From Amoeboaphelidium protococcarum X5 (Eukaryota; Fungi; Aphelidiomycota), in NCBI GenBank assembly GCA_023515725.1, contig JALDTO010000247.1, positions 1 to 64,000 of the forward strand: a stretch of 64,000 nucleotides of DNA. Direction: 5' to 3'. The position numbers were made by a program, and so were the translations under genes. Positions 1-64,000 of this stretch are shown piece by piece (position 1 is the stretch's first letter; each line of letters begins with the position of its first letter). The notes below the pieces were generated by a model. The model saw only the letters and a list, made by a program, of their open reading frames with translations. It did not search any database and had not been told where the DNA came from.

Positions 1-2
1 GT

Positions 3-212
3 TGCTTTATCCGGTTTGCTTACCACTCGATTTCTAATGAGGAATATCTTGCGCCTTTGTGTGAATACGTCATCGATTCTAAAATTATGCTCAAAGTGGA
101 ACAAGGTGATTTTTACCTCTGCCTTTATGAAAGCATCTTCACCTATTGGTTTTATAGAGCTTTATCAATCAAATGTCTTGGAATAGAAACTGAGGATCAA
201 AATTTCATCTGA
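3..212 (+). CDS. 3' end of a hypothetical protein (partial, runs off the window start)
   Basis: Open frame CFIRFAYHSISNEEYL...ETEDQNFI ending in TGA 210-212; no recognisable motif. Confidence 0.3.
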   Translation, partial: CFIRFAYHSISNEEYLAPLCEYVIDSKIMLKVEQGDFYLCLYESIFTYWFYRALSIKCLGIETEDQNFI

Positions 213-1507
213 ATCGTATAGCTTTATCGATAAAAAAGGTTTCAAGTCAATCGATTACTTGTTTCGCCTCACAGAATCAACACAAATCAAACTTTCTTGT
301 ACTAATTGATAATAGATCCTTTGTAAGAATATGACCTTTCTAAGACTTGTTGATAGCAAGTATGGAATGTATTTAGATAAAGTGAGTTATAATGAAGTTT
401 CATGAAGCGATACGTGACAACTGTTGGACCAATGAGGATGTAACACACGTACACAGATTACTGAGAAGTAACATGAGGATCAAGATAGTATAGATAGACG
501 GTCTTGTGATGGTCGTATTCTGTTAAGATTATCAGTTCTGATTTTTATCATACTACTACCTTTAACAGTGTAAATACTGTAAAAAAATTCCATCAACACA
601 TTTAAGTGAGCTTGAAATCGTAATGTAATTGGACAAATCCTGACCAAAAAGCACGTTCAAAAGTGTGGCTCGGCAAGAAGGATTTTACTGTATTTAAACT
701 GTCTCAAAAACGATTTGCACAGCCGGTATGTCCATCTTTTCTTATCAACTTTTTCCTCCATCTTTATTCACTTCAAACTCGCTCGGCCTCACAGAAATTT
801 AGAGATGTCATCATTGGCCGATATTTCGCCAAAGTATCGCAGACTCAGGTACCATCCATCCATATGAAATCATTTAAATCTGTGATACTCCGTAGGCTGC
901 AATCGATAACGTTGTTAAATTATTGGTGGCTGGAAGAGACCAAATGCTGACAGATCGATCGGCTGATGTGTGCAATGAAATGGTGCCTATTGGCACTTAT
1001 AAACTATTAAAAGATTAAAGTGGAGAGTTGAATAACATGCTTGAATAGCTGAAAGATTAATTTAGGATCCACAATATCTCCCATACAGTCGGGCGTCATG
1101 TGTTAGAGTGTACTTCTCCTAAACAATCGCGCCGGGCATTTGGGGACCAATGTTCTATAAACATACACACTCCGGCTAATGCTCTAGTCACGCCATTGCC
1201 GTCGAGATACTGCACATAAATGCACTCATCATTCGGTTTATTCTTTCTGGCATCATTATAGGACAGCAATCTCTACACTCATGCAACTCGGTCTCAATTC
1301 GACTGATGTTGCACTTAAATAGACTTAATCCATGTTGCAGACTCTTCTCTGTTTTAATCAAACGACTTGAGCACTTCAATTATCGGCCAGATTATTTGCG
1401 CAAGTTTTGTTTCATATCTCTAAACAATATTCGCTCCACTCCTACCAGCCCAACAATCTCTCTATATCTTGATTCACTGATACTATTTGGTGAGCAATTC
1501 TTAAACT

Positions 1508-2881
1508 ATGATTGAACTTCCGGAAGAGCTTTGGGATTAAATTTTGGTCTACTGCGTGGGCTCCACAGTACCTGCTAATGGTATATTATTAAGATAGTTG
1601 GTACAAATTTTGCTTGTAGATAAGAGATTTTACAGACTTTCCATGCAATCTCTGGCCAAGTGGCTATGCTGGTAGAAGCTTAATATTGACTTTAAAATCT
1701 AGCCAGAGTACAAGACGCGCTATAATTAAAACACATCATCACCAGACAATCGTTTCGACTAAACTTAATAATAATTACATGATATGTAGAACATTCCGAT
1801 TGCTGCGTAGATGCCTGAATATCGTATCATGTTTGAACATCGTATCATGCATTCGCCGTATAACTCTGTAATATCGTAATATTAATCCAGGGTACCTCTG
1901 TAATGTCTGCAATTTATGGCTGATGTGAAGTGGTTCAAGTATTTGTCTGTAGATGTCAGGACGAACTAAATACGTGTCACACCCATTGTTGACTTGGAGC
2001 GATATGTATTAGTCTGTCTGGAATCTGCATTTACAAGGACTGCACATTTCAAATATGATGATAAAGATTCAGTATCTGTGAATATTGACGTTAAATAACC
2101 CCCAGGCTTGTTTTATGTCAAAGCCGGTATGGACGCATTGGGAGAGTTTGAATTGGTTTAAAAGCAAGTGAGTCGCGACGTGGTGGTTCCAATGGCTGAT
2201 GGCAAACCTTAATTGGTTCAAATGTACGAATCTGCATACTTTATACGAGTGAATTTCGTCTACTGCTCCCTGCGCTTCCTATTTCCGAATACCGATCGTC
2301 AAATTTAGCTGTCTTCTAATGCTCAGGTGTACAAGAGGTTCTATAAAGATTTCCAAGTGCTTTAGAAAGACTTTCTTGTTCGATACGATGTCTAGAATGT
2401 TGAGTTCTTTTAATTGAACATAAGGTCGTCCAACATTGTGCTGAGATGCTTTACGTTGTACATACACGCCAGCGAATCATTTAATCAGATTGACGCATCT
2501 AGTATGGATTAACTGTGCGCAATGGTATTTCTGTTCGATGGCTTAGGATCTAACATACCTGTTACTGCCGATACCAATGACTAGACGCCGACTTAATCAA
2601 CGTAAGTAAAGTAGGATGATGAAGACGCCAAGGTGACTCCGGATCGAGGCAAACTTCTGTTTGAGAGAATACGTACAGTGGCAGAGGCTCAACACCAAGA
2701 AATGCAAAGATTAATCGATTCAGTTCGTCGTGATTGTGTTTTGGTAAAGAATGGGCCTCAAAGTTCCATTTGTTTTCTAAAATGGGAGAATGCAATAGAT
2801 AAATTGGCCTTTACCATTAGAAAAGAATAGGTGGATACTGTTAATACTAAAGTATTAGAAAGTGCAAGTACGCCTAAATGA
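1508..2881 (+). CDS. F-box-like domain protein (~457 aa)
   Basis: With TAR=Gln one ORF from ATG 1508 to TGA 2879-2881; N-terminus MIELPEELWDQILVYC...LLVDKRFYRL fits the F-box consensus (LPxELxxxIL...LVCKRF). Confidence 0.6.
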
Positions 2882-2891
2882 GTAATAATGT

Positions 2892-3551
2892 TCACTATAC
2901 AATTGGCTATTTACCCTTCTATCTTGAGATATAGTGCTTCCTAGACTGATATACCATCCACTTTTTATGCAGCTGATATCGCCGCTACCGTTCATCATAA
3001 TCCTGAGTCCATTCCATCTTTGGTGGTGGCTCTTGCATATCCTGCTCCTCATCTGCATCACTGCAACCATCTGTACTACGAATATTACCATTCAAGTTTT
3101 AAACTTTGGACTCATAACTACCTTCATTAGTTGATTAATGAGTAGATTACTAAACGCGATGATTCTACTATAATCCTAAGTGTTCTTGTTATTAAGCGAC
3201 TCGTTAACGTTGTCTAATCTGACCAGATAGTGCACTCTCTAACACGGCATCGAACTTCCTCTGCACTTTCAGTTACTCTTCTATAGCAGCGGGATCCAAG
3301 TCTGGGAACATTTCTTAAATCTATTGAGCCATCTATCTTTATTCAGGTGTAAGAATTACAGACTTGTTTACATTGTTGCTCCGTCTTGACGATGATGATG
3401 ATGACGATTATAATGACTGCCTTGTTGTAGATGTGGACCGCACAGCAGCGCTTGAGTGATTATCATTGTTATGAGTATTAGTTCTCTGTAGCACTTTATA
3501 GATTATCACCGCAACTATCAAAATCAAGACTAAACTTTAAAAATCATCCAT
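2892..3551 (-). CDS. Cue1/AUP1-like ERAD factor: N-terminal TM anchor, CUE domain, C-terminal G2BR/U7BR-like helix (~219 aa)
   Basis: MDDFQSLVLILIVAVIIYKVL (TM); MAQQIQEMFPDLDPAAIEEQL (CUE MFP motif); DERQRRYQLHKKWMVYQSRKHY (E2-binding helix). Confidence 0.7.
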
Positions 3552-3567
3552 TTCCCTCTTGGTAAGA

Positions 3568-3600
3568 TTATTATTATTATTCTAATTATTATTATTATTA
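3568..3600. repeat. Interrupted (TTA)n microsatellite just upstream of the Cue1-like start
   Basis: ttattattattattctaattattattattatta. Confidence 0.8.
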
Positions 3601-3768
3601 CTGCGCAATGTAAAGATCGCCAACAGTCAACTGAAGAAACAAAGAGGAACTTTGAGAGGATCTCCCCCGACTCGAAAGAGATTAAGAATTGATCCCAGGA
3701 GCGAACCGAGTGCTTTTCCAGTCAGTCAGCACTCATAATAATTATTCAGTCGAAAGTTTTAAAGTTAA

Positions 3769-4233
3769 ATGACGCGATTATAATAAAGTATGACAGCGGG
3801 TGTTGTATAGGAGCTGTAATTCAGATCTAGTGTTAGAGATTTGGAGTTTGCCGTATGTATAATTGAACTCGGCGCATAATCGTTCTGGGTACAGTTGACT
3901 GGTCAAACGGTAAACGTTAACAATGCGAATAATACCAAGTCTGATCTCAAGGATCTGTCATTGACTTTAATGTCCGGTTCACCTTCTACACACGCGCAAT
4001 AGAGCAGCAGCTCCATAAGTATTGTGGGTGGCGATTAAAACTTGTGTCAGAAATTGTCTTAGGCATTGAGTAGAGATCCTGTGGCGCGATAGAAAGTTCG
4101 TCAACTATTTGTAGCTATGGCTGATTTGAAGATTGACCTGGGAAGTGGATTATCTGGATAGAACGATGAGTTGACTGTAATCCATGGTGAATTTATACGC
4201 GCCGTCAAGAAGTACTTTTGTGAATAAAAATGA
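3769..4233 (+). CDS. Proteasome assembly chaperone 4 (PAC4/PSMG4)-like protein
   Basis: ORF with TAR=Gln (alternative ATG at 3790): IIELGAQSFWVQL...LKDLSLTLM...SISIVGG...LCQKLSQAL...RQLFVA resembles the PAC4 pattern. Confidence 0.45.
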
Positions 4234-4280
4234 TAATCGCGCATATAAGAATTAAATATGTACCATGTTCACTCTAATCA

Positions 4281-6125
4281 TCACTTTCTAGATGATGACA
4301 ATTACATCCTAAGTAAATCTTTCAATCTCGCGGTATGAGCGACTTACACCTCTGTACCGGTGCCAGTTCGTAATAGCAATCTCAACTCCCGTTCCACAGC
4401 CGTCTACATCCATGAATTGGTACCATTAGTGGCTGCAAATAATCTCTACCAGGCAGACTTTTTAGTCAATCTCTTGTAAATCGAATGTATCATCTCAACA
4501 TGGTAAATCACTGACTAATGTTCAGGAGTGGCCAAGGCAGAGTGTAATTTTCCATCAAGACAACCTCCTTCCAGCAGATAAAGATGTCGTTCCATATCAT
4601 CAAGTAATTCAAATCGTGAAGTTCCAAGAGAGTTTACAGAGGACCACAGAGATGTCACCAGTCGCGCAACTAAACGATATGCAGCATAGGCTATCAGCAG
4701 TGATGGACCAGCAGAGAATACGGCAAAGTTGAGCTCATTCGACTTGAGCAATTTCTCTACACCTACCAGAGCAGATACAACGTCAATCTTTAACTTTTGT
4801 ACTTGAATAAGTAAAATTCTAGGTAGCGATGTAGATTATCCAATCGACAATGTTCCTCTAAGTGGAGACTTGATTTTGTCCTCGTACTGATTTAACAGAA
4901 TTGGATAAGCCACCTTAATCTGGTCTTGAATGTCCAATTGCACATTTTAAGACTGACTCTAACTACCAGAATCTTTGGAGAAGTCAACAAGCATCCGGGA
5001 CAGAGATTTAATATCCTCTTCCAATATTTGAGGATTGACTTGGGCCATAGAATTCTACTACTAACCATTACTATTTCTAATGGTTTTATAAACTTGGATG
5101 CTAGGCTATACAATCCAATTCTAAAAGTAATCAACCAGAGTAGCCTGAATTTAATGCGTAAAGCTAATAATACTGTCCCAATTTATCGCGATATCATGGC
5201 CAATTTAAGATACAAGGCAAACGCATAAAGTAATAATTATCCAACGGATCTAAAGAACAGTAGGAGATCCATTCTAACGAACTAAATTCAAAGAGACACG
5301 CCTATAAGCATCTTCCAACACATGCAATTATTCAATAAACCTATCCAAGTCTAGCTCTGAATATTAAAATTCAGATTCCAAGGCGGATATATCACAAACT
5401 TTTTAAATCCACTCGGCATTCCTCAATTACTTGCTTAAAGCTTCATTTAGATCGGACAAGGAACCTTTATCCAATGATTATTGTCTAAAGTCATCAGCCA
5501 AATGGGAATCTTGTACAACACCTTATGCCAAACTGTGAAGCAAATCCAATTACGCAACTTAAAGATTACCACATTCCGTGGCTCGCAGTCGAAATTAATG
5601 AGTGACTGAATGGCGCACAATACTAATTGCAGATTAAAACACCAATGGAAATCTCTTACAGTAGGATATAGGACTGATTACCAGCAATTTAAACTCTCTT
5701 ACCACACTCAAAAAAGAACCTTTAATCAATCTAAACCAGCTGCGATAACGTACAAGTGATTGAACTCGATCAGCATCCAACTGTTAAAACCATGACGCTG
5801 CAGTCCATGGTAAAAGAGATGCTTAATAGTACAGACTCCTAAAGAAACTTTTGGATACAGAATTCCAAAACTACTATGCATAATCCAGTTTCTATATATT
5901 AATCAAAGTTCTCTTTACCAGCCTGGATTAAGTAGTTAATTACGACTGAAACTTCATAAGAGTCGCAAGTTCTGGCATTTCATTCATGTTCTCAGAATAA
6001 CTCTGCTATTAAGATAAAGGTACAGACTAATTAACAGATTAAATAGACAAAGTATTGTCCAACTACAACTGAGTCCATACATGGTTCCAATACTGGATTC
6101 TCTCTTCCAAAAATTGTTCAATCAT
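4281..6125 (-). CDS. NCA2: Nuclear control of ATPase protein 2 (NCA2/DGS1 family, ~614 aa)
   Basis: NWIVQPSIQVYKTIR and QVQKLKIDVVSALVGVEKLLKSNELNF family motifs; continuous frame with TAR=Gln. Confidence 0.8.
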
Positions 6126-6479
6126 CTCTCAAAGTTAAGTCATTTCTTCAGAGAGCAAAGAAGTGGAGGAACTCGTTTAGAAAAGATCATTAAAATGGCG
6201 ACTGAATAAGTTTAAAAAATCTGCCCAACCAGTTCATCACCAAACTTTTTCGATTGTAAAGATAGGACAGGCTTCACAATATTGTTAATAGAGACTAAGC
6301 GAATAAAGGCAACTGTATATAATGTACGGAATATTCTATTGCACAATGTACGAATCCTCATGCATCATCAATTCTCTTCATCTACAACGTGACCGACTCA
6401 AACATCATAGTACCCACTCAACAATCATACTAAAGTCTTGCAGTAGTAGGAGAACTCAATGTTATACTCAATTTAACAC

Positions 6480-9137
6480 TCAATTACTCTGCCTCTAGGA
6501 ACTAATCTCGACTTACTAACCAGAGATAGCTTCACGAGATTCATCTTGCGGCTATTCCGAAATGTCATTGGATGCAGTGCTTATGGCTAAACCAACCAGA
6601 TCAGCCTATGAATCCAGACGCTTTTCAAATCTCTCCCTTGCATCAGCCAAACGTATAGACTATGTGGCATCTTCATGGTGATACTTGTCTTTATCATTAA
6701 AATCATGACATACCACATCGTCACTAGATGCCGTTGCATTAGCCAACGGGGATGCACCTTATCCATTATCCTGAGTGTTGTTAACGTAGGAGGATGTAGG
6801 GGACGAAATGTTTTACGCAGAACTTCTCATCTTCACACTGCTTCCTTAATAACTTCTACTCACACGATCGGAATCAAATTGAGATTACTACTTCTGCTCG
6901 ATAGGCTGCAAAAGACCTGCGGCCGACTTTCGCAAGCTTTTAGACTTTTATTTATTGTCCATATTCCCAAAATTCTGAAGACCATGATCAGACAGAGACT
7001 TTCCATGACGTCGTTACTCTGCAATCTTCAACTACTACTGCATGCTCTGTGTCTTTAAAATGTCTTTGAATAGGGACAACAGTGTATCGATGCCCTTCAA
7101 ATATCCAAAATCGCATCCCGTGAGATCATCATTCTCCTCTTTCAATAACACCATCCTCGCTCTCTCTTCCAACTCTCTCCTGGTCAGATAGGGATAAATA
7201 TCAAGCGCCCCTACCAGTTTAGACCGCGAGCACTCCTCAATCTTAAGTTCCGCGTTGACATCTTTCAACTCCACCTCAGTGCCAAGATCCACCATGTGTC
7301 TACCAGTGGTATACTGTGCCAGCGCAGGTCGCCTTCTGACGCGCTTAGCCGCCTTATTTCGGTAATCGTCAGTCATCTCTTTGGTGACACAATGAGTAAA
7401 GTCAACCATTCTCACTTTGATCATTCCATCCTACTGCTTATTAGAACCATCATACACAAGGAGGAGAGATGATGCGTAGAACCGAAAGCACTCCATATTA
7501 ATGATAACTTTTCGCAAATCAAGCAGAGATGATATCAAACTGTACACCAAATCGACTCGGACAGATCCATTGTTCATAAGAAAGTTGGACAAAGTGGACA
7601 GCAGTTCTTCTCTTGATCTTATGGCTCTACCTCGGTACTTATCTTGGAAATAGTATCGATTAGTGGTGCTTTTGTACACCTACATTCCACATAATCTTAC
7701 ACCATACTCCTGCGATGTAGACTCCATAACCTTCTTCATCTGTTTTTATCTTTTATCCTTTGAGGCATTGAGAGGATGCTGCCTGGTGCCCATCTTGAGG
7801 TCCAATATACACGGATGTTGATACCCTGCAGTCAAATCTTCAAGCAATAAGAACTTATCCTTCTCCACATCTTTATTCTTACTCTTACTCTATGACAAGT
7901 TATCACTCTTCTTCTCTTTCTACTTGTACTATTAGCCTTATTCAAATTCACCAACCAGAGGAGACACATTCTAAGGAGGATCTTGATACTTTGTGGTATA
8001 GAGATGGAGAGACCATGGATTGATGTACGGAACATTCTTCTCAAAATCAACTTCTTCCTAGGGAGATTCACTAACCCGCTATGATAGACGATCTTCCACT
8101 GGAGATTCCCGGTTAGGATGGATTCTAATCCGAGATGACTAAGAGTGACTGTACGGAGATGGAGGTGAGTGGTTCTGATGACCGGATGATATAGATGATC
8201 TCTTAATTGGAATGCTGTCAGATTACTATTGCTGATGTTTACGTTCTGACTGCTAATCCACATAAACCATCTGATCCACTAAATTATCATCAGCATCCAC
8301 CAGATCTTGTACATTATCCACGTCAATATCCTTAAAATCGCCATGACTGTGAACATCTAATCCAGCGCTTTACTAATTACCAGATAGCTCCTCCTAATCT
8401 GCTGCATAACTGCCGTGCGTAATAACATCCAGAATATCATCCATTGTAAATATAGGATCATTATTAGACTTGAGTGGCGCAAATCTGTTAAAGTCATTCC
8501 GACTCAGAGATGGAGCAGCTGATCGATTAGATTAAGAGAATCGAGCAGACTTTGGAGATGCAGGTGACGGATACATTGAATCTGCAGCATAATCATGGAC
8601 CAAATCACTCGCAGATTTATGTAGACTTCCTTATAAATGAGCCTTACCTGATACAACAGAGTTGACACTGATCTACTTTAATGCATATGATGACTTGCTC
8701 TGACTAACGCCACTCTTTACCCCAGATTATTATTATTATTATAATTATTTATATTAGGGATCCTATGACCGCTCTGAGGTAGCATGATTATTTCCATTAT
8801 CAAGCAAGTTTGCAAGTAAAGCATTATTATTATTATTATTATTATTACTACTGTCACTTTGATTTTGAAAATTATTAACCTTACTCTTGAGAGGTGCATC
8901 GAGCGAGTCCAATACCAACCTCGGCGTGACATCTCCCTAATCACATTCCACCTAGACTATGCCAAGATAACTAGGCACAAATCGGTGCTGTGGATTGGAG
9001 AGCAGAAATGGCATTTTCTAGTAGAAGGAATGCTCTTTTGTAGACAATGGCTTGCACACTGCATCATGGGTAAATCTTAAGAATGGAGCATGTCCGCCAA
9101 CTTGATGAGACAGTGGTTCCAAAACTGGATTCATCAT
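6480..9137 (-). CDS. KCS1: Inositol hexakisphosphate kinase (IP6K/Kcs1-like, ~885 aa)
   Basis: N-terminal HQVGGH...CKPL..E..FY; LLEDLT...[13 protein letters not shown] (PxxxDxKxG); SSLLLVYDG; MVDFTH. Confidence 0.85.
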
Positions 9138-9757
9138 ATTTATACGGATACAATATCAGCAATAGCCAAGGATTATGATTTCTTTTGTTTACTACTATTT
9201 ATTTATATATAGAATTAAAGAAATTCAAAACACTAAACAATTATTCCAATCTATCTAGACTCCAGTACAGTATACTACTTTCTTTATTTGAGACAAAAAG
9301 AGAGAGAAGAAAAACAGTCCCTACAGTATATCGATTGACGAGAAGAAGAAGAAGAAAAGGAATAAAGATTCATTCTTTCATTCCTTATTCATGATGATCG
9401 TCAACAGTTCTTGCAATCTTGGCACAATAAAGGAGTAAACGCCCTATTCCAAAAGTCTCCTTTTATCACAATGAAATGGTCTACAATTTCCGTGTTTCAT
9501 CTCAAGCGTAGTTAACGGACTCGTTGAATTGTTTTCTAAATGTCATTTATGGCTTTACGTTTCTAGATGAGTTGTAGTGTTTTCTTTCAAGGGACGTGCG
9601 ACTTCTTGTTCACTTTTGTCTTGATTATTGTATGAAAATCGCGTTGATATTCACCAATACTGTAGTTGTATTATTTTGAAATTTCTCTTATTAAATTCTT
9701 GTCATAGATAGCTAATTTTCAATATACAATAAATTCATTTAATTTGTTGGAGTGGTA

Positions 9758-11752
9758 ATGAAGTGCAAGGTGTGTAAGAGTAAACGATTTAATCTGACTG
9801 ATCTTGGATTCTATGTGTGTGCTAATGGGCACGCTTAAGAGTAGATGGTGGACACTAGAGCGGATGAATTTATACAGACTGGTGTTGGTCGAGAGCTTTC
9901 AAAGAAGTAGCGATTATCTCAGTCTTCATCCAAAAAGAAGGATAAGAAGAATAATAAGAGTGATGGGAGTAAGAGGAGTGGAAGCGTGTCTGCAGATGGC
10001 GAAGATAGTACCACTGATTATTATGATACTGAGGACAGTGAGGGAAGTCAGAAGAAGTTATAAATGTCGCCAATGATGAAGCGCATAGTGGACACGTATG
10101 ATGGAAGAAAATTGAATTTGTTCGAAGTTTCTGGCACACTCTTCCTATAAAGTATATTCTATGAGTAGTGCAAGTGGCTGATAGATGCTGCCCTGGTGAG
10201 CGACGACTTTATGGAGATTGCAAAGCGGTTCTGGCTTCAACATTGTCAGTCACGAGAGAGTTCAGTCTAGTCCAAGTAACTTGATCGCAGTACGATACAA
10301 GATAGAGATTTGTTACTAGTGCTCTTCCATGCTTGCTAGCACTCGTAAAAGACTAGAATCGTAGTGTTAAATGATCTTATATCCTTGTGCACTCTGGGTA
10401 GAATATAGTACGATCATCGCCAAGTATAAGCTCCTAAGAATTAGTAGTTCTTGCCATTTTTGGACGTGTATTAACGTGTTCCTACTCAAATATTCTCCAT
10501 GTTCAAATTGCAGTTCACGTTCGATGATCCTGGCACTCCGTCACTACTTTCCAGTAGATTTACGAGTAGAATACATTCCATTGGTGATCTTAGATTTATT
10601 CAAGATAAACGTCTCTGTTTCCGTGTGCTAGTCAAGCGTTTACTCCTACCTGAAGGCTTTGTGTCCCTCTGCTGTAAATTGTACCACGCCTTGTATATTG
10701 AGGGAAGAGGAGAGTAATATGCAGGTAACATTTTGAGTCCTTTGTACTTTGAAATGAGGATTGCCGTGTGCATTTTGATATCTGCCAAGTTTTGTTGGGG
10801 TGATGGTGTACGTGAAGGATAAATGTATGATATACGGAAAGAGATACCTCGCATCTGGACAAGGTGCAAGTATCGGCCTACTCAAGATGGATTTAGCTGT
10901 TGGAAGCACTGGTTTAAATTGATTTATGCTCTGGAGAAAGATCGTCTGTTCACTTAAGCAGGCGGTGTGATGAAGAATGATTTGAACGATATGCCGTCAC
11001 TATAGAATTCCCATAGATAAATTAAACGAGAGTCCATGGACAAAGCGTGGAGTTAGTAGAAATCAGTTGGTTCGTACGATGAATTTGTTGAGCATTTTCC
11101 TGAATCGGTCGGTCATAATTAGAGAGGAAAGCCATCGAATTCGGTATTTGAAGATTATTATCATGACTGTATCATTGCGTAGATGAAGAATAAGGATCGC
11201 TCTGAGTATTTGAAGTAGAAAAGTGTATACATGTGCCACAGCGTATACAAAGACTTCTTCCAGGTTTAACTGACAGATCGTGGCTTCTTCAGAATTCATA
11301 ACGTAAATTAGCCCATGATGAAGCAAGGCATGTTAAAGTAATTCTAAATCACGCCTTATGAAGATATAAACACTGAATATACAAGTTAGGAGAAGTTGGA
11401 AAACCTCAAAGCTACGGATTATCTAAAGTAAATCGACGATACTAATGAGTTGCATGATGATTAACTAGATCACTCTGACATTAAGTTAATGAGAAACGCC
11501 GTTCCTTCCCTAATAGCTAGACTGTCTGTCATTATGGGTTATAGTGCATTCGATATTCATGAAAGTTTACTGTCCATGGAAGGCCGCATAGATCTGGATT
11601 ATGTTCGAATTTTCGTTGACAAGACTAGAGAACGTTATCTGGAGTAGAGAAATGCTAAACGTGCTGGTGGTAGTGCTTATACGTAAAATTAAGATGTAGA
11701 CTAGGAGGATGATATGGAAGATGAAATGAATGATGGCGACCAAGATTAGTGA
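9758..11752 (+). CDS. RRN7: RNA polymerase I initiation factor RRN7/TAF1B-like (~664 aa)
   Basis: N-terminal Zn ribbon MKCKVCKSKRFNLTDLGFYVCANGHAQ; long open frame to TGA 11750-11752. Confidence 0.6.
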
Positions 11753-11875
11753 GAGATTTTTTGCCTGTGAAAGATGTCCAAAGTGAAAATGCCATTTAAT
11801 GTCCCATTACATGGTTTTTTATTACTATCACTGATACCATATTTCAAATTCCGCTTACTAGCAGTGATCAATCAA

Positions 11876-12453
11876 TCACTGAGCATGACCAATCACCTTC
11901 TTCACGGTTGCATCATTGGCAGGTGGACGCTGGTTCAGACCCTTCTCAAGACTGTCCGACAGCTTTGCCTTCTCCAGATCAGCTTTAGCCTGCTGCAGAC
12001 TTGGAGCCACCTGCTGATCCTTGAGAATATTCAACTGCTCCAAAGACTTTGCCTCTGGGCGCGACTCAATCTTCTTCTCCAGAGCATCCTCCAACTTGGC
12101 TCTCTCCAAATCAGCCTTGGCCTGTTACAGAGCAGGTGCGACGTGGAGATCCTTCACGATGTTCTTCTCAGCCAAATCATCCAGCGATGGACGACCCTCA
12201 ATCTTCTTGCTCAGAGCATCTTCAATCTGAGCCTTTTGCAAGTCATGCGCCTACTGCTGCAGTGCTGGAGCGATTGATGAATCTACATATTACTTAAGAA
12301 GGAGCGATTACTCAGATGAATATGTCATAAAACAATGTGAGTGATACAGTTATAATAAATACCTTTCAGAATGTTCTATTCTACGAGCTCCTTAGCATCA
12401 GGGCGGTGTTACAGCTTCTTTTCAATGTTTTGCGCAGTCTCTCCTTGAACCAT
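11876..12453 (-). CDS. RPEL-repeat (G-actin-binding motif) protein, one intron
   Basis: Four repeats: KKLQHRPDAKELVEQNILK, KKIEGRPSLDDLAEKNIVK, KKIESRPEAKSLEQLNILK, KGLNQRPP. Confidence 0.85.
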
Positions 12454-12919
12454 TATATATGTATAAATTATTTAGCGGTTTAATAAATGTTATAAAGCGA
12501 TGCTAGATAAGGTAAGAAGACTACACAGTTGGCAAGAGGGAAAATCGTCGCGACGAACTTTTAGAAATGTGGCTTGAATTTTGTTTAATTTAAGGGCGTC
12601 ATGAAACACGTTACGATAACAGCTTCTGATCATAGGGCGCTTTATTCTAGTCGTTCCTTGTGTGATCATTGGCTTGTGACTATTGTTAAGCGATATTAAT
12701 ATTACTCGGGGATTAATAGTATTTAGATCGCTGACGTGCTTTTCATCTAATCTTACGACGATAATGAAATATAACCAGTGTGTTTGAAGTGCGGTGTCTC
12801 TCTCGCTCTCTCAATAACTCCCTGTCGCTGTTTGTCTTTCTGCTCTTGGAACTGTTTTTCCATTTTTCTAATCAATCAGCGGATATAGTTCTTAAAAGTT
12901 TGTAGAAAATAACACGAAT

Positions 12920-15250
12920 ATGAAATAGATTGAAATTGATTTGCTGAATGATGTCTCTAAATAAAACATTGAAAATATCAGTGATCGTGAAATATCCATC
13001 ATTGATCAATTCAAGTGCGGTAATTATCAGGACGTGATGTCTATGCTGAATGTCGATTGCGTCAATATCAGCGAAAGCATCTAATCACTGAGTGGTAGTG
13101 ATAGACTCGTTGTGGCGGCTTGTCTAATTCAGCTGTTTGTTAAAGATAATTTTGTTGGACCTGTCGACGATATTGATGAAGATTTGAATGATCATAATCT
13201 AGAACTTGACGCGTAAAAATATGCAGCAGATATCAGCGGTGAGGATCTGCTGCCGAAAACGCGTCATCTATGGTATCTCACGTCATCAATTGACATTCTG
13301 AATGATATCATCGAATCTGAGTACAAAGTTGGTGCTAGTATCTGGTTATTGAGATCCCTGTTCTTATTACAGAGACTGTGTGAAAATCCGTCTGAGAAGG
13401 TCAAGACTGCAATGTATGACGTGATTTAGAGTATAGGTGAATTGACAGTGGAAGACTGTATCGATGTCTATGTTCTTTTGTAATTGCTAGAGATCAATAT
13501 CTATTAGTACTATGGAGATAATGTCAAATCTGGCGCAATGCTATAATCTTTAAAGCAGTAAATCAGTTTTGACTATTCAGTTACGGGCGAGTTTGGTAGA
13601 AAGATGACTTTGCAGCGGAATGATGTGGCGTTATTGAAAGTAAATGTTAATACGCTTTCGCTTTTGAATGGTAATTGCAATATGGTAAATCTTAGTGGTG
13701 AGTTGAAATTTTTACCTCATGCCATCAATGTCGATAATGAGTTTCTATTGCAGAGCGTATAGTGGTAGTCTTAGAATGGAGACGAGTAGCATATACATCT
13801 GCATCCTTTGGAATAGGCTATCATTTTGGCAGAGTGCAAGTAAGTTTAGATCAGTAATCCTGATGAAGATATATCGCGGGAATAGATGTGGCCTTATGTG
13901 TACTGTGTGCTGGGATAGAAGAATTGTAATGTCATGTATTCTTAAGCCTTGTTGTTACGATCATAGCTGGAATCCCACAAGAGCAAGTATGTTGAGCGCG
14001 CCCTCTTTTAGTTGCAGGAGCTTGTCGATCACTATGGTAGATTTGGTGACCAGGGCAAAGAGAAGGCGTAGTACTTTCATGCGGCGACATACCCTTCGAT
14101 TGTGGAGCTGAAAAGATTATTTGCTTAACGTCTTGCTGGTCTTGGTGTGTTCAAGTCTGCCATGGAAATATATGAGTCTCTTCATCTGTGGGAAGACGTG
14201 GTGAATTGCTTAGTAATCTTGGAGGAGGATTAGAAGGCGGAGTAGTTGCTGGTGGATTTGTTGAGCAAGTAGCCTGACTCCCCGAAATTGCTCTGCATTC
14301 TGGGTGACATTAGAAAAGATAGTTCTCTCTATCAGCAGGCGTGGTAAGTTAGTGGTGGTAGGTATGCGCGAGCGATGAGAAGTTTAGGTGGGTATTACTT
14401 CAAGTAGGGTGATTATCGCTCATCTATTGAATGCTATAACAAAGCGTTGAGCATAAACTCTTTATTTGAGAGTTCTTGGTACGCTCTTGGATGTGCCGCC
14501 CTCAAGATTGAAGATTGGGATCAGGCTGAGCGCGGCTTTAGATAGTGTGTGCAACTAAATAGTGAGAATGGTGAGGCTTGGAATAATTTGGCTGCGATTT
14601 ATAGTGGCACTTCCCGCGACGCTGATGCTTTCAGATGTCTCAAAGAAGGACTAAAGGTTAAATTTGACAATTGGAAAATGTGGTAGAATCTCTTGCACGT
14701 TGGTCTCCCGATTGGCGAGTATTTTGACTGTATTCAAGCCTACGAACGCCTGATTGATCTCTAGTGGTCTAAGCCCAACTCTTTAGACATTAAGATTCTA
14801 GGCGCTTTGGTTAAATATATTGTTAAGTCTTTGTCTACTCGTGATATCAATTAGTCAGCTCTGCTCACAAAGACTAAGAGTCTTCTTGACGTGGTAACTC
14901 AAAAGCATCCGTTCAATCATGAAGCTTGGTAAATTTATACTGACTTTCATGCTAGTATTAACGATGAAGAGAAAGCTTTCTAAGGGAAGATTTCCGAGTT
15001 TAAGGCAATGAACACGTCAGGTGTGGCGGAGCGTGCTTTATATGATGAGGAATCTTTCGCGTTGTTGGTTAAATGTGCTCTAGAATTGGCTGAAACTTAT
15101 CGCCTGGCACAGAACAATGGTCAAATGCAAGATGGCAAGTCCCAGGCTCGCTTGATGTTGAAGAATATTTTGAGAAGATTTAGAGATACATATGAAGGTT
15201 CTTAATTACTCAACGAAATTGAGACTGCATTAGCACAGTTTACTGTTTGA
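12920..15250 (+). CDS. EMW1: TPR protein TTC27/EMW1 (~776 aa)
   Basis: RSQLESHKSKYVERALFQLQEL; YARAMRSLGGYY; KALSINSLFESSWYALGCAAL; EAWNNLA TPR motifs. Confidence 0.75.
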
Positions 15251-15449
15251 TCAATAGCGACAACATTGGTGCTCTTAAAAATAGACTGGATTTTAAAAAT
15301 AGGCTTGATTTAACCAGATTTCCTCACCAAGATACCGCTTTCATTTCCCAGCAGCATTGATCAAAGGGCAATATATCCAATCTATTAGTAGTCGAATTCA
15401 GTTGCTTGAACTTAATTCATTCAGGTCTTAAAAAATTAATATCTCAACT

Positions 15450-17072
15450 ATGCGATCCGACGATTAAGTAAAGAGCGAATCAACAACGTCGCCGGCAGAT
15501 TCGAACACGACGGCGGTTGATGGTCAGAGATCAGTCAAAAAGTTGTGGCAAGATCAAGCACAAAGCAATCTAGTACTTAAAAGATCTCACGAACACAATG
15601 ATGCAAATGATGAGGCGACTTCTTCAACAAGTAATGACAGTATTACTAATCAGGGTGATAGTGTATCTAATGATGGTAAGAGTCAAAATCATAAAGGAGG
15701 TGATGAGAAGAAGGAGCGACCTAAACAAATGTAGCGCCGGCGACGCACAACTGAGTATCAGCTGAAGCGTCTTCTGGAGATATTCGAGACCATCACTGAT
15801 ACGCCATCGTTTGGGCAGCGAGATGGTATTGCGCAGGAGCTTGGTATGACCAACAGGGAGGTGCAGGTGTGGTTTTAGAATCGTCGTGCAAAGATGGCGA
15901 AACTGCGCGCTGAGGCTCTGAGGAGAGAAAATACTCAGCGGGAACTGATGTTTAATTAGTTGGCGATGCATGGACATATATAGCAGCAGCAGGATATATA
16001 GGGAGTTACTGTCGCAGTCGCTATTGACTACGCAACTTTAAAGCAGCATCACCTGAACGATCCACGCGCAAACTATTAGATTCTGTCATCAGCAGCTAAT
16101 ACCACTGGTCTGGGCTTGCTTCCTTCAAAGGGTAATGGGGATGGCTTCAATTCGCCTGCAGCTCTGTCTAATTTCACCTAACGTCCGCAGTCGTAAAGAT
16201 ATAACAATGCCACTCTGCCTGCCATGTATGTTTTGAGTGCGTAAAATGAACGTCTACTGTCGATTAAACAGCAACAGCAATAAAAGAATACAGCTCTTGG
16301 CTTTCCTGTCTAGGCTGGAAGTTTTGGATAATCAAGCGCCTTAAAGTAGGAATATACCGTGGACTCTGGCCGCGTCAGTGATTTTTCTGGATCTGATGGT
16401 AAATCCAGTGTTGGATTAAGCAGTCCATTCCGGGATATAGATTTGTAAGGTGGACAAGGATTTGGTATTGGTCGCACTGTAGATACAGGCCTTTCCAGGT
16501 AGGAGTCGGATGATTTGAAGTTGGATAGAACCGCGGGCTTAGCCGGAGTTAACTATTCCTCTAATCTGCAAGTGTCCAGTATCTAGAAAGATTAGAGTCA
16601 GATGCTGAATGTACCATCCAACAACAGTAGCGATCACTAGTTCTTCTTGAAGGGAGTGGGTGGTCATTCAGTGTCAGACTTCATCTAAAGTCCTCATCTA
16701 TCCAATGAGTTGCCTAGCTGGTTCATATCTAATAATTCTACAACTTTTGCTGTACCTGCAGATGCATCATTGCCTTCATTACACGTCAATTATCAGAGTT
16801 ATCGCTACGATTCCAAGTATAAGGATCAAAAGCAAACAAATAATGTTGTTGATTAAAGCTAAGAATTGGAATCTCCTACCGATAAAGTATTGCCGTTTTT
16901 TAAAAGTAAAATGTCCAATGATACCAATAAGGCAAGCGATGTGTCTATGGAATTGCAAAAGTCTAATGCAATAGGTCATTCTGAAAAGGATTCCGCTGTA
17001 GATCATGCGCCATCCATTATATCCAACTCTGCAAGACCGTTTAAGAAATAACGTTATTCAGTGTCTTTATGA
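15450..17072 (+). CDS. Homeodomain transcription factor (~540 aa)
   Basis: RRRRTTEYQLKRLLEIF...LGMTNREVQVWFQNRRAK; the Q of WFQNRR is TAG (15876-15878). Confidence 0.9.
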
Positions 17073-17259
17073 AATTATGGTGACTATTGTGATCAAGGCG
17101 CACTTGTACTGTAGAGCTATTGTGAGATTATGATAAGCTTGAATTGCCGCGTAAAATAGACCTAAACATATTCCAAAAGAAGTCTATAATTTATCTTAAT
17201 CTATTATTCATTTTCTATTACATACGGCATTTTTCAAGAATAATATACTGACGCATTAA

Positions 17260-18542
17260 TCAAGCATTTTAATTGTGAGAGATATCATCACGTAGCATTG
17301 AACTCAATTAGTGGCTAGAGGATGCGGCAGAGGGGAGATTGCTATTACTAGCCAAATTTTAAACACTACTAACATGCGAGTCCTGCTGATTACCAGATTA
17401 TTGACGCGTCGCAGCAGAAAATTGATGCACCACGCCAGCGGTATTCAATCTCCGGAGCCATTTCATTCTCTGAGCACTTTTGCTCTTCTAATTAATGCGA
17501 AAGCCATAAATTCGCGGCACATACACACCACCTTGTGAGAACTGTGATCGATCGGTGCCTTACATAGAGCCACTAGAGGTCCCTATATTTACAGACTCTA
17601 GAGCATTACGCTGCCACATGAATTGCACCTGTTCAAATTATTGTGGATAAGTGTTTATCAAAAGATGTGCCGCAGTTTAGCCAAACGCACATCCATCTAA
17701 AGCCTGGTGCTTCCCATGAGTAGGATGATATAAATCGATGCACATTGGACAGAATAAGGAGACGGTGTGTTCATTAGGAAACTCTGACATGCCAACAGGG
17801 AGCAGGCTTTATTATTGACAGAGAACTCGCGGGCATTCACCGTACACCTGACCTAAATAATTCTCCAACAGCAATTTCTATCCTTACTTGGTCCTGATAA
17901 ATCTCTAATGAATTAACATGTACAACTTTTCCGCTGATGTCTCTATAATATGCATTTCGCTTTTCGAATATCGACCCTCTACATAATAGAAATCATCAAA
18001 GTAATTAATCCAACCATTATTAATAATAATATTCATACCTGGTCCAGTGTCTAGAATCATCTCCAGAGCCTCTTAGAAATACGGCACAAGCATATTGAGT
18101 CCAGTGAGATTAAATTCATCTTCAATAAAAGATTCTGCCACTTCTACAAAGAAATCATTTCCTTCCAATGAACAGAACCATTCAATCCAAGAAACTACAT
18201 TACATTATAAATGACGTGAAATGAATGCATATATGGAATAAGGTCGACAATAGAACTACCTTCGGAACCCTCATCATCCTCTTCTTCATCGTCATCATCA
18301 TCATACACTCCATAATACTCTTACTGTTAATGATAATCTTATTAGTGATGGTGATCATCATCCTGCATAGAATCTGTATGTTCACGCGCCAAATTGGGAT
18401 CCACGACATCTAGACTGCCAGTACTGGACGTTGACGTCTAAGAGGTGGAGCTACTACTGCTGCTGTTGGTACCAGTAGCACTCGACCCTGCCACTAATGG
18501 CTAAACTTGTAGATTTCGAATCTATTACGATTAAGACGCCAT
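17260..18542 (-). CDS. CKB1: Casein kinase II regulatory (beta) subunit, with introns
   Basis: [29 protein letters not shown]; YGECPRVLC...LFCPMC Zn finger; [10 protein letters not shown]. Confidence 0.9.
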
Positions 18543-18654
18543 TCCTGATGTAGAATATTATGAAGTATGAGTTTCACGTAACAACCGACGTGGAAAAGCG
18601 CAACTACGAAATGAATAAACTTTTGTGAGGAAAACAGTTGGATTTCTTGGATGG

Positions 18655-18694
18655 TCTCTCCCTCTCTCTCGCTTTCTCTCTCTCTCTCTCTCTC
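18655..18694. repeat. (CT)n/(GA)n microsatellite upstream of CK2beta
   Basis: tctctccctctctctcgctttctctctctctctctctctc. Confidence 0.8.
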
Positions 18695-18870
18695 GAAAAG
18701 GGTCGGAAGTGAAGACGGAACCGTTTCAGGAGAAGGACGAGTCCAGACCGATATTGTGCTAACGATCCGATGAAAATTTTCCATAAAGATGGTCATGGAA
18801 AATAGTTATATTCATAGATGAATTCCGAATATCATAAATATCTTATATTAGACGCGCTATGTACAAATTA

Positions 18871-20047
18871 TCAATGCCTCAAAGGTATACTACCCACCTT
18901 GGGCGGTAAAATTATGCGAGAGTTACGTTTCCAAAACTCCAATAATACTTTTGCAGTCTCTTCAGGTTTGTCCTCATGAACGTAATGTCCTACATTGGTC
19001 AGAATAGTCATTTGAAATTTACCTACACTTTCATATATCAAAATTACAATTTCAAATTATAATGATTGAGTATAATTAATACCTTATATCTAGGCAATAG
19101 TCAAAGTCTTGTCCAGACGATCAGTGTTTGCGATAATCAACAGTTTGGCAGCTTTCACTTTCAAGAAATTGTCAGAGAGTCCAGTGAACCATTCTACATT
19201 AGATTGCGTATTTTATAGAGATATAATCTTTAAAGTACTGAATATATTTACATGTCCAAAATGGTTCAGTTGCAGAGAGATCAGTCCTCCACTTGTATTC
19301 ACCACTGTCTTGCTTGATCAAAAGAGACGGCATCGAAACCTCTGCCTACTTTTAATTACGTGTCATTCCATGCGATAGGCTACAATTACAATAGATGAAA
19401 GTATTCCATAAATTAATTTAGAAAAGAATGATGCTCACCTCCATTCCACGGCTTCATTGATATTATGAAATTTAGATGGACGCGTTTGGATGTAAGACTT
19501 CATGTATCTCATGGCATCTAAAGCGGTTCCCTCCACAACATCGATCATCACTATTCCAATGACGTTTCTCCAGCCTGACTACAAGGCAACTTGTACCATC
19601 ACAGGTGCACCCATACTACAACTAAGTTGCGTGTATATGATTGATTAACACAACAGAAGGAATATGCAGTTACCTGTGACCAACCAGAATCACATCATAC
19701 TGCTTCATCTGTTCAGGGGAGTAAACAGCTGAAACAATCGCAATGGCATCATCTGTCAACTGTTATAACTCCAATAAGCCAGAATTAACAGAGTCTCCAT
19801 GCCCGCGAGCATCAAAGCAGAAAACTTCACCATAATTCAGATAGTTCATCAGTGCGAGAGACATCGTGGCGAACGACAGCCCGGATGATCCAGCGCCATG
19901 GTGGCATATAAATAAGGGCACACGCTCGCCCTCTTTCAACTACTCTGCAGGAGGTTTCGTATTAACATAACATTTAAACTGATCTCCGCCATCTTTTCCA
20001 ATTGTAACTGTTAATTGCTTTGTAAAATACTTATCCACATCACTCAT
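18871..20047 (-). CDS. PPE1: Protein phosphatase methylesterase 1, several introns
   Basis: HHGAGSSGLSFA; DARGHG; GHS|MGA split by an intron; IDVVEGTA; GHYVHEDKP. Confidence 0.85.
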
Positions 20048-20175
20048 TATGAATTGAAAAAGTAAGCTTCTTTATAACAAATCAGCTAAAATAAAAGGGT
20101 CATTGACAAATCAAACTTGTTAGAAATGCAAAGGTGACAAAAAAAGTCAAAGACTGAATAAATACAATGAAACAA

Positions 20176-21180
20176 TCACGACTTTTTTGGCATACATTCA
20201 CCATCTTCAAGCCGGCGGATAATGACACAGTCAGACAGTTAGTTCTCGATATCGCCATGCTCATACATGTAAGAGCAAGCAATGGCAAGCTACTTTCCAT
20301 CACGACGAAAACTCAAACTGGCTATAGAGTTGGTAAACTAAAACTACTTGATACGCTTCCTCTTGGCCCCATCCCACACAGATACATTATTATCGGATCC
20401 CCCAGTGAGGAATGTACCATAATTCGGATGGAAAGTGAGAGCATTCACTGGGTAGATGGTTTCGGTACCATCAGCCTTTACGCGGTGACAGCGAAACGCG
20501 TACTTTTTAGACTGAGTCTCCGAATCTGCTCCGATAAAGTCTACGGCCACCCTGCCTTCTATGGATGAAGTGACATAGCATAGAGCATCCGGACTGAGAC
20601 ATACACATCTAGTTTGATGTTTAAGAGAGGATTCGCGTTTCTAAATAGGTTTCAAATCATCCAAACTGTCTACAGATCGACCAGTCATAAAGCAAGACAA
20701 ATCAAAGATCCATATGGCGCGATCGCTCATGGCCACCACCAAAACGTGCTTTTATAATGACATTGAATACACCTTACCAGGAAGCTATATAATCTTCTAG
20801 CCACCAGTTTTCAAAGAGTAAAGTATCAGTGTCTTGTCCCAACTACCGGAAATGATAATATGAGCCTTACTGAGAAATTCCACGCATTTCGCACCATCCT
20901 TATGCTGATATAGCTCCACGTTATTACCAGACATAAAATCATACTTGTAAACTCCACCATCTAAGCATGCGGCAATAATCTCAGTCTCTACGTCAGTGCA
21001 TGAGACATCTAGGACAGGAATTTAAAAATCAAAAGTCTTGGGCTTCTCACTCACATCTTGGTAATATTTCACCTTGCCATCCCAACTAGAGCTTATCAGC
21101 GAATCAGAATTCTAATTAAATCGTACTCTAGTAATCCCATCACTATGACTATCTTTCAACTAATACTATTACTGGCTCAT
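20176..21180 (-). CDS. BUB3: Spindle checkpoint WD40 protein Bub3 (~334 aa)
   Basis: RESSLKHQTRC; SSIEGRVAVD; KKYAFRCHR; IYPVNALTFHPNYGTFLTGGSD. Confidence 0.9.
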
Positions 21181-21367
21181 ATTGCAAGGAGGTTGTGATG
21201 CAAACGCAAAAAAGAACTAACTCTCACAAGATAAAAAAGCAGAGAAAAGCGCGTAATATTGCGTTTCGTTTCAAAAGGATATGGGGCAGTGATCGCGTAA
21301 ATGTCGAGCAGCTGTTTTGAATGGTTTCTAGTCATCTATCTATCCGGTAAAATCTCTATTCACTGTT

Positions 21368-21965
21368 TCACTCTTTCGTCTGCAAATCTTCGCCATTAAT
21401 AGTCTTTGACGCGTCCTTCTGTTTCTTCAACGTGATCGTCTTGATAATATCAATGCATTGATAATCGCCGTTCCAGCCTTGAAGCACTGTTACGTTCTTG
21501 GCATTGGTCAGATCTGGGATTACAAAGCCAGCATTTTCATATTCATTCAAGTCCTTCTATCGCATCATTTCAAGTAGGGTGAGACGCGGTGGCTTTGGCC
21601 TTCTAACACTTCCATGCACTCTTGACTGTTGCAGAGACTCGATCTCGCCATCATTTCTCTCAATGTACTGTTAAATCAGAGAGTGAAATTACTGCACCGA
21701 CAGTGACTGTTACTACAACTTTCCCAGTTCTTTCCTAAACCACTTCCATTTCTCTACAATGGGCAGAATCTTCTCATCTTTGTGCTGCTTCTTCACCGAA
21801 TTGATTCTCTTTACACGCGCCTATACACGATTAATCTAGGCAGCTTTACGCGAAAAAGGATGAATCTTATCACCTTTGATATCTTTCAATGATTTTTTAC
21901 TGTTATTAGGCTACAAATGATATAAAAATTATATAATTCATATGTAAATATGCAGATCTTACCAT
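21368..21965 (-). CDS. TMA16: Translation machinery-associated protein 16, intron right after ATG
   Basis: HPFSRKAAQINR N-terminal motif; EYENAGFVIPDLTN C-terminal motif. Confidence 0.75.
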
Positions 21966-22049
21966 GTTGACAATTTTTTATTTCGTTTTCTTTTATCAGA
22001 GTGAAAAACGCAAGGATCAGTAAAAACGGCAGTAAAAGTAAGAATTATC

Positions 22050-22811
22050 ATGGGACTGCTCACGATACTGAGGAAAATTAAGTAGAAGGAACGTGAAATG
22101 AGGATTCTCGTTGTAGGATTAGATAACGCTGGGAAGAGTACAATTTTGTACAGTTTCGAACAGCTTCAAACTGCCTCTGAACCTGCTAAAAAGTGTGATG
22201 AAGTCGCTGACATGATTGGTAATCTAAAGCTTGATCACGATAAGATATCTCCGACTGTTGGATTTTAGATCAAATCGTTACTACATAAGGCTGGCTATTT
22301 ATTGACGATATGGGATATAGGTGGCTAGAAGAGCATTCGCCCTTATTGGCGAAATCATTATGCTCAGACAGACGCTCTGATATTTGTCATTGATGGAACG
22401 GACCGTGAGCGATTGTTGCCCGACAATAATGAGAACGCTGTTAACGCCAATGGAGATTAGGCAGTTATGTTTATTGGTAACAATGTTCTGGAAACCATGC
22501 AACAAGTATTAGGTGATGATCGTACCGGCGGCGCGTCTCTACTTATCATGGTCAATAAAAGTGATGTATCGGGAGCAATGACACCGGCGTAAGTTCAACA
22601 AGCTCTTCAGTTGGATAAATGGCTCAAGGGTAGAAATTACAAGATTGCAGCGTGCAGCGCGTATACCGGACAAGGTATCACGGAAGGGTTTGACTGGATA
22701 GTGAAAGATGTATCCGGTCGTCTTTATCACAATCATCATCATCACGCGACCAAAGTCAGCGGCGCCTCCTCATCGCCTAATCAAAGCGAGGAACTTTCAC
22801 ATCAGGGTTGA
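22050..22811 (+). CDS. ARL2: ARF-like GTPase Arl2, with insertions
   Basis: [30 protein letters not shown]; [15 protein letters not shown] (Q=TAG 22326-22328); NKSD. Confidence 0.85.
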
Positions 22812-22991
22812 AATTGATGGCACCTGCAATAAGTCTTTGAATGGAAAGAATGTAAATAAGAAACTAGAAAATTACCGCATTACTCCTACCGTTTTTATTT
22901 CGCTCGTATTATATCAATATATATGATGATGATGGATAGAATCAGACAAAATGCCCAATCACCTCCACTTTCATCATACCGCCTGCCACTC

Positions 22992-23686
<695 letters not shown>

Positions 23687-24242
23687 TTATGCGAATCAGT
23701 CAACCAACTAACAAAAGTTTGAATTTACAAAGTTAAAAGAAAGAACGTCGTTGTTGTTCGTTATTGATGCTGCGCTCTTTGATGAGTGAAGAGAACGTTT
23801 GAGTGTTGTGAGGAACAACGAGCGGGCGAAAGAGAGAGAAGGAACAAACGGCCCGAGACGGAAAGCCACGACACGACCGAGCGGCAAAAATTTTCTCTGG
23901 AGCGAACGAACGAACAATCGAACGTTGTGATTTTCGATTGAGGGACTCACCAATGTTAAGGGTCATGTCGTCTATTCGTTACTTGGATTTGACTCTATTT
24001 ATCACATTTTTTTCTGTACGGACTATTCAGTTGATTATCTAATTCGGACTTTACTTACACATGAGGCTCTCTTTAAGGCTCTGTATGCAGAGTGAGTGAA
24101 TTTCAAAAGCGCGTCATCCGTACATTGTCTCATCCCTGATCAACACTCAACAATCTGAAGTTCAAACGTTCAAACGTCAGCGCGATTCTCTGATTTCCCT
24201 TCTCTTGACCTGTCAAACTAGAAAAAATACTGATTGATCGAC

Positions 24243-26677
24243 ATGTAGTTTGATAACACTGAAAAGAACGAGTACTTGCCTATCGACTAATATGGGTATG
24301 CTTTTAATTGATATTACTTTTTCACGATACCTAGTCTATTACTAATCTTATCATTATTATATGTAGTGTTATTGGTAATTTGAGAACATGTGCTTTAGTG
24401 GGTATGGATGGAAGTATTGATTTCTTGTGCTATCCCAAGTTTGATTCGTCATCGATATTCTGTAAGATCCTGGACAAGGATAAGGGTGGTCACTTCAGTG
24501 TCAAGCCTATACATGGCGCTCAATGGTCACCTTTCGACATGCATGGCACACCGGCCACTGAGTGCATGCAGTAGACGGATACGAAAAGGGCTGATTATTT
24601 TGACACGCACCAAGATGGTATCAGTGATGAACTCAAGGATAATGATCTAGAATTCTAATCCACGTCATTCTCATCAAAGCAGTAGTATTTCCCTCAGACT
24701 AACATGTTGCTGACCAGGTTCCTCTCAGAGAATGCTGTGGGACAAGTGACTGATTACATGCCACTGCCATACTATTAATCTCAGGGTAAAAGCAGCAGTG
24801 GTGCGGTGGTGCTTCCTTGGATAGCGAGGCATGTCGACGTTGTTCGTGGCAGAATCAGATTCCGTATCGAGTGTTTCCCTGCATTTGAGTATGGCACCAA
24901 GAGTCATAAGACTACGATAAATGCTCCAGTTACCTGTGATGGTAATGGCGATGGCTTCCGTGCACCGCATGTGGATAGCTGTAATATTAGCAACTATAAT
25001 GAACTTGCAGATTAGTGGACTCCATTTAGAGAAGGAACCATGTAGAACAATATAGTCCTGTTTGAGTCTGAGGATGGTGAGCAGGTTTTTGAATTGTTTG
25101 CACTGGTCAAATATTCGGATGATGAAGATTATGATCCGGAGGTGGATGGTAAGTTATATGAGACTGCACTCTGTCCCCTGCTAACTTGGAAAAAGGTTAA
25201 ACGTGATGGTATGCTGGGAGAAGGTGTTGTGGGAGAAATTACGCTGTTTGAGAGATAGGAACTAATGTTGGTGTTCCGTGAACATCCTCAACTGTCTAAG
25301 CGTGCAGTGGAGACTCACTAAATCTGTTTGAAATCTGCTGTCAATAATCCAGTTGAATCCAAGTCAGATTAGCAAACGCGTAGTATTGATCCTTTGTTGT
25401 TTGATCCGCCATTAACCGTGGGCCTTCTGAACCAGCTCAGACATATGACGCACGAATATTGGCTGGGATGGAGTGAGAAGTGCAAGTATACGGGTAGATG
25501 GAGAGAGACGGTGTTGCGCAGTGCTTTAACTCTTAAGCTTCTGACATATGCTCCGACCGGTGCTGTTGTTGCATCACCAACTTTTGGGCTACCTGAATCT
25601 GTCGGCGGTGTCAGGAACTGGGATTATCGGTTCAGTTGGGTAAGGGACTCTGCATTTACAATCTACGCATTCCTCAGAATTGGATTTACAGAGGAGGCTA
25701 AGGATTACTGGGATTTCATGCAGAAACGATGTAATGACTTGAATCCGGATGGATCGCTGAGTATCATGTACACGATCGATGGTAAGAAATATATGCCGGA
25801 GAGTGAGCTTGACCATCTGGAAGGGTATCGTCAGTCAAAGCCTGTCAGAATTGGCAATGCTGCACAAGATCATCTTCAATTAGACATCTACGGAGAGTTG
25901 ATGGATGCTGCGTATTTGTACAACAAGTTTGGGTCCCCTATTTCGTATGATCTATGGTGTTCACTGCGAAGACTAGTCGACTATGTGTGCGACAATTGGG
26001 ATAGACCGGATAATAGTATTTGGGAGGTGAGAGGTGAGATGAAGCACTTCACCTATTCCAAAGTAATGTGTTGGGTAGCGGTGGATCGTGGCTTGAGATT
26101 GTCAGAGAAACGGATGCTTCCATGCCCGTACAGATAGCGATGGTTCCAGACCAGGGATAAGATTTATGAGGACATTATGGAGAAGTGTTTTGATAAACAG
26201 AAGAAGACTTTTACGTAATGTTATGAGAATAATCTACTGGACTGTGCGTGTCTCATCATGCCTCTGGTGTTCTTCATATCCCCGTCTGATCCCAGATTTA
26301 CCAGCACTCTGCGTGAGATATGCAAAAGCCCCGAGAGAGGCGGACTTTTGATTAATAACTTTGCACTGAGATATGATCCGATCAAGTCGATGGATGGCTT
26401 GCCTGGGTAAGAGGGCACGTTCACAATGACAACTTTCTGGCTGGTGGAGGCTCTTACCAGGGCTGGAAAGTATCACACTCCATTCCTGCGCAAGGCCCAT
26501 TTTATATTTGAACAATTGCTAAGTTACGGCAATCATCTGGGTCTATTCAGTGAAGAGATTGCCAAGTCTGGTGAACTTTTGGGTAATATGCCTCAAGCAT
26601 TCTCCCACATTGCTCTGATAAGTGCCGCGTATAATCTTGATAGAACTCTGTCTGGAAAGGGCACGAACTCTAACTGA
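24243..26677 (+). CDS. Glycoside hydrolase family 15 (glucoamylase/trehalase-like), short 5' intron
   Basis: [27 protein letters not shown]; [22 protein letters not shown]; LQLDIYGE; [10 protein letters not shown]. Confidence 0.9.
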
Positions 26678-26758
26678 AATTGTAATGCTTTGAAATGTAA
26701 TTGAAATATAACTTAAACTGTAATTTATTTAGCTCAATATTTGTCTTCATTCATCAGC

Positions 26759-29700
26759 TCATAAAATGCCATTGCTGTAATACTAAAAGTTGTCATACAG
26801 CTTTGTAAACATGTTATTGTAACTTGCAAGAATCATTCTATCCACATAATCTTCCACTTGCTTTTCAGTCAATGATAACTAGAAGCGATCTTTCAGCTGC
26901 TGTAATATGACCACAGGATTACCTTGAAAGCACGGAAAGTTGGAATCTTTCATCATCAACTCCACCAAGAGGATGATCTTGTCGGAATGCTTCCTCAGAG
27001 CATTAAATGCCTAATTCATGAGCTACCGGAATTCCAGATACATACGCGAATTGAAACCTCCTAGCAGGTCCACATACTCACTCAACAACTTGAATGGTGC
27101 ACTTTCAAACTACACGTTTCCTGGAGAGTTACCAAACATGAAGCCAAAATCGATGTGCACAATGTGACCATCATTCAGCAGAAGGATATTACCATTGTGT
27201 CGATCTTTAATATTCAAGATATAAGTGACCAAAGAGTATCCCACAAGACTTTGCATAAACTTGCGCTGAGCATCCTTGAACGTCTGAGATGTTATTGCGC
27301 CATAGGTGTTTATGTAATGATCAAAGATTGTATATGGCTTCCCCTTCTGATACAAACCGCCGGCATAAGCATTACGCTTCATCGAGTGCACAGATATAGA
27401 ATTTGGAATAGTTTCAATTAGACCAGTAGAATTAGATGTGATTAGAATGCCATAAAATAGAATGTGAGCATCAACAGCCTCCTCGACCCATATATTCCTC
27501 ACCTCTTTTATCAATTACAGAGCCAGTTACTCCTGCCTGAGATCCGCACCTACTTTCACGATACAAGACAACAATCTCCACTTGGGATGTTGACCATACT
27601 AAGACTGACTTCTCACTCGATTCATTTTACTTTCCCAACTCTCTTTGAACGAGACAGCGGATGGATCATCTTTCAGATTAGCTAATGACTAAATAATCTA
27701 CTCATCCGTGGTGAGAATACTCTCAGTATCAGACATTACAGCCTGAATTGAACCGCGATGATCTAATCCATTACCACCATCTGGACTAATTTAAGTCTGA
27801 TACTATTAAAGTGCCTATTATCGAACTTATTCCAATTGCTGCATCTCTTGCAGAATCTTCTCCTATATTATTTTCTAATCTGCGGGCTTAATAGGAGAGT
27901 TAGGCATAGAGAGCTGGGCCAGCATTATCGCAGCAGTTCTAAGCTTTGGGTAATGATCACTCTCTGGTGTAATGTGAGCAGCAGATCGACTAGACGCCTC
28001 TGCAGCAATGCTAATACGTCTCTCCACCATTGGGCTAACACTATTATCGAATCCATTCTATAGTCTTTCCTACAACACTTCATTCCCAAAATGCAATTAT
28101 TATTCAGATTCATCAAATTTAAACATGTTCTTTGATAACATTTAAACAGGACTCAGCGGAATTAGCTCCTCTTCCTACTGATCTTGCATTAAGTTGCCAT
28201 TAGATTAATTCTATGTAGAAGAAGAACTTAAGGTGGAATGAATCAAATTTGAAGTCCTTCGACTATTAGACTTTGACTACTTTGTACTAACACTATATAG
28301 TTCTTGCAATTCTTCAATATCCAAGTCAGCCTCAATCACTTCAACTAAAATCAAGTACGGTACTCTATCAGCACTATTCAACACCACGCCTTCATCAACG
28401 ACAATTCGCACAATAGAATGATGATATGAGCACTAGCCCTCAACATGACAACACCATAGAGGCAGGCACACCTTGGCTGGTAGATTGTGATTCAACAGGG
28501 CTAACTCGGCTTTCAGAGAACTCTATCTGATCGGTTTAGGCAGTAGAAGCAGACGATCAGCAATTGAATTCAAAGCATAAATAAACTGCAGCTCTGAATG
28601 ATAATAATGCTTGGACTGCGCCAACTTGTTCCTCTGCCACATATGCACCGTCGCTGATGATTATCTTCTCTGCTAGTCCTTAGGCTAATGATTATTCTGC
28701 TAATCTCTGGCAACAAACATCTTGGGTTATGGCTAAGATTAAGAAAGTTAACGTTATAGCTAAGCCTAACTCTATTATTATGCCATGCTTTAAGATGAAG
28801 TGATTACAGCAGACTCAGCGGTCAGCTCAACAACATCATTCACGTTAAGCACTTCCAAATCGTCGAAACTGTTCAAATCTACTTACTTTACTACATGCCG
28901 CGGTCTTTTCAATGCAATTTCCGGACTACTAGTAGATTGTAAAGATAACTTTGTTCGATGCACAAACTACTTGAAAGAGAAAGCATCTCCTTGGTGCAAC
29001 TCTTCCAATGATGGAGAAGACTTGACAACTTTTTATGGCTGTAAAATAGCCTTTTTCACTCGATCTAATAGAAGCAGAGCCTTCTTTCCACTCTAGATAC
29101 TATTTCGTCTAAATTGGCTCTATAAATCATCTTAAGGATTCTGATCTAGTTTTGTATAAGATGAAGACAGGATCTTTTTGCTGCCATTTTTACTCCTTGC
29201 ATTCTTTCCATCGTCCTAGCTGTTACTATGATCAGATAGATTCAAATGTTGCAAAGACTTCATAACATCAATCTGCATTTATCCTTATCTAATGGCCATG
29301 GTCAGTGAACCATGAACTTTAGCTGAATCTGCGGCAGATGCTGCAACCATACTCATCCCGATTATCATTGAAGCAATATTCCCATTAACTTTACGAGATT
29401 ACTTCCCCACACCTTGAATATTTCCATTCTTTAATACCGACAACGATTAATAAGACTATGATTACGGCATATGCACTTAAGATTATTCGTCATTGCTATT
29501 ACCGCCGGCATTGTTCTAAAAACTCAAGTGATTATTACCAACATCATGTTCATCATCATCATCATCATGTGGAGATAGAATGGATAGACACTAGGAATGA
29601 AGTTCGTGACAAATTTACACAGCTTCTAAATTCTTCAACTCCGGAATGTAAGCATCCAAGTACCAATACATGAGAAGGACAAAATGAGTGGATCTATGGC

Positions 29701-30072
29701 AACATTCTATGAGGAAATCCTGAAGCGCAATCGACTTTTACGGATAAAACAGAACCAGATGTCTACAAAGATTCAATGACCACGTCAATAATAATAATAA
29801 TCATAATACTTCTAGATACAAGTGGAATATTTAAACAAACTTACAATAATTGCGGAAGTAGAAATTCAATCTCTTGTACGGGAAACTCTTTCAGTCTATG
29901 GCAGAGATAGAACTACACGCCAATATTGTCAATATGCTTATAAAGACTACACTTACACAAGCATTAGTTGTACCGGGACTGATGATTCGAAACAAAGATA
30001 TACTTACTATGAGACTGCAAGCCATGTAGAGAAGAATTATGACTAGAATAATCGCAAAAGTAGCTGAGACAT
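26759..30072 (-). CDS. PIK1: Phosphatidylinositol 4-kinase III beta (Pik1), introns near the 5' end
   Basis: MSQLLLRLFQSQFF; LNSADRVPYL; VKVGADLRQE; IKDRHNGNILL..GHIVHIDFGF; YDNFQYYSNGIL. Confidence 0.9.
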
Positions 30073-30299
30073 AATGCCGATATGGATGCGACAGAGTTGA
30101 TCCACTTGATTTCTTTCAGTTGCCGCCCGCCCGCCGAAAGAAGAAGAAGAGTGAAACGATTTTGAACGAACGATTGACCGGAAAGTAATTTTCACAACAG
30201 TTGAAGGTGAATCGATCTTATCTCTTGGAGAACGCTATACCTTTAATATTTACCAGAGTATATTTCGAATTCATATGGAGTATATTTTAAAATGATGAT

Positions 30300-30866
30300 T
30301 CAAACCATAGATGTTTTGACACGATCCTTCTCAACGGATTCAGCCTACACCGCCAGCTTTGGATCAGGCAGACAGTACAGCGCGACTTGTGTATGCACGG
30401 TTAGCCAGCGCATTGCGTACAAAGCAATAGTCACAATTAAGAAAAGGGTATTATTAGAGATAAATTGCTTAAGTACAAAATTGTCCAGATAAGTCCAAGA
30501 CACAATACTGAGCACATACCACGTAAAGTCGTTCTCAGACCATTGATTTACAGGCTTGAAACTGAGGTAGACGAAGATGGCATTACCGACCACAAAGATT
30601 GGCACAATTATGAATAAAGCATAGATCAAGCTCTTGGATGTCCATAGAAATGCAGCCATCAGACCGATTACAGGTGCAAATAGCAAGGAGAGGATAAGGT
30701 AGCACGCGACATTGAAGAGTAACATGCCGCGATATGATCCAGTGGCGAATAGAATCAAACCACCCATTGCCATTAAACCGGCTTGTCCAAAAGCCAATAG
30801 AACAGGCCACCACACCAACAAGTCGATTGTATTCTCTGCAAGCAATTGCGCGCCAATATAATCCAT
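30300..30866 (-). CDS. Multi-pass membrane protein of unknown function (paralog A, ~188 aa)
   Basis: Hydrophobic ORF MDYIGAQLL...; clear paralog of 33968-34543 (shared WPV, FAPV, GNA.F.YL, W.YLDN, ALY..RW, LP.P). Confidence 0.7.
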
Positions 30867-31407
30867 ACCGGGCAGGGGTGAATATTATTAAGTTGTCTGA
30901 TTCAAGAGAAAAGGAGTTGTCAAAATTCTCGGCGGCGGCGGGCTTGATTACTTGTGCACTTTTACATTCGCGTGGTTTACTGAGTCAATTACAGTTCGTT
31001 TCAGTAAAATGTCCGATCACGGAAAAGTGTTTTGGGCACAAAAAATAATGACGAAGTTTTAAGCACGATACTTCCCTACAACAGATAGTATTAGAACTCG
31101 TAATGCGAAGCATGCGTGTAATTTGAACAATTATAAGTAACTTATGTGACGTCTGTTTAGATAATGCCGCAAAGTTCTCCATTTCATTCTCCAGTGATGG
31201 AAAGTGCCAATTTCAAAGCCATCGATATTAGATTTAAGTAATCAAGTGATGGATTATAGTAATTAGAATACTTTTCCTATATATTATGTAGTTTTTGACT
31301 TTAGAAATTTTCAAACAGTGCCAAGTAATGAAATTCAATTTCATCGTTACTAAAAGCGGCTCTTACAGCGGCTAGCAAACTCCAATTACTGACTTGTTGA
31401 AAAGGCC

Positions 31408-31414
31408 TATAAAA
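31408..31414 (+). promoter_or_regulatory. TATA box upstream of Fanzor
   Basis: TATAAAA about 70 nt before ATG 31478, followed by a pyrimidine-rich leader. Confidence 0.45.
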
Positions 31415-31477
31415 GCGCCAGACAGTTCACTATTTCTTCTTCCTCTTTCTTATCTAACTTCTCATAGATAAGAAGAT

Positions 31478-33793
31478 ATGGCAAAGAAAGTAACACGTAA
31501 ATGCAAACTAAATACTGTCTTGAATCTTAGCGATGGTGATAAAGAGAGATTGATACCACAGATTCGACTGAGCTCAGTGCACCTCACCTTTGCATCCCGT
31601 CTGATCTATCTCAGTCTTAATGTATGGAATGAAGCCGGCAAGGCACTACCTGAGCTATCTCATTAGCAGTATTTCGCGTCAATGCTGGAGTATCTTTGCA
31701 ACTCTGCGTTTCATCGTGACAATGAACACACACGAATACTGGCTGAAACAATCGCTCCTGAAGTGCGATAGAGATTGAGGCACGAAAGCCTGATTGGTCC
31801 AAATCCTAACCTGTACGTGTTTCAAGCGCGTAAGATTATTTAAGCTATCACCTGGCATCTGACTGAAACTATATGGGTCTACTAGAAGAAGGTGATTAAA
31901 GCTTAAATGGAGGCCTTTAATGTAAAAGGCCGAAGGCTTACCGTGTTTCTATAGCTGCTCAACTCTTTGCTGACTGAAGAAGCTGTTAACACGATCGAAC
32001 ACTTTGGGGGCGAGTACTTGGAGATTAATCCCGCGACTCAGATACATTTGCCTCCTGATTACGAAGCTGGTGAAGATGAGGAGACAATTGCGCAATAAGA
32101 TGCTGCTATTAAGGACGAGTTGCTGCAATTGTTATAAGTTGAAGAAGTTCGGCACTTGGTCTCAATGCATCGTCACCATTTATTGGATATTGTCACCACT
32201 TCTTTTAAAGACAGAGCTCCAAGAAGGAGATACAGTAAAAGAAAAGCATAATCTCCTAGTCAGCTTCATGGACTCATCGGTTTCAAGCGATAGAAATCGG
32301 GTAAGATGAAGTAGCGTGATACCCATCAAACATACCTGCCATCAAGAGCACACCATGCATTTCAGAATTAGGAGGGCTAGAAAGTTTTGGTCCAATATCT
32401 GATGTATTTGCGTTAAACTCTCAAGGAGCTAGGCTTGCCATCATTCAAGATTTTCCCTACTGGTACCGATGTTCCGCGCCACATCTGCTTTGACAATAAA
32501 GTTTTGGCTCAGTGGGGATTTGAACAGTATCGCCTGGGCAATCAGTTGGGGGAGGAGTCGAAAGAGGAGGAGGATCAACGGTAATGTATCCTAAGGCTTA
32601 AAGTTTTGGGTCTTTAACAGCGGATGGCTCAATCTAAAAACGTCAGTGTCAGTATCACCTCTGATGGTTTTGCGTGCTCCGTGTCTGTTTCAGATTAAGG
32701 TGGGAAAGCGTATGCAAATGAAGCTTCAGACCTGCAGAGAAAAGCACGAAGCATTGACGTGTCTCAAGTAATTGTTGGGGCTTTTGCTTTGGAAAACTGT
32801 CGGAATCTCCAACAAAGATTAGATGGCTCTCGATTGATTGGCGTTGACCCTGGTAAGAAGAACGTACTGGTGTGGGGCGACGAAGCGGACGTCGATGGTG
32901 CAATTACGCTAAAAGAAGCCAAGAAGGAGCTAAAAGAAACGGGCCACATATCTGCTGGATACTGGTAACGTCTTGCATTGACTACAGAGTCTGAAGCCCA
33001 TCTGTTGCATATTAAACCAACTGAAATCACGCTGATGGAGTAAGATATGGCCTAATCAAACACTTGCCAGTAGTATCTCGATGTTTACATCAGATATTTT
33101 GAGGACGTCTATGCCTTCTACTCAAGATCATTCCATCGTAATTGGAGATTCCGACGATTTTGCGCGACCAAGTCTGCGTTTGGTAAAGTCATCGACATGA
33201 TGTATGGCAGGCCAAAGCCACCAGTGCCTAAAATCAACGATCGGCGCCGAGGTAAAGCTGCAAAGAAGAGGAAACGCGAACTGCGTAAATCTATTGGCAA
33301 GTTTTCACCTCCAGATAAGCCTCCGGTAATTGCACTTGGTGATGCTGGTGTGAAGCACGTGCGTGGTAATTCTCCTGTTCCGGTGAGAAAATTCGCGTTT
33401 GAATTCAGTCGTCGGGCATTGGTAGTTATAACGCCGGAGTTCCACACTAGCAAGCAGCACTCATTATGTCATGCAGATCTTCAATGGGAGCATGAAGTGG
33501 TGATGAGGTGCCGACACAAGAAGGCAAAGAAGATACTGCCTGGTCGTCGCCGGGCTTAAACTGTCTGCATCAAAGCTGATGGTCCAGAAACCCTATCGTA
33601 CGAATGTCCTGATCGTTTTAACCGAAGAGTCCAATCAAGATTTGGAGTTTGCCCAAACTGCCAAAACACTGGATGTGACGTCTTTGTAGATCGGGACGTT
33701 AATGCTTACAGGAGTATGGCTCAAATAGTCCGCCATTACGCGATGCATGGTAGCAGACCTTAATGGAATTGCCGCGCCGAAAGGCGCGCCTGA
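31478..33793 (+). CDS. Fanzor1-type RNA-guided RuvC endonuclease (eukaryotic TnpB homolog), 771 aa
   Basis: Single uninterrupted frame with TAR=Gln. FKIFP..VPRHICFD; ITSDGFACSV; RuvC-I LIGVDPG (D457); FYSRSFHRNWRF; VIALGDAG; RuvC-II VITPEFHTSK (E654); HSLC..CPNC Zn finger; RuvC-III DRDVNA (D740); terminal GSRP. Confidence 0.9.
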
Positions 33794-33860
33794 TATATAC
33801 AGTAATGTTTGTCGGACAAACCGATGAAATAGACTGTAAATTGTGATTATAAAGCAGTCT
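33771..33860 (+). ncRNA. Candidate Fanzor omegaRNA scaffold (plus guide) overlapping the ORF end
   Basis: CGCGCC-GAAA-GGCGCG hairpin (33773-33788); TACAGT/ACTGTA stem (33798-33838) enclosing GTTTGT-CGG-ACAAAC; AGACTG/CAGTCT stem; position typical of TnpB/Fanzor omegaRNAs. Confidence 0.55.
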
Positions 33861-33967
33861 GCATTTGAGGCTGAAAATAAAAACAGTTATAGTAAAGCAA
33901 TGAATGTCTTAAACCGATTAATAATACTTCATAGAATATTATTTCATATGCGCCTGAAATTTCAAAA

Positions 33968-34543
33968 TCAAGCGGTCACCTGTATAATTTTCAATGGAAC
34001 TTTTTCATCGCGATCAATTTGGGACTTCACGTCAGGCTCAGGCAAGTTTCCGTAATCGTAGAGCTTCTTGTAGACCAGTGCCCATCTGACCACGTATAAC
34101 GCGATAGAAGATGGCAGTAACAGCTACTCAGGTACAAAAGCATTCAATGTGATGTTATCCAAGTAAGACCAGGTGGCAATAGATAAAAAGAACAGAATGA
34201 AATCGCGTTCAATCCATTTATCGACAGGCAATATGCACAAGTACGGAAATACAGCGTTACCCAAGATGAAGCACGGCGATAATAGAAGCACCACTAGATA
34301 GCCTTAGTTCGTAACAATTAGTATGGCGACAATTACAATGAAGACGGGCGCAAATACCAAGCACATTGCCAACGATATCGAACCCAAGACCAAATTTTCG
34401 GCGCGTTTGCTCTTACCACCAGTACTCAAGATGCTGTACCCATATAGCAAGAGGATTACAGCTTAAATAACCGACCCTACAACGGGCCAAACGTACATTG
34501 GGTTAATTTTATTCCCAATAAACTCCACGCTAATATAGTCCAT
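33968..34543 (-). CDS. Multi-pass membrane protein of unknown function (paralog B, ~191 aa)
   Basis: MDYISVEFIGNKINPMYVWPVVG...FAPV...GNAVFPYL...WSYLDN...ALYVVRW...LPEP. Confidence 0.7.
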
Positions 34544-34835
34544 TTCAATTTGTATTTTCAAGTAATCACTTGACTAAACCGGAAAAACAAAGGCGGAGGA
34601 TAAATTGCAAGTGAAGATGTGCACCATACAGCTTTAAGCCACACGACTTCAAAATCTCCCAAGCTTCTCCCCGTTGTAGTCTCATAAGAGCATATGAGCG
34701 CCATAGCTCTTAAAAGACGCACGTAAAAAGACTTTTTTGATATCACTTAATCATTTCAATGGTGACATGAAATATAATCGTTAAGATTTCAATTTTTGAT
34801 GACTATAATATGCATTGTTAGTATAACTTATTCAC

Positions 34836-35966
34836 TCAAAATGTTATGGTAAACTTGCCTGCAGCATCTTTGACGAACACTTGAGATTCGGTAACGATGC
34901 AGTCTATCAGTTCGTGTGGAGTGACATCGAAAGCCGGATTCCAAACGTTGATACTCTTTGGAGCTGTGTTTACTTGCTTCAACTCTCCATCTACACTTAA
35001 ACCAGTTACGTGAGTAAGTTCCCTATGCGGTCTTTCTTCAATCTAAATATCACAACCACTCTTAGTATTGAGATCGACAGTCGTTGACGGAGCCACCACC
35101 ATAAACTTTACTCCGTGATATCTAGCCGCTATCGCGAGTTGATAAGTACCAATTTTGTTCGCAGTGTCCCCATTAGCAGCGATTCTATCAGCACCAACAA
35201 TGATAGCGTCTATTGGTCCGCCAAATTTCTATTGGGCTGTCTGAAGTAAAGAACTCACCATATTGTCACAAATTAAAGTTGGCAGAGGTAAAGAGTCAGT
35301 AACAAGTTCATACGCAGTTAATCGGCTACCTTAATTATAGGGACGCGTCTCAGTACAGAATATCTACTCCAAGTGGCCAAGTTCCTTCAACCGCCTAATG
35401 ACACCCAACGCCGTACCATATCCACCAGTAGCTAAGGATCCTGTATTGCAGTGGGTCAGAACGCGTAATTTTCTTCCGTGCTACTAACGTTGAGAGATCA
35501 GCCAATCTGCGCCACTAACACCCATAGCTTTACAATCTTAGATATCCTTCTCAAACAGATCTATGGCAAACTTCTCGACAAACAAGATCAACTACTAAGC
35601 ATTATTTATAGAAAGATCAGATACTTGAACGCGTAATCTGTTGGCAGCCTCAAATAAGTTAACAGCAGTCGGCCGACTCTAGACAATGTAATCCAAATGT
35701 TACCTAATCTTCTCTAATAATTCAGAGGCATCCACCGCTTGATAATCCTGACGATTTACCTCTACCGCCAAGGACATCATTGCAACTATAGCGATCGCCG
35801 GCGCACCTCTTACTTTCATTGATTTAATTACATCGAATCCATCTTATATCCCATTCACACTAACATAGACAGATTTGTGCGGCAACTGCAATTGATCTAA
35901 AATCCTCAGAGAGTGATGTACCTAGTCATACAATATCGCTTACAACTTATTATTCATTCCTGTCAT
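34836..35966 (-). CDS. MRI1: Methylthioribose-1-phosphate isomerase
   Basis: [10 protein letters not shown]; SRPTAVNL; [18 protein letters not shown]; ETRPYNQGSRLT (Q=TAA); [17 protein letters not shown]. Confidence 0.95.
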
Positions 35967-36116
35967 ATTCCTCAGATTTGACGCGTAATATTTTCGGTTT
36001 GAAGACTCCAAGAGCGAGAGAAAGAGAGAAACGTTTGTTTTAAGAAATTTAATAATTTTTGCTTCTCCTGATCACAAATCTACAGTATTTTACTATTTCT
36101 GAGCAAGTATTCTGTC

Positions 36117-36673
36117 ATGGTTAAAATAAGCACGTAAATTATTATCATTATATATTGTACATAATAATATATAATATACATTGTGTTTGTAGATAGGATA
36201 ACAAGATTATTGATGTTGACCAGAAGGTTGCATGTATGAGTGTCATCGTGAAAGACATGCTTACTGATTTGGGCGACGTGCCAGAGCAGCCGATCCCAAT
36301 TCCAAATGTGAGCTCTGAAGTCTACCAACTGATTCTGGAATGGTGTGAACATCATAAGAATGACACTCCACCGGCTGAAGAAGAGAATGAAGTCAAGTAC
36401 AAGAATAGTGAAGACATTGCAGAGTGGGATAAGCAGTATTTGAAGAAAATTTGCCCAACTGATCAACAGAACGAATTACTGTTTAAAATCATCCTGGCTG
36501 CTAATTACTTGGACATTAAGCCACTGCTTGATCTTGGCTCCAAGTGTGTGGCTAATATGATCAAGGGAAAGACTGCTGAGCAGATTCGCTAAACTTTCGG
36601 TCTAGTCAATGACTTTACTCCGGAAGAGGAGGAGGCTATTCGCAGAGAAAATGCTTGGGCCGACTTTGATTGA
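36117..36673 (+). CDS. SKP1: SCF subunit Skp1, one intron
   Basis: [66 protein letters not shown]. Confidence 0.95.
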
Positions 36674-36805
36674 TTGATTGATTAGTTGGTTGGTTAGATA
36701 TCTATTGAAGTTGCAAATTACTGTGAATTGTAAAAAACGCGTCATAATATAGCATGAGAAATAATTCTGCATTATATATTCACAGTTTCAATCAAATCAC
36801 TAGTA

Positions 36806-37894
36806 TCAATACCAATTCGCAGGACCGCCAGCTGTGACATTATGGTGTTCGCTAGCCTACCTGTTGGGGATGAAACTTTCGGTAATGTTGAATTCCTAAA
36901 TCTTTTTCAACCACTGCGCGTAATCAATTGTCACAAAGTGCTAGATCTTGTTAGCCTCCTTGTTATGAACGTCCAATTCAGCATCAGACTTTCGCGCTTT
37001 AGTTCTACACTACGGCACGCCAAAATCATCCAACTCTACGGCCAGCATATCATCTTTGGCAAGGAACGCGCAATAAAACAGATTCTCCACAGACTGACTA
37101 AAGCTAAGCGGATTAATCACCAGCTCCCAGAAGTTCATAGGCTCATTCATCTTCAGCAAGCCGTAGATGTTCATAATATTCGAAGTGGCTTCAGTCTGGT
37201 TACCAGTCTCGGTTCCATCCCGGTGCACTTCGGCCGCCACCTTCTTCTCGCCCAAATCTCGTTTCACACGCGCTTTCTGAACGCGAACTTTCTTCGTCAA
37301 CGACATGGTGCCGAGCAGGAACGACGCGCGTGGAGCAGTGTGCATCAGCTAGTTGGCCGTTCTGCCAAGCTTTGCAAAGTCGACATCTCGCTCCTCCTCA
37401 ATCATGAAAGCTGCGAGACGGCTGATGAAATCTTGAACGTCAAATTACTGAAACGCCTTCTTCATCGCCTTACTTCTCTTAATTCCGAGATCTGCACTGG
37501 CCGCCAGCAATTTACTGTCCAGTGTAGCCTCATTCGGATTTCTCACCTGGTTATACAGATGGTCTGCAGCATCCAAATTCTTCAATATGTTTCTGGCATT
37601 CATGTGATCTTCGTCATCCACTTACTCGATAAGATTCCGGTAACCAACTCTAATATTACGTCTCTCAGTATCGTCTTACTCTGGATCATAGCGATCTTCA
37701 TCTTCATCAGCTTATTCAATGTCCATTTGGTCTTGCTACTCTCCCGTCTATTTCTGCACTTGAGGCTCAGGCAAGTATTCGTCTTATTGTTCCATATCAT
37801 CATTGTCATCCTGTTCTCTCACAACATGTCTTCGAGAGGATCTCCTTTTAATAGGCTGAGACATTTTCGGCCTTTTCAGCGATGAAGTGGTCAT
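36806..37894 (-). CDS. NSE4: SMC5/6 kleisin subunit Nse4 (~362 aa)
   Basis: NFWELVINPLSFSQSVENLFYCAFLAKD Nse4 C-terminal motif. Confidence 0.85.
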
Positions 37895-38043
37895 TATTCA
37901 ATACAGCAAGTGCTACACTAAATGAGCGATTGAATTAATACCGATAACGAAGAGAAGAAGGCACTTAAGCGCGTTATTTCAGAAGGTTTCGCGCGACAGA
38001 GTTTGACGCGTTTCGAACAGTTCCGTTTCAAGTCACTTTGATC

Positions 38044-38703
38044 ATGTCAACTCTTGCTTGGTGGGACTATATCTATTCACACTATACACACTACTTATCA
38101 TCAAAGCAAAGGAGTATGTTTATGTATAGAGGGTATAAGTCTTTATCTTTTAGGAAACGAGTGGCCAAATAATAATCTAGCCATAATAATGCAGATCGGA
38201 TGTATTTGGACTATACTAATGTACAGTAGTTGGGTGAAATAATCCAGTAATTAAAATGTCTAAACACCGAGTTCCGGGGTTGGTCAAATAATTAGGCCAA
38301 GTCTACCGAGTCAGAGGTGATTCTTGCCGCCTGCAATAAGCTGATAGATGATGGAGAAGTTATAAAGCATGTGGCATATCGATAAGTGATCCCACGGCAA
38401 TCCGGCGGTGGTGTTGCCTGTGAGTTGGATGGCCTAATAGTTCTGGAGAAAGGATTCGTCGTGGTAGAGGCCAAGTCTCATGTGACACTTAACTCAATCA
38501 AGTAGTTAGAAAACTCTTGTGCTCATGTAGACCACCTCTATGGAGGTCCTGTGCGAGGAATGTTGGGAGGTCCTTTGTTCGCTGATAACGTCCAACAGAG
38601 TGCACTTAAACGAAATATTCACGTTATACTGCTCTCTGGAGGCAGATATAAAACAGTTCATTTTCCAAGAGATGGCAGAAAGGCTCATGGTGGTGGAAAA
38701 TGA
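38044..38703 (+). CDS. Small PD-(D/E)xK restriction-endonuclease-fold protein (5' structure uncertain)
   Basis: STESEV helix, then CELDGLIVLEKGFVVVEAKS (E..D..ExK), IKQL helix; open frame to TGA 38701-38703. Confidence 0.6.
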
Positions 38704-38790
38704 ATAAAAAATAATATATATATCTTTGGCAAAGTTCTGTCAAGTTCAGATTTCCTTTAGGATTTTTCTCTTATCTTTGCAAGATCAAAA

Positions 38791-39665
38791 ATGTTTAAAC
38801 TTTTAATCTAGTCCTCAAGCTTGCTGCTTATTGCTTTCAGTTGTATATACGCCTACTCTCTTTTGGTGCCTTTGCTTCTAAATAATTAGAGCATAAAGTT
38901 CTTTCCATTAAATAATTTGGATGATGTCAAATAGTTGTTGCGTTCTCTCTAGCAATCGTCTTCTGATGATCGACAGATCGGCTTGTTTGTCGCGTACTGT
39001 GTAGGCTACCTGATTAAACAGACATTCGCTAGTAATATTTTATGTTGATTGTACATTTTGCATGATTTTATCTCATATGTACTGTTCGCGATGTGTAGTT
39101 CCTGGTAGTGGTCTACTTAATCTATTGGCCGGAGCTCTTTTTGGCCATCTGAATGCTTGGTTTCTAGTTAATACACTGACTGCAGTGGGATCAACGTTAT
39201 CTTATATGCTATCATGGCTCTTTCTATCAGAAATCATCGAGCGGATATCATTTTTGAAGAGGCAAGTGTCCAAATTTAAAAGTCAAGTTGAGACTGCCCG
39301 TAAAAGTAATGATTTACTTACGTACTTGCTGTTCATCAGAATGTTTCCATTCACCCCAAACTGGCTGGTCAACATTGCCTCTCCTCACGTTGACGTTCCC
39401 GTGTGGCCTTTCTTCATCTCGATGCTTATTGGCACTTCACCATACTCATTTGTAAGAAGTACATTAATATTCACTAAATATTAAATGTCATAATCGTGTG
39501 TAGATAACGACGGGGAGCGGTAAAATGTTGAATGAGATTGAATCTCTGAATGACATATTCTAACCGAAACATTTGGCCACTATAGCTCTGATGGCCTTCG
39601 TCATTATGATTCTACCAATGTTGAAGAAACGCGTTCAGTCGAGCGTAGATGTAAAGTCGGATTGA
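38791..39665 (+). CDS. TMEM41/VTT (SNARE-associated, DedA) membrane protein, two introns
   Basis: YLIKQTFA.PGSGLLNLLAGALFG; YLLFIRMFPFTPNWLVNIASP. Confidence 0.85.
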
Positions 39666-39789
39666 GTTTAGTGTGTAAAATTGAACTAATAGATGTTCAT
39701 GCAGATCACTATGTGTAAAAATTCCATAAAGTTGTTGTTTGATTTTCGATTTCGCCACTCGAAACATTCAAAATCAGTCAAGATCAACA

Positions 39790-42296
<2,507 letters not shown>

Positions 42297-43151
42297 GAAG
42301 CGTTTGTGAGTTGAGCTACATTTACGATATGATAAATATGTAAATTCAATAACTTGGCATAGAGTATGTTTAATTTTTTTTAGAATGGCGTTGGATCATT
42401 TTGCTTTAGTAAGTGAGTAATTATGTGGACTCTTCAACAGCTACATCGTTCCCGTACGTTTCAATGAATTAACATTTTAATTACTTTAGCAGCAGAAGAT
42501 TTTATTCATTGACTTCTTTATAATTGCTTGCATTGCATTAAATCATTTCAAGTAAATAGACCACGAGATTTGTTATAAATCGCTTCCAGGACCGACCCAA
42601 TATTTAAACCACTCGGCTTTTGTGAAGCTCTTCATTGACACCACTTCCACTAACATTTTGTAACATTCCCATCCCAGGCTAGTCGAATGAATATGGAGAC
42701 CCAGTCAAACTCAGAACTTCAGACTGCTAAAACCAAGATTACGTCGCATCGCCAATAAGCACCAAAGACTGTTTTAGCACAGAATTCCCGTATTACACAC
42801 ACGATAATGCTAAAAGCTCCACATGATCTAAAGGAGTCAATTACTTGATAGTTTGTGGGTATGCTTTGAACAAAATCCCGTTTATATCATACCGCGTGTT
42901 TGCTGTGCGTATCGAACGTTGGCTATATAAATTCTGCACAGACGCGTTACCTCTGTTCACCATTGACACCGTTACTAGACACGGAATGCTAGAAATTAAG
43001 TATATCGAAATCTCTACTACTATTTTATACCAAACGACACAAAAATTATTCGTTTTATATTTAATATATCTCTATTTGTCTTCAACTATATTTTTCACTT
43101 CTGCGGTGTCTGTAACAGCCGGTGGGTCATCATCAAACAGTATAGTCAATG

Positions 43152-44838
43152 CCAAAATTTCGGTTTAAAGCGCTATCAATATCTACTCAATCTTTAATCG
43201 AATCCACTTTAGGGAAGCTCTTCATCGATTGTGGCTTTGTCTACAGCCTCTAGAATCCCATTGGGCAACCTCAGAATCTCTGATTGCAAAAACCAAGCGT
43301 CTTTCGCATCACCAATTAGCAATACTGATTATTTGATAGTGTTAGTCCCATCTTGACCAGCGGATACGTATGATAATGCCAAAAGCTCAAAATAGTCTGA
43401 AATATCCAACTACTAAATCGCTTCAGAATAATCGCATTTTATCAGGAAATCCCAAAGCTGATATTTGATTATCCACAACTCTACACGTTTAAAAGGACCA
43501 CGCACAATTGATTGCAAAAGAACCACAAATTATTTAAATTCCACAAAGTTTGCCTTAATGACCAATTTAAAGTCTTCAATAAGACGTAGATGTCCTTGGT
43601 GTTCTTGGAGCAGAGTTGGAACATTAACTAATTCAGAGGCTAACTTTGTAATGTCCCACGGCGACTATAAGATACTGAACGGGGATACGAACTAAAGTGG
43701 TTCCAACTTACCCAATGCTATAAGACAAATAAATATACGAGGGAATAAACTAAGTATTGATAAATTGCTAATCATGAAGAAACTTGACATTAATAGCTGG
43801 TTAGACGGATGAAGCAATTTTGAGCAGAAGTACGGCGTGCGGGTATTGGAAATCCATCCTACTTATACCAACGTCGAACCGAACCAAGTATGTAATCTAA
43901 CCAGCATAAGCTTCTTGTTCAAATAATCTAAAAACCTACTCCATCTTGCCAGAAAAAAGCGCGTATTACTGTTAGGTTAGACTTTAAATACCAAATATAA
44001 GTTCAATCTGACGGACAGACTTCAAGAGGTCCATTTGAGAGAAGTGAATGTTACCACCTTCCAGAATCGATTGCATGACTATCGCGGTGACTATCAGATG
44101 TAATTCAAAGCCAACCTTCATCAAACCTGACAATTGATGTTGATCTATAGCAGATTGTAAGCTCTCTTGCGCATTTCGAGCCTAAGCATTAGCCATGACG
44201 CGTAAGATAACGTCATCGCTCCCTTCAATTCTCTCTGCAACAATATTTACACGTTCCTCCAGCAGTAAAGTGATCTTCCAGCCAAAGTTTTAGAATATTT
44301 CAGGATCACGGATAGACGAGCTTGACTAAGAATGATCAATTCAAATTCTGATAACTCAATTGGGGAAAGCTTTTGAGACAGATGCTAAAGCTATTTTATG
44401 ATATTCGTATCGATCTAATCAAAAGCATCAACAACAAATCGTAGACGATTATGCTTTATCCAATCCAGGGAGATTTAGTTCAGTACGTGAAAGTCTGCAT
44501 CTACACCACTTTATGCATATTTTATCAACTTGAATGCCTTATACTTGAAAGACTAGATTTACACCATTATACCACGTGCTCTTGCCTGGAAATAAGGCCA
44601 CTACTCGATGACATTCGATACCCAGAATACTAATAGCAATATGCCCTACAAAGTTGTGAAAGTAATGCATCGCTTCCTATGTGGGTATCCATTCAGGCAG
44701 CTGATCGAGAAAAGAGTATATAAGACTACCTGCATCTGGTGGAATTCTTGGCATTACCAGTGCCTCATCAATATCAGATCCATGGCAAATAAAAGGAAGC
44801 GTAAGAACCTAAATCAATACATCTAGAATAAGTCTCAT
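43152..44838 (-). pseudogene. Disrupted tandem paralog of the 45159-46889 gene
   Basis: Collinear homology to 45159-46889 with about four frameshifts (~44645, ~44550, ~44310, and a 4-bp AAAT duplication at ~43727-43734), a premature TGA at 44428-44430 in the start frame, and TGG->TGA near the end. Confidence 0.75.
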
Positions 44839-45158
44839 ATTTATTGAACCAGTATAAACCAAAGATTTAAATTTCAATGATACAAAAATAGAATACTTCT
44901 AGTTTAAATTGATATTTCACGTTTTCACCAGGGGTGACGTTATATGTATCGCTTCGGCAAAAAGCACTTACTGGCATTTAGCAATATACTGCATATGAGA
45001 TCAAGATAGTAGGTGTAATTGGTCCTTGAAGCTGAAGATATATCAATTTAAAGTTAAAGTTTCATGAAAACAATATCTTTTATTCTATAAACTCTATTCC
45101 ATTCTTCTATAGTGTCTATAACAGTTGGTAATCACCAACCAACCAAGTGAGTTGAATA

Positions 45159-46889
45159 TCAAAATTTCGATCTAAATCGCTACCAGGATTGTCTAAACCT
45201 TTGACTGAAGCGGTTCATGGGAAGATCTTCGCGTACACTTTCATAAACGTTAGTCTTTAACATTACCGGGGAAGCTTCGTCTACAGTCTCTGGAATCCCA
45301 TTGGGCAAACTCAGAATCTCTGATTGCAGAAACCAGGCGTGCTTAGCGTTGCCAATTAACAATACTGATTATTTGACAATAGGAGTCCCAACATTAGCAT
45401 ATGGTACGTATGATAATGCCAGGAGCTCAAAATGATTTGGGGTATTCAGCTCTTAAACCATTTCAGATAAATTTGATTCCATCAATTATTACCAGAGGCC
45501 TACCTTTTCAATAATCAGCTCTACACGTTTAAAAGGGCCCAAAAGAATTGATTTAAGCAGAGTCATCAACTATTCAACGTGCACATAGTTTACCATAACA
45601 AATATTTTGAAGTCTTGAATCAGATGCGGATGTCTTTAACGTTCTTCCAGCATAGTTGGAACACTAGCTAATACAGAAGCGAACATAGCAATGTCCTACG
45701 ACGATTATAGAATACTGAATGGAGACACGAACGAGAGCGGTTGTAACTTACCCAATGCTATCAGACAAATATACGAGGGAACGAGTTAATTATTGCTAAT
45801 TCGTTCGCCAGGTAAAAACTGGACATTAATAGTTGGCGTGACGGATGAAGCAGCTTCGAGCAGATTTGTAGCGTAAGGCTAATGTAGATGTATTCCATTT
45901 TTACCAACGTTGAACCCAACTAAGTATGTGATCTAACCACCATAAGCTTCTTGTTCAAATAATCCAATAATCTTCTCCATCTTGCCAGAAAAAAGCGCGT
46001 GTTACTGTTAGATAAGACTTTAAAAACCAAAAATAAGTTCAATCTGACGAATAGACTTCAAGAGGTCCATTTAGGAGCATTAAATGTCGGTACTCTGCAA
46101 AATCCGATGTATGGCAAACTCAGAAGCGGTGAGATATAATTCAAAGCCAACCTCCATCATGTTCTACAAATGAAAATTATCGATCGCAGACCGTAGACGC
46201 TAAACTTTATCTTGAGACTGATCATCAGCCATGATGCGCAAATTAACATCGTCACTATTCTCAATTCTCACTGCATCAAGAACAAAATATTGCTAAACCA
46301 CTATAGTGGTCTTCCATCTAACACCTGAAAATTCCCGTGGGTCACGAAAGGCCAAACTCTCCTACGAACCAACAATCCTTAACTCGAATTCATCCAACTC
46401 AGCTTCAGGGAGCACCTGTGACAAAATATTTAACTATTCCAGCAGATTAGCATCTATCTAATCATTGGCTCTAATGACATATCGTAAACGGTTGTGTTAG
46501 ATCCAATCCAAAATCAGTCGATTCAAAACGTGAAAATCATTATGAGCACGTTACGCATTTATCATCAACTTTAATGCCTTGTACTTGAATGACGAAACTC
46601 TACACCACTTTATGACATTGTTCAATTTGGGAATCAGAGCACCGCTAGACGCCAACCGGTATTATGAATATTAATTGCAAAATGCCATACTGCGTTGAAA
46701 ATAATGCATCACATCCTCAGTGGGTCTCCATTAAGGCTACTGGTCATGGTGATCTAGCAAAGAGTAGATCCGATTGCCGACATCTGTGGGAATTCTCGGC
46801 ATTACCGCCGGTCCCTCCTCAGTTTCAAAGCAATTGCAGATAAAAGATAGCGCAATAACCTTTATCAGTATAGCCAGAATCAAGGTCAT
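45159..46889 (-). CDS. Putative secreted protein of unknown function (~576 aa)
   Basis: Intact with TAR=Gln; hydrophobic N-terminus MTLILAILIKVIALSFICNC; then MPRIPTDVGNRIYSLL. Confidence 0.7.
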
Positions 46890-47193
46890 ATTCAGCTCTC
46901 ACGCAATAAATTCAAAAATTGCTAGATATGAGTTCAAGTTGAGCAGAAGGTCTGGGTTTGAATTATTGAAGTGAGATTGGTTACTTACCCCTATGGGTGA
47001 TATCATTTGTATCACGTTAAATAAAGTCATGTGCAACGCGTAAAACGATGCTCATGGCGCATTTCCAAACTCCGCCAGAAATTTCGTTGAGTCGTCCGAT
47101 TGGCAATAATAGTCGCAGCGCGTAACAAAAAGAGCTAGAATATGAAGTGTCTGAAGATTTTGAATATTAATCTAAATGCATATTGCGGTACTT

Positions 47194-48178
47194 TCATTTC
47201 TTGTTCCCCTTCTTTAAAGACGATGGATTCTCAGGTTGGAGCAACTACTTAACCATCTTGTTCATCATGTCTAATTCCTCCTGCAATGGGGTTCCATGGG
47301 CTTTCCATCTAATGTTACCATGCTGGTCAAGGAGGAACACCCAACCAATAAGAGAATTCTTGATATCAAGTTAAAGTCGTTCTTTAGTCAGAGGCCCATA
47401 ATGCTGTAAGTAAGAGACGCGATCTTTTACGTCAACAGCGGCGCGTAACTATCTTGTAAAAAGCCATCCGAACATTGACATGTACGGACTTTCATAGACA
47501 ACCACGTCCACAACGCCCACCTTTTTGTTATCAGAGGTACCATTCATAACCTATTACTTGAAAGCATCCCTCCACATTTAGAGTTGAGACTACACAGAGC
47601 TGTACAGATATTGCGTACTATTTTACGATATAAAATACTAACCTCTCCTGATTATCGCATTTTAATCAATACCAGGCTAACCTTGGCATCCTACTATTTT
47701 ACTATTCTAAAGAGCGAACTTTTATTCTAATTCAAGTCATGTCCAGCAATCTCCGGCATCTTCTAGGCCTTCTACACCATTCTAAGGAAATATGAGTTTC
47801 TGATACTGAACACATAATGAAAGATGGTTCTTACCGAAAGAGGTATCAACTATGACGCGCCGAAATAGTATTTGCCTTGATTTTACGCAAATTCTACATA
47901 CTCAATTTAAAGCGACGCAACATACTCAAATCAGACCTGAAATATTTAACCTGCTTACCGGTAATCTCGCGTTTAAATGACCCAGCATTCAGAGCATTGA
48001 CTTTTCTACACTGATAGTAGGTGAATATAAGAACGATACCGCAATTATAAAATATCGCTTACAAGCGCTCCTGCTAATCTTTCAGACTGAGACGCTTTCT
48101 CCATGGCAGAAAATCCCACAACCACGCTGCATACGGAATATGACGCGATATATCCACTCTGCGCTTCATATTCTGCAT
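47194..48178 (-). CDS. ATP10: Mitochondrial ATPase assembly factor Atp10, introns
   Basis: C-terminal NSLIGWVFLLDQHGNIRWKAHGTPLQEE resembles Atp10 N..GYVYLVD...IRWAG.G...EE. Confidence 0.7.
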
Positions 48179-48713
48179 ATTATTATCTATTTTAATGGTA
48201 TACGAATTGGTATCACTCACTACAAATAAGTAATTGGAATTTCTTCTTCTCGAACGATTTCAATCAGACGTTGTAATAAACGTTCGTTGCAGTTGCTCAT
48301 CGTCGCGCGGTTTTAGCTCTCAATCGGTCTTTTTATCTTCCATTGACAGTAACAGTTTTAGCTTTAACGCCTAAAAGGAGAATGAAAGACAGTAATGAAA
48401 CACATAAGGTGAAAGAGAGTAATGACTTTAAATTGCAAACAATCAAACGGATCTAAATGCAACTTAGACAAGGACAGAGTGGAGCTTTGGAGAAAAGTAC
48501 GAAATAAATAACTGATACAATGAAAATGCTTTTAGATGGCTCCCGCGATGACCTGACTTGGTAGAAGGATAAATAATGACATTGCATGTATTCATAACGG
48601 GAATCATATTGAACATAAAGACTCAGTGCTGGTGCGCATATACATGAAATGAAAAAATGAAATGGTGTAAATGGCAACAATCTACTGCACTTATTAACTT
48701 CATCCTTCACTTC

Positions 48714-49160
48714 TCAGCTGGTTGCCTGCTTCAGGTAAGCAATCAGATCAGCACGCTCTTCAGGCTTCTTCAAACCAGCAAAGGCCATCTTGGTGCCAGG
48801 GATGTACTTCTTTGGATTCTCCAGGTACTCAAACAGAGTATCCTCACTCCAGGTGATACCCTTGTTGACATTGGCTGCGGTGTAGGAGTATCCCTCAGCC
48901 TGACCAGTCTTACGGCCAAACAATCCGTGCAAGTTAGGACCTACATAATGTAAAGATGAGGCGAGTTGTAATAATGACGTCAGATGGATTGGATCATACC
49001 CAGCTTGTGCGGTTGTCCCTACATGGTAATAAATGAATTAGATATCAGACATGCAAATAATAAAAATACAAATTCTTACCGCTTCCAAAGTGTGACACTG
49101 AGCACAACGAGTCTAAAATAGCTTTGCTCCCTTCTTTGTATTTCCTTGTGGAATGCCCAT
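48714..49160 (-). CDS. CYC1: Cytochrome c, three exons including a 19-nt microexon
   Basis: [14 protein letters not shown] heme motif; [14 protein letters not shown]; [18 protein letters not shown]. Confidence 0.97.
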
Positions 49161-49453
49161 CTTGTGTAATAATCAAATCTCAATAAATCAATCAGTCAAG
49201 CGAGTAATAAAATCGAAAAAATCGCACAGATCATCAGAGCAAAGAAACTTTTTCGGATCGTTCGATTTTCACACCCGAGCCGCACACTCGATCAACAAAG
49301 CGATCGCTCACAATTTCTCGCCTGTTTGGGTTGGTTTTTAGACGCGCATGGAAACAGCATATTGGCTGGCATAAACAAGGCGCATAAGAGGGAAACGCTT
49401 TTACGTGACACATCATCATCTATATTAATGGTATCAATGTATAACTTTAAATC

Positions 49454-51409
49454 TCAAAGGCTTACCAGCTTGATAAAGGCATCATGTGGAATTTATACCT
49501 TTCCAATTTATCGCATCTTCTTCTTGCCTTCTTTCTATTTGTCAAGTAATTTACGCTTTCTAGTCTGGTCTCCGCCGTAAAGCTTAGCAGTCACATCTTT
49601 TCGGTATGCACTAATAGTCTCTCGCGCCAAACTTTTACCATTCATCAGAGCCTAGATCTTGACTTCAAATAGATCTCGTGGTATAATTTCTTTCAGCTTT
49701 GCGCATATTCGTCTGCCTTTTGATTCTGCTGCAGATCTATGACAAATGGCAGAAAATGCATCCACCACCTCATTGTTGAGTGCAATCTCAATTTTAACCA
49801 GATCGGATTCTTTGTACTAGGATTCCACGTAATCAAAACTCGCATATCCACTGGTGACAGATTTAAGAGTGGCAAAGAAATGAGATTCGCTCACTTCAGC
49901 TAGTGGAAGTTCATACTTCAATAGCAGTCTGTCATTGCCAATGTAACTCATATCGATCTGAACACCCCGTCTCTCTTCACACAGCTTGATTACTTCGCCA
50001 ACGTACTCGTCAGGGAATATCATGGTGGATTCAATCATTGGCTCTTGAAAGCATTAAATATCAGTATTGAATGTTGGAAACTCCACTGGATTCTCCACCA
50101 TCACGGTCTTACCAGCTAATTCTCGCTTCTTACCGCTAAGATTGGATTTATACACAACTTTATATGGGACTGATGGAGCACAGACCAGCACATCTAATCC
50201 ATGTTCATCCTGGATACGTTATCTCACCACATCCATGTGCAATAAACCTTCAAATCCAAGTCTAAATCCAAGTCCTAACATGGCGCTTTTGGTTCTGCTA
50301 ACGTGTCCATTCAGAGACGAGTCGGTAAGCATCAATTTATTCAGAGCATACTGGAGTTGATCAAATTCTGATACTGAGCTTGGGAACAGTGATGCAAAGA
50401 TTTTCGGCACAGACTTGCCAAGATTAACTTTTGTATCCACATTTATAACTGGTGCAGATGTTCCACTAGACTGATAAAGAGTATCCCCAATTATAATATC
50501 ATTTAGTGACTTGACATTAGAGAGGACTAGGTATCCAATCATACCTGGCTTGAGGCAAGGTATTGATTAACGTTCCGGATGCATAATACCACAGTCGGTG
50601 ACTGTATAAGAGTTTTGCGCGTCACCTAATTTGGAGTAAGACATTATAGTATCACCTCTCTTAATTTCACCTTTTTGAACCACCACTAATATTATCGGTC
50701 CTTCGTAAACATCATGCCAGCTATCAAACAAAAGACTTTGCATCTTCAGGTTATTATCTTCAGTTAATGATTCAACAGGGCTTCTGACTCTTCCCACTAC
50801 GGCTTTGATCAATTCCTATATACCATAACCAGATTTTGCGCTAATCTGTATCAAATCTCGAGGTTCTATATTGAGAATCTCTTGTAGTTCATCAGAAACC
50901 CTCTGCACATTAGAGTGCGGCAGATCGATCTTATTGAGAACGGGGATAACATCAAGCCCAAACTTCAACTTCGCCAGATTATAATTAGCCAAAGTCTGTG
51001 CCTGTATGCCTTGTGACGCGTCAACGAGCAAAAGGGCGCCATCGCTGGCAGTCAGAGATCGCTCAACTTCATGCGAGAAATCATTATGACCAGGAGAGTC
51101 CACCATGTTAAGAAGATAGTGTTTAGAGTCATCGGGACATTTATATATCATAGATGCAGTCTATGCCTTTACTGTAATTCCACGCTCCTTTTCCACTTTG
51201 AGCTTATCCATATAAAGGCCATCACTAAATCTAATTGTACCAGTGTGTTCTAATAATCTCTACGCGCAAGTAGACTTGCCATGATCTATATGAGCAATGA
51301 TGGTAAAATTCCTTATTCTCTCAACAGGTATACCGCGCAATCGAGATGCCAAATCGCTCTACCATCGCCTTCCATGCACTATTTACTTTAATCTTTTGCG
51401 TAATATCAT
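49454..51409 (-). CDS. GUF1: Mitochondrial translation factor Guf1 (LepA/EF4, ~651 aa)
   Basis: [14 protein letters not shown]; [10 protein letters not shown]; [13 protein letters not shown]; [12 protein letters not shown]; GYASFDY; [12 protein letters not shown]. Confidence 0.95.
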
Positions 51410-51622
51410 TACAAACTGATTATAAAAATTAATCGCAATTCTGTTAAATGATAATTTACAAGTACTTTGTTCAAGTTCGCTTAGTATAAAGTCGCGTCTC
51501 TCTTTAAGCTTTCAGTTAATTCTTCAGTTGTTCTCACAAAGTCTCTTGCTTCAACAGCATTATACACTCCCAACTTGTAACAATCGAAGAGAATTAGTTT
51601 GGATAATTTCAATAGGCAAGTT

Positions 51623-53806
51623 ATGAGCAGACTGTCAATAATTAAGCATGTAAGATGGTAGTCAAGCAAGGTCAAGTTGGACGAAAAATGGTCGTAGCTG
51701 GTGAATAAAGAGCTGAAGGGAAAGAAGAAGGCGGAGGACTTGGTGTGGGAAACTATTGAAGGTATCTCTGTAAAACCACTGTATACCGCTGATGATACTC
51801 TAGATATTAAGCCTGAGGTGAGCGGAGAGTTTCCGTACACAAGAGGACCCTATGCATCAATGTACACGTTCAGACCGTGGACCATCCGTCAATATGCCGG
51901 CTTTAGTACCGTGGAAGAGTCCAACAAGTTTTATAAGAAGAATTTGGCGGCCGGTCAGCAGGGATTGAGTGTTGCCTTTGACTTGGCCACACATCGTGGC
52001 TATGACTCGGACAATCCCCGCGTGGAGGGTGATGTTGGCATGGCTGGTGTGGCTATCGACTCTGTGGAGGATATGAAGATTTTGTTTGATGGTGTCCCGC
52101 TTGATAAGATTTCCACCAGTATGACGATGAATGGTGCCGTCCTCCCCATCCTGGCCATGTTCATTGTGGCAGCTGAAGAATCTGGTGTTGATAAGAAACT
52201 GCTGGCTGGCACTATATAGAACGATATTCTGAAGGAGTTTATGGTTAGGAACACGTACATTTATCCACCGAAAGAGAGTATGAAGATTATTGCAGATATC
52301 TTTGAGTACACGGCCAAGTACATGCCCAAATTTAATAGTATTTCCATTAGTGGATATCACATACAAGAAGCTGGTGCGGATAATGTTCTTGAATTGGCTT
52401 TCACTCTCGCCGATGGACTCGAATATGTGCGTACTGGTATTAATGCTGGTTTAACAGTTGACCAGTTTGCACCTAGACTATCCTTCTTCTTTGGTATTGG
52501 AATGAATTTCTATATGGAGATTGCAAAGCTTCGTGCTGCCAGGAGATTATGGGCACAGTTGCTCAAGGAGAAGTTCAATCCATAAAATAGAAAGTCTCTG
52601 CTCCTTAGAACTCACTGTCAAACATCTGGATGGTCACTGACCGAGCAAGATCCATATAATAATATCATCAGAACAACTGTTGAGGCTATGAGTGCTGTCC
52701 TTGGTGGTACTCAATCTCTTCATACCAATTCATTTGATGAGGCTGTGGGATTGCCAACCGAATTTAGTGCCAGAATTGCGAGAAATACCCAACTGATCTT
52801 ATAGATGGAAGCAATGATACCCAAGGTTGCTGATCCTTTTGGTGGCTCTTATATGATGGAGTCTCTGACTGATGAACTGTGTACTAAGGCTCTGGATATT
52901 ATTAAAGAGGTCGAAGAGTTGGGCGGTATGGCAAAGGCGGTGTAGAGTGGAATGCCAAAGCTGAGGATTGAAGAAGCTGCTGCCAAACGATAAGCAAGGA
53001 TTGATAGTGGAAAGGAGGCGATCATTGGAGTGAATAAATACAAGCTGGAACATGAGACTCCGATAGATGTACTAGCCATTGATAATACATCAGTGAGGAA
53101 TAGTTAAATCAATAGACTCAAGAAGATGCGCGCTGAACGTGACACCTCAAAAGCGGAAGATATTCTTAACCAGCTGACAGAGTGTGCCAAGTCTGGCCAG
53201 GGAAATTTGATGGAGTTATCTGTGGAAGCTGCCAGGAGACGTTGCTCTGTAGGAGAGATATCCGATGCTTTGGAAAAGGTTTGGGGCAGATATTAGCCAA
53301 CTATTCGTGTGATCAGCGGTGCTTACAAGTCTGAATTCGGTGCAGATCAGGAGATTGAGTAGACTCTGAAAATGGTTGAGGACTTTGAGCAGAAGGAGGG
53401 CCGCAGACCGAGAATTCTGGTGGCCAAAATGGGGTAGGATGGTCATGATCGTGGAGCAAAAGTTATAGCTACCGGATTCAGTGATTTGGGATTCGATGTT
53501 GATATTGGACCTCTATTTCAGACACCGGCCGAAGTTGCCAGACAGGTTGTTGATGCGGATGTTCATGTGGTCGGTATTAGTTCTCAGGCTGCCGGCCACA
53601 AGACTTTGGTACCTGCTCTGATTGCAGAATTGAAGAAATTAGGTGTCGGTGATAAACTCGTGGTTGTAGGAGGAGTAATTCCATCTTAAGATTATGACTT
53701 CTTGAAGAAGGCTGGTGTATCTGCCATCTTTGGACCAGGCACTAGAATTCCAATCGCTGCATAATAAATAATCAAATAGCTTGAAGCCAAAGTGTAGCAG
53801 AAATGA
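51623..53806 (+). CDS. MUT: Methylmalonyl-CoA mutase, adenosylcobalamin-dependent (~727 aa)
   Basis: [11 protein letters not shown]; GTIQNDILKEF; [11 protein letters not shown]; RIARNTQL; AKMGQDGHDRG B12-binding motif (Q=TAG 53435-53437). Confidence 0.97.
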
Positions 53807-53861
53807 ACACTATAATTGGATACTTAATCTGTAATACTGTAATTCAAATTGTCGCATTTGA

Positions 53862-54956
53862 TCATTCATTTTACAATTTCCACAATTTAATCGATCCGTC
53901 ATCGGAACAGGTTGAGAAGATCGGATCTTTCGGGTGCCACTTGACACAATTGATATCACTCGAGTGAGCATTTGGGATTGATGAGATAAGTTCCAGGTAG
54001 ACTTGATCAGCTGAAACTCTGTACAAATTTATAGTATCATCACCACCTGCAGATACAACATAATCACCTTTCCAAGCCACATCATATACTGGTTGTGCGT
54101 GGGCATCGGTAAGTACTTGCAATACAGACCATTCATCAGTCTCCGTATCCCAGGACCATAAGATTATACTTCCATCAGCCGAACATGATACCATCCTCAA
54201 TCCATCTGCATTGAAATCGATAGACCATACAGTTCCAGTGTGTACAGTCAGAATCTAATGACAATACCAATCATCACCTCCAGACGCGTCCTCTTTCCAA
54301 ACTCGAATAGTGTCGTCATACGATGCACTGAATAGAATCTCCCTCGATGGATGCCATTTAACGCGCTTAACATCCCCTGTATGCTCCTGCAAGATGGCGA
54401 TACATTCATAATCAGTCTCTATGGCACGACCACTGTGATCATCATCTTCATCCACCCGATACTCCCATATCCATACACTCTTGTCGCGTGAGCAGGTGGC
54501 CAGTAGAGGAGCCACAGGACAAAAGTCGATACTCTTCACCTCATTCTCATGGCCTTCCAGGGATGCTTCATACTCAAAAGAGAATTTACTAGTATCATCA
54601 TTATCTTGATAATCCGCACCAGAGTCCTTCTTGATCCAGACACCGACAGAGGAATCAAATGAAGCACTAACTAAAGTATTACCAGACGGAGAGAATTCAA
54701 CAGCTCTGACAGTTCGCTTATGTCCATTTTATAGGCGGTCTATTTAGGTGAGCGGTTATTGCATGTACACCTATTATCGACTATCAACAGTGTCATCAAT
54801 GCCATGGAATCTATACAAATTAATCGCCTTGTCTGATGATGAAGACACCAAATATTATCCATCGCGACTCCAAGATAAGGACCACGCGGTATCCTCATGA
54901 GCATTATCTATGGTTTACACGCACGCAAGTCTGACTGTCGATGATGTCTTGGTCAT
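53862..54956 (-). CDS. CIA1: Cytosolic Fe-S assembly WD40 protein Cia1/CIAO1
   Basis: LEGHENEVKS; TCSRDKSVWIWE; EHTGDVKRVKWHP; SASYDDTIR. Confidence 0.9.
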
Positions 54957-55151
54957 TTCTGAGATATTTTCGGATGAATTTTTCGATGGAATTCTCTTTT
55001 AAGCGATAAGGACTGACTGACTGGCTTATTGATCACTGAAAGGTCGCGCGCGTCTCTTCCATTAAATAAGTCGCGTTTATTCTGCTTTAATCATCCCATT
55101 AATTTGAATTCGTATAGTATTTGTGTGAGTTTAAAAGAAGCTTAGTACGAA

Positions 55152-55846
55152 ATGGTTACAGCGTAAGATTAATTATATACTTCTTTTTTACTATTTTAGC
55201 GCTGTCATAATTCGGAATTGAGCGTGTGTGTAGAGAAACTATTTACCCAGAAGTGCTGTGGGCTCAGAGAGAAGATGTACTCTACATGTCCATCAATGTG
55301 CCTGACCTGCGCGATGAGTTTGTGGAGCTGAAGGAGGATTCATTCAAATTCGAAGGTTATAGTGGTCAGGCTGATGCGAAGAATGGACAAAAGTATCAGG
55401 TTGAATTCTAGTTCTGTCAAGCGGTGGTGCCTGAAGAATCCAAGCAGGCCAAGACTGCGCGTCAACTATCCTTTATCATCAAGAAGAAGGAGTCTGGTCC
55501 GTACTGGTCCAATCTGATCTCCCTACCTGCCGGTTAGAAGAAGCCTCATTGGCTCAAGACTGATTTCAGCAAGTGGAAGGATGAAGACGATGATGGCGAT
55601 GATGAAGAGGCGCCATCCATGGGCAGCGATCCGTTCGGCACTGGCATGGACTTTAGTCAACTGGCCGGCATGGGAGGATTAGGCGGTGCTGGTATGGACT
55701 TTTCTAGTCTGGGCGGTGCTGGAATGGGTGGCGGTGATTATAGCGATGACGATGAGGAAGATGGCGAAGATCTGGCTGAAGGTCCTACTGGGAAAGACTT
55801 GCCGGAGTTGGAAGAGGTTACTAGCGGTGAATAGGTTGAGCAGTGA
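55152..55846 (+). CDS. SBA1: Hsp90 co-chaperone p23/Sba1, one intron
   Basis: PEVLWAQR; KPHWLKTDFSKWKDEDD; Gly/Met-rich acidic tail. Confidence 0.9.
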
Positions 55847-56053
55847 ATATGAATAATAACAATGCAATTAAAATTCTTCGCTTTTACTTAATCTCAACAA
55901 ACTTGCAACTTAAGTTCGCGTTTGGCAGCTTTTCTTCACGGCTTTGTCGCTCGTTATTCCTAAACAATCTCACCCTTGTTCATCTCACAAATCTATCTCT
56001 TTTCACTTGGAGATAGTTTATTAATTTCAGCTAGTTCTTAAAATAAAATTAAA

Positions 56054-56606
56054 ATGTCTCTAGTAGCAACAGACTTTTGTCCAGTGTACGCTCCATTCTT
56101 CTCTGCATTGGGCGCTGCCTCTGCTGTCGCTTTCACTAGTAAGTAACATATAAATGTAAAGTTAGAAAGTATTATAATTATTTTAATAGCTTGTAGGCTT
56201 CGGAGCTGCTTATGGAACCGCCAAATCTGGAGTCGGCATTGTTGCTATGGGTGTCATGCGCCCTGACTTGATCATGAAGAGTGCAGTTCCCGTGGTCATG
56301 GCTGGTATTCTGGCTATTTATGGTCTGGTGGTGGGAGTTCTGATTACGAATAACGCCAATTAGTAGATGTCTCTCTTCACCGGCTTCCTACAACTGGGCG
56401 CCGGTCTCTCTGTCGGTTTATCTGGACTCGCCGCCGGTATCGCTGTCGGTGTGGTGGGTGATGCTGGTGTCAGAGGCTCTGCTCAGTAGCAGCGTGTGTT
56501 TGTCGGCATGATTCTGATTCTGATTTTCGCTGAAGTGCTCGGCTTGTACGGCTTGATCGTCAGTCTGATTCTTCACACTAAATCTGGTGATAGTAAGTGT
56601 ACTTGA
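56054..56606 (+). CDS. VMA3: V-ATPase 16-kDa proteolipid subunit c, one intron
   Basis: CPVYAPFF; [10 protein letters not shown]; [13 protein letters not shown]; [19 protein letters not shown]. Confidence 0.95.
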
Positions 56607-56735
56607 GTATTACTTACATCTTCCTGGTGGTGAGTATATGAAAATAGTAAAGAATGAAGTCTTGCATTTTTATGATTTCAATTTAAGGATTTTTTAATGA
56701 CACTTTATCACTGTTCCTCATAGAGCGATACTCAA

Positions 56736-57197
56736 TCAGAATCCAGCAGCAGTTGCCCACATTCTTATAGTCTTGGACACGTTTCCTTTGACGATTACGT
56801 GGTTAGTGTTTGGATTAATGTCCACATGATCATGAGGCATCACTTTTATAAGCATCTCTCGCAGCGCACTCACGTTTCCTTCAACCCGCCTTACCACAGT
56901 CTACACTCTATTCCTTCCATTCTTGTACTCTGTATATACGGGCAGATGTCCATTGATGGTTCTCTTTATCTCGAATGGCAACTGCTCTCGAGGCTTAAGC
57001 GCGTCCTGCGGTATCTCGATAGGCTAGAAATATCTCTTCACATTATCACGGCCCAGTACGAATGGTCGATGTCTATCGCGTATTCTCCGATACTGCTCTT
57101 CAGTCAGTGGTTCCTTGGTGTTACCTTTCCATACAGTGGATTTATTACGCGCACTCTTGGATGCGACACCTCTTAGCTACTGAATTAGTTTAATCAT
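56736..57197 (-). CDS. IMG2: Mitochondrial ribosomal protein mL49 (Img2/MRPL49)
   Basis: LPFEIKRTINGHLPVYTEYKNGRNRVQTVVRRVEGNV; C-terminal WATAAGF. Confidence 0.8.
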
Positions 57198-57509
57198 TGT
57201 TGATATGTCTCGCGTATGATAATTAGTAGTGCAGAGATATCAAAGAGATTACGAGGAGCGAGAGAGCCAAGCAATGTCGCAAAATTAAATATTACAATGT
57301 TGGAATCCTTTATGGTGATAATCGTCTTTAATAGCACACAGCTTACTATTACAGTACACATTGGAAGACGAGATTGATATATGTGTGTAAAAAAACTTTA
57401 CATCTAGCTACTGTACAAAGATCATTGATTAAGTCCCGAATATCCAATAATAATCGCCGACATCTATCAAACTGAACCAACCTCATTTTTTGTAGATCTG
57501 AACTATTAC

Positions 57510-58685
57510 ATGCGCTATATAGGCATCTAATATCATGTTAAGTACTGTCTGATTAAACAAGTGGATATTTCCAATATTGATGTAATGATAATGTCGCGGC
57601 ATTTAGCCAAAACGGGCGTTAAACAATGGTTGCCATAAAATCTCTTTGAGGGGTACAATCCCTCTTTTGATGATTTGCTAAATTCTGCTAACGTGTAAAG
57701 AAATTATATACTGGAAATGCGGCTTATAATACCATCTTAGAGGTGGCTGTTAGTCGTCTGGCTTTAATTTGCAATATGTTGGGCTCTCTGGAATGACCCT
57801 CGGACGCGTCTTAGTGTGTATATGCCGCGGGTGTACTCTGTGCGATCTTCCGATGATATGAATGAGTCAGTGGCGTCTGCGCCCACTCTAGCCTCCACTA
57901 GACACAGTGTGGATGGCAGCATTATGGACTATAAATATCTCGAGCTGAAGGCACTCTCACAACACTTAAAGTCTGGGGAGTATGGTACATTCTGCGTACG
58001 TTATAACGATGTCCGCCTGACGCGTCAGGTGCATCCTCACTTTGAACTGTATGTGCAGCGCACTGATAGGAAGGGAAGATTAAATTTGTTTAAGACATTG
58101 CATGTTGAAAGCGTAACTCCTGTATCACAGATTCTGAAATAAGAAATGATATTTGATCCAAATGTACTCAAGTCATTGCTTAACCATAACAACTAGAAGC
58201 TGCAGTATGAATATCGATATAGTCTGAATAAATATCGTCAGGCTCAGGAGTGCCAAAAGTACTTTGATTAGACTGATGACTTGATTAGAAAGACGAAATC
58301 CTCTAGTGTCCCTCTAATGGTGTCATTCTAAATCCCCCTCTCTCTAGGCAAGCGGGAAGCTGGGTTTCCCGTGTTGTTAAACTACCGATTCATCTTTGGC
58401 TACACGGGACTGATGAGAGTGCTGACATTCTCGCGAAAGTTTGCAATCGCAGATTCTTATGCGTCAATGGGAAGGGATGGTGCCTATTACGATCATGAAT
58501 CATTCACAATAAAGACCAACCCAATCAATAGGCGATTGCACAAGTAATAGCGCAAAGCTGATCAGATGAGCATTTCATCATAAACGCGGCCTCTAAAGCT
58601 TGAGCGTGGCGACTCTGATGACGAGCGTGTTATTAATTTGCTACAGCCAGATGATAATGACTTTGTCATTGACTTGAATTAATGA
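57510..58685 (+). CDS. Hypothetical protein (5' exon structure uncertain)
   Basis: About 390-codon TGA-free frame ending at TGA 58683-58685; no recognised motif. Confidence 0.5.
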
Positions 58686-58812
58686 AATGTTATAATAACG
58701 ATAGTCTGATACTTTCTTATCTCCGATATAGTTTTTAGATTGTGTGCCCCGATTTTATTCAGTACTTTTATCACAGTTTTCCCTTTGTTATTTTATAGCT
58801 CCAGCTAAGACA

Positions 58813-59735
58813 ATGACATCAGAAAATTATATAGTCTTGAAAGGATTTAGTTCGTTCTTGTAATAGAATAGATTGTCAAAGGAACAGTCTGATCAATTGC
58901 TCCAAGAATAAAGTAAAGCGTTATTGCTGACTCACGATCCTCAGTGGAAATAGTACTTGGAGGAGAGTAGTCGATTTTAAACCGCTTTCGGTCTTAATCA
59001 GTATGGAGTTCAAGTTGGCGATCCTCAACCTTATTCTCTTACGAAGAGGTCTTCTTCAAAAGCTGCTCTTAACTCTACTACTGCTCCGAATGACGGAGAT
59101 ATCAACAACAAAGCTGAAGATGACGGAGCTTAAGCATAAGACAAGACACACCAACCAACATTCACGCGGAAATTGGTCGAGCCTCGTATAAAAAAAGTGC
59201 GCAAGGTTGAGCCTGAGGCTGATGGCTCTTATTAGTTCAAGGCCAAGTTTGGATATCTGAGAATGGTTGATCTCGGGCAGATTGAGTATGAAGATTAGAG
59301 TTTCCACACGGATCGATACATATTCCCACTCAATTACAAGGTTGTGAGAGAGTTTCAAAGTATAGTTGATCCTGCAATTGATAAAGTTTGGTACGAGGCT
59401 ACGATATCTAAAGGGGAAGCGGGAATTTTGGTAAGATTATTCCATCTCTTATTCTCATTCATTGTATGACGCGTATATTTTATATTGACATAAGGCTGTA
59501 GTTTCAAGTCAAAAGTTTGGAAACTGGCCAAGTATTTGATGGAAGATCCAGTAGCGGTGCTTGGGCCAAAGTGGTTCAAGCTGTGTGTACACTGAGAGAC
59601 AGGCCAATTCCGAATGCTATTCAAGGCCCGGATCTTTACGGATTCACCATTCCAGAGATTGCGTAAATGATCTAAAACTTGCCCAACGCTGAAATGTGCA
59701 AGGCGTATCACTCTCAGACTTTCATAGAGAAATGA
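58813..59735 (+). CDS. FYRN/FYRC domain protein (TBRG1-like), one intron
   Basis: LGQI...FHTDRYIFPLNYKVVR (FYRN); SSSGAW...GPDLYGF...IQNLPNAEMCKAY (FYRC). Confidence 0.8.
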
Positions 59736-59843
59736 TTGATTGAAAGGACAAGATTGTGAATAGTTTTTGGTTAATAACTTTTTACATTACTATTCATACT
59801 CATAAAATTTACTCAAGTTTAAATCGTTCCCAGATCAATTAAA

Positions 59844-60668
59844 TCATTCCCATTCAAGAGGATTCCAGCAAGTTACCAAGTTCTCATCCCAGCTGTTCAT
59901 CTCATCCAAGTCCTCTGGCCTCAACTTGAAGTCCATTACATTAAAGTTCTCTTCAATACGACTCTCATTCACAGATTTAGGTATGACCACAAAGTTCATC
60001 TCAATACACCACTTGATCAACATTTGACCATTTGACTTGCCATACATGTTTGCCATCTTGGTCAACTTCTCATCCCTGATCTTCTTACCGTGTGTCAGAG
60101 GACTATACGCTTCAATGACAATCTTCTTCTCGTTACAGTAATCAACCAACTCTTTACGCGTCTTGTACAGATATGGGTGCATTTCAATCTGATTAATCAC
60201 AGGCAGTTCTAATCCAGCCTTTTCAATTTCTTTCAGATGGTGAACATTGTAATTGCTCACCCCGATCGACTTGATCAAGCCTTCCTTCTTCAACTGCATC
60301 AGGGCTTTCCAAGACTCCAAACGCGGACCGACTTGAGGACTATGGATCAAGTACAAGTCGACATAATCCAGACCAAGCTTCTTCAAACTGGTCTTAAATG
60401 CAGTTTTCGCAGAATCGATATCCTTCTAACCTGAAGTCGCCAACTTGGTAGTGACAAAGATCTCTTCACGCGGGATCTTGCTGTCCGCAATAGCACGGCC
60501 AACATCGTCTTCATTCTCATACGCAGCCGCAGTGTCAATATGACGATAACCGACTTTGAGTGCATGCAGGACTGCGTTGTACGCCTCGCCCTGACTGGCC
60601 TTCCAAACACCGAGGCCAATCACTGGAATAGAGTTACCGTCATGAAACTAGATTTGTCCCTATGTCAT
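59844..60668 (-). CDS. Aldo-keto reductase
   Basis: IGLGVW; [14 protein letters not shown]; FVTTKL; DLYLIHSP; IGVSNY; NQIEMHP; IPKS. Confidence 0.95.
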
Positions 60669-61278
60669 ATTATATACTTAAAGTAATACTAAATTCTTTA
60701 AGAGTATTAAACAAAGCGAAAGTTAAAAAAGAAAGATAGAGATTCTGTTCACCTGACAATGTGGAATATCACGCAATTGTTCGTCATCACATAATCAACA
60801 TTCAATCATCTCCTTGAGTTAATTATTCATCCATATAGTCACAGATGGTGTAATGATTGTATATTCACTGAGATGAAAAGATCAATAATCGATATCTGGT
60901 AGGTAGTTAAAATATAGATAGACGTGATCAGTTATTGATTAAACGTTCTGTATAAAGTACAGTAGATAATTACTAAATCTGCAATCCGTCTCGTAAGATA
61001 AACATTGCAATTTGAATAAATTCATATTGCAGAGATATCACCAAGTGTCGTACAATAATAGACATTGATAATAATCAGGTTGATTTCAGTTCCAAACCAT
61101 CTTATTCATTAAACCAGCTTCCTCTAAGTCTCTCTCTTTGAACTTGGTACAGATCGCAACTAACCTAACGCGCTTTTCGCAACATTTTCGCCGTTCATTC
61201 ACTCGGCAGTTCTGTAAAGGATCGGCTCTCTTTTTATCATTATAATAACCCGGTAGATCTCTCTTTATACACACACAA

Positions 61279-62751
61279 ATGACTGTACAGAATATGACAG
61301 CAGTGGATGGAGTTGACAAGAATTTTATGAAATATCTGGACGTTCATCTGGCTCTCAAGTACGTCAGGCTACTGAAGGCATCAGGAAGTCAGAGTGAGGA
61401 TGATCTCAATTAAGCCATGTTGACATTATTAGGCAAGACGCGCCAGATGGATGCTGCTATTGATCTTGCCTAGAAGGTGGGTAAATCGGATTTTGTTAAA
61501 GGTAAATTATTCTCTATGCAGTTGCGGTGGTGATTATGATCTCGATGATGTCGAAATACTAAATAATATACGCTAATCTGATCGCTGCTTTACTAAAGCG
61601 CCAAATGAGCGATATTCATATGCTGAGAGTTTATCATCATCTTCACCGCCACTGTGACTTTACTCAATGTACGTGATTTTATTTTATATTCCAATTACTC
61701 TGTAGAATTTGAAAGTAAGCGTGAATAGATTACAAAAGAAGTGAATGACCAATAGAGAAAGACTTTGAAATTCCAGGATGCTTTAAACGATGAAGCGCTG
61801 AAGGCTTAGTTCACTCACGATCGCAGCGCTAATATGGCACTGATCCAGTCTAAAGTTAGTATTGGCACTGAGGAAATTAACGCGTTAATCTCATTAATGT
61901 ACATGCTTTATGATTGTGGAAAGTACAAGGAAACTTTGTCGCTGGCCAAGTAACTGGAGTAGGTGACTAATTATCGTAAGGCTGATTAGCTGTGGTTGCA
62001 GTTGGCTTGTACCTTGAACGTGGAAGAAGGTGATGCAAGTGCGATGGAGTCCTGGTTGAGGTTGAGAGAGGAGCTTGAAGTGTCCAAGCTGTCTCCTCAG
62101 GCAGTTTTCATGAAGTAGGCGTGGTTGGCAAACTGGTCCTTGTTCGTGTTAAACTCTGGCAATGTATTTGATGATTTGCTGCAGTCTTATCTGGCATCTC
62201 ATTATCAGATTATGATTTAGAATGAATGTCCGCATTTGATGCGATATGCTATTGTTTGCTATCTCCTGCAGTCGTCATCTCTAGGCAAAAAACTGGCTGA
62301 ATGCGTTCAATTAGTTAAAGAAGATGCTCAGTCTACACTCGATCCTATAGTGAAGTGGTTCACATCTCTGCATGTGGATTTCGACTTTGATTAATGCAGT
62401 TCTTTGTGGCCTTAAATTACAGACTTATTGGACAAGGATGTATTTTTGCACCCTCTGAAAGATAAAATAATGAATGGCATTCGCCATGAGTTAATTAGAG
62501 TATGTGGGCGCACTCTGGATAATGTTCCTTCAGAGCTGTTGTCGAAGTATCTAAATTTGAATGGAACTGAATAATTATCCGCATTTATTGCACAATGTGG
62601 CGATAAATTCAAGTTACAAGATGGTCTTTTGCGTGTGTAAACTAGTCAAGTCCCACGTTAGTTGACTCTACTCTCTCGTCTATAAGAATATGCGCGAAAG
62701 TCAGAGAGGATCATTGCTGGCTTGGAGACTGTTCAAAGTTCATCTGAATGA
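61279..62751 (+). CDS. EIF3E: Translation initiation factor 3 subunit e (Int6), divergent; intron 61502-61705
   Basis: KYLDVHL; AWLANWSLFV; IQNECPHLMRY; LHVDFDFD; DVFL match eIF3e motifs. Confidence 0.75.
61541..61629 (+). ncRNA. Intronic box C/D snoRNA, SNORD54/U54-like (18S Gm guide)
   Basis: Box C-like ATGATGT 61545-61551, D' CTGA 61578-61581, D CTGA 61623-61626, terminal CTC/GAG stem plus a longer flanking stem; 12-nt guide TAATATACGCTA antisense to conserved 18S UAGCGUAUAUUA. Confidence 0.8.
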
Positions 62752-63141
62752 TTATAATCCGACTTTTGGTGACTTGAACTGAATAAAAGTTTAAATTTAT
62801 TTTTATAGTCTCAACTTGATTTTTGAGTAGTTTTGAAATGTTTTGACTACCCGAACTTGAGTTCTCCTATAGTGAGCGGATCAACTAGAGCAACTCTCGG
62901 TAACTTTCTCTATCTCTCTTGAAGATTTACAGCATATGAAATGCAGAGAAGCGGAAGAGGTTGAGACGCCTAAAGTCTTGGCCAATGATGTAGCGCGTTG
63001 AATTGGTCTCTGAAACGGCAGTACAGTGTTCCGCAGGTGGAGATTCGACGCGTCGCGTGATCAAAACAATAACAATGCCATTGATAATATCTTATGGCAT
63101 CCTTGTGTCAACTTTAACAATTGTCTCCGCACTTTAAACAA

Positions 63142-64000
63142 ATGTCATCTTAAGGCTCTATATAATTAAGGATGAACTTACGAGACAAATTTGCAAACGA
63201 TAAAGTTGGTTCTACTTAGATGGACAACTCTCAGACACCCTGCTTAGTCCCTCACATTGGTGCTCGCGGAAGTTCCTAAGACTCTATGTCCACTGGCAAT
63301 ATATCTCCACCTGCATCCATCTCTACTGGCTCAGATCAAAGTTCCAACTATAGCAAAAAGTCTTATGATATTGTGTCCTGTGGTACATCATCCAAACTGA
63401 AAATGCTGCCAATTGCAAAGCCAATGCTATTCAATATCGAGAATGGGAAGCATACGATGCTCACCCAGGCTGAATTCCATTCTATAGACAGAGAGAGACG
63501 CGTTCTGCAGTCCAAGATGTCGGAACTGCAAGTCAGCCTCAAGATTGAGAAGAGAGTCAAAGATGCCGCGCACTCCATGCTGCAGTTGTATTCCGAGAAG
63601 GATCTGAAACAGTTGAAGCGTCTGTTTCAGGAGATTCTGCAATTGTTCAAGCGCGAGATTGAATTGTTGCGTCTGTTGTGTGCATACTCTTTACGGTCCA
63701 CGGAGCTAGCTGACATTTAGTTGGGGCATAATAATGCGGCATGGTAGGTGTATGCTTCATCAAGAGATCATGGTTAAGCTACTTTTGGTAGTAAGTCTAG
63801 TGAACAAGTGAGAAAAGATTTTGACTCGTAAACTCTGAAAACGTAATTGAAGAATTATAAATCTGAGCTCAAGACTGTAAAGTCTGAGTTATCCCATCTG
63901 AAGTGTAAGAATGAAGTTCTAACTGGAGAATAGAATGCCTTGCTAAAATTGAATCAAGATCAAGAATCTCTAATTACTCAGCTGTAGAGCAGTTTGAACC
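63142..64000 (+). CDS. Uds1/HR1-like coiled-coil protein (partial, runs off the window end)
   Basis: LTQAEFHSIDRERRVLQSKMSELQVSLKIEKRVKDAAHSMLQLY resembles the Uds1/HR1 LE.K.RDAA motif. Confidence 0.55.

Follow-up and report, generated by a model that had tools for sequence, protein, structure and literature searches.

The region at positions 31478-33793 (+) raises the question of how a frame interrupted by standard stop codons could encode an intact RNA-guided nuclease, and of what would keep such a gene intact in its host. The window, which is the whole stretch of DNA that was analysed, comprises the first 64,000 nucleotides of a contig of the aphelid Amoeboaphelidium protococcarum X5.

Reading frame and genetic code

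The region is a single frame of 772 codons. Fourteen TAA and nine TAG codons occur in frame, and the sole TGA is the terminal codon. When TAA and TAG (TAR) are read as glutamine (translation table 6), the frame yields a protein of 771 aa with 23 TAR-encoded glutamines and a TGA stop, as the initial annotation had proposed, and this product is identical to a public protein (P0039). The same annotation counted four standard-code fragments, but the frame is actually broken into 24 pieces under the standard code. Its description of the gene as intronless agrees with the continuous frame and with full-length homology, a basis that lies in sequence rather than in RNA.

The reading of TAR as glutamine applies host-wide, beyond the Fanzor gene alone. 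Under table 1, the window contains two stop-free frames of at least 200 aa; table 6 raises this number to about 60. When host TAR codons were compared with those of a homeolog at 90% identity, changed sites were mainly exchanges with CAR (8 of 16). Likewise, seven of the eight changed sites between the window gene and a paralog at 86% identity were TAR/CAR exchanges. UAR = Gln has also been published for A. protococcarum (PMC5304391). The variant code is a curiosity and not a discovery, and it shows a long residence of the gene in this lineage.

Translation appears to begin at 31478, which is the start in homologs and in the NCBI model; two in-frame ATGs lie upstream (31286 and 31328). A putative TATA-like box (31408..31414, +), by consensus match only, is located 70 nt 5' of the ATG. 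A bacterial promoter scan gave chance-level output, the method being ill-suited to a eukaryotic host, and ARAGORN found zero tRNA genes over the window.

The protein and its relatives

Is the product a Fanzor? The motifs that had been named for it occur at the places given (GVDPG, PEFHTS, DRDVNA, FPTG..VPRHI, TSDG, WRF, GDAG, and GSRP), and so does the RuvC triad. RuvC-I is represented by D457 in a DPG motif (32846..32848, +), based on position, homolog alignment, and profile. Alignment and profile assign RuvC-II to E654 (33437..33439, +), an alternative glutamate six residues N-terminal to a zinc-finger ligand, and RuvC-III to D740 (33695..33697, +). D457-P458-G459 is invariant among 12 aligned homologs, and E654-x6-H661 aligns with the E-Y-K-T-S motif of SpuFz1. 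Both features, the RuvC-I DPG and a glutamate that precedes the zinc finger by six residues, serve as Fanzor fingerprints (PMC10711439). D457, T657-S658, and R739-D740 conform to the Fanzor pattern D-X(125,275)-[TS][TS]-XX-C4-X(5,50)-RD, but the zinc ligands are HC3 and not C4.

These ligands belong to a TNB zinc finger, H661-C664...C725-C728 (33458..33661, +), which contains an insertion of ~45 aa. The insertion residues C678, H680, C697, and C710 possibly form a second metal site, and the extra Cys/His residues are common to sister families. Pfam searches with stop-free pieces and with the full protein gave zero matches; the lack of one to PF07282 is probably due to the altered, insertion-bearing zinc finger. 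Sister family B1 retains C at the zinc finger and matches PF07282. A basic patch at aa 589-600 (33242..33277, +) appears NLS-like.

A phmmer search of the PDB with the single protein gave zero matches, and SpuFz1 was found only by profile. In the PDB, a profile of 12 homologs placed SpuFz1 first (E 1.4e-5), followed by ApmFz2, GtFz1, and TnpB, and it aligned all three catalytic motifs. Further evidence comes from an AlphaFold2 model (pLDDT 74.8, pTM 0.72). Without exception, the best seven Foldseek matches of this model were to Fanzor1 structures, at E 6.7e-16 to 9.5e-11; the values then fell sharply (next match 3e-3), to Cas12 and TnpB. The model superimposed on SpuFz1 with Z 18.9 and an rmsd of 4.9 A over 534 aligned residues, and its enlarged REC/WED/RuvC fold is nearer to SpuFz1, GtFz1, and PpFz1 than to Fanzor2 or TnpB. 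Profile, predicted structure, and copy comparisons agree with the earlier assignment. As judged from alignment and model, the protein is a Fanzor1 and has the Fanzor1 features assessed in its sequence and fold, except a strict C4 finger.

SpuFz1 of Spizellomyces punctatus (PDB 8gkh, 9ceu-9cez; PMC10432273) shares the fold end to end as well as the triad, but the two proteins are only about 14% identical and the window protein is ~135 aa longer. PpFz1 and GtFz1 (PDB 9cf0/9cf1 and 9cer; PMC11423790) have the Fanzor1 fold in common with it (Z 17.7 and 14.8) at 10-15% identity. Where the window protein keeps D740 as its third catalytic residue, GtFz1 has N. Fanzor2/IS607 TnpB and ISDra2 TnpB share the RuvC-zinc-finger core, and the DPG and alternative glutamate are common with Fanzor2. 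However, their structural match is far weaker (Z 8-9, Foldseek E 0.02-0.15), the window protein is ~250-350 aa longer, and the window element has no serine recombinase or HUH TnpA.

The closest relatives outside the genus are about 30% identical or less, which makes this, to our knowledge, an uncharacterised branch. The protein is a genuine new member of the Fanzor1 family, a known type of system. It had been called hidden, which is an overstatement: NCBI nr already contains the 771-aa product, together with its copies, under the label of hypothetical proteins (MIR68_ entries of A. protococcarum), and the table of Saito 2023 includes Fanzors from the congener A. occidentale. That standard-code mining would miss it holds for ORF calling at the DNA level only, and not for protein databases. 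Yoon's survey mined NCBI proteins. The absence of a PF07282 match is a likelier reason for the protein having been missed. Among the main texts covered, none names both Fanzor and Amoeboaphelidium, and A. protococcarum Fanzors were not mentioned; the survey tables were covered in part, and an earlier listing in them is possible.

Three or four further Fanzor families were confirmed in the genome. Loci L022, L023 (B1), L024, L025, L027 (B2), and L026 encode Fanzor families with 39-42% identity to the window protein, and several of them have open frames and a matching 3' hairpin layout. A 939-aa relative from an ENA metagenome (L053, P0006) has 0 TAR among 34 Gln codons, which indicates a standard-code host; it too has a matching 3' RNA layout. 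A four-copy element of 3.35 kb (L029-L032; e.g. L029:1938-5291) carries a Fanzor-like ORF of ~696 aa with an N-terminal CCHC knuckle that points to one end. At the opposite end lie 500 bp of decayed sequence from the 3' end of a B1 Fanzor, which gives two "right ends" per element. The 729-codon ORF of these loci was considered as a transposase and rejected, as it is another Fanzor-like protein. A ghost-like 0.9-kb unit (L033:1633-2526) consists of a Tc1-type left end, a B1 Fanzor 3' remnant, and a scaffold, and lacks an intact gene.

The mobile element and its predicted RNA

The gene is a eukaryotic nuclear locus inside a DNA transposon. This surrounding element is new relative to the initial annotation, and the gene is its cargo. 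The element is of the non-autonomous Tc1/mariner type (30992..33836, +). It is 2845 bp long, reads CAGT...ACTG, and has no transposase inside; copy boundaries, sequencing depth, and an empty site define it. The left terminal inverted repeat (TIR; 30992..31017, +) is identical at 22-24 of 28 positions to DD34E Tc1 ends in the genome. The right TIR (33811..33836, -) is imperfect, matching the left end at 18/28 counting the TA.

At least 10 full-length copies are 98-100% identical, and 8 of them have an unbroken frame; a subfamily at 86% identity also has an open frame. An identical copy is located ~57 kb away on the same contig, and five others compared differ by 20-23 bases. Several copies are frameshifted or truncated, and open frames are present in two strains. 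Contigs from sequencing runs showed ~10x depth between the element ends relative to the flanks, and junction contigs confirm the placement. One copy (L011 / G000:C264:380402-384143) contains an internal tandem duplication of ~880 bp (window 32410-33293) that breaks the frame; about 1 kb downstream of the copy there is a weak match to DDE_3. Near-identical element pieces at low depth were also seen in runs X5-X6, one carrying an unrelated label and the other a hot-spring metagenome.

Where does the element end and host DNA begin? A TA flanks the copies on the left in 15/15 cases and on the right in 14/15, where it represents a 3' target-site duplication (33837..33838, + in the window). The two host flanks were joined by script and compared with a homeologous locus that lacks the element. 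This empty site has a single TA, is intergenic between two related membrane-protein genes, and aligns ungapped when one ATTA is kept. Therefore, ATTA (30988..30991, +) is host DNA whose TA (30990-91) was duplicated, and the alternative of "AT" as part of the element was rejected. Empty-site patterns for three more copies gave zero matches. Right-end matches were all gene-bearing or remnant copies, with no ghost or MITE copies of the window's Fanzor family among them.

The left flanks of all 15 distinct insertions end in RTTA (13 ATTA and 2 GTTA), whereas 15.5% of the window's TA sites have this motif as background (P about 7e-13), and a copy from the second strain likewise has ATTA. The mirror of this motif (TA|AY) occurs on 0/15 right flanks. 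In Spu-1, the element of SpuFz1, the TAM consists of the conserved bases that precede the left end (PMC10432273). By analogy, RTTA is the predicted TAM of the window element; a Fanzor1 TAM is expected to span 4-5 nt, to be AT-rich, and to take in the 5' duplication.

A candidate omegaRNA with two hairpins is predicted at the other end, overlapping the stop codon, as suggested by folding and by the SpuFz1 precedent. The last 79 nt are predicted to fold (z -4.6) into a GAAA-capped hairpin and a long terminal stem, which the 3' TA closes. Stem-loop 1 (33773..33788, +) would have 6 bp and a GAAA loop and lie within the last ORF codons, because just 45 nt separate the stop from the element end. Families with 39-42% protein identity retain this hairpin. 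Predicted stem-loop 2 (33798..33838, +; z -4.3) extends to the element end. Its terminal stem shows compensatory changes between families (A-T to T-A, G-C to A-T). The metagenomic standard-code relative has a matching layout 3' of its stop. The predicted guide (33839..33853, +) would be host flank that is different at every copy, by analogy with SpuFz1 (PMC10432273). An order of SL1, SL2, and then guide is the architecture of SpuFz1 and PpFz1 (PMC11423790), and a Fanzor scaffold has been described as including the 3' duplication (PMC13565253). Rfam gave zero matches for the candidate omegaRNA, and a search of the DNA compared for uncut targets of RTTA plus guide gave only chance 12-mers. The stem at the element end could in part reflect a DNA-level end structure.

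The element resembles Spu-1: both are multicopy, have one ORF and inverted repeats, show conserved bases that include TA 5' of the left end, and have a structured right end followed by variable flank. No transposase is present inside the Spu-1 ends either (Saito 2023). The predicted RNA of the window element has the minimal SL1 and SL2 layout of PpFz1. Unlike Spu-1, the window element has the short distance from stop to end, imperfect TIRs, an H-for-C zinc finger with an insertion, TAR = Gln, and a predicted TAM of RTTA instead of CATA. The genomes also differ in that TIR-matching DD34E transposase remnants were found here and ghost loci of the window family were not. PUl-4 and PGv-1 (Bao and Jurka 2013, PMC3627910) are likewise Fanzor-only elements with mariner-type TIRs and a TA duplication; the window element differs from them in its aphelid host, its variant code, and a target motif that on one side, but not on the other, reaches past TA to RTTA.

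Is the nuclease active? Every family A protein checked has an intact D-E-D triad. The gene is under purifying selection, as dN/dS against three older copies is 0.13-0.20 (dS 0.40-0.48). This selection, the young copies, the TAM-like motif, and the omegaRNA-like fold make a potentially active nuclease plausible on sequence grounds. However, an intact triad is no guarantee of activity, because CrFNuc-1, a Fanzor1, showed zero cleavage in vitro (PMC10530073). The protein is a candidate editor from a distant Fanzor1 branch whose TAM (RTTA) and compact scaffold, like the protein itself, are predictable from genome data.

Proposed role of the Fanzor in the element

How could a passenger nuclease come under purifying selection? 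Restorative homing would explain it. In the mechanism that we consider probable, a DD34E Tc1 transposase encoded elsewhere would act in trans to cut the element and paste it into RTTA sites. A scaffold of ~65-80 nt, from the ORF end to the right TIR and 3' TA, together with ~15 nt of flank as guide, would load the protein. The resulting RNP would cleave element-free insertion sites (RTTA and then the flank) on the sister chromatid or homolog, and repair of the break off the filled allele would copy the element back, restoring or spreading it. RNA production, cleavage, and homing are reasoned here from SpuFz1 and TnpB, and the literature covered holds no demonstration of homing by any Fanzor. 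It is a long shot that the Fanzor1 RNP sets the one-sided RTTA preference in cooperation with the in-trans transposase, or that Fanzor-driven homing can be observed directly here, filled and empty homeologous sites occurring side by side in a hybrid-like genome.

Elements with related ends exist in the genome. The ends of the DDE_3 elements L043 and L034 match the left end of the window element at 22-24/28, and L034 has D-D34E spacing. An intact matching transposase was not found among the DDE_3 matches examined, in a search that gives a lower bound; L034 lacks a usable N-terminus and L043 is frameshifted. Two copies have TA-CAG-TA on their right flanks (L007:4338-4344 and L011:5230-5236; chance P about 0.002), which resembles a Tc1/mariner excision footprint. 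These flanks hint at excision and re-entry of the element. One genome combines DD34E Tc1 elements whose ends nearly match, both filled and empty sites, and junctions that resemble footprints, which offers a test of the Fanzor's role in its host. About 10 tandem units of ~177 bp with 84-88% identity lie between two outward-facing Tc1 ends at L033:4567-6404.

One alternative is that the element is a recently silenced or inactive passenger, its gene intact merely because the burst is young. RNA sequencing runs containing the locus were not found, several copies are broken, and so are the matching transposases found. However, low dN/dS across subfamilies at a dS of about 0.4-0.5, open frames in two strains, and the identical pair on one contig, a sign of very recent copying, make this explanation unlikely. 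It is also doubtful that the Fanzor1 RNP binds but cuts weakly or never, mainly biasing landing or orientation at RTTA for the Tc1 transposase. The one-sided motif (RT|TA on the left, no TA|AY on the right) points in that direction, as does the absence of RTTA flanks from transposase-bearing elements with related TIRs, and the zinc-finger insertion could serve as an interaction surface. Yet the fully conserved triad is expected for a nuclease, and Spu-1 is equally one-sided (CA before the inverted repeat) although SpuFz1 is an active nuclease (PMC10432273). Asymmetric TIRs or later homing selection can also yield one-sidedness, and the true transposase may itself favour RTTA.

A decayed pseudogene or endogenous-virus gene with TAA and TAG as true stops has almost no chance of being correct: the 23 in-frame standard-code stops and nearest Atlas clusters that are mostly Nucleocytoviricota would fit it, but in-frame TGA is absent, TAR makes up 47% of Gln codons compared with 60% in host genes, the host-wide code, codon swaps, and copy comparison reject the pseudogene, and ordinary flanking genes reject a viral insertion. 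The window neighbours are eukaryotic housekeeping genes (methylmalonyl-CoA mutase, a translational GTPase, GH15, an aldo-keto reductase, and WD40), which places the locus on a host chromosome. The genes that flank the element directly (30303-30866, -, and 33971-34648, -) gave no Pfam match in the piece tested and look like tandem paralogs for a small membrane protein. L016 and L017 are homeologous copies of the window region, at about 78% and about 90% identity, and reads contain a further variant at ~92%. This pattern would fit a genome that is duplicated or hybrid.
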